Part shown: in pieces, positions 1 to 64,000 of the stretch
Layout of the letters: every line of letters starts with the position of its first letter
Numbering within the stretch: position 1 is the stretch's first letter
Origin: Trichodelitschia bisporula
Lineage: Eukaryota
Direction: 5' to 3'
Length of the DNA stretch: 64,000 bases
Assembly (NCBI GenBank): GCA_010356995.1
Contig: ML996704.1
Span: 124,001 to 188,000 of the forward strand
Notes under the pieces: model-generated
Seen by the model: the letters and a program-made list of their open reading frames with translations, nothing else
Databases searched by the model: none
Told to the model about the DNA's origin: nothing
Position numbers and translations under genes: made by a program

Positions 1-1995
1 TTCAGATTCATCCGCGGTGGAGGCTGTTCCCAGGGAGTTCCTCCATGGCAGGGAATGGAGGTTCCTCGTGAAAGCTGGCGCTTATCAGCAAACTGTGGCG
101 CGCTCGGCATGAGAACGGGACGCGCAACTCATTGGCTTTGGCATTGCAATGATGGATGGGCTCTTCGATGCGACAGGAACGGATACAGCTAATTGGGAGA
201 AGCAGCGGTATCCATGGAGAGTTTCGTGAGAAGACATCCAGTTCCCACAAGCGGCGCCTCGAGGCGGACCATACTTGCAAGGACGATTTGTCGAGGTTCA
301 TGGTACGCTCACCGTCCCGGTCATGGACCCATAAATTTCTGAGCCATACGTTGAGCAACCCAGGAATATATCCGAAGATGAGAGGTAGTCTGGAGCCGCA
401 TGCTCCAGCAGATGGCCATGATGTTCCAAGGGTTCGGACCAGGGCCGTCCAATCTGCGAAGCATGTCGGCGAGGTGAGCTAGACATGGAGGCAGACGTCT
501 GGGCTTGTTGTCTCCATCGGCCATCACAGGCTAGACACATGTACCGTGGGTGAAGACATAGGGAGCCCGCCAGAGCGTCGTCGGATTCAGTGAGAGCATG
601 TTGGGCGCGGCATGTCCATGGACATCCTCGGAATCAACACTCCGAAGAGCGATATCGACACTATTGTCTACTCTTAGCATACGAAATGGTGCATACGGAC
701 GGGAAGGAAGTCCAGACGGATCAGTGATACCTAGCTCCACATCACCAATCAGCTCCCGCACACTAGCGACTTCGACGCCCCAAGCTTCCCATTGCATGGT
801 CGCTTCGAGGTTCGTCGGCAGGCATGTGATGCATGGGCTCCACCACCTCTCCCGTCGCGCTGCAGAAGGCTGACATTGCTTTTGCAGCACAGTGGTAAGG
901 CTTATCGCATCCCAGGATGTTGGCGACATGGTGCGGGAGCTCGTCATCCGGCACCACATCATCGCGAGCTACCCCTCTCGCGTTCGTCGTCGATCGCCCC
1001 GCACCGGGCGGGCGGACGGCTGAGCTGCTGCCATGTGGGAGGGACCGGTTCGGCTGTTGCGTCCTGCCTCGCGTTGGTGGACGGGCGATAGGGCCAAAGT
1101 TGGTCGGCGATGATCGAATGAGGCGCTGCGGGGAAGCTCAATGGTTGGCGCTTGCTATGCTTGCTGTCCCGGTTTTTATAAACAAGGCATCAGCCTTGTA
1201 GCAATGCTGGCAGGCTGACAGTCGTGGTGGGGGAGCAGACGGGGTATTTGAGGGGGTCGCCGGCCCACGGGCTCCAACGGTCACCAGAAGTGATCGTGCA
1301 GTTGTGCGGAGAAACTCCGAAAACCCTTGTCGATCGTAAGATCGTCTTTGCACCTCTTCACTCTGCATGATTGCATGCATGTCATCGTCTGAGAAATCTC
1401 CCCGCGAACGAACGACGTCAAAATAGGGCGTGGAAAAAAGAAACGGTCGTTCCCCACTGCCGCCTTCACGCCATCTATATCTGGGGGCGCCCCGGTATCA
1501 TCCGTTCACCGACCAGACCCTTGCCCATTCAACTAGCCTAGCTCCGCCGCATTGCTACCATTTCTTAACCCTCACAACCCCACACTCTCGATCGTGCCCG
1601 GGACCTGCAGCAAGATTCTCGAGGCCCAAGACACCAGCTGTTGAGCTGCACAGTGTGCGGCATAGCAAAATATTTGCCGCCGACCGTGGCTCCCCTCACT
1701 TCTTCCCTCGGTTTCGGGTACTCTCTGGCTTCACCTCGCCGAAACCACCGGCCTCCAGATCACCGTACCCTTGTCGGGTAGAAACGGAAGAGAACGAACG
1801 ATCGCCTGGCGCGACCACCTCCTCGACTACATCTATCTCACGCTCGCCCATGGATTTATGAGAGCCTAGATCGACAGCGACTCAGGCTCCTGGCATTTCA
1901 GACGGTACCTGGCTGCCGTCTGGCCGCGTCTTGTCTCACCCACAGCTTTTTCCACCCTCGACAAATCTACCACCTGATCTCTTCAACCGCCCACC

Positions 1996-2511
1996 ATGAC
2001 GACAAACCGCCCCTTCTTTGCCAACTTCCTGGCAGCCTTCCGTGCACACGCAGCTGTGCAAAAGGCCGCGACCACTGCACCTGCAAGCTCGCAATCATAT
2101 ACAACCCACAGCGGCGCACCCGCCACGACCACAACAACCACAACAGCCACTTCCACCTCAAACCAGACCCAGACCTCAACTGCCCACGCCATCCCCTCCA
2201 AGCAGCCCGGTGCCACCACCGTCGCCATCACCACTGTCCGCACGCACTCCACGAACCCGTCGTACTCACACTCGCCTAGCGCCGGCCCCGCGTCACCACC
2301 TGCCGCTGCGTCCATGACAACGGGCGGATTCCCCACAAAGCAGAGGCGGGGATCGGACAGTTCGACAGAGGGGTTTAGGGAAGCTGCGGGAGCGGAAAAG
2401 TGGTATGTTGGGGGCCGGACAGCGGGCGGTGATGAGCGGTTTTACCGCTTAGGCATAGTAAAGCGGCCGCGGAGCATCGACCGTTTGAGCCTGGATCGGA
2501 TGAGCTTGTGA
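1996..2511 (+). CDS. Conserved fungal hypothetical protein (171 aa, Thr/Ser-rich middle)
   Basis: Intact ORF with N-terminal RPFFANFLAAFRAH and C-terminal RRGSDSS.EGFR...EKWYVGGRT..G.ERFYRLG...DRLSLDRMSL, which I recall as conserved in filamentous ascomycetes. Possible 5'UTR intron at ~1905-1945. Confidence 0.8.
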   Translation: MTTNRPFFANFLAAFRAHAAVQKAATTAPASSQSYTTHSGAPATTTTTTTATSTSNQTQTSTAHAIPSKQPGATTVAITTVRTHSTNPSYSHSPSAGPASPPAAASMTTGGFPTKQRRGSDSSTEGFREAAGAEKWYVGGRTAGGDERFYRLGIVKRPRSIDRLSLDRMSL

Positions 2512-4277
2512 GGTATCTGCATATGGGTTTTCGGGTTGCATTTGGGGCGTTTAGGTTTGATGGGATGGACGGGAAAATGGGCCGGTTTATCACAGCATGT
2601 GTTTAAGTACGGTCGACGGATGTTAGACCACTCGACTGTTGATGGCATTGTGGATTGAAAGCTACAGGATAACAGCATGTAGCCGACACTTGAGCACTAG
2701 CAGCGCCCATAAATGTGCTGAACGCAAGTATCATGAATATCACATTGATTCAGGCGACCAAAGCGAGATGCCTTATAGCCCGACGAGTGATGACCTATCG
2801 TGAATGGCTGATTGGCCACTATTCTCCCCCGTTGCACCTCTTAGCCATTGACCTCGAGATTTGAGGATGTGAAGTAGAAACCTCCGTTGCAACGAGAACT
2901 GCGCAGTGTGCAGCATGTTCGTACACCTCGACTAAAAGCGCTAGCATATTTCGGCCTTCTTCGAGAGTGTAGGTCACGCTGCTTTCATCGTCGAATTTAC
3001 ACGGCATGTTTTGCGGTCAATCTGTACATCCGTATATCTCACAGTAGTGTCAAAGAGAGCGCCCATCCGGGACGTCTCAACATAGAACCTCATTATGCTC
3101 ATCATACAATGTGGCAGCAGGCGTTATGGTTATAAATGTGATTGCTAACCAGTACTGTATTATCGCACACATCTTGCCCTTCTATATCTCAGCTGAACTG
3201 GTCGATGTCTTCGTACGGTAACTGTAGGCATTGAGAATTCGTCCGTTTGCGGCGTTGGATTCGGGAGTTCAAGCGGCGACTTTACCAGCCCAAGCACGGT
3301 GTCAAAGTTGGAGATCCTCTTTCAAACGGCACTGAGTTAAAACAGGAGGCTCAATATCCCCTTGTATCGCAGTTTATAGTCCGACGTTCGTATCGCAACT
3401 AACAACCATTCCTAATCACTCTCTAGTATAGCTGGGTATATATGTCTTAATGGGATCGCCGCGACAGTCAGCCTTTCAATAATCTATTACGAAGATACGA
3501 CCGCCGCCGGCTTGGAGAAGACGAATAAAGCATGGCGCATGCGCTCTGCTGTCGTCGGATGCATTGCGACCCACGGGGCTGTCGCGGGCCATTGATGAAT
3601 CTAGAGTCTTGGCAGGTCGGCCCGATGCTTTGGGGACACGGGAAGCGAAGTCGCCGCATCCTCCTTGCATTCAGTCTCATCTTTCACAACTTGCGCAAAC
3701 TCCACCAAGGTACGTTTACAAGCCCAAGCTCTGCGAGAGCTTCCTTGCGACCTAGTCCCGACGTTTTCTGTGCCTTTCTTGATGCGCGCCACTAATTCTC
3801 ATGCAGCTCGCGACCTTACATCTCCGCTTCTTGTTTCATTCACCTCGCCATTCTCAACCTACGACGCTCGACTTTCCCACAGCGCACGACGTACCTTCTC
3901 TCTATCTTCAGATCGCCATTGTCGCGTTGACCAGCGTATTGCTCTGCTGTGCCACAGTATCTCTTCCTTGCCATCGAGAGCAGAGTTGCGGAAAAACCGG
4001 AACGCGTTGTGACGGGCTGGGATGCTAGGTCACATCGCAGAGCATTAGTTGCGCGAAGAGAGAGAACGTGGTGGACGACGGGTCTTGGCTCTGGCGCGGT
4101 GCTTTGGCAGAATCGGTTGTGGTGGGCGTTTGCTTTGGGTGGCATTTACCCTCAGGCTCGACTTGAACTTCGCGATCCTGCGTACCTCCACCTCCACACC
4201 TCACCGCAACCTCCAACTTCTTACAACCTCCACCACCCACCACCTACATCCCGACTTTCCACCACTTTACAACCACT

Positions 4278-7226
4278 ATGGCAACTCGTGGTTCAACTCG
4301 TCCCCGCCGGGTGGTAAGCACAATAGAAGAAGATCTGGCAGTATCCTCACTTGAGGACGGCGCGCCCGACAATTTCGTACCCGTCAAGGCCATGTCTCCT
4401 AGGTCGCGCTCACCATCGCTACCTGCGCAGCAGGAGCTCAAAGAACAGAGCCCTTCTATCAAGTTGAAAGTGGAAGATACAGACAATAACACTTTCGAAC
4501 AGACGTCTGATTCAGAGCCAATCAAGGTTGAGAGGCGAGCGCCTAAACTCTCTCGCACTACATCGGGTAAAGCTGCAGCGAACCCGCCAACCCTCTTTCT
4601 TGAGGAGCCAGACATGTACAAGGAGGCGACTTCTTCTTTTGAAGTGATCACAGATTGCTCATACGCTGCCAAAGGGTTGGCGAAGGCGGAGGAGGCCTCA
4701 GAGTGCGAATGTCGCGAGTCGTGGGGTAAGCTGCCGGACACAACCCCCCCCCCGAAATTAGAGGCCCCATGCAACTAACGCCACTGTAGATGCCTCCACA
4801 GGGCATAATGGCGCCTGCAGCGAACACGATGATTGCATCAATCGCATGCTCAAAATCGAGTGCACCGGTAACGGTTTGTGCGGGAAGGATTGCCAAAATC
4901 GCCGTTTTCAGAAAAAGCAGTACGGCGATGTTTCGGTGTTCAAGACGGAGAAGAAGGGCTACGGCCTGCGCGCCAATGTGCAGCTCCACCCCAACGACTT
5001 TATTTTCGAGTACATCGGCGAAGTCATCGACGAAGCCCGCTTTCGGAAGCGGATGCGCCAGTATGACAATGAAGGCATTAAGCACTTCTACTTCATGTCT
5101 ATCAAGAAGGACGAGTTCATCGACGCGACGCGCAAGGGCAACCTTGGCCGCTTCTGCAACCATTCCTGCAGCCCGAATTGCTACGTCGACAAGTGGGTCG
5201 TCGGCAACAAACAGCGCATGGGAATCTTTGCCCTCCGCGAGATCATCCCCGGCGAGGAGCTTGTTTTCGACTACAACGTTGATCGCTACGGCGCAGATCC
5301 GCAGCCGTGCTACTGCGGCGAGCCCAACTGTACAGGTTTCATTGGTGGGAAGACGCAGACTGAGCGCGCGACCAAGCTGTCAGATGCCACGATCGAAGCC
5401 CTGGGTATCGACGATGGGGACAACTGGGACACTGTCGTTTCCAAGAAGCCGAAGCGTGCTCGTAAGGCCAAGGAGGAGGATGAAGACTACGTCAACACTG
5501 CCCAGGCCAAGGAATTGGAGCAGGATGGCGTGACGAACGTCATCGCTACTCTGATGCAATGCACGGAGAAGTGGATTGCTGTCAAACTCCTCAATCGCAT
5601 ACAGCGCTCTTCCGACAACCAGGACGTCATGTACCGAATTCTCCAGATGCACGGATACCGCGCTTTCAAGATCGTGCTCGGCACCTTCATGGACGACGCG
5701 AACGTCTGTCTCCAGGTCCTTGGGTTGTTGAAGAAGCTCCCTCGTCTTAGTCGCAACAAGATCGAAAAGGCGAAGATTGAGGAAACAGTGGTGCAGCTCA
5801 AGACTCACGACGATGAGTTGGTTGTTGCGCAGTCCGCTGAAATCCTGGAGGAATGGAGCAACCTCACGACTGGGTATCGTATTCAGAAGCGCGATCCAAA
5901 GACCGTCCCTACAGAGTCGGCGTATGCGCGCGAGCGGCGCCAGCGCTCCCCATCTCCTAGCCGCAACCGCACGCGCACGCGATCGGTCACCCCGCCCAGC
6001 GGCCCGTCGGCTCCCACTGGACCGCGCAACAACGTCCCTCAGCGAAACCACTTCAACGGGCCTCGCCCTTTCCGCCGACCTCCTCCCGTTCCCTTGCCTT
6101 CAGGTTGGTTCCAGGCCATAGACGTCAACGGGAAGGTGTACTACTACACCAGCTCAGGCCAGACTACGTGGGCTCGACCGACTGAACCTGTTGTGCAGGC
6201 GCCGCCGAAGCCTTCGCATAACGAGCGCCTGCAACAAATCATCAACGAATGCATCAAGGCTACTGTCATGGAGCGCACGTCTGGTACGACCACACCGAAA
6301 GCCCTAGACGAAGAACCAGTGAAGCCCAAGCCAAAGAAGGAAGAGAAGTGGAAGTCTCTGTCTTTGGAGAAGCAGCAGAAACTGTACGAGAACACGGTTT
6401 GTGGCTCCTGCCTCGTTGCTTCTTATGCTAACATGTGCAGCTCTTTCCTCACATCAAGCCGGTAGTCGACAAGTTCCGCAAGAAGCTTCCGCGCGATGAT
6501 TTGAAGCGCCTGGCTAAGGAGGTATGTGTGCCTGTTCTCTCAATTTGCCATCGCTGACAGTTTCAGGTCTCCAAGATTCTGATGGAGAAAGACTACAAGA
6601 AGGGCCGCGTAACCGATCCGACGCGCATCACAGACAAACAAGCGAAGGCGGTTCGCCAGTTCACAACTGAATTCTTCCAAAAGGCCGTCGTCAAACATGC
6701 TGAGCACCTGAAGCGGAAGGCTGAGCGCGCTGCGAAGAAGGATCCGAGGAAGAGCCCTGCTCCCAAGGAGGCGTCGATGGAGCCATCTGCTGTAAACACT
6801 CCTGACTCTCCCGTCTTCGAACTTCAGAAGGATATTGAGATGTCTGATGATGAAGATATGGTGCTGGCTAGCCGCAGCGACTCGCCTGCTCCGGGCAAGC
6901 GCAGTCGCAGTGTGGAGGATAACGACGACGAGCCGAACACTTTGTCGGCCAAGAAGCAGCGCCTGAGTGCACCGCCTCCTCCCCCCCCGCCGCCTCCGCC
7001 TGCTGAGGATGTTGAACCTGAAGATGATGCTGTCGGCTTCGTGAAGATGAACGGCTGGAAGGCTGCGGAAGTGGTTAAGCAGGAGCCGTCGCCCGCGGAT
7101 ACGGACACCAACCAAGATGCTGATGGCGAGAATATTGGTCGCACCACCCCGGTACATCTTGCTACACCGCTGACCGCCGATTATGAAGGTGAACGCAAGC
7201 TCAACGGTCACAAAGTTTCATCGTAA
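4278..7226 (+). CDS. SET2: Histone H3K36 methyltransferase Set2 (4 exons)
   Basis: AWS (ECECRESW...DCINR), SET ([34 protein letters not shown]), post-SET ([13 protein letters not shown]), WW (LPSGW...YYY...TTWARP) and SRI-like C-terminus. Introns 4726-4789, 6397-6440 and ~6522-6567. Confidence 0.97.
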
Positions 7227-8228
7227 GGATTTTTGAGGCAGTTCACTTAGGCATAATGGTCAGTTTTCCTGCTGGTATCGTTGCATTCTTCGGCGGGCAT
7301 AGCTGCTGCAGATACTCTGTGTTGTGGCTTGGGACGGCGTTGGTGGTTATCATTTGTGAACGATATTGCGTCTTTTGGCTCACGTCTTGAGCCTCAATTC
7401 CCTTGAACCTTGTACATTAGACGGGGATGATCCTTTGCGTCTCAGATGTGGCAAAGTCACGATCCCTACGTGACGGAGGGGGTGGATTCGGAAAAGGTGG
7501 AGGAGTGTTGCAGGTTGTCATTTGTATGGTGCCGGACAGGCGCTTGACGTGGAGAAATGCGATTAGGACGTGGAAATAGCAGTAGCAATGGGACACGCAC
7601 TCATTACACCAGTCTGTGGCCGCAGTATTTTGAAGTTTACTGAAGCTTCCTTGGTCCATGTCGGTACGATACTATGGCCGCTGCTGAAGTACCTGACAAG
7701 CTGAGAGTCATGCGTGCGGTTCAAACCAGTCAACCCTGTGCATCTCTTCGAAGCTTTCGAAGCTTTCGCACAGTCGACAAATGCACATTCACAGTACGTA
7801 TCTCACGCGATAAAGGCTACTGCCTCTGCCCGCGAGGTACCCCGCCCTTTTGCCACCACATGCCAATGGTAGCGCGGAATTGGGGGCGTGAGGTGGGTCG
7901 ACCGGCTTCAATTGCCACATCGGGTCTGGCGCGGCATGAGCTTGTGCCTGCCAAACGGCGGGGCTTGCGGAGAAGGGCTGATTGTTGCTGCACATGAGTG
8001 AGGGGTATGAGTTAAATAGTCCGCGTGTTCCATCGTCAGCGGGGAGAAAGACTGCTAGTATTCTGTTCATCTTGAAGAACTCCTCGTTGTCGTCGTTGAG
8101 CAATTGGGACCCTGGCTGCTTCCGTTGCCGACTTTGCGGGGAAGACAGACCTACGTCACCGCCCTTAGCCGCTGAGCTTCACTTTCCCCACTTCTTCGCC
8201 TCACGCACCGATTGCATTCGACACGATC

Positions 8229-9892
8229 ATGGCGTCTCTCCGTTCTGCTGTACGTTTGCGGCCGGCGATTGCATCGCTGCTCCCATGCGGTGTTGTGAAA
8301 TTCACGCGTTGTCTGAGTGTCGCTACTGCGCCGCCGAACTCGAAGCCTTCGTTCTTCCCCAATGAGCCTGCGGGCCCGTCGGTGAAGACGGCGATTCCTG
8401 GGCCTAAGAGCACGGATGCGATTGAGCGGCTGCATCGTGTGTTCGACACGCGGAGCTTGAATATGATGGGGGATTATAGTGCGAGTGCGGGGAACTAGTA
8501 TGGTTTGCTCCCGGGGGCGGGAGCGGGGCTGACAGTTGTAGTCTTGCGGATCTGGATGGGAATGTGTTGCTTGATGTGTAAGTTCTTAATGGATACTATG
8601 ATGTGAGAGCATTGATAGCTAAGTGATACCAGCTACGCCCAAATCGCCTCCATCCCCGTCGGATACAACAACCCTGCCCTCCTCGAAGCGGCCCAAACAC
8701 CACAAATGGCCTCCGCGCTGATTAACCGGCCCGCACTAGGGAACTTCCCCTCGCATGACTGGGCCGAGATCCTCGAAACCGGCATCCTATCCGTCGCGCC
8801 CAAGGGCCTGAACCAAGTCTTCACGGGACTGGCGGGCAGCGACGCGAACGAGCTCGCCTACAAGGCGGCCTTCATGTACAAGCGGCAGCAACAGCGCGGT
8901 GACGACCACACCAACTTCACAGATGAAGAAGTCTCAAGCGCAATGCTGAACAAAGCGCCCGGCGCGCCTCCGCTCAGTATCTTATCCTTCAAGTCTGCCT
9001 TCCACGGCCGTCTCTTCGCCAGCCTGTCCACCACGCGCTCCAAGGCGATTCACAAACTGGACATCCCGGCGTTCGACTGGCCGCAGGCCTCCTTCCCCAA
9101 GCTACGGTACCCGCTCGACGACCCCGCAAACGCAGACTTCAACAAAGCCGAGGAGCAGCGCTGTCTGGACGAAGTCGAGCACCTGATCAAAACCTTCCAT
9201 GCCCCCCCCGCTGCCGTCGTCATCGAACCCATCCAATCCGAAGGGGGCGACAACCACGCCACCCCCGCCTTCTTCCGCGGTCTCCGCGAAATCACACGCA
9301 AGCACGACGTCCTCTTCATCGTAGACGAAGTGCAAACGGGCGTCGGCGCAACAGGCAAGTTCTGGGCGCACGAGCACTGGGACCTCGCCGACCCGCCGGA
9401 CATGGTTACATTCTCGAAGAAAGCCCAGACGGCGGGGTATTACTACGGTAACCCCGACCTGCGGCCTAATCTCCCCTATCGCCAGTTTAATACGTGGATG
9501 GGTGACCCCGCGCGTGCCCTGCTGTTCAAGGCGATTATCGGCGAGATCAAGGCGAGGGATTTGGTAGCTCACACGGCGCGCACGGGTGAGTATTTGTATA
9601 GGGAGCTTGAGGGGTTGGCGAAAACTTTCCCTGAGGAGATGAGGGATCTGCGTGGGAAGGGGCAGGGGACGTTTTTGGCGTGGGATTCGCCGCGGAGGGA
9701 TGAAGTGCTGAAGTTGGCGAAGAAGGTGGGGATTAATGTTGGGGGGAGTGGGGCGTCAGCTGTGCGGCTGAGGCCGATGTTGGTGTTTGAGAAGCATCAT
9801 GGTGAGTTTGCTGCCTTCTGCTGCGGCGAGTGGGGCTAACTTGTGTAGCGGATATTTTGCTTGATGGGCTGAATAAGGTGTTCAAGGGTTGA
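8229..9892 (+). CDS. UGA1: 4-aminobutyrate (GABA) aminotransferase, PLP-dependent class III, with N-terminal presequence
   Basis: Motifs GSDANELAYKAAF, SFKSAFHGR, EPIQSEGGDNHA, DEVQTGVGATGKFWAHEHW, DMVTFSKKAQ, FNTWMGDP. Three short introns (~8498-8541, ~8578-8632, ~9802-9848). Confidence 0.96.
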
Positions 9893-10125
9893 TAATGGGT
9901 AAGCGAGATTGATCAGTGGAGTGTAAGAGGCTGTGGTGCAGGTATCTAGTGCTTGAAGTGATGGCCCGTGGTCAGCATCCAGAAAGTAGCATACCATCAT
10001 CTAGGCCTCTCACTCATTCCCTATGCCGCAAACTGTGCATCAAAAGAGGTGAATCAAAAACGCCCATCCCATGCCAACCATGTATCGCCAATCACTCAAA
10101 TTTCCTTCCTCCAAACCCACCGACC

Positions 10126-10648
10126 CTACAACCTCACCGCAACATCCAAACACCCTATCCGCCACTCCCTCCGTAGTCCACTCCTCACCCACTCAACAAT
10201 CAAACTCTCCCTCCCCGCCCTCCGCCACCCGCCCACCGCCTGGGGCATCACGGCCCCTGCAACGCCGCGCACGACCTCGCCTATCGCCGCGGCAGTGACA
10301 TTCCCCGTCACATTCGCAATACTGTTGCCTATGCTGCCGCCTGTGTCGTTGGCTCCTGCGGCGGCGCGAGCGGAGCTACCAACCCCGACGCCGGTTAATG
10401 CGTACCGCGGCTCGAACCAGCTGGCCTGGAAGTCGAAGAGTGCGAGGACGAGGATGCCGAGGAGCAGGGAGCAGTATACGCAGGGGCGGTTGAGGGTGTA
10501 GGTTGCGGAGATGAAGAGGAGGAGGTAGATTGGGGAGGCGTTGGTTCTGTGGGGGGTTAGCTTGGTGGGGGAGATGGGGGAGATAGGGAGGGGGGAGGGG
10601 GACGTACAGGAAAAAGAGGATTGGGATCCAAGAGCGGAGGCAGAACAT
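10126..10648 (-). CDS. BC10/BLCAP (bladder cancer-associated protein) family small membrane protein
   Basis: Spliced product MFCLRSWIPILFFL-TNASPIYLLLFISATYTLNRPCVYCSLLLGILVLALF... has the BC10 pattern M(F/Y)CL.W.P...(K/R)PC..C. Intron 10547-10607 (GTACGT...GCTAAC...CAG). Confidence 0.85.
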
Positions 10649-12313
10649 TTTGTGTTTATGTCGTGGTGGTGATAATGGGGGATGTTTTCGAGGGCGCTGG
10701 AGGCCTGATTCGAGTCTGCGCTCGAGCGCTGCGTGAGGCGCGCGGTAGAAGCGCGATGGGTATGATGTATGCGCTGCTGAAGATGATGAAGGAAGTGAGT
10801 GTCGTTGTGTTTTGCCTTTGCCTTTGCTCTTGCGCAAATGTCGATGAGCGGCGTTGAGGCTCGGATGACGTGGGGCTGGGCGGTGGGTGGTGCTGATGGC
10901 GCCTGGCGCTTGAATGAAGCGCGGGGGTCTGTGCGGGGGGGTTGGGCTTGGCTGCGACCGGTACGACTTTGGGATTGGGGGGATCGCGTGCTTCAAGAAG
11001 GGCTTTGGGGACGAGATCGATGCTTGATCCCGAGAACTGCTTTACTTTCTTCATTTGGTTCCTCGTCTTCGAATGTAATCCGTATGGTACGCGGTTGCGA
11101 TCTACGATCCATGGGGACTTCCGACGAGGACTCGCAACCTCGACGAACCAGTTCGTACTCGATCAAGTACCTCTACATGCGCATCGTTCAAGATAGAATC
11201 ACGGTGGCCGTCGGAGGGCGGCCAGTCTCCGCGGCAATCTACCCGAATGCTGAACTCTTGTGAAGCAACGAACATTTTCTGGCGATATTGGAATCCCGGA
11301 GCATAGCGACTTGAGATATTCCTAACAAGATAGGAATACGTACTGCTGGAGCTTGCCTGCTCTCTCAGTTTCCTCGCCAATAGGTTCTTATGTCGCACGG
11401 CATGCGGTAGCACAGGGCAGGGGAGCTTTACGCGACTTCAACATACCGGTCAGTCGCTAGAACTCGGTGGCATTCAATCAGTATGCAGCTGTGGGTGATG
11501 GCATATATCCGTCTGCATGCTACGCGAAGGCTATTTGCCCTCGCCTGACTTCTTCATTGCCTAGCCTACCGCCTCTTTGCCGGTTCGCTTCATTTCCTAT
11601 CCACTTCATTGCCGACATAGGCGCTAGGCTAAGGTTCGAAGGCGATGTCCTTGGAGCGAAATTTACTGTAGTCACGGTCATACTCCGAGCTGGTATTTCC
11701 CTCGTCTGATGTTCAATGCATTCGTGTTTCCGTGTCTACGACTCCTGGATCGAAGATCCAAAGATATGAGGATAGAAAGATCAGATGGTCCAGGTCTCGA
11801 TAATTACACTCGTCTTCGTCGTCGTGCGGTGGGCATCAAAGAGGCAAGTGGTACGTGCTTCTGACAAGGCACCGAACCCGCGCAATTTGGCCCATATTGA
11901 CCCACCTGCCGCAGGCGTTCGCCTCGTAACCGGAATAGGATGCCGGGCCTCATAAGCCGCAATCCGCTTCAGCAATTGCCTTTAACTGCTGCTTCGGAGG
12001 CCGCATTCTCCCCTCCCCCATGCCGCTTTCATTCCCCCGAGCCCAACCCCCTGCCCTACTTCGAGCGTGGGTAGCAGGCAGCTGCCCCGCAGCTTGCCGC
12101 GCAAGCAAGCTCCGCCTGCACGCCACGAGCGGGAGCGGGGCAGTATTAAAATGCCGGCATCGCGTCAACGCGGGGCCTTTCGACACACCCATTGCTCGAC
12201 TGACCAGCCAAGCGACGAAAGCCACCGCGACTTCTGTTAAGCTTCAGTTCAACTACGCCTTGAGAATTGCACAGAGACGCACATATTGCAGCTATCATTC
12301 TCGGGAAAGGACG

Positions 12314-15256
12314 ATGTCGGATCGCGATGTTCTGCCCGCGGCGTGAGTTCGGAGCCGAGAGCGAGACCTCGACTGACACTTGCTTCTAGAGTCAAGCCGA
12401 CGCACTATGCGCTCTCGATCTCGAACCTGGAGTTCAAGAACTGGACCTATCAGGGTGTCGTCCGCATTGACCTCGACATAAAGTCTGCCGGCACCGAGGT
12501 CGTCCTCAATGTGCACCAGCTGTCGATCAAGAGCGCGCGGCTGGACGGTGGAGACGAGGGCAGCGTGAGCTATGACAAGGAGAATCAGCGCGTGATCCTG
12601 GCGTTCAAGGAGTACCAGGCGGGCAAGCATGTGCTGGAAGTGAAGTTCGGGGGCATTATGAACAACGTGGGTGCTCTTCAGAGCTCCAAGGAAGCGAGAG
12701 TGATACTAATGGGGATCAGCAAATGGCCGGCTTCTACCGCTCGCGATACAAGCCAAAGGTCCCTGCTGCTGCCGGCGTACCCCGCGACGACGAGTACCAC
12801 TACATGCTCAGCACCCAGTTCGAGTCCTGCGATGCGCGCCGTGCCTTCCCGTGCTTTGATGAGCCGAACCTGAAGGCGACTTTTGACTTTGAGATTGAGA
12901 TTCCGGAGGACCACGTTGCGCTGAGCAACATGCTGGAGAAGGAGACACGCAAAAGCCGTGATGGGTGGAAGGTCGTCAGCTTTGACATGACCCCCGTCAT
13001 GAGCACTTACCTCCTGGCCTGGGCTGTCGGCGATTTCGAGTACATTGAGAGCTTCACGGAGCGCGAGTACAATGGCAAGAAGCTGCCTGTGAGGGTGTAC
13101 ACGACTCGGGGCCTCAAGGAGCAGGGTCGTTATGCGCTCGAGCACGCCGGTCCGACGGTGGACTACTTTTCTAAGGTATGGATGCGCTTATGTCACGGGT
13201 GGTGCTGACAGGCAGATCTTCCGCATCGACTACCCGCTGCCCAAGGTCGATCTTCTTGCGGTGCACGAATTTGTAATTATAAGTCCTCCTGCTATGCCAG
13301 GCGGACCGCCACTGACGGAATAGTCGCTCGGCGCCATGGAGAACTGGGGTCTTATTACCTACCGCACGACTGCTCTACTTTTCGACGAGAAGCAATCCGA
13401 TCAGCGGTATAAGAACCGCATCGCTTATCTCGTTGCCCATGAATTGGCGCATCAGTGGTTCGGTAACCTAGTTACTATGGACTGGTGGAGCGAGCTCTGG
13501 CTCAATGAAGGCTTCGCGACGTGGGTCGGCTGGCTTGCGGTTGACCACCTGCACCCAGGTTTGTGCATATCACCCCTCCTTGTGTAACTCAACTAACCAA
13601 TTAGAATGGAATGTGTGGGCTCAGTTCGTCGTACGTTCCATGCAACGAGGTAATTCTCGCTTATGCTAACCGAGCAAGTCTGAATCCCTCCAAACAGCAT
13701 TCCAACTCGACTCCATCCGCAACTCCCACCCGATCGAAGTCCCCGTCCGGAACGCGCTCGAAGTCGACCAGATCTTCGACCACATCTCGTACCTCAAGGG
13801 CAGCTCCGTCATCCGCATGCTCAGCGCCCACCTGGGGACGGAGACTTTCCTCCTCGGCGTCAGCAACTACCTCAAGGCGCACAAGTACTCCAATGCCACG
13901 ACCAACGACCTATGGTCCGCGCTGTCCTCCGCCTCAGGCCAGGACGTCAACGCCTTCATGGACCCGTGGATCCGCAAAATCGGCTTCCCCGTCGTTACGC
14001 TGACCGAGGAACCGAACCAGCTCACTGTGAGCCAGGCGCGCTTCCTTCTCACCGGCGACGTCAAGCCCGAGGAAGACGAAACCACGTGGTGGATTCCCCT
14101 GGGCCTGAAGGAGGGCGGTAAGACGGCCGCTGAAGTCGATGCTGGGGCGCTCACCGCCAAGAAAGATGTGCTCCGCACGGCCAACGACGAGTTCTACAAG
14201 CTCAACGTAGACCAGAACGGCTTCTACCGCACCAACTACCCAGCCGCGCGGCTGCAGAAACTAGGCGCCCAGCGCGCGCAACTCAGCACCGAAGACCGCA
14301 TCGGGCTCGTCGGCGATGCAGCGGCGCTCGCGCAGTCGGGCGACGGGACGACGGCGGCGTTCCTGGCAATGGTCGAGGGCTTTGGCGACGAGAAGGAGTA
14401 TCTGGTCTGGCAGCAGATGCTGAGTGCGCTCGGCCACATCCAGTCCATTTTCGCGGATGTGCCGGGTGTGAAGGATGGGCTGCGCAAGTTCTCCCTCAAG
14501 CTGCTTACGCCGGCGACGGAGCGCGTGGGCTGGACGTTTGAGGAAGGGGAGAGTTTGCTTACGGGGCAGTTGCGTGCGCTGTTGATTGCGCAGGCGGGGC
14601 TCGCGGGGCATGAGGGGTGAGTTTCACCGCTTTGCCGTGATCATAACTAATCAGACAGTGTTATCGCCGAGGCCCAGCGCCAGTTCAAGGAATTTGCGAA
14701 GGGGGATTGCAATGTAATTCACCCCAGCCTGCGCAGCCCGGTCTTCCGCATCGCGATCAAGGCCGGTGGGCGCGAGGAGTATGAGGCTGTCAAGGCGTTC
14801 TACAAAAACACGACCGCGGTCGACGGCAAGGAAATCGCACTGCAGAGCATGGGGCGCGTGCAATCCGCCGAGCTAGCGCGGGACTTGCTTAACTTCGCCT
14901 TTTCCCCCGCCGTTGCGGTGCAGGATAGGCACAGCGTGGGTATTTCGCTGGCGAGTAACAGTGCGGTGCGGGTGGAGGTCTGGAACTTCGTGAAGGAGAA
15001 CTGGGAGAGTAAGGTTTATCCCGAGTTGAGCGGGAATATGGTTGTGTTGGAACGGTTTTTGAAGAGCGGGTTGAGTAAGTTTGCGAGTTGGGAGGTTAAG
15101 AAGGATATTGAGGGGTTCTTTGAGGGGAAGGATCAGAGGGGGTATGATCGGGGACTGGGGGTTGTGTTGGATACGATTGCGGGGGCGGCGAAGTATCGCG
15201 AGAGGGAGGCGGAGGGGATCAAGGAGTGGCTTACCAAGGCGGGGTATATCCAGTAG
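12314..15256 (+). CDS. APE2: M1 family zinc aminopeptidase (Ape2/Aap1-like), multi-exon
   Basis: [66 protein letters not shown] and an ERAP1-like C-terminus. Several short introns and a 26-nt exon at 13605-13630. An in-frame upstream ATG lies at 12020. Confidence 0.95.
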
Positions 15257-18200
15257 GTGGCGAGAGCTTTTGGATAGTGAGAGGCGATCGGTTGGTAACG
15301 AGAGTAGCAATGAATCCCGTTGGAAACTGTGATTTGGATATCGGTTCTCCTTTCAGGAAGTGCCAGGTCACGGTGGGCATGCATGGATGGGATGTGATGA
15401 TGAATGCTCTTTTTGGACGTTCAACTAAGTACAGACTACAGCGCAGTGTTGTGAGTACCGCAGCCCAAGCACCTGGCTCGTCAAGCTCTCCACCTCGGCA
15501 TCCTTCTTTCCTCGCCCATCCAGCCACCGACCGCATATCGCTCGCAACTGCAGTCGTAGCCCTTAGCTCCTTAGGGAAGAAGACCCTACCCACCGTCCCT
15601 TCATCGCACCTCTTCTTCCGCTGACAGTACTCCTCTTCCTTCCCGGTCACGATGATATCTAGAAAGAAGGAGAACCCCTAGTCGACCGGAAAGCCCTTCG
15701 CCACCGCCCGCCGGTGGGCACCCGGTCGATCTCGATCCCGCGCAATTCACCGCTCATCCAGTGCCGCGCACGAGCGGAATAGGGCGGAGGACGCGGCGTA
15801 CCATCGATACTGGTACTTGCCCTTATATTCCCGGAATGTCCAAACACCTGAAACGGTGATGAAATAGGAGGCCAGAAGTAGACAGATGGTCACGAACAGC
15901 ATCACCTCCTCCCGCTTCTTCGAGCCTGAGTTCCGGCCGGCGACGGTAGACAAGAAGGATGCTGAGTGGACGGATGAGAGGAGAAGAACCGGGATCCGCG
16001 GATCTGGGACATCTCCCGCGCGACGGGGAGTAACCTTGCGCTTGCGCTTGCGGCTCTTCTCACGGCTCTCGTCCGTGGCCTGCGGAAGCACGACCGGAAC
16101 AGCCGGCTTCGCGACGGCTCTCGTCCACGCCGCTCGTGCTGGCGTGGGAATGGTCGGGGTACGGGTGTGTCTGCTCTGAGGACGCTGTGGATGTGTTATA
16201 TAGTCAGTATGTGGGATCGAGCAAGGGAATCGAGTAGGGAGAGAGGAGGAAGTGGTATAAAGGATACACCTCGAAAGAATGAGATGAGGAGGGGAGTTGG
16301 GCCGCCAGGAGGTTGAGTGCCGAAGGACCAGTGGGGAGTGATGATGTGAGGTGGACTCCGGGGGGTTAAGGGACGCCGAAGAGTGGGGGTAGGTTGCCGA
16401 TTCCCGGGAGGTGATCCGGCCGAGGATCGAAGAGTATTCGGGAAAATGACTTCGGCTGTGACTGCTGATGGTCACATCCCGATATCCCGTGCGGTGGTTT
16501 TGAGGAAATTGAGCCACGCCGGCACTTCCGAGCAGGATACATGGAAGTCCGGCTTGGACTGCATCTGCAGCCGGTTGCCAGTGTCTCGTCCTTGGTGGCC
16601 TCGGCGGAAACAGACTAAACAAACTGGACAATCCACGTTCGTCTGCCTGGTACGAAGACGGGAGCACGTGTGACCTCCGGTTCGTCATCCGTTGGCTTCT
16701 TGAGCGCGAGCGAGGTCGAACCGTTAGTGCCTACATTCAGACGGTTGAAGAGGACGATGCCATGATCTTCGGGTAAAAGGGGCAGCTCCCGTACATCCGC
16801 TCTGTATCTCGTAAGAAGTTGGCGACGTGGCCGCTGTTTTATTCTGCGTCCCCTGAAGCTGGCGGATTGGGATGTGTACATATACGCGGCCAATGAGCAT
16901 ATCATCTAACTGGGTGAGCGAAGGGAGATCAGGTCGAGCCCCAACCGAGCATGACTTGCCCGCGGCGCTCGTGCCCCCTTCATGGTCTTGCGCCGCTTTT
17001 CTCCCTTCCCCGGCGCACCGTTCTTTTGGATTAGTGAGTGACGACGTTCTGCGCGGCGGGAAGGTGGATGCCAACTCCATCCCGAAGTACAGCGCGGCGC
17101 CTGGGAATCATCGGCCCTAGATTCCTACTTCCTCAGCACGTATATCCGACGAGTGGCGCGGTAGTCGTGCAGCGAGCCTTAATGAAACGGCCGCAGCGCA
17201 CGACCAGCCGCGGCATGACCCGCCAGCAGGTCCTCAGTCCGAGATCGCTTGTCGCGGTTCGGTCCGGCATTTATCTCGGAGGGAGGCGAGCGAGACTTTG
17301 GAAGAAGAGCGCGATCTTGTGGGTCCAAGTGTTGCGGACTCCTTGGAAATGAGCAATTCCGCATCCGACGCGGGGCTGGTAAGGAGCCAGACTGATGATG
17401 GCGGCTCTGGCCATGGTTGGTTCAATAGAGAAACCTCTCAGAGCTTCGTGGCATGAGGTCAGAAAGTGCCATACCGCGAAGACGGCTCGAGCGGGAAGAA
17501 CTGGTGCTTGCCGATGGAGGTGTCGCCACGGGCGAGGGACATCTGCGTTGGCTTCCTCGGCCCAGGTGTGGTTGGAGGTCCACCCGCCGACGGGGGCGTA
17601 ATGGTGGATGACGACGAATGGGATGGCCGAAGCGGCGAAATTCTTGGGAGCAGCAACCGAACCTGAGCGTGGCAAGTGAGCATACTGACTCCAGGGACAA
17701 CGACGTGGGATGTTCGTCTTCGGAAGTACGCCTTCGACCGCGTGGATCGGGAGGCATGTTGCCGCTTGTCGATTTCCACGTCCCCAGTACCCGTCGGGGG
17801 TGTTAGCATCCAGGCGCCTGGCCAATGTGGGGAGATTTTGGTTCATAATGTGGCCTCATACTGATCGACGCCGTGGCAGAAAGAGCGGGCCTTGGGCAGG
17901 CGACATGTGGTTGGAGGCCCGAGACTACGTCGCCGTGGCGATGCTGGTTCGATATGGAGGCGGCACAGAACGGCTGTCGATGTTCTGGCATGGTGTGGCA
18001 CGGTACAGCCGGACGACCGGTGCGGAAGTCGAAGCCGATAACCCAATTACCGAGCACGGAAGGGACACCGTTACGATGGAGAAAGGGTCGGGCAGCGTTG
18101 GTAACGCTGGGTGCGTTCATGCACTTGCTTTCACCTCTCTTCGGATTAACCTCCACTGACCATCCACATCTTGCTTCCCTGTTTCTTCAAATTCATTTCG

Positions 18201-18539
18201 ATGTGCCAGATGCAGAGGAGCTGCGCAGGGAACGACAATAATAGAAGCAGGCTCCGGTCTGTTGAAGTCCGACCGAGGTGTGGATCTAAATGGTGGCATG
18301 GGCATATGTGGGATCCCAGTAAGCACCAGTCCTAGGCCTTGCCTACAGCGTCCCCTCCTGGTCGCGGATGAAGCACTTGAGCTTGTGGAGAGCAGCGAAG
18401 TTGCCCAAGACATCGTCTCGGAAGATTTTCAGGGCTTTGTTCTAGGCTGGCTGGCTCTCGCCCTCGTTCCTGGGAAACAAGGAGCCGAACGGTGATGACA
18501 TACCATTCTTGTGCTGTGATGACGGGGCATGCTTCAGGA

Positions 18540-18630
18540 TGGGTACAAGGCGTATGAGGTGCAGCAGCGTCACCTTGTACATGTTCGTCTTGTACGTGCT
18601 GTCAAAGAACAACGTTTCGGGATAGGCAGA
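18540..18630 (-). mobile_element. Mutator-like (MULE) transposase fragment, first catalytic Asp motif
   Basis: AYPETLFFDSTYKTNMYKVTLLHLI resembles the fungal MULE motif YPEVLLLD.TYKTN.Y..PL. Confidence 0.7.
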
Positions 18631-19010
18631 CATTACGCGGCATTCGTCGATGGCTATGATGCCTAGACGTCTCTGGAACTCGGGCCCTCGGAACAGCGCT
18701 CGGAATTCCGGAGACAGCGCCTGCTCAGGCCCAAAACCGATGTGCACACGCTTTTGGCACATGGAGATGAACATAAAGAAACGGGTAAGCGAGCTGTGAA
18801 TCGCTTCCGCGTAATGAGCCAGAGTCCTCAGTAGGCATCAAGCGAGGGAACTTCGCAGACCCTTCCTCAGCGTTGACATGCGTCCAAATTGCTCGAGAGA
18901 TTCCATCGACAGGGGCGCGCTCCTGCGGCTGGTCCATGGCGTTTAACTCGGGACGGAGCAAAATTAGAGTACATGAAGAATGGGACGAGCTAAGACTTCT
19001 AGCCATCATC
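18631..19010 (-). pseudogene. RecQ-type SF2 helicase fragment (degenerate motifs I, Ia, II)
   Basis: PEQALSPEFRALFRGPEFQRRLGIIAIDECR is the RecQ motif II region (DECH changed to DECR). Upstream in other frames: TLILLRPELNAMDQ (Ia-like) and DG*KS* (Walker A-like, with stops). Confidence 0.6.
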
Positions 19011-19119
19011 TTTCTTGCCTTCGGTACCGGCTGAACCCTCGGCGGCGAACCCCGCGCGTTGGGTCTGACGACGGTTGCTGGTCCTCCTCCAACCGGGGAT
19101 GGTGATCTTGCGCGGCATG

Positions 19120-19172
19120 CTCGCCTTGCGGCTAAACCCCTTCGCCTTACGGCTAGACCCCTTCGCCTTACT
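19120..19172. repeat. ~21-bp tandem repeat, about 2.5 copies
   Basis: cgccttgcggctaaacccctt / cgccttacggctagacccctt / cgccttac. Confidence 0.7.
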
Positions 19173-19199
19173 CTTGCCGGCTGTAAACGCACATTCGAT

Positions 19200-19400
19200 G
19201 AAGATAACGAGATTCGATATATTGCAGCTGCGGCATCCCGACGAAGAACCCATAGCGCATTGCCGAGAGCGCTATCCCGGTCCCGGAGGAAGAACAACGC
19301 CGAAGCATCTCATCCTTAATCTTGGAGAACAGGGCCGGAGCCGTCGGAACATCGAAGAAACGCTCCATCCTGATCTTCACTTTCAGCTCCGATGAAGGTT
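19200..19400 (-). mobile_element. Second degenerate MULE transposase fragment (second Asp region), frameshifted
   Basis: Across frames: TFIGAESEDQDGAFLRC ... FFLRDRDSALGNAL ... FFVGMPQLQYI, compared with MULE AFL..E.EE.Y.W.L ... TDR(D/E).AL.NA...FP..P.LLC.WH. Confidence 0.5.
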
Positions 19401-22149
19401 GATGCACCAACCACACCCGGAGCTCATGGTCGAGGCTCATGTGGACTTCGTTGCACCTGACCTTGTCGAGGGCGAGGAAGTTGCCGAAGGACCTCGTAGT
19501 GGAAGATTCTGAAGGCTTTGGAGTGGGCAAGCTCGCTCTTATCCTTGAGAAATACGAAGCCGGTCGGGAAGGCCGTTCCCGTTCATCCACTCGACGGAAA
19601 TCATCGGCTCGAACAGAGATGCCAGGCCAATCAGGCAGGTTTTTGCTGCTAAAGGCTGGGTACCGGCTGTATACGTCTTCCAGAATATTCAACGTCTCAG
19701 CGTTCGTTATATTCATTTGCAGAAGATACCATGGAGCCTCGACCAGATCGGTAGTCAACGAGCCACCCTTCCACGCCTTTCACTCCAGGCCCACGACGTG
19801 CGCGCTCAGGGATGGGACAAGGCGTATAAGGTGGAGTAGCGGCATCCGGTACTTGTCGGTCTTGCACGCGGGGTCGATGAATGATATCTAAGGCCAGGCA
19901 AATCAAGTGTCTCAGCGTCAGTAACCGGCTGAAATAGTTATCGCGCGGGTGGTTCCGAGGTCCGTGGCGGTCATTGCTTTGCAAAAACTTGGGGTTTGGG
20001 GGAGAATAGATGACTCCGGTCGTCGTATGCGGCCAGTATTCAGTCTCGTGGATGGTGGTATGGATAAGCTCCGTGCGGACGGTCATGCCGGCGTGGAACC
20101 TCGCTTTAACGACGAGGACGTCGAGGGTACTAGGCCTGAACACGGGGATGTTGGAGCGAGTGGTTCCCATCGTCGTTAAAATGCTGTGAAACTTGGTGAA
20201 GAGATCGGCTACCCTCACAGCTCGGTGATGTGTATTGGTATGCAGGGCTGGAATCCCGCAAGGCCGGATGCCAGAGTCGAAGGTGACGTGGAAGGGAACG
20301 TGAGAATCGACCCGAGATAAAAAAATACGGCGGAACTGCGAACCTTCTACATCCGGTTGAGTGAACATGAACTAGCGAAACGGAATGAGATGTTAACTGA
20401 GTCCTCGAAGAAATCGTGGACGAGGTCTCCCGCATCCAGGACACAATGGGTGTTCAACCAGGAATTTGCCTGCAGGTGCTGGTGATCATGAGTTCGAGAC
20501 CGAACGTCTAGCGGGCGGTATCTAGGCGGAAGGTAGCGTGCGGTTCTTTCAAAGCTGAATTCGTCTCGCTTCGTAGATCGATCATCGCGGCGAGGGTGGT
20601 CGCAATAAACGATTGGAGAACGAACGGAGATGTAAAGAGTTGGTAGAAGGGAGTGGCCCTCTGGTGCGCCTGTAAGCCGAGAACGTCAGGCTCAGGCATA
20701 CTGAAGCGCGCGTCGTACGTCTTGTAGTGCCAGCGCTTCGGGAGGAGCGCAACACACAATCCCGATGCCGTGTCCGTGGAATCTCAGCTCCGAGGCCGAT
20801 GGTCGCGATTATTTGCGGCATCTACAGCCGTCAGTTGAGTCTGCGAGAGCCGCAAAAGACATACCAGCCCGACAATCGCTTCCCTTCCTTCTTCCCTTCT
20901 CCCCAAGCCTTGCCCGTTCGAACCTCCGTACATCCCACTTCACCGCCAGTTCCCTTGGGCAACCGCACACACGACCATCCAAAGTATAACGCGCGGTATA
21001 CAACCCACTCAAAACCTGCGATCCCAGCCACCCAAGCCTTGATCACTGGACGCCAGCCTGAGCTGGCAAAGAAGTACCTCGAAAGAAGCAGTTTGGCATC
21101 CATCCAAGCACAAGCGCCATGTCTACCAACGCGAAGACCCCGGCACCGTGCTTTGGCTTATCTGCTGGACACCACTTGAGTGAGGAACATGTAGATCTCG
21201 ATGTAGCAAGGGCGCCGTCGGCGACTATGACATGTCATGCCGAGGTCCCGCACATCATGACGTCCTGGGGGTACACCCCGCCCGAGTACCTAGGTGGGGA
21301 TCGAGCGATGCCTCTGGAACGAGTCGAGGAATTTGCCGTAACTAATGGATAGATTTCGGTGGGTGCTTCAGGGTTGATAGAGTTGGCAAGCAGCACATGG
21401 AGATACGAGTGTCCGGTACAGCATCGCCGTGTAGGGGGCCGATTCTATACACGCAATTTCTGTAGGCGTTTCGGGCTGTTGGGCGACGCTACATTTACAT
21501 CAGCCCCAGTACACCACTCAGATACAAACAGGAGCTCGCAGTCGCTGTACTGAGTTTCGTTCTTGCCGCCCTTCCGAGGAGGAGGGGGAGCTGAGAAATT
21601 CGCGGGAGAGAACCGGGCTTGGGAGCTAGCTCGAGCCGTATAACGGCTGCTGAGCCCACCGAGTCGTTGGCGTCAGTCGGCGACGACCCGGCAGCGAGAG
21701 ATAGGACGGGGAGACATACCCGCCCACTTTGATGTAGAGGTGAAGGATGGAGCAGCCGAAGCGTGAAACTGCGAAGGATCTCGAAAAGACGGGTGATGAT
21801 GACCTGGCCTCGGTCTAGGCGGATATGCCGGAGAACGCGGCGCATTCAAGGATAAATTGTGGACTGGCATTTACATTTAAAGGCGCTTCTGGCATTGGAT
21901 TTTGCATGGAGTTTGAAATACCCGCCGTGTGTGGCCTTGGTTGTTGCTTGTATTGATATATTTAATGTAGATTAGGCAGGAAGGTGCCGGAGTACGCACT
22001 GCTGCCGTCAACGTGGCTTGTCGCAAAAGCCAATGAAGCCGGCCAGCTCGCTCACCATGCGCTCCGAGTTTCGTAGTCGCCGAACCCGCTGTCGACACGC
22101 AAATCGAGGAGCATCTTGCCCGTCCATCCGTCCTTGAACACAGCGAGGG

Positions 22150-22664
22150 CGTCCACGTTCTTCTCCTCCCAGTTCGACCCCAAACATCGTCCTTGCAATT
22201 CAGCGCATCCACGAGTCCTTGCTTCAGCTTGTTGTCCACGAGGTCCTTCTCACTTGCGGCAGGATAGAAGGTCTCGTTGCTCCTCCAGAACATAACCACC
22301 CCGACCTAGGCCAGGTCAAACCTCCGTCGCGGTTCGCTCGTACCAGTGTGTGCTCGATTCCGGCTCTCGAGTCAATGGCATGAAACGACGAATGGTACGG
22401 TGCCAGGTCTTCGAGGTCGCAGACACGGCCCGGTTTGTCCTTCGGCGCGAGGCCGGCCCTTGCGTCAAGTCCTGAGTCGGCCCGGATTCCACATCCCGAG
22501 GGGATAGCCAACCGATCAAAAGAAGGTATGTTGTCGAAGAATAAAGAAGTGTAGAGAGACATAAGAACGTAAGTCCTCGTCGCCGATCGCGGCCGAAGGC
22601 AGTACGCGTACCGCCCCCCGAATGCCTTCGCCGTCAGCAACATACCCAAAAGAACAGCTCGCAT
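22150..22664 (-). pseudogene. Possible frameshifted small secreted-protein gene
   Basis: Signal-peptide-like start MRAVLLGMLLTAKA; protein-like sequence continues in another frame near 22300 (VMFWRSNETFYP...). Family not recognised. Confidence 0.25.
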
Positions 22665-25207
22665 ATCTCACCCTTCGCCCTCGCCCTCTCGGCTCCCATG
22701 CAAGAACCAGACAGCACTACCAGAAACACGCCGAGGAACGCCCAACCGATAGGCCCAACGCTTGATCTTCCTGCCAGCCATCGCCTCCACCGCATGCCAC
22801 AATAGTTGCGCGCGAGATGCCATTCCCTTCCCCCATGAGCAACAACGGCTCTCTCCTCCTGAAGCGCGATGGTGATCTGTGTCTCAGGTCCGCCAGCTGT
22901 GTTCAGCGACTCAAGCGTACTTCCCTCCGCCATGGCGCCAGAATTGATTCTCCGCATTGCGATGAGAGGGCGTTGCAGTGGGGGGTTCGATGAAGTGTGA
23001 GGCGGAGAGCAGTGCTGGATGATCGTCATTGACATCCCTCGTGCGCCAACTCCGAGAATGACCACTGCCGTCGGGTTACGAGCAGACGCACCGCGCACAG
23101 CCCATGACGCTTCTTCTTCTGCACGGCCCTTCGCAATGCCGGCAACGGCCACCGGCATCCCGAGGTCTCATCGGTATCCAGCCCGTACGGCCCCAAGAAG
23201 TACGCTTCTGCACTGAAACTCGTCAGTTGATTCCCAATGCGGCAGCGGGGCACGCACCACGGCCCGCCTTGGATGCCATGGGCTCAATGTCCTTCCCCTC
23301 GTCGCTGTTCCCAGTCTCATCCATGTAGATGGATGCAGCAAGGCGAGAGAAGCAGATACAATGCCCCTCGCGTATTAGGCGCGCCCGGGTACAGTCACCC
23401 GATCGGCAAGGTACGTAGGCTCAATGTCAGGACGGTGATGATCCGGTGCCTTGCCGGACTCCTGCTGCCGGTTCGCGATCCGGCAACAGGGCCAGCACAT
23501 GCCGCTGCGTCCTCTGCTCCACCCGCCACGAAGCACCGCGATGAGGTTGTAACGACAGTCGCATGAAGAACAATCCCAACCCCGAGCATGTTTTGTTCAC
23601 CGTCAACAACGCCCCCCAACAGGCGTCGTGGAACTACTCACCACCCACCCATCCCCCCTCCAGCCCGAACCTCGCCCCCTCACAACCTCCCACCCAAACA
23701 CCCACCCCCCAGCCATCCCACTATCTTCCCATCGCCAGATGGGACCGAGCAGACCAAACCAACCCTTCCCTCCGCGTTCACACCATCAACACCCATTTGC
23801 TGCTTCTCTTGCCCTGCTCCTCACCAACCACCCCACATACACTCTCATCACGCGCCTTCAGCACCGCGGTGGTGCCAGGACCTACAAGCGTGCCCTCGCA
23901 GCCCCCCACGTACACTGACTGGGTGTCAAGACAACCGAGCCGAACCCCTCAACACCAAACGCGCTGATGACCCTCCCAACGACCGCGTCCACCGCGGGCC
24001 GGGATGCCCAGTGAATATTGTCTTCAGGGGTCGTGCGAACGCCCAAGTACGGACCGAGGGCGAGGGCACGCCAGTCCAGGCGCTCCTCGATGAGGGGAGA
24101 GAGATCCCGGGCCGCGGAGCAGAGGACCATTCTGTTGCTGATCTTCGACGTCCCCTCCGATGGACATGTTTGCAGCGGAGCTGATGGAGTGGCGGCCATG
24201 TGCTTCAATTTCTGGACATATGTCGAGCCAGATCTGAGCCGGTGGGCCAGGCGAACACAGGACGCAATTCGACGGAGGCTTGGAAATGGTCCTCAGGGAC
24301 CTGGGTAGGTGTTGCGGAAACTCGGAGACGACGCCGTATAGTATGGATAGGTCGTGGTGTAGGTGGGAGGGATATATGGCTCAGATGGAGAATGTAAAAT
24401 GTGGGTTGGGCGGCATATAGCCAGCACGACGTGCCAATAGTACCGAGAGCACCTGAAGCGAGGGGGGGAAGCGAATATATATCCCCTCCCACAAGGAACC
24501 TTTTGGCTTGCTTCCAGAACCCGCGCCTCTGTCAAAACCAAAACATTAGCATAACCAATCCAACCCCGCGGAGCGACTAACCTGCCCAATCGGGATCCAA
24601 CCATCAACAAGCAGCCCGACAGGCAAGCAATCACAGCAAACAGCATGGCCACCACCCTATGTAGCAAATGCCATTTACTACTGCTACGACCGGGTAGAGT
24701 ATCTCCTTTCTCCAAACCCGTGGAGCCGTCTAGCCAACCCGAAAAGCAACCTCTGTCTCGGGCAGTTTGCCCCACCGGTCAACTTCAGTCCGGAGCAAAC
24801 CTCCCATTTCATATGCCCACAGCAAGCATATACACAGCCTCATCCACCTCCTCGAATCCCCAATAGCCCACCCAAAAAAGCCCAGCCAACCCCGCAAACG
24901 CCGGCTCATCCATCCAAACCCTACCCAATCGCCTGCACATCTCCAAACAACCCCCCTCCAGACGACGGCCTCATACGCAAAAAACCCATCAGCCAGTCCC
25001 CCATCAAAACCCACCGCTGATAGAAAAAAAAAAGATATTACAACAAAAGATACCCGACCAACAAGCCCCGCCCGTCGCCCCCTAGCCCATGCCGCCCATG
25101 AGTGCGAGTGCCCAAATATCCCACCCCACCATCCATCCAACCAATGCACCGAGCCAAACCAAACAACACAATGCAACTCAACACCCCACCCCTCTCCCCG
25201 CCGCTAC

Positions 25208-28200
25208 TCAAATACCCCCCCTCCCATCAGGACTAGGCGGCACAAGTTCCAGCACCGGAACCCCATCTCCCGCATCTCCCCCACTCCCCGGCCTCCTATC
25301 AGCCTCCTCCTCCGCCTCCCTCTCCTCGCGTATCCCCTCCGCCATCCCCGGCGCCGCCCCCCCCGCACTCGCAACCGAGCTCTCACTCGTAATCTGCCGT
25401 CTCCGTCTCCTCCTCGCACGTTCATCCTCCGCCGTCTCCCTCCTCCGTCTCGACCTCCCAGACAACTCCCTCGCCACATCCCCCGCCGCCGCTTCCTCAC
25501 CCCCGCCAAGCCCCATGAGCAACTTCTCCGCGCGGTCCGCGACGTCGTCTTCTTCCGGCTTGGGCTCCGCGTCCATCGGGTCGCCTTCCATTTCAACCGG
25601 GCTGAGCAACCCCGTTTCAGTCTTGGGCCCGTTGTTGTCCCCGGCTCCGCTCTCGTTGCTGCGCACCTGCACCAGCTCGTCCAGCTCCGGCATCTTTTGC
25701 CCCGACGCCACGCGAACGGCATGTCGATCCTTTAGCCGCGCGCGCCGGCGGCGATCGCGCTGATCACGTGCCTCCGGTTTCGCAGCACGCAGCTTAGCGA
25801 GCAAATCATCCATGGCGCCAGAGCCGGACGGCGAAACGGGCGCAGAAATGTCGGTCGGTGTATTCAGCTGCGTAGTGATAGCCTGTTTGCGCTTCATAGA
25901 AGCCTCGTTACGACGACGAGTGTCCTCGAGAGCGACGTTCTTCTCCCGGGATTTCTGGCAAATATCAGTAAATGCAGGAGTTCGAAGAGAAAAACGACGT
26001 ACCTTCCACTCCTTGACGAACTCGGCCATCTTAGCGAAGAACTCGCGCCGCGCGTTCTCGTCGCTCGGGTCCTCGCCGAAGAACGTCATAATGTCCTTGA
26101 ATGCGCCTGTCGTCTCCTCGAGGTAGAGCTGCATCTGCTCCGCCTTCCGCCGGGCTTCCTTCATGCAGCGCTGCACAACAACGCTCACCCGGTCCTCGGG
26201 ATGGAACTTGTTCGGATCCGACAGGTTACCCGCGTCGAGACTGGCTTGGACGTTCTTAATGTTATCGATGTAACGCTTTGCGTCCTGCATGAGGACATCG
26301 ACGTTGACCTTCTGCGCGACAACAACGCCCTCGATATCGTCAACGAAGCCCTCCCACTCAGGCCACTTCTGCCGCACGCTGCGCTCGACAAAGTCGGCAA
26401 AATTCGTCTCGTTCTGCGCATCCTTAACCATGCCGAGTCGGCTCAGCGAGCTGATCTTGAAGCCGCTGGCTTGCTTGTTGGCGTCGTTCATAAAGTTACC
26501 GACGAACAATATGAAGCCGAGGACGTTGAGCAGCGAGACCGAGTCTCGCAATGACTCCGACACTTTGACGACCTCACGCAACTTCGCTGCAATCTCATCG
26601 TACTCCGGCTCGAACGTCCTTGTGAGCATGAGCGCGCGTATGCGGGCCTTCCAGTAATGGTGCAGCTCAAACGCCGTATAAAGGTAAAGCTGATCCTCGC
26701 GCGTGAGCTCCGAAGGATCCATTTCGCGTTCCGTCTTGACCGCATTCGGACCAGTCCAGTCCTTGCTGTACGGCGCCATGAGCTTTGCAACATTGTCGGG
26801 GATATTACACATGTCGTCCTTTTGCAAGAACTCCATCACAACCTGATTATCCAGAATCTCCTTGTCGCAATGGATGATCATACGAGCAACATCCTCCACA
26901 GGGCGTTGCGAAAACTTCGACAACGAAATCTGCCAATTCTTCATCAGATCCGACGAAATGATCTGCTTCTTATCACTCTTCTTCCCAGCAGCCTTGCCAA
27001 TCGCCCGTGTCTCTTTGGCTAAGAACAGCCGCTCAACCTCATCGAGCACACCTTTGCGTGACAGCTCGCGGTACCGCTCTTCGCGCTCATCCAGCGTCTG
27101 TGTGTGATTCGCCCAGATGGTAACCTGCGGCGTGTCGACCTTCTCCCAATGCAGCGCCTTGAGCTTCTTCTTCGGTCTTGCGACACCCAGCGCCAGCGTC
27201 GAAAGCACAGGAGCGTCACCCTTTTGCGGCAAGAAGCCAGGCCCCCGCTTGGCACCAGGAAACGGGGGCGGGGGCGGCGCACCGGGCGGGCCACGCGCAC
27301 CGGGGAAAGGGGGTGGGGGAGGAGCCATCCGGCCACCGGGGGGAGGCGGCGGTGGCGGTGGTCCTCCGGACGCAAACCCGGGTAATGCAGGAGGTGGAGG
27401 CGCGCCAGACTTGAATCCAGGTAATGTCGGACCAGCCGCACCGGGGAAAGGCGGTGGGGGCGGAGGAGGAGCTCCAGACTTGAAGCCGGGTAGTCCAGGA
27501 GGCAGGGGAGGAGGTGGAGGCGCATTGCTCACGAAGCCAGGTAGCGAGGCCAGTTGGCCAGGCTTGGGAGGGGACTGCGAGCCGTCAAACTTGTCGTCGG
27601 CCGGGGTGCGGGGCGAATCGGCTTCGATGCTCGGGTGCGTAGTACCAGTAGTGACGCCATCGGCCTCAAGGCTCTCCTCGTCGCTATTATCGTACTTTTT
27701 GGCCCGTGCAGTCAGGTCACCAAGCACGCCGGTCATCATCTGCTGATGGTTAGCCGGGACGCGCGGCCGCACGCCAACGTCGACAATGCGGGCCTTTTCG
27801 ACCACGATATCGTCCTCTTCATCGTCAGTCGGCTTCGAGCCCACAGCCTTGCGCGGAATGCGGCGCATGCCAGAGCGGGACCCGCTGATGGAGCCGAAGT
27901 TGTAGCCCTCGAAGCCCGCTTCGTACTTCTGCAGCTCCTCTTCCCGGTCGTCCACCTCGCCGTCCATCTTCTCGCGCAGCTCGCGGAGCCGGTCCGATGG
28001 CGCCACCTGCTGCCACACCTTGCCCTCGAGCTTGGCCCGGGTCTTTGCGCGCTCGAGTTGCATTTCGAGTTTCTCCATCAGCTTCTGCCGATCAAGGATG
28101 CCCTGCATCTGCATAGGATCGACAATGGGTGCAGCAGGTCCGCTGGAAGCGCCAACGCCCACTGCAGCCGCCTCCTTACCGCTTCCAGAGGCCTTGTTGA

Positions 28201-30642
28201 CAGCAGAAGCTGCGGCGTCCTGAGCATCACGCAGCATCAGATACAGCTCGCGCGCCTCGAGCTCGTTGCGTTGCATCTCCTGTGCCCGCAGACGCTGAAG
28301 CTCCGCTACCTCCGCCTTGAAGCCATCAATCTGCCGATTTTGCAGATCAATCACCTCCTGCTGTTCGGCCAGCTGCTTCTGCAGCTTCGCGACCAGACCG
28401 TCGGCGCCGAGTTCAACCTGAGCTTGTACCTCGTCACGCTCCGCAATAGCTGCATCAGCAATCTGCTTCGCAGCGATGGCGTCGTCCCGCGCCTGTCGCG
28501 CCTCCGAGTCCGTGTAGAGCTTGTCGAGCAGGTTTTGCACTGTCAGGTTGAGGCTCTGCTTCAGATCCATATCGGGCAGCCGACGGTCCATGGCGACGTA
28601 GCTCATCATGGCGTCCACGAGCTGGAACATGCGGTCCCGGTCGTCCACGTCATTATCACGGATGATGAGCAAATGCTGCATCAAAGACACGAAATGATCA
28701 TGGGCCCGGGTATGCTGGATCTTCGACGCAATTGCATCGACAATCTGCGCTGGGTCGTTGAGGTCCTTGGCTTCGCCGTCGATGCTCTCTACGACGCTGC
28801 TGTTCTCGCGCTCCAGGATATCCTCGTAGTCGACAGCCTCATTGGAGCGGTACTGCTCAATTTGCTTGTCCAGGCCCTCGTAGTGGAACTCTTCCATCTT
28901 CTTGAGGATGCGCCGGATACCGCACGAGTTGAACTGCGCGCGCAGATGGCATCGTAGCTGCAGGTCCCGATGCGGCGTATCGACGATCATATTGACGAGA
29001 AGCAGCGACGAGATGGCGTATTCCATGAGGTGGTTCTCCATGCCGACGCCACCGCCGCGGATTTCATCGCTCGCGCCCACCAAGCTGCCGAACTTGCCGC
29101 GGCCATCAATGGATATCTCCACCCAGCGCATCCAAGAGTCGAAGCGGCCCGTCTCGCCAGACTGAGCCTTGACAGCATCAAAGGCCTGGATAACGCGCAT
29201 ATGGCCGTCTCCATCGTTCCAGTGGCACAAGAACGTCAAGATTTCGCTGATAGTCTTGCGAGTCTGAATGCGCATTGAGCTCAGGGACCCGATCATGGCC
29301 GTTATGACCTGCGTGTGTTGGAGGGCATTATCGGCGCCATACTTGCTGTTCATCAGAGTCTTCAAGCATTTGGCAATGTCGTACTCGCGGTCGAGATCCT
29401 TTTCCCGATTGCCCAATTGCGGTGCTGCGGGGCCTTGGCCTGCCCGACGATTGATCTTGCTGAGCACATTGGTGAGCGCAATCGTGCCCTGTGCCTCGAC
29501 AAATGCCTTCACCCAACCGATCGGTTGTGTGCGCAGGCTGACCGTGAGACTCTGGAGCTCCTTTGCCGATATCGAGTTGTCCATCACACGCCGCACATAC
29601 CACTCGGGGGAACCCTCCTCGTGCGCGCGGTCGAGGATGTTGCCGCCGCTATCAGCGCCATAGCGGCTGGTGTGCCGGCGCTTCTGTTCGCTCTGGTACA
29701 TCTGCAGCCGGTCCTGGTACACAAGTGTCCATTTCTTGGTGATGGGGTACGACTCCATCTGCCGTAGGGCCTGTTCGGGCATGCTCTTCCAACCACGCTG
29801 GTTCATCAGCTCGCGGAACGCCCGCTCAATCTCCTCGTCGGACGGACGATCCAACGAAAAGTCGCTTGGGGCGAAGGATGACTGGGACATGGATCCTGGG
29901 ATCTGCGATTGCGACAGCGTCTGGCGGTTGGGCGAGGAAGTGGGCCATTCGGGGTGGCCATTCGACGAAACGGTCGCTACGGACGGGTTCTGAAGGGAGT
30001 GTATGCTGGAGGCGCGATGCGACCCTAATGAATAGACGCTCGTCTGATCAGAGGACGCGCGAGTCAATTGTGAGTGTGCCGAGTCCGTACTGTTGTAGGA
30101 TGTGTAGTTTTGGGATGTACCGCTTCCCGCGTTACTTGCACGTTGCGCCATGCTCCACGATTGCATGGCCGCGATGCGGTCATTGCCATTCGCGCCGCCG
30201 GTCATGGAGCCGTGTGTCGGGGGCCGCGGGGGAGGCATGCCGCGATAGTGCTGCGGGTCGACAACAGGATACTGATGAAAGTCACCTCCGCCTTTGTTGA
30301 GATGGTGTGGTAGCGGATCTCGACGTCCCGCTACTTTGAACTCATCACCTGCATTGCGTAAGCACTTGACAACCACTGGAATACCGCCAGGAGCAACGAC
30401 GCCCTCAGCATTCACAACCCACCGGCAGTGTCTGTTCCGCCAGACCCAGGGCGGTCGAGCGTGTTGGTGGAGTGGCGATGCGAGTGGCGCGACGAATATG
30501 AGCCCGGTGCGCTGCTGCCAGCTGATGGCGAGGCCCGCGGCGTGTCTGAATCGTAGTCCTGCGTGTATTTGTCCTTGCGCATGAAGCCGAGTAGACCCTT
30601 TCCGCCTGACGACGCGCGCCCTTTGGTGTCCTGCGAAGGCAT
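25208..30642 (-). CDS. sepA: Formin (SepA/Bni1-like): GBD/FH3, FH1, FH2 and DAD
   Basis: SLRTQPIGWVKAFVEAQG (GBD), polyproline FH1, KKLKALHWEKVD...GNFMND..KQASGFK (FH2), GAMDDLLAKLRAA (DAD). ATG at 30642 (MPSQDTKGR); introns 30349-30422 and 25955-26002. Confidence 0.96.
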
Positions 30643-31610
30643 CACGGGCGCCGAGAAGGGTCCGTCCGCGGACGGGTTGAGGGTGAGGGACCGTAGCCGG
30701 TGCTGATGGACAGGGGACTGTAAGCAGCGTTAAGCTGACGGATGAGTTGTACACAAAAGTCTCAAAGACAGAGCGATCGCAAGACGAGCAGTTCGGCGCA
30801 CGTGTGGGAGGAGCAGTTGTTGGTATCGTGGTGGGACGGGGGGGGTGCGCTTGAACGGTGACAATCGGGATAGGCCGAGATGCAGGAGGTCAAGAGTGTT
30901 GAAGGAGAGGCGGTGCGTGATCTGAAAGTTACAGGAGAGGGGGCGGGTTTGTTGCTGATGTTTGTGAAGAGAGAGCTGCGGGTGACAAGCGACGTCCCTC
31001 TCTTTGCCCTTGGTGTTGACTTGGGATCCCGTGCCGTTCTCGTCTCGTCCCCTTTTGGGATTGGGGGGGTTGTGTTGGGGTTGTTCCTTCTCTTCTTCGC
31101 TCCTCATAGAGACGTTGGCGGCGCTTTCCCCTCCTAAAGCCAACCCCCTCTACTCCCTCCTCTACCCCCAGCCCCCTAATGAAACTCTCAGCCTTGGCAT
31201 TTTTATGTGCGCCTCATCCGTGTGCGGCTTGACAGTTGTGGCTTGTACTTCTACGTGCCTTATTCGACGGTAAGGCGCGCCCTAAGGCATCAATCCTAAT
31301 TGACAGCTCCACCAACTCCCTCTCCATCTCCATCCCCATCCATCTCATCCTCATCTCCCATCATCACCAACCACCAGCCTATCCGCCCTCTCCCTCGCTT
31401 CCACCTCTCTAGTCGCACGCACTGCATATCCACCCCAAATCTACAGGCCCACCCCTCGCATCACCCAGGAACACACGCTGCACCACCATGTCCCTGCGCC
31501 GCACCTAATCGGGCCACCTTCACCAACACCGCATCGCCTTCCGCACGTGACAGTACCGCATCACCACCACCATCACCATAACCATCACCATCCCCACCAC
31601 TACCACCACA

Positions 31611-32135
31611 ATGTCCACCCCCGCCCTCCTCAAATCCGTCCTCCCCCCCCTCTTCCTCGCCCTCCTCCTCTACCTCGCCACCGCCGTCCTCCTCCCCCTC
31701 TACCGCCGCCACCGCGCCCGCTACTCTCAATACCTGCCCGTTTCCACACCAGGCAGCGGGCCCTTCACCAACCCCCTCGCCGCCTTCGGGCCCCCTTCCT
31801 ACCGCGAAAGCACCAGTTTCACAACCCGCCTCACAGCACCACTGATACTGCTCCTGCCCGCGAGCTGGGCAGAGCGCTGGGAGAGGAGGCGGAGGGTGGA
31901 GACTGCGGAGGAAGAGATGGGTCCGCCGGCGGGGAGGACAGAGAGCGAGATGGGGGCTAGTGATACGGATTTTGATTCCGAGCTTGAGGATTTGGTTGTG
32001 CCCGGACGGAGGGATGCGTTGAGTCTTGATGCAAGGCCGGCGAGTGCGGGGAGGAGGAGGGAGGAGGTTAGGCGGTTGAGTCGGGAGTTGGAGGAGGGGT
32101 TTCGGGATGATAGTGAGAGTGAGGATGGGCGGTAG
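31611..32135 (+). CDS. Small single-pass membrane protein, conserved fungal hypothetical
   Basis: N-terminal hydrophobic helix, then RRHRARYSQYLPV, and C-terminal RRLSRELEEGFRDDS. Confidence 0.75.
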   Translation: MSTPALLKSVLPPLFLALLLYLATAVLLPLYRRHRARYSQYLPVSTPGSGPFTNPLAAFGPPSYRESTSFTTRLTAPLILLLPASWAERWERRRRVETAEEEMGPPAGRTESEMGASDTDFDSELEDLVVPGRRDALSLDARPASAGRRREEVRRLSRELEEGFRDDSESEDGR

Positions 32136-32288
32136 TGTGCGTGTTTTTGGGCTTGGGCATTGGGCACAGCTTTGGCGTTGATCATTTTGAGTTGGCAAGG
32201 ATACCCGGCGCAGTGTGAGGACACAGGTACAGCATACATCATGTGCATTAAACATCAACTACAAAGCTCCTACACCATTACCGCACAG

Positions 32289-33671
32289 CTACTTCTTTTC
32301 GCGCTGCCCATACGCCTTTGTCGCATAATCCCCCTTGTGCACAATCAGATCCTCAGGCCGGTAATCCTCCTTGCCGGAGAAGTAGCTCTGGAGGATGGCC
32401 TTTGTCCCCTCGGCATACCGCTTCTGCGCATCGATGCTCGTCCCGCTCATATGCGGCACCGTCGCATTGCCTCCACCCCACGGGTTGGCTGCATACCGCA
32501 GCGGGTGATCCTTCGGCGCCGGTTGCGGGTACCACACGTCGCCGCCGTAGCCGCGCAGGTGGCCTGACTTGAGCGCCTCAGCGACATCCTCCTTGACGAC
32601 GATGGCGCCACGGGCGGTGTTGACGAGCCAGGAGCCTGGATGCATTAGTTTCGAAGAGCGAAGAGGAAAAGAGAGGACCTACCGGGCTTCATCTTGGAAA
32701 TAAGCTCCTTGTTAAACAACCCCTTCGTCTTCTCATGCAGCGGGCAGTTGATAGTGACCACATCGCACTGGCCCAGCATCTCCTCCAGGCTCTCCACCCG
32801 GCGGCACCCGATCTCCTTCTCCTTCTCGGCGCTCAGCGGCTGGTAATCGAAGTACAGCAGCTCCTTGCAGTCAAACGCCCTGAGGCGCCGGAGCACACGC
32901 TCGCCGATACGTCCCACGGCCACGGTCCCGACAACCTTGTTCTCGAGATCATACTCATTCTTCGCCACGGCGGCCACGTTCCACTCCCCAGCGGCGATCT
33001 GCTCGTGCGCCGGCACGAAGTTCCGCACCAGCACGAGGATGGTCATGATGACGTGCTCGGCGACACTTACGACGTTGGATCCCGTGACTTCGGCGACCGT
33101 GATACCGCCATTCGTCTTGTTCGCGGCGTCCAGGTCGACGTGATCCGAACCGATGCCCGCAGTGACGGCGATCTTGAGCTTCTTCGCTTTGGCAAGGCGC
33201 TCCGCGGTGAGGTATCCGGGGTGGAAGCTGCATCCTCAGTCATACGCCTCAATGGGGATACGAGCCCACTCACGGCGTCGTAATAATAACTTCCGCATCC
33301 ACCAACTCCTTATCAAACATCGAATTCTCGCCCTCCTTATCACTCGTCGTCACCAGTGTATGCCCCTGCTCCTCAAGCCACTTCCGCAGACCGAGCTCAT
33401 TCTCCGTCGTGCCTAGCAGATTCGGCTCCTGCTCTGCATGCTCAAAGCCCTGGGTTATCAGCCTCGTCCACTCGGCCCGGGGATCTCTTACATCATACAA
33501 GACCATCAAAACTTTGCCCTGTCGTGCCGCACTCGCTGTTAGCCATCTCGTCGAAGCCGGCGCTCGCACGCCCGTCCACTGTCGCGCTGCACCTGCTGAC
33601 GCAGGGCGCAGCAACCGCGAGGCTGTGGTGGGGAGGCGGGAGGCGGAGGAGCGGAGGAGATGAGATACCAT
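32289..33671 (-). CDS. FDH1: NAD-dependent formate dehydrogenase
   Basis: [95 protein letters not shown]. Introns at 33450-33491, ~33228-33272 and ~32637-32682, plus an optional 33519-33668. Confidence 0.97.
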
Positions 33672-34839
33672 TGTGACTGTGGTTGTTCCAACAAAAGGAG
33701 ACTACTGCTCAAAAGGGGGGAGACTGTTATATGCGTCTGCCGCGTCAGCCAAGTGCACGTCGTTGACATCACACCCGCATGCCCAGGGTCCATCACATAC
33801 CTGGCGTAGATAAGCCTATGGGGATCGCAGGTAGTGTATTGGTTACAATGACTTCAATTCCGTGTCGGAGGTGCAAGCTTATAAACGAGATCGAGGCAAT
33901 CGTGTAGATGAGAGCAATTGCTCATCAACGCGCTGCCCGGGTTATATACCTCGCTTCATTCCCTTTCGCCCGCGAGCTTGTCATGGTGACACTTCGTGGC
34001 CCATCGCCACGAACTTCCCGTGGCGTCATCAAAGCGGGGTTGAACACGGCAACCCAGGTTGTCCCCCAGGCTGAGGGCGGCCTGGGTGGGGTTGCGAGCC
34101 CCGATCCCCGCGACGTAATACTGCATGGTTGCGGGCGGAGAAGTTCTCGGCACGGCGAACTGCTCGGATTAGGACATTATTCGATTTTGGGGAGCTTAAA
34201 CCCGGATCTGGGGCGAACGGGGATCAACTTGCCGCTTCGGGCAACAGTTCTATCGTCACTGCATTAGTTAGTCGTTTCGGGTTCGACTCCGACATCGGCA
34301 GCCACCCGTACTTTAGCCACAGTGGGCCAGCTAAAGCTTCGCTGCGCAACGCCGATGCTTATCCCGACTGTAAACCCGCCGCTATGAGCCGCAGCAGTGT
34401 AATCAGACCTCTTCTTATTCCCTCTTCCGCAGAACCGGTCAAGTAAGATGGTGATGCAGGCACGGCAGGTACCGTAAGTGCCGCAAGCGCGGGGTGCAAA
34501 CTGCTTCCTGCGTGCTCCACGTGCGCGGCCATCGAACGCGTGCGAGTGCCGCGTCCAGGGCTCCCGACGTCAATCAGGCCAGTCTGGCTCTCTGAAAGCA
34601 AGCTTTCTTGAACACGGCATCGCGGCGCGGCATCCCTTTTGTCCACGGCGACCCCGCAGACGAGACGTTCGCCCTAGGAACGTCCAGACGGGCTTGGGAC
34701 GCGAGGTGTTTCAGCCCTGTTTGTGCGCGGGGCTGGGAGGGGGCCGTGGGTTTGGAGAGGCTAAGGACGGAGGGTTTGCGTTGCTTTTTGCGGGAGCGAG
34801 GGATAAGGCTGGATTGAAGTGTTCTGGATAGTGGAAGCA

Positions 34840-35040
34840 AGGCTTGACGTGAGCGACAGGCGATTGGGTAAAGTGCAAATCGAGATGAAGACAAGAAGAG
34901 GAGAGGGTCAGAGACTTTCGAGACTGAATACACGATGATGTCAAGTATCTTCCTCTGCTCCTTCCTCCCATCATGCGCACATTACATCATGTTCCTTCCC
35001 CAAGCAAGTATGCTCCTTCCTGACGTTACCATGCTCCTGC
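34840..35040. repeat. Dispersed repeat copy A (paralogous to ~61750-61950)
   Basis: 25-nt identical core cgcacattacatcatgttccttccc (34976-35000 = 61886-61910) with alignable flanks in the same orientation. Confidence 0.8.
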
Positions 35041-35323
35041 CTCACGTCTGTATAACTGGATGTGTAAGAGCAATGGCTCGCTCGTGATCATGTGGCCTTG
35101 CTTGTATACATACATATCTACCTTTGGCCTCCGTCCGCGCGCTGGCGCGGTGCAGCCTTGCCGTAATGACCGTGATAAAGAAACATCCCCACTCCAGGTA
35201 TCAAATGGAATATGGTAGCGCGAATCGTGGTATACATGCGGCCCAACCCAACCCAGCCCAACACCAAACCCCATTACGCCGCTTGCGCAAAGAAAACACC
35301 TCCAAAAGACCCAAAAGAATGGC

Positions 35324-37390
35324 CTAAAAGAAGCCGGGCGGGCTCTTCGCCCCCTCCGCCCTAGACCCAGCACTCGGCTGCCCAAACGTCGAAGCCGGCA
35401 ATATAAACCCCTCATCCACTTTCAACTCCCGTTCCTCAATCCCATCCAACCACGCAAACTCACTCCCCCCCTCCAGGACCGGCCCCGGCCCCGCCCCCTC
35501 CCACTCCCCCTTCCGCCCACTCAACGGCGCCGGCACAGCACTCACGGGCCGCAACGGTGGCATAGGCGGCAAGTCGCGCTGAGCCTGCGCCTGTGGTGCA
35601 AAACCTGGGGCTGCGCTCAGTCGTATCCCGATCTGCACCGTAGCGGAGGAGTCAGCGCTCGACCCGCGCCGGTGGCCGAGTCGGGGATTGCGTGCCCACG
35701 GTGCGGCGGGGAGGGGTAGGCTGGCCTCGCCGATGTCGGTTATTGACACCGGGGCTTGGGGGCGCGAGCCCGGGATTAGGAGCTTGGGGAGGGACTTTGT
35801 GGAGGCGGTGCGGGTGGGGGTGGTTTTGGGGGGTGTGGATGGCGCGTAGGTCGCGAGGGGGAGGCGGATGTCGGTCGTCGGGGTGGATTCGATGGGTGTG
35901 GTGAGGGTTGGGGTTGGGAAGAGGCTGTAGGTGCTGCTTTTGTTGCGCGTGTGGCCGTTGCTGGATCCGGGGCCGGTGGAGATGGTTAGCGGGGCTGGGG
36001 GGAGGGGCCAGCGGGTTTTAGTCGAGTCGGTCGAGTTATTGCGCGTCTTGTGGTATATGGAAGAGGGGTAAATGGAGGATGGGAAGCGTGGGGCCTGAGC
36101 CTGATCCGCTTGGTACTGCGCGTAGACGTCGGACACTTTTTCGTCAGGGCGGAAACCTGAGTCCACGAGATGCAGCGGCGAGCTGATGGTCATGAGCTCG
36201 AGGTCGTTGCGGCCCCAGAGGCGGAAGCGCCGCTTTGCGTGCCAGGGCATGGAGCCGGGCTTGATAGCGGTGCGCGTGGCATTGGCGCGGAGGAAGAGGT
36301 GGGCGAAGGCGATGGCGGTGCCTGAGAAGAAGATTGCGAATTCGGCGATGCGTGAGGAGGTGAGATCCTTGTCGAAGGATTGGGCGACGGCTTGGGACCA
36401 GAAGGGGAGGATGAAAATCTGTTCAGTTAGAAAGATAGTGTGATTGCGTGATCGGCTTACGTAGATAACTGCGTTTAGCAGCAGATAGTACACCATCCGA
36501 GTCCCTGCAATCCGCTCGTTGGGGTCCACTCGCACCGTTCGGCGTAGCTGGAGTGCGATGATGCCGGCCATCAGCAGTGACATGATAATCAACATCGAAG
36601 TGATTCCGATCCCGAAAACAGAGTGCTTCACCGCCCGCCATATCATGTCTCCAAAGCACTTTTCCAGCGGGGGCCGAAGCTTCACCGGAATCCATGTCAG
36701 GATTAGGAGGATGAATGCGATGCCTGTGCAAACGAACGAAGCGTGCTTGCGGCGCGGCTTAAATGGTACTCGTCTTAACGCGCGGATTGTCATCTCCAAT
36801 CCAAAGATCAGGTGGAGATACCCGATGGAGAAGATTTCTAGAGCCGTTAGAGCGGTACTTCGACCAGGCATGCCACTTACGAGGAAAGACGACCTGTGCG
36901 GTATTGGGACATTTGGGCACGAACACAGTCTTCAACGCCGCGGCTTGGATCCAGATGAAGAAGAACTGTTGAAGAACAATTCCAAACCCAAGCAAGAGCG
37001 GAAAGCTCTCGGCCGGGTGCAGTTCATATAGAAACTCGAATCTCCTATGAGTGTTAGATATGCTTCAGTGGTTCTCGGTCAGCCTTACCGTGGCCGCAGC
37101 TTCACCTGCAACTTCGATGCTCTCCAGTTGTCGTACCAGATCCTGAATATGATCCACAATGCCACCACCATGCTCACACACCCAATCGCAATGTGCATCA
37201 CCCGAAGTTGCTGTACTTGAGCCAGTACGAGCTTGCCAATGATCGCGGTCGTGGTGTTCATCTGGCTCATCTCCATATCGCTCATCTTGCTCATATCCTG
37301 ACCGTAATTGAGGGCCCCTCGGTCCAAGGCGTAATCCCCCGCATGGTTCGTCAGGTACGCACCAAATATGGCACCTCCTTCAACTGCCAT
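35324..37390 (-). CDS. Multi-pass membrane protein with long disordered C-terminal tail (GPCR-like topology, function unknown)
   Basis: Four exons joined by short GT-AG introns (~37047-37088, ~36838-36880, 36419-36460). About 7 hydrophobic segments followed by a Ser/Pro-rich tail (HRRGSS.DSSATVQIGIRLS). Confidence 0.8.
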
Positions 37391-40300
37391 TTTGACTGCT
37401 CGCCAGCAGTGTTGCTCTGCGGCAGATGGCGGCTAGAAACCGCACCAGGGCATTAAAAGAATAAAAGGCAACGAGAGAAACCGGCTCAATCGCGTCGCCG
37501 TCGGCTACCAGTCCGCAGAAAAGAAGGTGCAGAACCAGAAGCCGTAGGAGCAGCAGAGTATAAGGGTAGTGGCCAATCTCCCCCAGAGGCTGAGATCCAG
37601 TTTCGTAACAGCCGATGGCGCACGGGCTATGGAGCCGAATTGCCACCCTGACAAGCAGCCATGTCGTCAGGGACAGGAACCGTAAGGACGCCGTGAACCA
37701 TCGTCGCCAAGATATTGCTCCACGTTTCATAGGACTCGAGCGACATTGGTGTCGTTAGGACCTTGCTCCGGGCACGGCTGGGTTCGCGGTCAGCCTTGCC
37801 ACCTCGGCGATAGCCTATCTTCAGCTCTCATCGAGTCACAGCATAAAAGCAATTCGAGAACTATTCCTGATAAATCCGCGTTGGATTCTTCCCTTTCAAC
37901 GGTCCAGAAAAGCGCGCCTCGATACGCATACCGGCAGTTTTCGGGAACTACAGCGACATGACTCTCCAACCATGGCGTTTCCCGAACTCAAGAGTACATC
38001 CTCAGGCAGCGTCGACACCGTGCCTGTTTGTCACGGTACTGAAGGGATTTACTTTTGCTGCGGGGTGGAGGGGTGCAAGACATGGGAGGTGGCATAAATT
38101 TACTCCCGCCACTCTGAAACGCGCAGCACTCCAGACTTCAGCGGACCGATACACAACCTGGCCCGCCCACGATTGGCCACCAAGAAGAAATTCTCCGCGC
38201 GGGGGATTTTGTTGCGCCATTTGCGGGCGTGACGCAGGGGCGTTGGGCGAGACAAAACTTCATGTGTGCGAAATGTTCAGCCTAATTTGTCAAAGTTGTC
38301 TGATCGCTCTAAGTCTGCCGCTGGGATACTTGTAAGTCCTTGCCTTGTACAGCGTGAATAGCGATATAATGAATTCGTTATGTCGAGGTTCCCTAGGAAA
38401 AGTTGCAAAGTGGTCATGGAGAAAGTCAAAATTCAGTGACTGATGGGACCAAGGAAGAAGCTTCACTGTGGCTGTCATCTCCTTGAACAATCGCGGCAAA
38501 GGACAGTTGCTTGGTAAAGGCAATCTTTACCCCCACTACAGAGTAAAGAAGCCACCAAGTCGGCAGAGCCAGCTTCCGCCCACTGGTGGGGGCCGGAGGT
38601 TCCCTTTCGAGGCTGTGGGTTGATTGCGCGAAACGTGTGGAGACCTACGGGCTATGATGGTGAGAGCATGGCGTGTGTGAACCTGAGAATAAGGCAGTCA
38701 CCACGGACACTTTGCCAATGCTGGGATTTGAACTGTGACAACGGCCATGTTCCGAGAACATCTCAGCGCTTCTACCCAAAGCACTGCCCAAGAGAAGGGT
38801 CGTGATGTTCGATTTCCCCGGTGTTTGCCGTATCGATTATATGAGCCCAAACATTATGTGAAGTCCCTGGGAGTCATGGCAAATTTGGCATAGGATTGTC
38901 CAGAACCATGGATTTGAGCCGTCAGACGTGGAAGGCTGATCGTGCCTGAGGTTGATATCAAGATCCAGGCTTGATACCAGGCCCAGTCCCCGAAGACTGC
39001 ACCTCATGACCAGAAGATCGGAATTGGAAGGCGAAGATAGGCCACGGGCCCTCCATCCTGGAGGAGGGAAGGCAAAGGCCTCCCAAATGGGCAGAGGCTA
39101 GGAAGGGATTTGACGCAATACCTTGACGCAATACCCTGACGTTCTGCACGGGACCAGTGGGAGAATGCTATCCCGTTTCCGGATAGCACTTGGCAGGCGC
39201 TCTCCGCCACGGTGTCGAAGGCAAGGAGCTCGTGCAATGATGAAGGTGATTCTGTTCTTTGTCCAATATGAAAGGGAGATCCGCATGGCCTGGCCATGAT
39301 TTGTCGGTCTAGTTCGCCGTGACGTTCTAGAAGCAAGGGTCGAGAACATCGCATAAAGAACGAGTTTCGAAACGGCATCCAAGAGCGTCTGCGGCGAAAT
39401 GTGAAAAATAGTCAAGGTATTTGAGCACTGTGAAACTGGAGGACGCGGCCTTGGCTTCAGCGGGCGGACCATGGGATGCCGGCTGATCGTCCTCAGCCGG
39501 GCAGGACGACACGGAGGACAAGTCTTTGGGCATTTCAAAGCCAGTGTGGTTGTGCACGTCCGCCTTATCAGCACATATCTGTTGTGCACAGAAGTTTGAC
39601 CTACTCCTTGACAACAGGCCTCTACATGGCCACGGTGCCCATTTAGGTTTCTCTCGAGGCACGTCCTGTCAGATGCCCACAGACACTGCTGCGCAGCTGG
39701 AAGTCTCTTCACATCAAACGGAGCCCGTGAAAGATACGCCCAGCAGTATTGTTGTGAGGCGCCACTGCCGTTCGGCCGTATTTGCCAACAGGCGCTGTGG
39801 TGGTGTGGTCATGACGTTCAGTAATCTCCGCCTCAAGTCGAGCGGGATCTCATGTCTGCTTTGAGTCGCTGCCTGAGTCGTTGTTCGTTGTCTGTGGTGG
39901 CCTGAAATGAAGGGCACTGCAGAGTTTTCAGGAAGATTGCAAGGCAACACGATCAAGGACGAGGTGCGAGGAGACTTTGACAAATAGCTAAGCTGCCTAC
40001 CACCCAAGAGAGGATGCTGTCACCTATGCAGAGATGCAATATATCATAACCGCGCTCCTAGTGGTGCATTCGTCCACTGCCAACGGTACGGACGGCGGCT
40101 CTGCGTGCTGAGAAACTACAATCGTGTGAGTGGTGCAAAGGTTTGTCGCGACCGTCGGTAAGGAACAAGGTTTCATCGGAAAATCCTCAGCAGCTCCAGC
40201 TACGGCGCGTGTTGATCTAGAACATATGATAGAGGAGAAAAAGGTGGAAGAGCAATCCAAAGCCTCCTACAATAAATGTTCGAATGAGTGAAGAAGAGAA

Positions 40301-40489
40301 GATGAGGTTGGCGGCGCTCCGCCAGTTTTTGTAGGCAGCTCGCTTGAGCTCGGGCCAATCAGAGCGGAGCCATTGCCGTTGGCCCCGGCAGGGAACGACG
40401 AAGCCAGACGACGCGGCATCAGTGCCGCTCAACAACCCGCAACCACCACCCATCTCCGCCTCCGATTGCGCGTTCTCCAGTCCCCCACG

Positions 40490-42929
40490 ATGCTGCGACA
40501 TCAGCTGCTGAGGACGCTGCGAAAGCCTCAGGGCCTCAGCACCGTCAATGCCTCCCGCTCCTTCAGTGCAGCCAGCTCGCGGAGGGCCGAGGTGGAGCTT
40601 ACCATAGGTACGGTGACATTGTATGCTGTGCAGTTCGCCACTGACGAGTTCTAGATGGCAAGAAGGTGTCAATAGAAGGTGCTTACCCTCAAGAGACTGC
40701 TTAATGACCGCCTCTAACGTCTGCAGCGGGGTCTGCCCTCATCCAAGCCTGTGAAAAAGCCGGCGCCACAATTCCGAGATACTGCTATCATGAGAAGCTG
40801 ATGATTGCGGGCAATTGCCGCATGTGTTTGGTGGAGGTTGAGCGGTCCCCGAAGCCTGTCGCCTCGTGCGCGTGGCCGGTGCAACCAGGCATGGTGGTCA
40901 AGACTAACTCGCCCTTGGTGCATGAAGCTCGTGAGGGCATCATGGAGTTTCTGCTCGCCAACCATCCCCTCGATTGCCCCATTTGCGATCAGGGTGGCGA
41001 GTGCGATCTCCAGGACCAGTCCATGCGGTACGGCTCCGACCGTGGCCGCTTCCACGAGATTGGTGGCAAGCGCGCGGTCGAGGACAAGAACATGGGTCCG
41101 CTCATCAAGGTGGGTGTCTCCCCTCAGTCCTGACGTGGAGCCTAACGATTCCAGACTTCGATGAACCGCTGCATTCACTGCACCAGGTGTATCCGGTTCG
41201 CCAACGACGTCGCCGGTGCTCCCGAGCTAGGGTCGACTGGGCGCGGCAACGATATGCAGATCGGTACCTACCTCGAGAAGAATCTTGATTCCGAGATGTC
41301 CGGCAACGTGATCGACCTTTGCCCTGTGGGTGCCCTTACCTCCAAGCCGTACGCTTTCAAGGCCCGTCCGTGGGAGCTCTACCACACCGAGACGGTTGAT
41401 GTGCATGACGGGCTGGGCTCCAACATCCGGGTGGATTCTCGAGGCATGTCTATCATGCGCGTTCTGCCTCGTCTCAACGATGACATCAACGAAGAGTGGA
41501 TCAATGACAAGACCCGGTTCGCCTGCGATGGCCTAAGCACTCAGCGCCTCACTATCCCACTGGTTCGCCGTAACAACAGCTTCGAGCCCGTCACCTGGGA
41601 GCAGGCCTTGGTTGAGGTTGCCGATGCTTACAAGCGGGTCAGCCCCAAGGGTGATGAACTCAAGGCTATTGCTGGTCAGCTCGTCGAGACGGAGGTGTTG
41701 GTTGCCATGAAGGATCTTGCCAACAAGCTCGGCTCTGAGAACCTGGCGCTTGACCAGCCCCGTGGCAGCGAGCCTATCGCACACGGCATCGACGTCCGCT
41801 CAAACTACTCGTTCAACTCCAAGATCTCCGGTGTGGAGGAAGCGGACGCTATCCTGCTGATCGGTACGAACCCACGTCACGAAGCCGCCGGCCTCAACGC
41901 TCGCATCCGCAAGCAGTGGCTCCGGTCTGACCTTGAAGTCGGCCTTGTCGGCGAGGATTTCGACAGCACGTTCGAGTACCAGAAGCTCGGTGCTAACGCC
42001 AAGGATCTAAAGACCGCGCTTGCTGGTGAGTTCGGCAAGAAGCTGGCTGCTGCGAAGAGGCCCATGATCATCGTCGGCAGCGGTGCGGTGGAGCACGCGG
42101 ATGCCGAGAGCATTCTGGAGACGGTGGGCAACTTCGTTGAGAAGCACCGTGACAACTTCATCACTGCTGAGTGGAAGGGCTATAACGTCCTCCAGCGTGC
42201 CGCTTCGCGTGTCGGGGCCTACGAGGTTGGCTTTACGGTTCCCTCGCCGGCTGTCGCCAACACCAAGGCGAAGTTTGTTTGGCTCCTCGGAGCGGACGAG
42301 GTCACGGAGGCGGACATCCCCAAGGACGCCTTCGTGGTCTACCAGGGCCACCACGGCGACAAGGGCGCTCAGATTGCGGACATCATCCTGCCCGGTGCCT
42401 CCTACGTGGAGAAGTCGGGCACGCTCCTCAATACTGAGGCCCGTGTCCAGATGACCCGTGCGGCCGTCAGCCTGGTCGGCGCGGCGCGCGAAGATTGGAA
42501 GATTATCCGGGCCGTCAGCGAGTACCTTGGTGCTCCTCTGCCTTACGATGACATTGAGGCTCTGCGGGACCGCATGGAGGAGATTTCTCCGGCTCTGCGG
42601 CGGTACGACGTGGTCGAAGACACTGGCCTTGCAGTTCTGAGCAAGGTGCAGTTGGTCGACCAGCACAAGGGTGCGAAGGCGACTGGGGAGCCGCTGAAAA
42701 AGGTCATTGAGGATTTCTACTTTACTGATGTCATCTCAAGAAGGTATGCATGTCGTTCTACTGGACACTGACACTTGCTAATTTCTGCAGTTCCCCAACC
42801 ATGGCTAGGTGCTCTGCCGCGAAGAAGACAGGCAACCCGCTCACGAATTTCATGGCGCCGGGCGAGCCGAACCCTCAGGTGGAGTACGGGCCGACGGATA
42901 GTCCCAGTGCTCTGGCTTCGGGTGGCTAG
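40490..42929 (+). CDS. nuo78: NADH:ubiquinone oxidoreductase 75/78 kDa Fe-S subunit (NDUFS1 homolog)
   Basis: Mitochondrial presequence, [62 protein letters not shown]. Four short introns. Confidence 0.97.
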
Positions 42930-43092
42930 ACTAGAGTAGATGTACACCTAGTTACGTGTTTTGGGCGGATTCGCCGGCGCAGCTGTATATACAAGCAATT
43001 CGTAGCCGGGTGCATTTGAAAGCATAAGCAGCACTAATTCGCTAGGTGGTTGACGGATATGCATAGGTTATGTACAATCGGGACGGAGAGCT

Positions 43093-43670
43093 TCAAGATT
43101 CGGACCTGACCTCACTCTGAGGCGCCGGCTCGCTGGACACGTCCTTTTCCCAAGGCTTTCTCCTCACCGTCCGCGTCGCCTGAGTCCCCTGGCCCTCAAG
43201 AACTGTATTTGGGATTTCCTTGATTCCGGGAACTGGCTTGCCCGTCTGAATCATCTCGACAATGTCCTGGTAGGAAAAACGTGGGGCTTCGGGCGCGGGT
43301 GGTTCAGCCGAGGTCTGTAATAAGGGATCCTCAGCACTCGCAGCAACAGTGCCGTTGAATCTCAGTGATGGAGGAGGCAAGTGCTTCGCCTGTCGCCACG
43401 CCTTGTACCCGTCAAAGTCTACGCTGGTATTGAACTTTCTAGATGTGGAGTCAGTGGCGCTCGCAACACGGAGCGGCTAACCGACCTGGAGTAGTAGAAG
43501 CACCGCGCTCGCAGTGTCAGTGCGGATGCCTGATCTGGCGTTGGGTCTGGCCCCAGAATGGCGCTCAGCCCGCCGTGGAACTCTTCATCGACGTCCCATG
43601 GGTACTGTTCGACTTGCGCGAACACATCCTCGGCTGTGGGGCAAACGGACGTTACGGCTGCGGAGGCCAT
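43093..43670 (-). CDS. PEX39: PEX39-like protein (C6orf226/YJR012C family, KPWE motif)
   Basis: YPWDVDEEFHGGL..IL...ARCFYYSR-K N-terminal helical domain, then SYQDIVEMIQTGKPVPGIKEIP...RRKPWE. One intron at ~43438-43484. Confidence 0.8.
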
Positions 43671-44063
43671 TGCGGGGCTGTTTTGGATGTTTGGGGTTGT
43701 TTGATGTTACACCTGTTTGGCAGAGAGCAAGCTGGCTACATTGGAGGGATTGGGAATAGATAGGAAGCCAAAAGGCAATGTGGTTGCGCTCGTCTGGTCG
43801 GATGGTTACAAGTTAACCATCGCGTGGCGCAGCGGGGCAAGCCACTCCATATCGGTACTGGCCAATTGGATTCATGCATGGCATCTCAAACGCCAAGGAC
43901 ACTCACGTGTTGTCCCTCGCGCATGGGGGTGCGACACTCGGCCGCTGACTACAGTAGCGCCCGGGAGCGTTGCGGATTGCTGGGGCAGTGAAGTGAAGCC
44001 AGAATCACCCTCCGTCCTACACACTCGACACCCCCATCGTCACTCTCTCCATCGCCGTTCGCC

Positions 44064-45563
44064 ATGTCGCAAACGCAGCAGTTGGAGCACACCGACTCGA
44101 TAGAGAGTCAGGACCCTCACTCCCAGAACAAGAAGAAGAAGGCGAAGAGCCGCAGGCCCGCGAGTACGTCCTCCCCCGGGATCACCGGCTGCGAGCGCGT
44201 TCTAACGCTGTGATAGATACTGCGTTCCGCCAGCAGCGCCTGAAGGCATGGCAGTATGTTTGTTCTGGTGAAGTTAGCGCGCGGGTGCTGATTGCGACAG
44301 GCCGATCCTCACGCCTAAAACCGTTCTTCCCCTCTTCTTCGCCATCGGCGTCATCTTCGCGCCTATCGGCGGCTTGCTGCTGTGGGCGAGCTCACAGGTG
44401 CGTCTGGCAATGAGAAATAAAGGCGGGCTAACACCGGTTAGGTCGAAGAACTTGAGATTGACTATTCGAACTGCGTCAGAGACTCCCCTCTCAACAGCTG
44501 GGCTACCATCCCCGACTCGTACGTCCACAGCAGCTTCCGAACGTCCAACTTCACCGGCCGTAAGAAGCCCGAGTGGCAGCACTTCACGCGGCCAGTGCAG
44601 TACGAGAACAATGTGACCGTTCCCGACACCAACATCTGCGCGCTGCAGTTCGACATCGAGCATGATCTGAAACCGCCTGTCCTCCTTTACTACCGCCTCA
44701 CGAACTTCTACCAGAACCATCGCCGCTACGTCAAGTCGTTTGACCAACAACAGCTCAAAGGCGACGCGCGGAGCCCCGACCAGATCAAGAAGAGCGACTG
44801 CGATCCGCTAGAGCTCGACGAGGACGGCAAGCCCTACTACCCGTGCGGCCTGATTGCCAACTCCATGTTCAATGACACGTTCAACAGCCCGCAGCTGCTC
44901 GGCAAGGCCAACACGACGTACATCATGACCAACAAGGGTATCGTTTGGGACAGCGACAAGGACCTCTACAAGGAGACCAAGTACAAGCCCGACGAGATCG
45001 TGCCGCCGCGCAACTGGCGCCGCAAGTGGCCTGCGTACAACGAGTCCATCCCTCCGCCGAATCTGCACACGGACGAGGCGTTCCAGGTGTGGATGCGGAC
45101 TGCCGGCTTACCCACCTTCAGTAAGCTGGCCCTACGGAACAACATAGCCCCGCTTGTGCAAGGCCGGTACTCGATTGAGATCTGGGATGGTGAGACAAAC
45201 TTGAGAGTTCGAGATTTTTAGAAAATGCGGATCTGACCATTGACAGAATTTAACGTCACGCTGTACTCCGGCACCAAGTCGCTGCTCATCTCGACAAGGA
45301 CCGTCATGGGCGGCAAGAACCCCTTCCTTGGCATTGCTTACATCGTGGTTGGCGGCCTGTGCATCTTACTGGGCGCGCTCTTTACGGCTACGCATATCGT
45401 CAAGCCTAGGTGGGTGGTGCTAAGCGTGCGTCAGGTTGCCTTCGCTAACAGCGGCAGGAAACTCGGTGACCACACCTATCTCACTTGGAACAACGAGCAG
45501 CCGGCGGGGGCGAGCGCCGCCACTGCGACGGGTCGTAGCGTTCGGCCCAATGACTCGGCTTGA
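44064..45563 (+). CDS. CDC50: CDC50/LEM3 family P4-ATPase flippase beta subunit
   Basis: [82 protein letters not shown]. Five short introns. Confidence 0.95.
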
Positions 45564-46152
45564 TTAAGGCGATTTTACGGGTTTTGAGTGTTGGCGTTCC
45601 GGTGGTTTGGGTCTGGCGGGAGTTGGTATTCAGTGTTGTTCGTTTGTTAACTGTGTGTGTGTTCACCGTCTGTCGGTAAATGTGAAGTACCATTCCTCGG
45701 GTTTCGTTTCTTGCAAGTCCTGCCGCACCGCGCTGCCTTAGTGCCGATCTTTGACATTCTCGATTTAGGGGGATAACCCTGCGCATGGCGAGGGACGGCG
45801 TGTGAGCGCGCGCGATGTCTCGCACTCAAAACAAAGCTTCGCCTACGCTTTCATGAGAGACAACACGAGTCAGTGCAATTCGACTTCCTCGTCGTCATGT
45901 ATTCCTCGGGTTACCGTGTGTTGACGTCCTCCGAGAGGCCCGTCTTTCTCTCCTCCACACACACACGATGTTTTGGAGCAGGCAATCCAGGCGCCGGGCC
46001 TACGTATCCCAAAACGGGCATATAAAGCTCTCCCCGGGCCCATCTTCACCCCTCCACGCGGCCCTCATCGCAACATCCACCACTGATCCTCAACTATACG
46101 TTAAAGATCCACAGTACATTCCACTCCCCGCCAGCAAGTCCAAAAGCCCCCA

Positions 46153-47096
46153 ATGCGCGCCCTCCTTACCTCCTCACCTCCCTCCTCCTTGCGTCCCCCC
46201 TCTTCTTCATCCTCGCCGCCGCCGACGCCGATACGCCAGGTGCTAAATACACGCACTTCGCCTGCGGGCACGACGCCTCCACCGCCTCGCCCGAGTTCCT
46301 ATCCACCGTCAAAAGCCTGCATGACGCCCACAAGCCCGGGCCCGGCTCGCCCGCCGTCCGCGCCCGCTCCATCGCCTCAACCCTCGCCCCGCGCTAGATC
46401 GCCACCATCCCAACCGTGTTCCACATAGTACTCACGACCGCGCACAACGGGACCATCAACGCCACCCACGTCGCCGGCCAAATCGCGGCGCTGAACAAGG
46501 CCTACGGGCCCCGTGGGGTTTGGCTTCGCTTTGCTGAACACGACGTGGACGGTTAGTGACGCCTGGGGCGTGGCGGGGGGCGCGGCGATGGGCGATGTGA
46601 AAAAGGCTCTGCGGGTGGGGGGTTACTCGACGGTGAATTTGGATTTTGTGAGCGATCTTGATGGGGCGTTTTGGGCCTTGCTCTATGCCGACGGCGGTGG
46701 GGGCGGGGGGTTCAGTGATTATGGGTGCGCGGTCAACGCGNNNNNNNNNNNNNNNNNNNNNNNNNNNNNNNNNNNNNNNNNNNNNNNNNNNNNNNNNNNN
46801 ATGATGCGAGGATGACGGCGGTGCACGAGACGGGGCATTGGCTCCGGCCCCTTCATGTTTTCGAGGGGGAGACGTGTGGTGGTGACGGGGACTTCATTGC
46901 GGACACGCCGGTGCAGAGCACGAGTACCGACGGGTGTCGGACGAGTCCGGAGAAGGATTCGGGTTCTAGGTTGCTCGGGGTGGATTCGGTGCATAATGTG
47001 ATGGATTATTCGGCCGATGCGTGTTATACGGGGTTTAGTCCGGGGCAGGTGGAGAGGATGAAGACAATGTGGGGACTGTATCAGGGGGGGAAGTAG
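46153..47096 (+). pseudogene. M43 (pappalysin-like/Mep1) secreted metalloprotease, disrupted
   Basis: [32 protein letters not shown]...FSPGQ.ERM. Frameshift in the signal peptide, TAG at 46395-46397, further shifts near 46513 and 46670, and an assembly gap inside. Confidence 0.75.
46741..46800. other. Assembly gap (60 N)
   Basis: Run of n characters. Confidence 1.
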
Positions 47097-48440
47097 GGTG
47101 TTTGCTTGGGGGGCGGGAGGGGGCAGGGTGTTTGTAGATATTGTCGGTCGCTTGGAATTTATGATTGCGTTTGAATGGCTTCGGATTAACTTGGGTTGAC
47201 TGTCATGGGACCAGATACTGGTGACCGGTTCCCGTACGAATCCCGTCAAAGTATGGGCAAGTCCTCGAAATTCACCTAACGTCCTCGACCCTAACCCTAA
47301 CCCTAGTCCTCCTCTCAGCCTTGCCGCCGTCAATCCCTCTCCTCCTCCTCAAACTCCCACTCACTTCCCTCCGCCCTCACGCACCTCACTCCACTCCTCC
47401 ATTCCAGGGGCCCCTTCCAGCCCCCGAAAAATGCCCTTACTCTGCCCCTCCGCCCGACCTCAACGTCATCCGCCTCCTACCTCATCTTTCACACCATCGC
47501 AACCAGGGTCATAAAGAAGCTTTATGTCTCAAATCCACATTCCCGCCCATCAAAATCTAGACCCCACCCAGCCTGCCTAGACCCTCGCCCGGCTCGGTCC
47601 GCGCGGTCTGACCGAGGACAACAATGCGGAATGGCGCGACGTTATACGAACCAGGCCGCTGGGATTGGGTGTACCGAGGAGGCGGGTGTGATTGGGGTTT
47701 ATGTATGAGGCGGGAGCTTTCAAAGAAAGCGTCTAGAACTTCAACTCGTTCAAAGGCAACTCTGCAGAACCCACAAAGGTGAGCATGGGCTATTAGACTG
47801 GGGGTCTAGACTCTGATGACCGTTGGGGCAGGAGGACAAAGGTGAGACCTCGTACGAGTCGACTCCGCGTCCTGGTTGTCTGATTGACGCTTTCGGCGCG
47901 CGGATAAGGCGGTTGAAGAAAAAGACATGACGTCCGCACTGTTCGCCTTGTCTGCAGGCGCGCGTCTGCCATCAGGGTCTGGATTTCGGTTCGACTGCAT
48001 TAGAATACCCGAAAGTACCGTCTATCAAATATCCTTCCTATGCGCATCGTGACCTCTCCTCCCTCCCCTCTCCCCGCTCCTCTCTCAAAACTGCCACATC
48101 GTACCAAAGTCGCACTCAACCCCGTCTTCATTCATAAATCATAACTTTTTACCCCCAATGCCATGCCATGCCATGCCATACATAAACCCATCAGTCATTA
48201 CGCGTCATAAAGCCCCCATCGTGAACATCCCGAGACCGTGAAACCATCAAAGTCAACGTCAACCATGAACCCCCCCTCTAGAAAAACACGCCCTAACAGA
48301 CGCACCCATACACACGCAAATGCAAATGCAATCCTCCTCTTCCCCCCTTCATGATCATCGTACACACTCCGCCCAAACCATCCACCACAAAATAGATACG
48401 TCGAAGGCAATCACCCCCCCAATCGTACACCACAAACCCC

Positions 48441-51299
48441 TCAAAACCCCTTAACAACCCCCCCAGCAACGCACCGAACGTCCCACCTCCAACTCTCCCC
48501 GCCCCTCCCAGCCGTCCTCCCCGTAAACCACCCCTCAGTCCAGCGTCTCCACTCCCCCTCCTCAATCCTCTGCCTGCGAATAAAAGTCGGACCAAGATCA
48601 AACTCCTCCCCAACCCACTCTTTCTCCTCACCCAGCGCCACACCGCCCCCAGTAGACGCCCCCTCATCAGCCAGATCTTCAATCCCGGCAAACGGATCCT
48701 CTTCCTCCTCAACCGAGACACTCCCCGGCCCGCCGCCAAACCCGCCATCGCTGATGCCGGCTAGCTCGCCTTTGGCCGCAGCGGCCATAGTACGTGCGTC
48801 GACCTTGAGCCACTTCATGCGATCGGGGTCGAACACCATCCCGCGTTCGATACGCGGCCCTTTGGAGCCGCCGTTGACCTGCGCAATGAGTGCGGGGCGC
48901 GGCGGACTGGCGTTGTTCTGGCGGGGCGCGGGAGCAGCGGTATGATGGGCCGTGTAGTTGGGCAGGGTGTGCAGCGCGGACGTCAGAGCCGATGGGGTGG
49001 AATGCGTATGATGATGGTGAGCGTTGTTGTTCCCGTGCGTAGGATGAAGCGGGAGCGTCGATGTAGACGGATTATCAAACCCAGAGAGCGCGTGGTCGTT
49101 GCCCTCCCAGCGGCCGAGGAGGGGGTTGAACGTCATGCCCTTTTCGTCTGCGGCTGTTAGTACACCTTTCGTAAAGTAGATAGGGGACTCACTCTTCGCG
49201 ACACCACCCGTCATCTGCCGAATCAGCACCGGTCCTTTCCGCGGACCACCACCGACACCAACGTCCTTCTTGCGCGCCGCAGTGGGGCTGTTATGCGGGC
49301 TGCGCGCCGCAACCTGCGCCTTCCAATTGATACCCGTCGTAGACACAGGCTCACCGCTACGCGGCCGCGTGCCATTGAGCGACGAATGGCTAACCGCAGC
49401 AAGACGCTGCTCACGCGCATTACGGCTAGCCGCCGTATCGCGAGCAAAACGCGGGGTCGTATCCGGCTTCGAAGCAGGCGCAAAAAGCGTCGGCGTCACC
49501 GGCTTGGGGGCCATGTATGGTCTCGGAGGGTGGAGTGCCTTTACTGTTTGAGACCCGACGGTCAGATTCAACGAGCCACTCGGCTGGTGCGAAGTCGGCG
49601 GCAGAGGCGAGGTGCCCGCGCGCTCGGCTGGGGGCGCCAGGTACGGTTTCGGAGCGTGGACTGGCTTGATAGTGTGAGACCCTGAGGGCAGATTTAGCGA
49701 GCCGCTCGGCTGGTGCGAAGTCGGCGGCAGAGGAGAGGTGCCTGCGCGCTCAGCTCCAGGCGGGTTGAATGTGTTCAGTCCGATGCGGCTGCGACTTGCG
49801 TGGCGCAAAGTACGCGGAAGGGTACGATTGGCAGGCTCCTTCAAAAACTTACTCTCCTTTGTCGCACTCGTCGGCAGGTCGTCAAACCGCTCGAGCTCGC
49901 TGCCATCACCAAACGTGCGCGTCTTCTTGACGTTCAAGGGACGGGTGGCAGCGTTGCGTGCAAGAGAGAGAGGAGCGTGGCCGTGGGCATGATGATTCTG
50001 CGTCTGGCCCGGGTTGTGGCGCCGGCTCGGCGTGTCGACCACATTCTCAATCGACATGCGGCTGAGGGAGCGCGCCAGCGGCGACTGCGGCCGCATCGAG
50101 TGCGCCGAGTTGTCCGATGGGAAGCGCTGATGGCTACCGCTGCTCTTGGTAGCGACATGGTGAGACTGCGACGTCGAGACGCCAGCGGGCAGAAACGGAA
50201 TAGAGGGACGGTTCGACAGCGACGCAGGCGTGCGGTTGCTGAGAACGGGAGCCGAACGCTTCGACCGGAGCAGCTGTGCGCTCGTCGTCGTAGGCGCAGC
50301 ACGGTTCATGCGCGTGATGTTGTGACCGCCAGACTCAAAGACGGGATCCAGCTTGGACCCTTTGAGATTCGCCGGCCGCGGGATGCGCGACGCGCCGAGA
50401 CGCTCGTGGAAAGTAATTGTGGTGGAAGTGGTGCGCGACGGCGGCCTCGTCGTCTTCGGCACCTCGATCTTGACGTTGCGGTTGATCTTGCGCTTCGTGT
50501 CGATGACCTCAGCACCAAAGTCGAGCCCAGCGGAGAAGTCATCATCCTCGACAACAGGTGCGCGAGGTGGAGACGGCGGCGGCGGCACTGGCGATGGTGA
50601 GGGTTGAGGTGAGGGCTCCTGCGGCGCAGATGTCATAGCACGCGCCTGCTCCTTTGCCTCTTGCTCCTGGCGGTGTTTGAGCTTGATCTCGAAGTTGATG
50701 GGTTCGTTGGGCAGGACCAAACCCCCAAGGTCGTCATCCTCGCTCTCGAACGTCATGCAGCTGCCCAAGCTAGGGCTCATAGCCGAGACAGACGAACTCC
50801 GACCGCGATGTTCGTGGCGCGTGCCGCCAAAGCGCACGCCCAAGCTGCCCTCGGCCCACTCCGAGTCAAAGTCGTCATCGGCATTGATTGACACGTTGGA
50901 CACGTTGGACGAGCGGTCGCCAAGCTTAAGCTTTAGGCCGCCGTCAAACGCGCTCGGCGCAGGGCCGAAATCATCGCTCCAGTCGTCGGCAGCATTGCGA
51001 CGGTCCTTCTTCATTCCCAAGCGCTTGATGCTACCACCGAGGAGCGCCGAAGGGGGAATATTGTTGGGGATGGGGATGCCGACTTGCTTCGCGGAGGTGA
51101 CGGCGTGCGACGCGGAAGTCTCGTCGTTTGGAGCTACCAGCACCTGCCATTCCTCATCGGCGTTGGACTCGGAGCGTACTGATTGTCGCGACGAGATGCT
51201 GGGTGTGGCATTAGAGGCGGTTGCTAGCAGCGGAGTTCCGAAGAGATCGCCCTGGAAGTCGACGTCCTCGTCCCAGTTTTCCACGTCGGCGAGCGGCAT
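48441..51299 (-). CDS. byr4: Byr4/Bfa1-like septation initiation network GAP component
   Basis: VENWDED.DF, AGIP-like GIPIPNNIPPSALLGGSIKRLG, WAEGSLGVRFGGT, FGDGSELERFDDLPTS, EKGMTFNP...RWEGN, GMVFDPDRMKWLK, DPFAGIEDL, EEFDLGP.FIRRQ..EE..W. In-frame intron 49148-49192. Confidence 0.88.
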   Translation of the reverse strand: MPLADVENWDEDVDFQGDLFGTPLLATASNATPSISSRQSVRSESNADEEWQVLVAPNDETSASHAVTSAKQVGIPIPNNIPPSALLGGSIKRLGMKKDRRNAADDWSDDFGPAPSAFDGGLKLKLGDRSSNVSNVSINADDDFDSEWAEGSLGVRFGGTRHEHRGRSSSVSAMSPSLGSCMTFESEDDDLGGLVLPNEPINFEIKLKHRQEQEAKEQARAMTSAPQEPSPQPSPSPVPPPPSPPRAPVVEDDDFSAGLDFGAEVIDTKRKINRNVKIEVPKTTRPPSRTTSTTITFHERLGASRIPRPANLKGSKLDPVFESGGHNITRMNRAAPTTTSAQLLRSKRSAPVLSNRTPASLSNRPSIPFLPAGVSTSQSHHVATKSSGSHQRFPSDNSAHSMRPQSPLARSLSRMSIENVVDTPSRRHNPGQTQNHHAHGHAPLSLARNAATRPLNVKKTRTFGDGSELERFDDLPTSATKESKFLKEPANRTLPRTLRHASRSRIGLNTFNPPGAERAGTSPLPPTSHQPSGSLNLPSGSHTIKPVHAPKPYLAPPAERAGTSPLPPTSHQPSGSLNLTVGSQTVKALHPPRPYMAPKPVTPTLFAPASKPDTTPRFARDTAASRNAREQRLAAVSHSSLNGTRPRSGEPVSTTGINWKAQVAARSPHNSPTAARKKDVGVGGGPRKGPVLIRQMTGGVAKSESPIYFTKGVLTAADEKGMTFNPLLGRWEGNDHALSGFDNPSTSTLPLHPTHGNNNAHHHHTHSTPSALTSALHTLPNYTAHHTAAPAPRQNNASPPRPALIAQVNGGSKGPRIERGMVFDPDRMKWLKVDARTMAAAAKGELAGISDGGFGGGPGSVSVEEEEDPFAGIEDLADEGASTGGGVALGEEKEWVGEEFDLGPTFIRRQRIEEGEWRRWTEGWFTGRTAGRGGESWRWDVRCVAGGVVKGF
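49503..49754 (-). repeat. 126-nt (42-codon) intragenic tandem duplication in byr4
   Basis: AERAGTSPLPPTSHQPSGSLNL occurs twice; cggctggtgcgaagtcggcggcagagg is at 49581 and 49707. Confidence 0.9.
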
Positions 51300-52055
51300 C
51301 TTTGCCGGGAGCTTGCGAAGCTGGCGTGTCCGACGCGCAGCAGTCGCGATTGATGGTGTGTCGCAGCTGCAGTTGTTGAGTAGTAAACAAGGTGGTTTGC
51401 GTTGAGGAAGTGGTGGTTGGATAGCTTCCAACTGATGCAGTCGGGTGTCGGAGGTCGGGGGTGTGTGAATGTGGTGGGCGGGTGGAGAAAGTGCGAAAGG
51501 GTGGAGGTTGGGGTTGGGGGGGGAAGGCGGCGGGCGTGTGCTGTTCTTGCTTATCGATTACATAAGGCGCAAACAACGCGACTTGGCGGTCAACTTCCTC
51601 AAGGAGCAGCCAGTAGAGACAGCGATGCAGGTGAACAAGGTGCAGGACAAGCCGAGCAGGCTGCAGGTCAGAGAACGTCAAGGACAGGAAAAAGAAGTAA
51701 AAACACCAAAGACACGCGAAGCTGACGCGAACTGCAAATCCCTCGAACCACCACTTGCGCTGCAAGATATCGCAAGAAAAGCAGAACACAGAGTGACAAC
51801 AAGTCCACGAACGCGACAGACGAGGAAAAAGGATCAAAAAAGGCCACGACTGCAGGCTTCTATTAGAACAGGCAGCCAACAGCGTGTAATTATTTTTCCT
51901 CTTCCCCATGTTTCACCTACATTCCCCTTAAACTCCCTCCGCCGGACCGACATCTCGCCCCTCTACCGTATCGCCAATCTCCAATCCCCAAACCTCATCA
52001 AACGCCTCCCCCACCTTCCCCACACTCTGTCTGCACCTCAAACACTACCACGAAC

Positions 52056-53660
52056 ATGTCCGCCCCAGACGCTCCACGCGGCCACATTGTCAGCCTCCCG
52101 CGCCTGACCTCCGACCCGCCTATCCTCGCCCAGATCCTCCCCTCTGATGTATCCAAGTCCAAGTCCCCTCTGAATCTCCAAATCATCGCCACTGACGGGG
52201 CCCTCGTCTTCTCCGCTACGCGTAACTGACCCCCCCCCCCGGGCTAGCCCATCACTTAACCTATTACTTCTATTAACTCCCCAAGTGACCCCGGCACTCC
52301 TCCCCTCGCTCCGTGCACCCTCCTTCACGGGGCCAGAAACTGATATCGAAACCGCGCTGCGCCGCACGCTGCTTGATGAGACGTTTGGCGATGGCAACAC
52401 CGACAGTGTCGAGCATGCGCTCAAAGGCCTCGAGCTGGTGGTCCCGCACGTCGATGACGATAACCTCCAGCTGGCCTGGCGACTGAACGACGGCAAGAGC
52501 GTCGTAAGTGCCTCATTCCCTCCTCCATCATGACTCGTGACACTCTTTTTGGGTTTCTCTCCATCACGAACATATGAAACCAAATTGGCGATCATTTGTC
52601 GGAGTGGAACGCGTCGCGCGTTTGCAAACAAACAATGGCGCACGGCTATATCATGCCTCTTATACCTCGCGTGTCTCTGTTCCAGCCTCCTCGGCTTTCA
52701 CCTGCCAAACTCGTCTCCACACTCACCTGTACCTCACAGACCCCACTAGCAACCCTCCCCCTCGAAGCAAGTTCAGACACAGAAATAGACCCCCTAGCCT
52801 GGCTCTACCTCTCCACAACCCGGACACAGACCCTCCTCACGCGACTCCGCGAAACCGAGGCCCTCCTCGCAACCCGCAACCGCGCCCTCAACGCCATCAA
52901 AACCGAACTCAGCACTTTCGTTGAACGAAAAAAGGCCCACGATGCCAAACTTCTCGATGGCTTCGCCAAGGTTGTCAACAGCAAAAAGGTCAAGGTACGC
53001 GAGTTGACTCGCGTGCTTGGAGGTGTGAAGATGGAGGGTGGGATTGGGGGAGGAAGGGTGGGCGGTGGAGCGACGGCTGGAGACCCGGGAGAGGCGGCGA
53101 AGGAGGCGACTCCGGATGACGACGACACGGATGCTGATGCTCAAACCACAGCCTCCGACCGCGACGCCGAATCCGCCGAGCCATCGGCCTCGCCTTCCCC
53201 ACCCCGCTCAGCTAAAGCAACGCGCACCAAACCCCCCACCAGAGCAGCCAAAGCAGCCAAAGCTACCAAACCGCTCGCCAAATCTACGCGCACCACGCGT
53301 GCAACACGTGCATCGCGCGGCACCAAACGCGCCTCCGTCCCCTCCGACTCAGAGTCCGACTCAGACGATGCCTTCGAAGCCCTTCCCTCGAAGTCCGCCA
53401 AGGGCAAGGAGAAGGGCGATGAGCCCATGCCTGATGCTGAGCCCGAGTTGCCTCCGCCGCGGAAGCTACCTTTTGGGAAGATTGGTGGGAAGGGGAGGGG
53501 GACTGCGCGGGGTGCGAGTGCGGCGCCCGAGCCCGTGCTGAAAACTGAACCTCTTTCTACGGGTAAAAAGGCGCCTCCAGCGAGGAAGGCAGCTCCAGCA
53601 AAGAAGGCGACCCCGCCGTCGGTGGATGAGGATAGTGAGATGACGGATGATGAACTGTAG
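52056..53660 (+). CDS. XRCC4: XRCC4-like NHEJ factor (head domain, coiled coil, disordered tail)
   Basis: LNLQIIATDGALVFSATL, LATLPL...EIDPLAW, coiled coil ending LLDGFAKVVNSKKVKVREL (XRCC4 F..vLN.KK.KIR), acidic end EMTDDEL. Introns ~52222-52285 and 52504-52739. Confidence 0.75.
52528..52653 (+). ncRNA. Candidate intronic structured RNA (H/ACA-like hairpin-hinge-hairpin)
   Basis: Stems tcgtga/tcacga and aacgcg/cgcgtt, ANANNA (aaacca) between them, ATA near the 3' end; lies in an intron about 5 times the local norm. Confidence 0.35.
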
Positions 53661-54148
53661 CTCCTAGTCAACGGGATGCTGTGAACGGGGGGACATGAGA
53701 GGCACGAAGTACGAATGCTGAACTGACGAGGGTGGGCGGGTTTGAACCTTGAGCTTTATTTTGCGTGTTGAATCGGCAAGGCTGCTTGTTAGCGTGTGTC
53801 TGGAAACAGCATCTCCCACCGCGGGCTACATATGCGCGTATGTCAAAGTTCGACGGGTGCGATGTCCCCGTTGGATATCCTGCGGGAGCATCAATGAGCG
53901 ATGAGTGTAAAAATGACTGTAAAAATGCTGTCGATGAATTGTCCAAAGGCTTTTATAGCCATCGCCCAGAAAAAAAAAGGGCAGTCACAACCAGCATCCC
54001 TGCTCGAGCCGAATGATGCTGAAGGTCACACGAAACCGGGGTTTTAAGTCTCACCTCGATCATCAAAAATCGGTACCTGCAGAAGGCGCGATCATCCCAT
54101 CGAGGCTCACGCATTCAGGGACAAAAGGACGAAAAATAGGTATCAGGA

Positions 54149-54237
54149 TGGTCAATACGGGGGTCGAACCCGCGACCTTGGCGTATACATGAAGACTCAT
54201 ATTAGCACCACGCTCTAACCAACTGAGCTAATCGACC
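54149..54237 (-). tRNA. tRNA-Ile(AAT) with 15-nt intron
   Basis: GGTCGAT TAGCTCAGTTGGTTAGAGC G TGGTG CT AAT A [TGAGTCTTCATGTAT] A CGCCA AGGTC GCGGG TTCGACC CCCGT ATTGACC A; an oligo-T Pol III terminator follows. Confidence 0.95.
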
Positions 54238-54403
54238 TGATTGATGGGTGGGTAAAGACTACATAAATATGTGTAGCAAAAATGCATTATTCTCCGTTCA
54301 GAGAACATTTCGAGCTCTGCGATACGGGCGATTTCACGAGTAACAGGACCACGATCTCTCTTCGCTTTCACGCATCATACACCTATCCAGGTACCATCTA
54401 TCC

Positions 54404-57400
54404 CTACCACCCCTCAACCTGCACCGCCGCCCCCCTCCCCTCCCCAAGCCCTACAACAACCCCACCCACCCCATCCACAACAGCACACTCCACAACCCCC
54501 CCAACCTCAGTCTCACACCCCTCCTCCCCCGCCCGCCCCACCCCCCTAACCTCCACCCCCGGAACCGGCAACCTGCCCGCCATCAACGGCACAAGGGGCA
54601 CCGCCCACTCCTTGCACTCCCCCTCCTTCGCCCAAAACCGCCCCCTCCTCATCCCGCCCACAAGCCACAAACCCGGCGGCGCCTCGATCTCATACACAAA
54701 TTCCAACTTCTCCGGCATAGGGCCAACATCCCACCGGCGCGTTTGCACGATGCGTAATGTTGCGGGGATTAGCGTGCCGGTAGTGTATACACCCCCGCTT
54801 GGCGCAGGAAGATCGAGGACGGCGGTGTGCAGCACGCGCAGTCGCGGGAGGGGGACTTTGATCGTTACGCGCCGGGGGTCTGGGTGGTTGGGCAGCAGGC
54901 CCACCCACAGGCACGCTTTATGCCATTCCTCGAGGTACTTGCGAAGCGGCCCCGCGGTGCTAGGCGGGAGAACGTCGACTAGGGATTCCCAGGCCATGTC
55001 CGCGAAGGGCGGGACGCGTACGCGGGACAGCAGCGCTACTTCTTCGTAGTCGGCTGGCGTGTAGATTTGCCGGACGCGATCGACGAACGCGCGGCGCAGC
55101 AGGCCAATCAGGGGGTGGAAGGGGCTGGCGAACAGGGGTGATGCGAAGTTCGCGCTTAGTGAGGACAGGACGACATCTTCGAGCACGCGGTAGTCGACGG
55201 CTAGGGTTAGGGGTTTCTCATCGGCGGCGGGCTGGCGGGGCGGGGTGCCCTCGGCCCTGGCGATTTGGCGGATTTGGTACATTAAGGTTGCGGGTTGGGC
55301 GGGGAAGACGGTTAGCGGTGTAGGCGCGACGGGGGGCGCGGTGATTGCGAAGCGGTCTGTGCCGGTGAGGGAGACGGAGAGGATGTCGAGCGGGATGGGT
55401 TTTGAGGTGCGGATGTTGAAGCGAGAGTAGAGGAGGGTGGATTTGAAGAGGTCGTGGACGTTGACGTCGAGGGGGAGGTCGTTGGTTATGGTGGGGGAGG
55501 AGATGTAGTCGAAGACGCCGTGGGGAGTGGTGTATTTTATGTCGAGCTTGAGGGAGACGTCGGGGATATTGTCTTCTAGGTCGTAGGGTACTTTGAAGAC
55601 GAGCTTGCTGCGCAGTGGAAGGGATGAGAATTCGATGACGCCGGGTGCGGATATCTTCTTTAATTCTCCGTCGCCGGACACGTATACTGTAGATGCTGTG
55701 CGAAGCCGGAGACCGCCGGTGGCAGAGCGGATGTGGACTTCGGCTTTCTGGATCTCGTTCCAGCCACTCTCACAGGCAATCTCCAGCGTCCGAGGCTGGT
55801 CGATGAAGATATGCCTCGATAGCGCCGCAGTCACATGAAAGGCTTCCGGGGCAGGATAGCACAGGATTCGCGCCTTGATAGGTGTCGTCATCGTCTGATG
55901 CGAACCGGGAAGGTTGAGAGCCGCCTTTTCGAGGCCCGTCGGCTCGTGCACAAAGGCGATCTTGTTGGCCTTGAGCATGACCTTGTCGACGACGAAGGTA
56001 CCGTCCGTGGTAACCTGCAATGTCAGCGACTTTCGCCACTTTCGCGAAACCCTGGCCGCTTACATTCGTCCCAACCTCAACCCAGTTGACGCCCTCCTTG
56101 AGCACCGCCGCTTCCGCGCTGTCAAGCCAAATCTCTCTACCGCCCGCCGGTATACTCCGCAGGCGTACGCGCGCCGCATCAACCTTCAAGTTGCCAGACA
56201 GCAGTTGCCGGACCTTGACCCGCAGCATGAATCCGTCACGGTCGTCTCTATGCTTGATATACGGCTCCACCTCCACATACTCAAAGTACTTTTCGGCCGG
56301 AATGGATAACTCGTACGGCAGTTCCTTCGAGCAAGTGACGATCTCTTTCAGGAGCTGCTGCCCTTCGGCCTCGCCGCTCCGAAGCCCTTTACTTGAGTTA
56401 CCGCGCCGGCGGGCAACGATTTGCGCGAGGAGGGCGAGCAGGGCGCGCACATGGTCATCCTTGCGGTGCAGTTTCGCAAGGCAGGCGGCGTGGACTTTAA
56501 GCAGGACTGTCTCGATGGCGCTCCATTGGTGGGAAGAGTAAAGCGGAGTGACACGGCTGAGGTAGTTGGCTGCGCTGACATAGTCACCCGAATCGCTGCG
56601 AGAAATTAGCCTACGTAGACATGAAGCGCACAACTTACTATTTGATCAGCGCCAAATCGGCAGTGAGCATCTCAACAACCTTCGTACTCCGAGTGGCAAG
56701 GACGTGGTCAAGTACCATGTTCGTGAGTTTCTACACCGTTAGCTTCAGCTTCATTGCATCGCGAAGCACCCACCTCATAGACCTCCCTCAGATCTCCAAG
56801 CGACTGTGTAGCACGGATCATGTCGCTCTGACACACGCCAGCGAGGCTTTTCTCCTCTCCGTCCTGACTCTCCGCATCCTCATCCAAGTCCACGTCCTCC
56901 ATTCCGTCTTCCTTTGCTCCCTCAAATCGGCCAAACCCGACTTCCCAGCCCCGCACCTGCCCAACCCGCTCCAACACCCGTCGCTGTAGCAGCCCCAGTT
57001 CCGCCCGCCGCCCGGCCAGCGTCTCCAGGTCAGACGCGCGGTCACGGGAGAGCATGCGCGAGTCCGATGCCAAGGCCGCTTGCGCGAGCCTGTCGAATAT
57101 GGCCTGGGACTCGTTCTTGGAGAGATTTTGGGAAAGTGAGCTGGATCGCGGCGGATGTGACGGGTCCACAGGCTGGCGACGAGCCACAGCAGATACGGTG
57201 CGCGTAGTGGTCTCCTCGAGGAGCTGTTGTGCGACGGCATATGTCCACGATGAGACCAAGTTATCGATTAGGGTATCAGAAGCAGAAACATCATAGGTCC
57301 TTGAACTGGTCTCGTGAGCATGTTCCTCTGCGGCAAGAATGCGGCTATACATACGCCGTGTGCAAGTCAGCCCGCATTAACCGCGACACTGAGCTGATAA

Positions 57401-58701
57401 AGGATGATCCACGAGCACAGAGATCCGACAACGGTCCTAAATCCTCAGTCTCGAGGATGTACTGTGTACGCGCCGCTTCATCCTGGATGCTGGCGAGCTC
57501 ATCGGAGTGCGGAATACCCATGCGCAGCAGGATGGCCATTTGCCGCGCGAAGATGTAGCACTTGAAGTCGAATATCGAAATGTTGTTTGAGAGCACCAAC
57601 TGGCGGTAATTTTTCCTCTTTGCAGAAATCGGCCGCGCGAAGAGGTTCTCCAAGGCGGCGTCCCCTTCCCCCTTCGCACCCCATATGAGAAGATCCTTGA
57701 GCTCCTCGGTGCTCCCCAAAAAGGAATCGCTCCGACGAGAGCCTCCTTCTTCGCTGAGCTCCCGAATTGCTGTGTCGAGACCGAGACTTAGTTCATCATA
57801 TCCCATGAGCGCATCCTCCACCAGCCCTGCACTCTCGAATCCGCGCGCCAGGCCCTCCTTGAGCACAAAGAACGTGCAAAAGTTCCACCCAGGTAGCGAT
57901 CGCTGAGCATCGCGCTCTCGAATGTCTTCCTCGTACTGCGAGACGCGCAGATTGAACGACGCGAGAATGAGCGCCTTCATCTTCGCAACCACATCTTGCC
58001 ACGCCTCTTCCCGCAGTTTTGCACCACCCTCCTCATCCACATTTCCAAAAGCCTCTCCATCAGGCACAGCCGAGGGGTCCAACCGCACCTGCGCCACGCG
58101 GTCCATGGCCCCCTTGCCTCCAATATTGAAGTCCGCCTTCAGCTTCTCGAGGATCGAACTCCCGCCCCGCCCCAGTACGCCCTTACTCTTCTCGCCGCCC
58201 TCCTTACGCGCGCTAGACTGCACCGCAGCCAAACTCCCCGGCATGACAACATGCAGCACAAGCCACTCGCACGCATCATGATTCTCCTGACCACCGCGCG
58301 CCGCGCCCGCCGACGCCGACGCCGGCCCCAGCGAGCGCACCCACTCACGCACAGCCTTACGCGCCGACGCCTTGTACGTATCCGAGTCGTCGCAGCGCAG
58401 GAGGTATATCTTCAAGTAGGGCGTGCGGCGCAAGCCCGGGATCTGGTGACGGCGGTCATCCTGCACGGCGCCCGCGGCGCTGGGGACGAGCTCGACGTGC
58501 AGGAAGTCGATGGAGCGGAGAGGGCGGGTCGGCGATTTCCAGTGCAGGTTGCGCAAGGGGAGGTGTGCGCGGAAGGTGTCGGCGACGAGGGGGAAGAGGT
58601 TGGAGGGGTCGGCGTATTCGACTGCGGAGTGTTAGCTATGCGAAGATTGGTGCGCTGGACGGACCGGTGACTTTGGAGATGGGGGCGCTGCCACCTTCCA
58701 T
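54404..58701 (-). CDS. TRS130: TRAPPII subunit Trs130/TRAPPC10 (TMEM1 family)
   Basis: VTVEYADPS.LF, PLRNLHWKSPTRPLRSI..L.V, RRHQIPGLRRTPYLKIY, QYEEDIRE.DAQRSLPGWNFCTFFVLKEGLARGFE, LPLDVNVHDLFK, WLVGG.RRG.F. About 5 short introns. Confidence 0.92.
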
Positions 58702-59105
58702 GGTGAGGCTCAGGAAGATTATGAATTAAGCGGAGGTATCATTTCCGGGCTGCAATGGTAGAAAAGGTTCCACGGCAGCATGTGCGTGAATGCGATGTCG
58801 CCGTTTCTGAATGGACATCACGAAACGCGTCTGTGGCGCATGTGTGGCGCAAGCGAGCTTAGATTCCTGCGTACGGTATTCCGTACATCCGTACAACGTC
58901 AACGACGTCGAATGCTATCCAACAAACATCTTTCTTCTAGCGATGTCTATGCTCTCGACGTTCGAGAAAAGGTATTGTAAGATGAGCTCGGAGGCTGATG
59001 CTGTTACCCAAATAGTCTATTCGCTGGTCTTTTGTCGATCCTCCGCTACAATCCCACCTCTGCTTCGTCTCGAATTCACCCCCAGGACTCAAGAATGAGG
59101 ACGCT

Positions 59106-61310
59106 CTACTTCATCCGAATCGTCTTCACTACTGGCGCTGCCCTTTCCAGAGTCAATCCCAGCTCCACAAACAGCCGTACCTTGGTGACCCTCATAGCCA
59201 CATCTCCGTCCCACTCAAGCAGAAGCATGTAAACGTACTCCCGAACCGGGCCGTCCGCATAATTCTTCAATCGCAGCCTCTCCACCACCAAGAAGTCGTA
59301 CATCCCAGTCGTTAACGTATTGTGGTGAGGGCTATTCCGCTCCCTCACTATCCCCAGCATCTCATCCGTCCCTGGCACGAATGCCTCACTGAACGGCTCA
59401 CATCGAATGTCCAGTCTGATCACCGTCGCCTCAACAGTAAGGACCCGCTCATCGGCATCAATGTCGACAAATCGCACCACCCTGTCTGTCCCCAGGTCTT
59501 CTCTCCTAGACATTTTGGGCTTGACGCGGCGCATCAAATCCAGTGGATCCGAGTAGGTTACACGTCCTGCCCATCCCGCCCAGGACCACGAAGGGAACGC
59601 CGGCCGGCGCTTGGGCTTGACATCCCAGGGATGGAACCAGCGTAGCGCCTGCGGGAATTCTCGCAGCGGGAGCCCACACACAAAGTCAGCAGAGAAACAC
59701 GATTTGCGCAGCCAATGGAGGATCCCCCGAAAGGCGTTCAGCGAGTCCGAGTCGTGGGTCATGCGCCGCTCGGTATAGAGAGCCAAGGTGCTGCGGTATT
59801 CGGTCTCAGCAGGGAGCGATTCGTCCCTGGATGGCTGCGATTGTAAAGCTTGAGTTGCCTGTGCATGCACTTAGCGCCGTCTATCGCTCTTTAAGCGGCT
59901 TACTTTCAGCGCATTGGTGCCCTCCGCGCGAGGCCCTCTCAAATATCCCCCCGGATCAGTCTCTTCATCGACAGCTTCGCAGAAGGCCGATGAATTGCAG
60001 AGAAAGTGAACCTGATCTCGCGCGAATATCAGCCTACAGCAGGCGAAGAAGATCTCCTGAACCGTCCAAGCCCGCGTCCAATATTCCGACCCGTACAGCG
60101 CAGCTTCATATACCGGACCAACCGTTCGGAAGTCTCTACCCTCAATCCCATCCACCGCCTGCGGTACCCGTGCTAAGCTCACCCCCGGAAGCCCCGTGTT
60201 TGAATGCTTGCCACTGACGGCGATAATCGTCGTCATGGCGCATGAGTAGATCACATCCATCATCGCAAGCTGCGTCTTCTGCTGCGGCGTGGGCTTCTGA
60301 TCGACGCAGAGCGCATCGACCTGTAAAGTCAGCGCGTCCTTCGAAGACGGAGAACGTACCCAGAGGTATTTGCATCCCAGCCCCTTCGTCACCGTAATCG
60401 CATCCTCGATGGTCTTGGGCAGTGTGCCAGCCTCTAGCGCTCCATCTGCCGGATGAATCCCACCCCACACATAGCTCAGCGCCACGTACTCGCACGGCGA
60501 CGGACAGGGTACGACACGCCGGGCTTGCACGTCGATCATGCGCGTGGTAGGAATGAGCGCATCATCCCACGTTCGGCGACAGTGGGTGTCGTGGCTTTCG
60601 GCACACTGCTTCAGCCAGTGCCTGAGCCGCGCGTAGTCCACAGTCGGGTCCACAGGCCGCGCCCGTAGGGCCAGCCTCTCATCCCTGAAACCCGGCGCAA
60701 CCGACAGGCTGAAGGCATCATTTACCGCGTCCCTCATGACCATAGAGTCCAGCTCCGTCATACGCGCCTGGCTCTCACGCTCTGAAGTCACAACCCCAAA
60801 CCACACGGCATACTTCGCCTTGACCTCGGCCGGGACATCCCGCTCAGAATTCGACTGGCGATCATACGCCGGGAATGGCCGAAGGTAAAATGCGCGTTCC
60901 GCCAGCTCATACTGCTCATCCAGCTCGTCGGTCGGAAAGACGTAGAAAATGAGGCGGCACAGCGGACAGTCGGAGCGTATATCCAGACTCTTAAACTCCC
61001 CGAGGTGCAGAGTGTGCGCGAAGAGCTGGCGCTTTAGATCGTTGGTTAGGGTATGCGTCTGATTGCTATAGAGGTCCATGCGTTCTCCATATGCGCTTTC
61101 GTCCATTAGTGTGCTGAGCGAGCACTTTTCCAGAAGTGGATACGCCGCGCAGCGTAGACAGAGGTTACTACTCGCGGCACGGTAGGAGGCCAGCAGTGCG
61201 GCTTCTTGCGCCTTGTCGAAGGTGGGTTTCGGGGTCGGAGATGTCCAGCGGTGGCAGAGAGATGTGGGGTGGCCTGGGGTGCGGCAGTAGAGGCAGAGAG
61301 TGGTTGCCAT
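59106..61310 (-). CDS. HET-domain (heterokaryon incompatibility family) protein with N-terminal CCHC zinc knuckle
   Basis: RMIDV...EYVALSYVWG...LPKTIEDAITVT..LG.KYLWVDALCVDQ...MDVIYS.A..TIIA, WTRAWTVQE, YTER.MT.DSD.LNAF.GI, FPSWSWAGW. Introns 60321-60359 and 59859-59903. Confidence 0.92.
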
Positions 61311-61749
61311 GGATGCTTGTGTAGTGCTGTCACCGGCTGAAAGAGGGGTGGGCTGGGTTTTTGCGAGGACTTATAGCTTCAGTAGTGCGGATGGATGCTC
61401 CTCCAGTGCTCTTCGGAGAAATTACGATGCCAGCCTTGAATGAGGGGCCAAGCTGACATGGGAATCGTCGACAATACATCCGGAGGCGCCCCGCGATGCA
61501 TGGTCAAATGAATGAGGCTGTGCCGTTGGCAGCCTCTGACTGGCAGGGCTTTGTCTCCGGCTTCGCTTAACTTCACGTCACGGCAGCCGGTCGTCCTTCT
61601 TAAGTACCGAGCAAAGTTTCGGCAGCTCTGTGCATTTTTGAAACGCCATGGAGGATGTTCTAGTATTCGGAAGGTTGCTTCCTCGTCTCTGTACCCAGTG
61701 TCTGATTTTGACGTCGTTATGGCTTCGCTCCGCACCTAATGAAAGCATC

Positions 61750-61950
61750 GGCTTGACACGTACAACGGCTAGGGTGGGAAGTGAAAGTTTGACAAAAGAC
61801 GAAGAGAAGAAGAGAGTCAAGAGACGCTCGAGACTAAATGCATGGTGGTGCCAAGTGTCCTCCTATGTACCTTCCCCCCATCACCCGCACATTACATCAT
61901 GTTCCTTCCCGCATAGCAATGCTCCTGCCTTACCAACATCAAGCTCACGT
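61750..61950. repeat. Dispersed repeat copy B (paralogous to ~34840-35040)
   Basis: Same 25-nt core and alignable flanks as copy A. Confidence 0.8.
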
Positions 61951-62039
61951 ACCGAGCTGAAGGATTGCTGGTAAGCTCGGCTGAGAATTATTCTCTGCGA
62001 AACAAGCGTCACATATACTGGTGTCAAGATCCACTTCAT

Positions 62040-64000
62040 GGGTGATGCCTCCGTATTTATCCAACTTTGTCTATTCTAGTTCTAATGGACGTCTAGACAA
62101 GACCGGGCCCTGACGTCCCGTTGATTGCGCATGCCGATGAGTTCTTCACACCACCTACACCTTCCTTGCCCTACAGATAGCACAGATCGAGATCATCCTC
62201 CGGCTGTCCATGAAAAAAAGGCCAGTTGCGACAAGGACTGGACGGTATTCAGGCTAAGTCGGGTTGCCCTAAGATACTAGCCGTCGTCAGTAACACAGTT
62301 ACAAGCAGCCAGTTCAATTTACTCACTAGAAATTTGGACCCGATACCATGGTTGTTCAGCGCGGCTTCGATGATGTGCAGGACGTTGGTGAACTGAAAGA
62401 AGACGTTGCCATGTCCGGTATATATGCCGTTCAAAGCGTGTCCGTTGTCCGGGATTTAGCTGTTTGCCACATTGGTCAGAGGAAGTTGTCGTGGAGAACT
62501 AGTATATAGAAGGACCTCTGCGTTGCCGAGCAGAAAGCATTGGCGGTTGCGGGAGGACCAGGCAGACCTGAAAGACAATGATCGATCTGACGAGCTCACG
62601 GTATTCCTTTCGTCGGCTTCGCCGTCCTCCGCGGCTTCGCGCGCCGTCATGGCCGCTTGTTAGTCGTCTGTCCCATCCTGAGCCATATCGATGACATCCT
62701 GCTTGATCTTGTGGCGCAAACCAGCCTTTTCACTGGAAAGAGGGAGACGCTTGTTGTTATTGGAACCCCGGAAAAAGTATAATTTCCCGCATGCTGTTCC
62801 TGACGACCAGGTGAAGTCTGAACCGTCGGAAGCCATCTCCGTTATATATTTTGGAGGATTGCGGGCAACGGAGCCTCGCAAGCACGAGTACGCAAGTGGA
62901 CCGCAAAACTTCGGGCGGCGAGGCAAGCCCAATGCCTGCTCGCATGATGGCAATGCAGTCGGGGATGATATAGATGTTGGCGGTGCCGATCGTAATGCGT
63001 CAGCGTATTATATGCTAGAATGGTCGTAGAGTCAGCTTGTATTCTCCTTGCATGTCCAGGTCATGATGGCTTCTAGCAAGGTGTGCGAGTATATTCAACG
63101 TCATGGCTGCCGCTGAAAGGGACCTCATAGTTCTCAACAGTCGACAACATACCTTCATATATATTGACATGCGTCGACTTGCGCCTTTCTTGGACGTCTT
63201 CGAGTCTTCGGCACCGGTGTCAGAAGGCCGTGATCCGTTGCTTGAAGCAGTAGGGTAGCGTGGCATGGTGAGGAAGCCCGAGGGTCTTTGCTAGCAGCAA
63301 TCAAAAGCGCAGTCGCTGTCGACATTCGATAGGAAGCCCCGAAATCCGATCCTTGTATTTAAGAATCGGCACACGCGCTTTCGTGATGCAGTTCTCACTG
63401 CCTGGACGAGACGTCCCTTTTATTGTAACCTTGTCTTTGTTGAAGATAACAAAAGATTGGTTGGTATAGAGCGGTTACTATGGATGAGGAGTGGAGAATT
63501 TCATGGTGAGGATGTAAAAGGTTAGGAAATCCATAGACCTCCACATTCAAGTAAAGCCATTTGAACAAGTGAATTGACCCGGTGACATTGTTATTCTAGG
63601 GGATACCGTGCACTAGCAATAACTTTAAACCGCCGCTCGAGGTTGTACCCCAAGAAGCCTCCGGGAAGTATGGTTTGGGAAGGTGCGATGAAGGTTAGAG
63701 TTCCTTCGGGAATGCCAGGACTTTCTGCCTTACCGGAAGGAATATTGATCGGGCGCATCATGGCCTAGCCCAAGCAACCACTAGTCCATTCTTTCGAGAC
63801 CGCATTACAGCAGCACGGCAGTAAGTTCTCCAGAGATATCAAGGCTTCAATGCGCCATACAGTTGTACCTTACACTTTATCAAAACATTCGAGAATGCGC
63901 CTGAAATTAAATCCTCTCAGGCAAGCCCAAGCCAAACCACATCTAAGGTTCGATGCTCATAGGTGCCAGCACGTCGTCCATCTGTGCCAGCTCGTCGTCG
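62040..64000 (-). pseudogene. Heavily degraded SNF2-family helicase relic
   Basis: Collinear motif remnants across frames: YEHRTLDVVWL (Q-motif-like), LLGLG, TLTFIAPS, GT..Q...VCRFL, VFFQFTNVLHIIEAALNNHGIG (FSQF motif), VTVLLTT...LSLN, THR..NQRDVR...SIRTRI. Confidence 0.5.

Follow-up and report, generated by a model that had tools for sequence, protein, structure and literature searches.

The formate dehydrogenase (FDH) gene of Trichodelitschia bisporula carries, immediately after its start codon, an intron of 150 nt that is really spliced out and that, when read through, gives an N-terminal peptide with the character of a mitochondrial presequence. This segment is probably a conserved dual-use "coding intron", through which one gene can make both a cytosolic and a mitochondrial FDH. 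The gene lies on the minus strand of the window, by which we mean the whole 64-kb stretch of contig ML996704.1 that was analysed (64,000 nt), and all positions given below are those of the window.

Joining the exons by their coordinates (Table 1) yields a product of 365 residues that is identical to P0006, a protein named formate dehydrogenase of Trichodelitschia bisporula by both NCBI and UniRef and carrying the catalytic and NAD-binding domains PF00389 and PF02826 in the precomputed Pfam assignments. The Aspergillus nidulans protein P0141 ('formate dehydrogenase aciA') is 88% identical to P0006 over 100% of its length, and a protein search with the short form returned 5754 matches at E<=1e-100. 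The product is an NAD+-dependent formate dehydrogenase of the D-isomer-specific 2-hydroxyacid dehydrogenase superfamily, its enzymatic function being predicted from sequence, and the window holds a single FDH copy. Downstream of the gene, on the opposite strand, an open frame at 31304-31960 (+) contains a long His run and Pro-rich stretches.

Table 1. Features of the FDH gene in the window, listed in the direction of transcription.
Feature	Positions	Strand	Basis
TATATAA, TATA-like box upstream of the shorter 5′ end	33942..33948	-	sequence; putative promoter role
5′UTR intron, donor GTATGT at 33800, acceptors at 33737 (64 nt) and 33724 (77 nt)	33724..33800	-	contig joints 33736->33801 and 33723->33801
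Start codon ATG, final three bases of its exon, common to both possible isoforms, context CACAATGG	33669..33671	-	sequence and contigs
Phase-0 intron, 150 nt, also an in-frame presequence-like ORF of 50 codons	33519..33668	-	skipped in contigs of both runs; translation; homology to the extension of relatives
5′ splice site GTATCT, equal to Val-Ser codons, no G at +5; GTATTT in relatives	33663..33668	-	sequence
Branch-point-like GCTAAC; CTAAC starts 24 nt from the 3′ end and equals Leu-Thr codons	33538..33543	-	sequence; position matched in 44/49 distinct segments
3′ splice site CAG, equal to the final Gln codon of the presequence	33519..33521	-	sequence and contigs; followed by GGC AAA GTT
Exon, 27 nt, encoding GKVLMVLYD	33492..33518	-	contigs
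Intron, 42 nt, GTAAGA...CCCAG	33450..33491	-	contigs
Exon, encoded peptide ending in ITTP	33274..33449	-	contigs
Intron, 46 nt	33228..33273	-	contigs
Exon	32683..33227	-	contigs
Intron, 47 nt	32636..32682	-	contigs (joint given with cut +1)
Last coding exon, stop codon TAG at 32291-32289	32289..32635	-	contigs and sequence

Splicing was assessed on assembled contigs from two runs (X1 and X2) of one sample in one study, whose RNA status is not on record. Contigs of both runs join 33669 to 33518, skipping exactly the 150-nt segment with GT..AG ends on the gene strand, and an X1 contig of 2105 nt as well as X2 contigs also skip the three short coding-region introns and the 5′UTR intron. The exact removal of five GT..AG introns is the pattern of spliced RNA and not of DNA, so the segment is a real intron; likewise, since the spliced joint is seen, the protein that starts with MGKVL is a real product. 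This leaderless short form, identical to P0006, is the start which the initial annotation had given for the spliced message. The same annotation had proposed that one gene makes cytosolic and mitochondrial FDH through regulated splicing. Here, a genuine intron with its joint in the contigs of both runs is established, but an intron-retaining transcript was not seen in this organism's contigs: looking up junction against retention in the contigs returned the 33669/33518 joint and no retained form, and no contig of either run covers 33542-33663, a result that cannot prove absence given that contigs drop rare variants. The public model is the short P0006 and no long form of Trichodelitschia bisporula occurs among the matches listed in the protein searches.

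The contigs also bear on the transcript ends. The single donor of the 5′UTR intron is joined to either of two acceptors spaced by 13 nt; both runs contain the 64-nt form, but only X2 the 77-nt form. The X1 contig reaches 46 nt or more upstream of 34000, beyond the TATA-like box, and X2 cover ends near 33890; the longer 5′ end of X1 suggests an upstream start or read-through. At the other end, the same X1 contig runs about 607 nt beyond 32200 (to about 31593), which corresponds either to a very long 3′UTR or to a merger with a convergent neighbour transcript.

Inspection of the segment itself confirmed its first description base by base. The ATG and the GTATCT that follows it, the GCTAAC, the closing CAG and the subsequent GGC AAA GTT all lie at the positions compiled in Table 1, and the 150 nt are a multiple of three (3n), stop-free and in frame with the ATG. 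The retained reading consists of exactly the 50 residues that had been listed, with eight Arg and neither Asp nor Glu, and the resulting extension of 51 residues, counting the initial Met, has the motif R-W-L-T-A near the mature start; its maximal helical hydrophobic moment over 11 residues has an uncalibrated value of 0.83. The segment is also, as had been noted, about three times longer than the neighbouring introns (42, 46 and 47 nt for those of the CDS, and 64 or 77 nt for that of the 5′UTR). The 42-nt intron, unusually short, is itself 3n and stop-free in frame; it encodes an acidic peptide and is probably open by chance.

The open frame by itself is weak evidence. Indeed, the segment has a G+C content of 69% and is stop-free in 42% of 5000 dinucleotide-preserving shuffles, so that an open frame is unremarkable and its significance comes from the relatives and not from the window alone. 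Of the two remaining forward frames, one has no stop at all and the other just one, and a 3n length is expected by chance in one case out of three. The composition is less common among the shuffles: 2.8% lack Asp and Glu, 0.96% are both stop-free and without acidic residues, and 0.68% have in addition at least eight Arg or Lys. A G at position +5 of the donor is important for splicing; it is absent from the donor of the 150-nt intron, whereas the four other donors of the gene all have it. The yeast donor consensus is given as GUAUGU in PMC7491326.

Among related proteins, a search with the read-through N-terminus found 497, 120 of which were listed, and most of the matches listed have 410-448 residues with an N-terminal extension; a second search with the short form returned both classes among the matches listed. 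The proteins fetched from both searches divide into 115 long forms, 47 short forms (35 starting with MG, 11 with MV and one with MS) and 14 models that are partial or odd. Going by the source names, Eurotiomycetes, Dothideomycetes, Lecanoromycetes, Sordariomycetes and Leotiomycetes are represented among the long forms. All 115 long forms start with MV, having Val at residue 2, and the residue just ahead of the mature xKVL is Gln in 91, Lys in 14, Asn in six, Asp in three and Ser in one. The presequence-like character that the initial annotation had attributed to the retained peptide is borne out by these extensions, which lack acidic residues in 94 of 115 cases (mean R+K of 7.7) and contain R-x-[LF]-[TS] within their last 16 residues in 113 of 115. 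Mitochondrial processing sites typically have an Arg at -2 or -3. Since R-x-L-T-A overlaps the branch point, its conservation is ambiguous and may partly reflect the branch rather than cleavage. The presequence of the window is more diverged than those of relatives, with Ser and not Phe at residue 3 and RWLTA and not RTLTA. Among the fetched proteins, P0018, P0109, P0112 and P0017 are FDH models of 518-763 residues fused to unrelated upstream or downstream sequence, and are probably mis-merged.

The DNA of relatives adds to this comparative evidence, which is strong. A scan of metagenome contigs found 252 relatives, of which the best 80 loci were kept; six were left unscored, either because no anchor was found (L016, L024, L048) or because the contig starts too late (L006, L008, L076). 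Among the 74 scored loci, 59 have a frame open from an ATG-GT to the codon before xKVL, eight have the ATG directly before xKVL, and seven are in another state. Length in multiples of three and an open frame, which had been put forward as a check on orthologous introns, are therefore kept in 59 of the 66 loci that retain a segment upstream of xKVL. Together with the window, the open loci represent 49 distinct segments, and in these the codons which coincide with splice signals are strongly biased. Val at codon 2 is GTA in 46 of 49 segments, as compared with 23 of 254 Val codons in the gene body and three of 75 inside the presequence; codon 3, where it is Phe, is TTT in 35 of 42 segments versus 21 of 61 elsewhere in the same genes; and a final Gln is always CAG (42/42), against 91 of 142 in the gene body and 30 of 75 inside the presequence. 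A Leu-Thr pair written CT[AG]AC is found at -24 (-21 in segments ending with Lys) in 44 of 49 segments, CTA accounting for 27 of 421 Leu codons in the gene body, and the wobble base right after CT[AG]AC varies freely. The window fits this pattern with GTATCT, CTAAC at -24 and CAG. In these segments the splice signals sit on synonymous codons that are rare in the rest of the gene.

Coding constraint was evaluated on 12 non-overlapping pairs of relatives having segments of equal length, with the signal positions masked. The differences at codon positions 1, 2 and 3 amount to 29, 16 and 86 (chi-square p=1.6e-14), and 81 codon changes are synonymous versus 37 that are non-synonymous. Fifteen lengths between 114 and 198 nt, all of them 3n, occur among the 49 segments; the segments were chosen for their open frame, and among the seven loci in another state only L059 has truly lost it. 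The third-position excess, the 3n lengths and the fixed signals, taken together, indicate that in relatives the segment evolves at once as protein-coding sequence and as intron. The segment of the window is homologous to this N-terminal extension, which in relatives evolves as coding sequence, as the third-position excess shows.

Both messages seem to occur among relatives. Contigs of 1.4-2.3 kb carry eight long-form loci with no intron after YD, and in all four comparisons made (L018, L003, L007 and L080 against the genomic L014, L021, L027 and L020) one or two introns of the genomic partner are missing and the segment is kept; these long-form contigs measure 1.5-1.9 kb and are presumably of RNA origin, and their partners belong to other species at 68-91% identity. 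At the protein level, the short P0136, from a JGI source with contigs of at most 1606 nt, agrees with the long genome model P0036 of Dissoconium aciculare at all but one of 363 mature residues; the short P0132 and the long P0003, each found on contigs of about 1.5 kb, differ in four of 366 residues. Long- and short-form mRNA-like contigs, probably derived from RNA, thus both occur in relatives. For the eight short-form contigs (L002, L011, L019, L026, L028, L035, L050, L053) no genomic match was found at 93% identity or above apart from the pair L011/L008, which is uninformative on the segment as L008 starts downstream of it, and no 5′UTR homology links these loci to genomic copies that have the segment. 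These eight loci may come from genes that never had it.

A distinct scenario is observed in loci in which one of the two uses has apparently been lost. In L012 and L017 the donor reads GTCTTC (GTA changed to GTC), there is no branch motif and the segment ends CAG GAT; in L074 the branch motif is also missing and the segment ends CAA AAC, with no AG. The presequence frame is open in all three. The L074 peptide resembles proteins named Aureobasidium. We note that L012, L017 and L074 are all Aureobasidium-like, and that the paralogue types ending RQNG and RQDA are both named from one Aureobasidium strain. The branch motif is also absent in L055/L062 and in L078. The reverse situation is found in L059 (198-356), where a consensus donor GTATGT opens a segment of 152 nt with an in-frame TAA, CTAAC at -24 and the CAG being kept: to judge from its sequence, the intron is kept here and its coding use lost. 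A third arrangement is seen in L060/L070/L071, L072 and L073/L075, whose presequence frame ends with CAG and is followed by a GT...CT[AG]AC...CAG unit of about 55-60 nt, then by xKVL; the extra unit lies at about 2150-2400 in each of them. Annotated long proteins of lichen-forming fungi read ...LQ|SKVL, consistent with removal of a small second unit of this kind. In such loci a single acceptor would serve both the donor adjacent to the ATG and the second one, implying alternative donors or two-step splicing.

With respect to localisation, an NAD-dependent FDH has been found in Percoll-purified mitochondria of Penicillium expansum, and the enzyme was not predicted to be mitochondrial by TargetP, Psort or MitoProt (PMC3130790). 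The missed prediction fits a short-form database entry.

From these observations a mechanism can be proposed in which one AUG, the last three bases of its exon, would serve two mRNAs. With the intron removed, as is seen here, the message encodes the 365-aa enzyme starting from MGKVL, which has no targeting signal and would be cytosolic; with the intron kept, reading through from the same AUG would yield a 415-aa precursor, expected to be imported into mitochondria and clipped. The 150 nt are an intact copy of an Arg/Ser/Ala-rich presequence-like segment, lacking acidic residues, that is conserved across filamentous ascomycetes, with its R-x-L-T-A placed a few residues before the mature start as a putative processing motif. 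The splice signals are accommodated inside codons, Val(-Phe) providing the donor GTAT.T, Leu-Thr the branch CTRAC and the last Gln the acceptor CAG, and the weak donor, lacking a +5 G in an unusually long intron, is a likely control point. With signals lying within codons and such a donor, the balance between splicing and retention would set the cytosol-to-mitochondrion ratio. For this organism we infer retention, import, cleavage and any regulation of splicing.

Taken as a whole, we favour with moderate confidence the explanation that a phase-0 intron at the start codon is a conserved presequence, its splicing or retention directing FDH to the cytosol or to the mitochondrion. We lean, slightly less firmly, towards a broader evolutionary reading, in which this is an ancient dual-coding element spread over several Pezizomycotina classes, with codons for Val-Phe, Leu-Thr and Gln in a functional mitochondrial presequence doubling as donor, branch point and acceptor, and with splicing efficiency setting the split between mitochondria and cytosol. 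The conflict between both uses would have been repeatedly resolved, some lineages having kept the ORF and lost the signals, at least one having kept the intron and lost the ORF, and one group having acquired a small second intron that gives two donors and one acceptor.

A less likely but quite plausible alternative is that in Trichodelitschia bisporula the segment is an ordinary constitutive intron, its frame and presequence-like composition being leftovers of ancestral dual use, and that in this species the enzyme is only cytosolic. The contigs, all spliced and at high depth, and the annotated short model agree with this possibility, as do the frequency of stop-free shuffles (42%), the divergence of the N-terminus with loss of Phe3, and the fact that lineages can lose the coding function, as in L059. 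However, the frame, the 3n length, the eight Arg without an acidic residue (0.68% of shuffles) and the R-x-L-T-A are all intact in the window; moreover its donor keeps the weak non-G +5, whereas in L059 the decay of the ORF came along with a consensus donor.

Two forms could also be produced without splicing, by alternative translation initiation or by an internal transcription start as in Aspergillus fumigatus Bol3. Alternative initiation is a common fungal route to dual targeting, as stated in PMC11285713, and the X1 and X2 5′ ends do differ. We nonetheless regard this as very improbable for FDH because there is no Met at the junction: in the window the codon preceding GGC is CAG and not ATG, and Met is found at this place in none of the 115 long forms. 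Further downstream, the first Met belongs to the conserved VLMVLYD strand, where many relatives have Leu instead, and the splice junction itself is observed. Finally, most annotated relatives among the matches listed are long, but the notion that only the long form is genuinely made, the 150-nt intron being an artefact of assembly or annotation, has a negligible probability and is excluded by the exact GT..AG joint in contigs of both runs, in which all other introns are also removed, short forms being frequent as well among the fetched relatives (47 short versus 115 long).

The dual-use reading has its nearest counterpart in PTC7 of Saccharomyces cerevisiae (PMC7491326). Like PTC7, FDH has an intron near the 5′ end that is translatable when retained, the spliced and unspliced proteins residing in different compartments, which for FDH are predicted. 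Lineages related to the PTC7 case have resolved into a non-splicing copy and a copy with a stop-bearing intron (PMC7491326), and the reciprocal losses in the FDH segment (L012, L017 and L074 as opposed to L059) resemble them. The two differ in that the retained PTC7 intron adds a transmembrane helix and spliced PTC7 is the mitochondrial form, whereas in FDH the retained segment corresponds to a whole presequence and the intron starts directly after the AUG. Set beside the properties of a PTC7-type case, the FDH segment is removed in vivo, is in frame, 3n and stop-free, and evolves as coding sequence in relatives. The FDH case spans several Pezizomycotina classes, and that of PTC7 part of Saccharomycotina. 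For malate dehydrogenase of Yarrowia lipolytica, peroxisomal and cytosolic forms reportedly arise through alternative splice sites, with no retained-intron N-terminal presequence. This is again a metabolic dehydrogenase of an ascomycete whose targeting is decided by alternative splicing, as FDH would be (PMC3372373). Aspergillus fumigatus Bol3 is likewise one gene giving mitochondrial and cytosolic forms that differ by an N-terminal targeting sequence; in that case alternative translation initiation makes use of an internal Met that is conserved (PMC11285713), whereas FDH has a splice junction and no junction Met. Plant mitochondrial NAD-formate dehydrogenase belongs to the same family and has an N-terminal mitochondrial leader, but in the abstract of the review PMC3347622 this leader is not reported as an intron, and the plant mitochondrial enzyme is contrasted with microbial FDH 'functioning in cytoplasm'.

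A full-text search of the literature outside subscription journals did not turn up any account of such an arrangement in FDH, and the enzyme is unmentioned in the text and in the first 12 of 39 supplementary files of a paper on splicing in Cladosporium fulvum (PMC11694984). Deeply conserved functional alternative splicing is rare in fungi, and PMC7491326 names few examples, SKI7/HBS1, PTC7, MDH and GND among them. If true, the present proposal would extend this list by a metabolic enzyme that is directed to its compartment by a translated intron. The two size classes of public fungal FDH models, at about 365 and about 415 residues (47 and 115 of those fetched), would be explained as well, as would the FDH in purified mitochondria lacking a predicted leader (PMC3130790), and the statement that microbial FDH is cytoplasmic (PMC3347622) would be challenged. 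For annotators, it would mean reporting both FDH isoforms. Splice signals overlapping codons would offer a clean natural system in which to study dual constraints and their resolution.

Follow-up and report, generated by a model that had tools for sequence, protein, structure and literature searches.

By sequence comparison, the gene at 59106..61310 on the reverse strand of the window (the whole 64,000-nucleotide stretch of Trichodelitschia bisporula DNA analyzed here) belongs to a widespread and conserved Pezizomycotina subfamily of HET proteins that is undescribed in the literature searched. Its product starts with a CCHC zinc-knuckle motif. We give about even chances to the reading that, in this stand-alone HET effector, the knuckle forms a zinc-stabilized cap over an N-domain serving regulation or recognition, and is not a free nucleic-acid-binding arm.

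HET, a TIR-like domain, executes cell death in the allorecognition and immunity of fungi. HET-domain genes number 125–132 in Podospora anserina and 65–69 in Neurospora crassa, and the known incompatibility genes are only a handful of them, the targets of the rest being open, according to the excerpts consulted of PMC10197012 and PMC10890737. The subfamily described here is conserved and easily recognized by its Gag-like zinc knuckle and Cys-rich domain ahead of HET, and its sister clade without the knuckle histidine is a natural built-in comparison. Together, these three features offer a mutable handle on regulation and sensing in a stand-alone HET protein.

Gene model, transcript and protein layout

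The gene comprises three exons (Table 1) and encodes 706 amino acids; the spliced translation is identical to database entry P0002, a HET-domain-containing protein of T. bisporula. Intron 1 is in frame and free of stop codons, so the raw open reading frame reads through it. Contigs from two public runs (X1 and X2, from one sample of one study, the RNA type of both being only guessed) skip both introns at GT..AG boundaries, with 60320 joined to 60360, and span 58930..61787. The joins across both introns show a spliced gene that is represented in contigs of RNA type. The sequence-only reading had proposed confirming the start from RNA, and the knuckle does lie inside the transcript, as contig cover extends to 61787 (X1).

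Table 1 Features of the HET gene and its product (window positions; all on the reverse strand).
Feature	Residues or codons	Position	Strand	Remarks
Transcribed leader		61311..61787	-	At least 477 nt; contig cover to 61787 (X1), 61835 (X2)
Exon 1	Codons 1-317	60360..61310	-	ATG at 61310, knuckle, N-domain, first third of HET
Intron 1		60321..60359	-	39 nt, GTACGT..TTACAG
Exon 2	Codons 318-456	59904..60320	-	Remaining HET, including WVDALCVDQ and RAWTVQE
Intron 2		59859..59903	-	45 nt, GTAAGC..GCACAG
Exon 3	Codons 457-706 and stop	59106..59858	-	PSWSW region, C-terminal beta-rich domain
3' untranslated region		58930..59105	-	Spliced contig cover: X1 from 58930, X2 from 59057
Putative zinc-knuckle motif, CLYCRTPGHPTSLC	6-19	61254..61295	-	CX2CX4HX4C; pLDDT 92-96
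Cys-rich N-domain	46-270 (~225 aa)	60501..61175	-	Mixed helix and strand
CLRC pair	51-54	61149..61160	-	C51 and C54 invariant
CPLC pair	115-118	60957..60968	-	C115 and C118 invariant in 68-member alignment
C236-x3-H240-x3-C244	236-244	60579..60605	-	Shortly before HET; C236 invariant, H240 and C244 in at least 90%
HET domain PF06985	275-406	60054..60488	-	Pfam match; span includes intron 1
PSWSW	545-549	59580..59594	-	Family consensus FPSWSxxGWxG
C-terminal beta-sandwich-like domain	~571-706	59109..59516	-	AlphaFold strands 576-705, pLDDT mostly 88-97

The leader contains six upstream ATGs (61748, 61649, 61635, 61501, 61479 and 61459). The nearest in-frame stop 5' of the start is at 61371, and the ATG at 61310 is the first in frame after it. 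Past 61835, X2 continues for ~527 more letters that do not match the genomic stretch. We read this extension as a join in the contig graph through a short shared stretch and take no transcript 5' end from it, because the 30-letter loose-end consensus sequences of X2 (61835) and X1 (61796) are absent from the whole window and 61789..61839 is common to other high-depth contigs.

Members of the subfamily follow one order of parts: the knuckle, a short variable linker and a helix, the Cys-rich N-domain, the CxxxHxxxC site, HET, the PSWSW beta-rich region and a C-terminal beta-sandwich-like domain. A Pfam search over the whole T. bisporula protein returned HET (PF06985; 97.3 bits against a cutoff of 22.5, E 1.4e-27, profile positions 1–146 of 146) and nothing besides, with no NACHT, NB-ARC, WD40 or other repeats; the part encoded by exon 3 matched no Pfam family at E ≤ 0.01. 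HET domains share the conserved blocks YxALSYxWG, WxDxxCIxQ and RxWTxQE, and the protein has SYVWG at 279, WVDALCVDQ at 317 and RAWTVQE at 400. The layout first proposed from the letters thus held: the knuckle was found again with perfect CX2CX4HX4C spacing at residues 6–19 (61254–61295), the CxxC pairs, the intact HET domain and the PSWSW region were all located in the 706-residue protein, and HET is its sole Pfam family, in agreement with the noted lack of a NACHT/NB-ARC or repeat sensor. The profile check proposed alongside was borne out for HET and not for the knuckle, as the Pfam zf-CCHC models found no match in the T. bisporula protein even at E ≤ 10.

Conservation of the knuckle in the subfamily

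Searches at E ≤ 0.001 returned 163 relatives with the 479-residue read-through frame as query and 83 cluster representatives with the N-terminal 270 residues only. Among the 188 relatives collected, 41 keep the full CCHC pattern; these come from three Pezizomycotina classes, and Gly directly precedes His in 39 of the 41. Another 59 of the 188 carry CX2CX9C in place of the CCHC pattern, Gly-His having given way to Glu-Pro. We aligned 68 of the 100 motif-bearing proteins, a set picked for having a motif. HET is present in 65 of the 68, as well as in seven of eight odd-length relatives checked (P0002 itself left out).

Eight cysteines (C6, C9, C19, C51, C54, C115, C118 and C236) are invariant in all 68 aligned relatives, and L5 and R10 are found in at least 90% of them. 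His14 is kept in 36, the other 32 having a residue other than His there, such as Pro, Ser or Gln; among these 32, Glu stands one position earlier in 29. The expectation that homologs would keep all four ligands held for the three cysteines (68/68) and only in part for the histidine (36/68). Across 27 full-length sequences, the frequency of the major residue was 0.60–0.69 in the knuckle, 0.68 in HET, 0.51 in the C-terminal domain, 0.47 in the N-domain and lowest, 0.36, in the linker (residues 21–45). When the residues of the protein itself were shuffled 200,000 times, the CX2CX4HX4C pattern arose in 80 cases. Since it is rare in shuffles and conserved in relatives, the knuckle is, judged at the sequence level, not a chance pattern.

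In a tree of the 68 aligned members built without the motif columns, the 32 non-His members form one clade (SH-aLRT 98). Because these 32 of the 68 proteins, all in a single clade, have Gly-His replaced and keep the cysteines, the subfamily tolerates loss of the canonical fourth ligand with three Cys retained. The basal forks are weak and ingroup monophyly has a support of 67, which leaves CCHC unsupported as the ancestral state; one change between the CCHC and His-less forms is the only root-independent statement. An architecture already common and characterized had been named as grounds for refuting the proposal. It is common, and none of the literature listings and passages searched described a HET-knuckle fusion.

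Predicted structures and likeness to known systems

The zf-CCHC family (PF00098) was matched weakly by four of the 68 aligned relatives (best E 0.0026), and one further relative, P0160, reached 17.0 bits against a gathering score of 20.8. A profile of 21 family knuckles gave 27 matches in the PDB at E ≤ 10, of which 19 are Gag or nucleocapsid proteins; Gag, nucleocapsid, RBBP6 and RECQL4-like chains came on top, the best being 2ihx (borderline E 0.016). At such borderline E-values, the family knuckle seems to resemble Gag-type knuckles. It shares with the zf-CCHC knuckles of Gag nucleocapsid and RBBP6 the CX2CX4HX4C spacing, the Gly-His pair, and the acidic residue and Pro that flank the last Cys.

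There are also differences. In nucleocapsid knuckles, the residues following Cys1 and His are aromatic and stack on bases; here, an aromatic residue was found in 0 of 43 sequences at either position, and Leu, Ile or Val follows Cys1. A near-invariant Arg follows Cys2, where zf-CCHC has Gly. There is one knuckle only, placed right at the N-terminus of a large folded protein, and the net charge of the segment is modest (mean +1.2). Finally, the His is missing from the sister clade, and the score stays under the Pfam cutoff.

In the AlphaFold model of residues 1–270 (pTM 0.81), pLDDT was 92–96 for residues 1–20 and 85 for residues 21–30; in the full-length model (pTM 0.88), the values were 89–94 and 81. 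High pLDDT across knuckle and linker suggests that this element is held in place in the predicted fold and does not dangle, although the confidence of the knuckle can be purely local. A predicted complex of residues 1–30 with residues 31–706 and three zinc ions scored 0.21 against a mark of 0.34, in a run without controls, and counts neither way.

The N-domain has no Pfam family and no solved analogue among the structures searched, a wide VIA-align search with the N-terminal model reaching a best Z of 2.9; failure to name its fold is no proof of a new one. By structure, residues 17–270 matched a HET-protein cluster in the ESM Atlas (TM 0.57, 754-residue representative), and the search of the same atlas by features gave a best score of 0.87, under the 0.9 level for a lead. 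Foldseek with the full model found no PDB match at E ≤ 0.001, and the profile of the 68-member alignment returned only two chance-level rows from the PDB sequences (E 0.83).

Residues 270–437 of the model matched TIR chains (Hydra TRR-2, SARM1, MAL, MyD88 and ThsB) and nucleoside 2-deoxyribosyltransferases weakly (Z 4.8–5.8, all below 8), with 93–112 residues aligned at an rmsd of 3.5–4.5 and 7–13% identity. With these weak Z values, the HET part appears TIR-like at fold level, which agrees with the HET-TIR link stated in the excerpts of PMC10890737 and PMC10197012. The likeness to TIR NADases (SARM1, ThsB and TIR-SAVED) and to the deoxyribosyltransferases may lie in the fold, with little identity in sequence. 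The excerpts of HET reviews searched have no enzymatic activity on record for any HET domain.

Among fungal HET proteins, the closest parallel in layout may be BH (het-B) of Podospora anserina, in which a variable C-terminal domain sets recognition; like TOL, PIN-C and HET-6, BH is a non-NLR protein with HET followed by beta-rich regions (PMC10890737, in excerpt). The C-terminal domain of the T. bisporula subfamily is likewise more variable than HET (0.51 vs 0.68). However, BH begins with HET (residues 1–240, same excerpt), whereas 274 residues precede HET here, and the T. bisporula gene has a TRAPPC10 gene as neighbor and no Bp-like partner gene beside it. The BH-like architecture includes a beta-rich HAD domain and a fruit-body-lectin fold at the C-terminus; the T. 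bisporula model has beta-rich regions at residues 576–705, and matches to HET took up the search with the full model. The HET-E/D/R proteins, which are HET-NACHT-WD40 NLRs, have the HET effector domain in common with the T. bisporula protein and differ from it in their NACHT domain and WD40 repeats; by Pfam, it has neither of these and no other repeats.

Possible roles of the knuckle and setting of the gene

If the knuckle is a cap, it would hold one zinc ion and sit rigidly on the N-domain as a structural or regulatory zinc site. The N-domain would then control HET, holding it in an inactive state or serving as the docking site of a partner or ligand, and HET might execute death through oligomerization and NAD+-directed chemistry, by analogy with TIR. 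This executioner step is an analogy only, because how HET kills is given as unknown in the excerpt of PMC10890737. Two sequence observations speak against a cap: the linker is the least conserved part of the protein, as expected for a tethered module, and most PDB matches of the knuckle profile are Gag or nucleocapsid knuckles, which bind nucleic acid, the GH and D-C-P features being canonical.

The same observations would favor the role proposed in the sequence-only reading, an exposed knuckle that binds single-stranded nucleic acid and, on sensing RNA or DNA from mycoviruses or retroelements, activates HET. The exact spacing, the conserved G-H and (D/E)-C-P residues, the PDB ranking led by Gag/nucleocapsid, RBBP6 and RECQL4-like chains, the four members that touch zf-CCHC and the variable linker all fit such a sensor. 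Still, we consider it unlikely: the Pfam knuckle models fail on the T. bisporula protein, the stacking aromatics are missing, Arg replaces Gly after Cys2, the knuckle is alone and weakly charged, knuckle and linker are predicted with high confidence, and 59 of the 100 motif-bearing relatives, the sister clade, have lost the His while keeping everything else. As an integrated bait, the knuckle would mimic a Gag or cellular CCHC knuckle targeted by an antagonist, whose tampering frees HET; candidate antagonists are mycoviruses, retroelement factors and effectors of competitors. The likeness to Gag knuckles agrees with this, and a role in immunity has been proposed for HET genes, the triggers of most being unknown (PMC10197012, in excerpt). 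Yet the knuckle ranks with the best-conserved parts of the protein, whereas variation would be expected of a bait that follows fast-evolving enemies, and a repeat search of 52–64 kb found no repeat or transposon nearby. A bait seems very unlikely to us. We hold a redox or zinc switch to be just as improbable. In such a switch, the Cys sites of the N-terminal 274 residues (the knuckle, CxxC...CPLC and CxxxHxxxC) would keep the protein inactive until zinc ejection, with oxidants or electrophiles as ejecting agents, triggers HET. Eight invariant cysteines do precede HET and a weaker site is predicted in the His-less clade, but the switch itself is pure inference, and structural zinc sites are common and mostly not switches.

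The motif would be irrelevant if translation began further downstream, for example at M69. In favor of this, position -3 gives the ATG a weak context (GCATCCATGG), the leader carries its six upstream ATGs, and contigs are unable to show transcript starts. On the other side, L5, C6, C9, R10 and C19 vary little or not at all in 68 relatives from several fungal classes, which requires selection on translation of the knuckle stretch, and the in-frame stop and first ATG fit the gene model. A start downstream of the knuckle, which the sequence-only reading had named as fatal to its proposal, is extremely improbable given this conservation at the protein level.

Taken broadly, a working sensor head, whether it binds nucleic acid or mimics Gag, with RNA binding or tampering unlocking a TIR-like HET domain, strikes us as quite unlikely. 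If it were real, these ~700-residue proteins would be the first fungal cell-death effectors described in which a single non-NLR chain is triggered by nucleic acid, and the His-less clade could have been retuned to a different trigger. Should the knuckle bind viral or transposon nucleic acid, there would be a direct link between the TIR-like death domains of fungi and the sensing of nucleic acids.

The gene had been placed at the edge of a decayed, repeat-bearing region. This description found no support: 52000..64000 contains no direct or inverted repeats of at least 25 nt. On the upstream side, no stop-to-stop frames of at least 120 residues occur beyond 61370, and the GC content drops only to 0.48–0.52 at 62–64 kb. 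The downstream neighbor is an intact-looking TRAPPC10/Trs130 gene.

Gene structure and domain composition

The HET-domain gene occupies 59106..61310 on the minus strand and comprises three exons (61310..60360, 60320..59904 and 59858..59106), separated by introns of 39 nt (GTACGT..TTACAG) and 45 nt (GTAAGC..GCACAG). The shorter intron is in frame, and the 479-aa raw open reading frame beginning at ATG 61310 reads across it; a separate 218-aa frame ends at 59106. The spliced translation is identical, letter for letter, to P0002, a 706-aa database protein listed by its source as 'HET-domain-containing protein [Trichodelitschia bisporula]'. The sole Pfam family on the protein was HET, matched over its entire model with E 1.4e-27 and 97.3 bits; NACHT, NB-ARC and repeats were absent from the Pfam results. 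The knuckle, CLRC, CPLC, HET and PSWSW elements named by the sequence-only reading were all present, and its claim that a NACHT, NB-ARC or repeat sensor was lacking agreed with Pfam.

Two public sequencing runs (X1 and X2), which come from one sample of one study and whose kind we guessed to be RNA, both contained 93-94% of the locus's sampled words. One contig per run (58930..61787 in X1, 59057..61835 in X2) passes from exon to exon with the two introns removed precisely at their GT..AG borders; since the contigs join across both introns, the spliced form exists.

Features of the HET protein, with major-residue frequencies computed over 27 full-length relatives
Feature	Residues	Positions	Strand	Sequence	Major-residue frequency
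Knuckle	6-19	61254..61295	(-)	CLYCRTPGHPTSLC	0.60
Linker	21-45				0.36
N-domain (Cys-rich)	46-270				0.47
CLRC	51-54				
CPLC	115-118				
HET	275-406				0.68
PSWSW	545-549				
PSWSW region					0.62
C-terminal beta domain					0.51

Conservation and distribution of the N-terminal motif

Shuffling the protein's own residues produced CX2CX4HX4C in 80 of 200,000 trials, and the stronger argument against a chance knuckle is its conservation. The 479-aa frame had 163 relatives at E≤0.001, many of which, among the 120 matches listed, were ~700 aa long with >90% of the query covered. Residues 1-270 alone (HMMER, no filter; E≤0.001) matched 83 cluster representatives, and in almost all of them the match fell at the N-terminus. 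When the listed matches of both searches were pooled into 188 distinct proteins, the full CX2CX4HX4C pattern was present in 41; 59 others had CX2CX9C, in which the fifth residue from the end is not His, and the 88 with neither motif were fragments or more distant HET proteins. The named CCHC members belong to Trichodelitschia, Venturia and Bogoriella among the Dothideomycetes, to Hypoxylon, Sporothrix, Ophiostoma, Apiospora and Neoarthrinium among the Sordariomycetes, and to Aspergillus wentii among the Eurotiomycetes.

Of the 100 proteins with either motif, 68 went into an alignment numbered by the query, 36 of them having the His and 32 lacking it; those omitted were mainly near-duplicates. 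C6, C9, C19, C51, C54, C115, C118 and C236 were invariant, and L5, R10, R53, H240 and C244 were kept in at least 90% of the proteins. Of the four ligands, the three Cys were conserved in 68/68 and the His in only 36/68. The consensus of the CCHC form is [FY]-L-C-L-x-C-R-x-x-G-H-x-T-x-[DQE]-C-P, and that of the His-less form is R-L-C-[IV]-[FY]-C-R-x-L-E-P-x-x-x-P-C-P, with Glu-Pro in place of Gly-His. A quick IQ-TREE analysis (79 rows, 68 ingroup and 11 outgroup; 313 columns, motif columns excluded) placed the His-less proteins in a single clade (SH-aLRT 98), for which one state change is enough. Because the base of the tree was unresolved and ingroup support was only 67, naming either state ancestral was dropped.

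Across alignment positions 13, 14, 122, 200 and 250, the Gly-His to Glu-Pro replacement is accompanied by three further clade-diagnostic changes: Tyr replaces Phe122, four positions beyond the CPLC pair, Ile replaces Phe200, and position 250 is no longer acidic. As all of these changes amount to a single evolutionary event, their covariation does no more than hint at contact between the knuckle and the CPLC helix. One relative, the 1078-aa P0186, has an SMP-30/gluconolactonase (SGL) domain ahead of its CX2CX9C motif and HET, and is probably two adjacent genes fused by annotation.

The sequence-only reading had allowed that the architecture might already be common and characterised. It is real and fairly common, but full-text literature searches, which did not reach supplementary tables, returned no paper describing a HET-knuckle fusion, and the passages retrieved treat HET and knuckle separately. 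The annotations of all named relatives go no further than 'hypothetical' or 'HET-domain' protein, except for one from Venturia effusa with the automatic UniRef name 'CCHC-type domain-containing protein'. Section 14 of a 2023 review states that a recent evolutionary analysis of HET proteins does not exist (PMC10197012).

Predicted structure and possible role of the knuckle

A full-length AlphaFold2 model built with 47 aligned relatives had a mean pLDDT of 87.6 and a pTM of 0.88 (residues 1-20, 89-94; residues 21-30, 81), and a model of residues 1-270 (68 relatives) had a pLDDT of 85.8 and a pTM of 0.81 (knuckle, 92-96; linker, 85). In the model, a short hairpin and a turn make up the knuckle, and the high confidence of the linker hints that the knuckle packs on the N-domain. 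No solved analogue of the N-domain was recognisable (best Z 2.9; Foldseek and sequence searches empty). An ESM Atlas model matched a HET-protein cluster (representative 754 aa) at TM 0.57 over residues 17-270, knuckle excluded, and more distant HET relatives begin right at the second Cys pair, CxxC...CPLC; the N-domain is thus common to a wider set of HET proteins, with the knuckle an N-terminal addition of this subfamily. For the HET part of the model (residues 270-437), the matches were to TIR domains and to nucleoside 2-deoxyribosyltransferases; they were weak (Z 4.8-5.8) but consistent with the published HET-TIR link (PMC10890737, PMC10197012).

The gene is expressed and spliced with an intact HET domain, whose predicted fold is TIR-like on weak matches, and its N-terminal Cys3(His) motif is, at sequence level, strictly conserved and similar to Gag-type knuckles, with a sister clade that does without the His. 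We favour, with about even confidence, a knuckle that serves as a zinc-binding stiffener of a regulatory Cys-rich domain on a HET executioner. The knuckle would bind one zinc ion and make the N-terminus of the Cys-rich domain rigid; this domain, with two more candidate zinc sites, would control HET through autoinhibition or the docking of a partner or ligand, and HET would kill through TIR-like oligomerisation and NAD+ chemistry.

The motif is zf-CCHC by pattern but not by curated profiles: the HMMER check recovered HET, whereas Pfam knuckle models did not match the protein even at E≤10, and PF00098 touched only 4 of the 68 relatives (best E 0.0026), one further relative scoring 17.0 bits where the cutoff is 20.8. 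A profile of 21 family knuckles matched 27 PDB sequences at E≤10, 19 of them Gag or nucleocapsid knuckles, together with RBBP6 and a RECQL4-like knuckle; the top match, 2ihx, had a borderline E of 0.016, as expected of a profile spanning only 18 residues. Unlike these mainly Gag or nucleocapsid knuckles, the family has Leu, Ile or Val after the first Cys and aromatics in 0/43 members there and in 0/43 after the His, the two places where aromatics of nucleocapsid knuckles stack on bases. The second Cys is followed by Arg in 38/41 members as against Gly in canonical knuckles, and the mean net charge of the 23-residue segment (+1.2) was also counted as a difference.

The idea that the knuckle senses nucleic acid, advanced by the sequence-only reading, seems unlikely to us, and a bait or decoy function is improbable. 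Recognition is, by analogy, likelier to fall to the N-domain and the C-terminal domain, which vary, and the knuckle would be a conserved core element. A redox or zinc switch, which the invariant Cys might accommodate, is just as improbable. That the knuckle lies outside the translated product is hardly credible. Its codons fall within the spliced contigs of X1 and X2; contigs do not show a transcript's 5′ end.

Leader and genomic surroundings

The leader under contig cover (61311-61787, minus strand) measures at least 477 nt and contains six upstream ATGs that begin uORFs only 11-56 codons long; going upstream from the start, an in-frame stop is first met at 61371, and the start ATG sits in the context GCATCCATGG. 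We infer only that such a uORF-rich leader could suit tight translational control, or throttling, of a toxic protein; alternatively, it could represent overlapping transcripts fused during assembly. A CT-rich stretch of ~50 nt (61789-61839, minus strand) is common to other contigs of the runs, one at depth 1062, and there the X2 contig departs from the locus for ~527 letters. As a 30-letter consensus of these letters is absent from the window and the stretch is common to other contigs, we read the extension as an assembly join.

The gene had been placed at the edge of a 'decayed, repeat-bearing' region, which was not borne out, since no repeats of ≥25 nt were found in 52-64 kb, GC (~0.56-0.63) merely dips to 0.48-0.52 at 62-64 kb, the 2.6 kb upstream (61371-64000) hold no stop-to-stop frame of ≥120 aa and no repeats, and the downstream neighbour (54404..58631, minus strand, several exons) is a TRAPPC10/Trs130 trafficking-complex gene (Pfam TRAPPC10_1st, E 5e-58; DUF7077; TRS130_4HB; TRAPPC10). 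This housekeeping gene lies directly downstream of the HET gene. A 1038-aa open frame at 48441-51557 (minus strand; GC 0.58-0.63) had no Pfam family at E≤0.01, and a 360-aa frame at 52578-53660 (plus strand) gave a sub-threshold match to the XRCC4 coiled coil (19.5 bits, the cutoff being 27).
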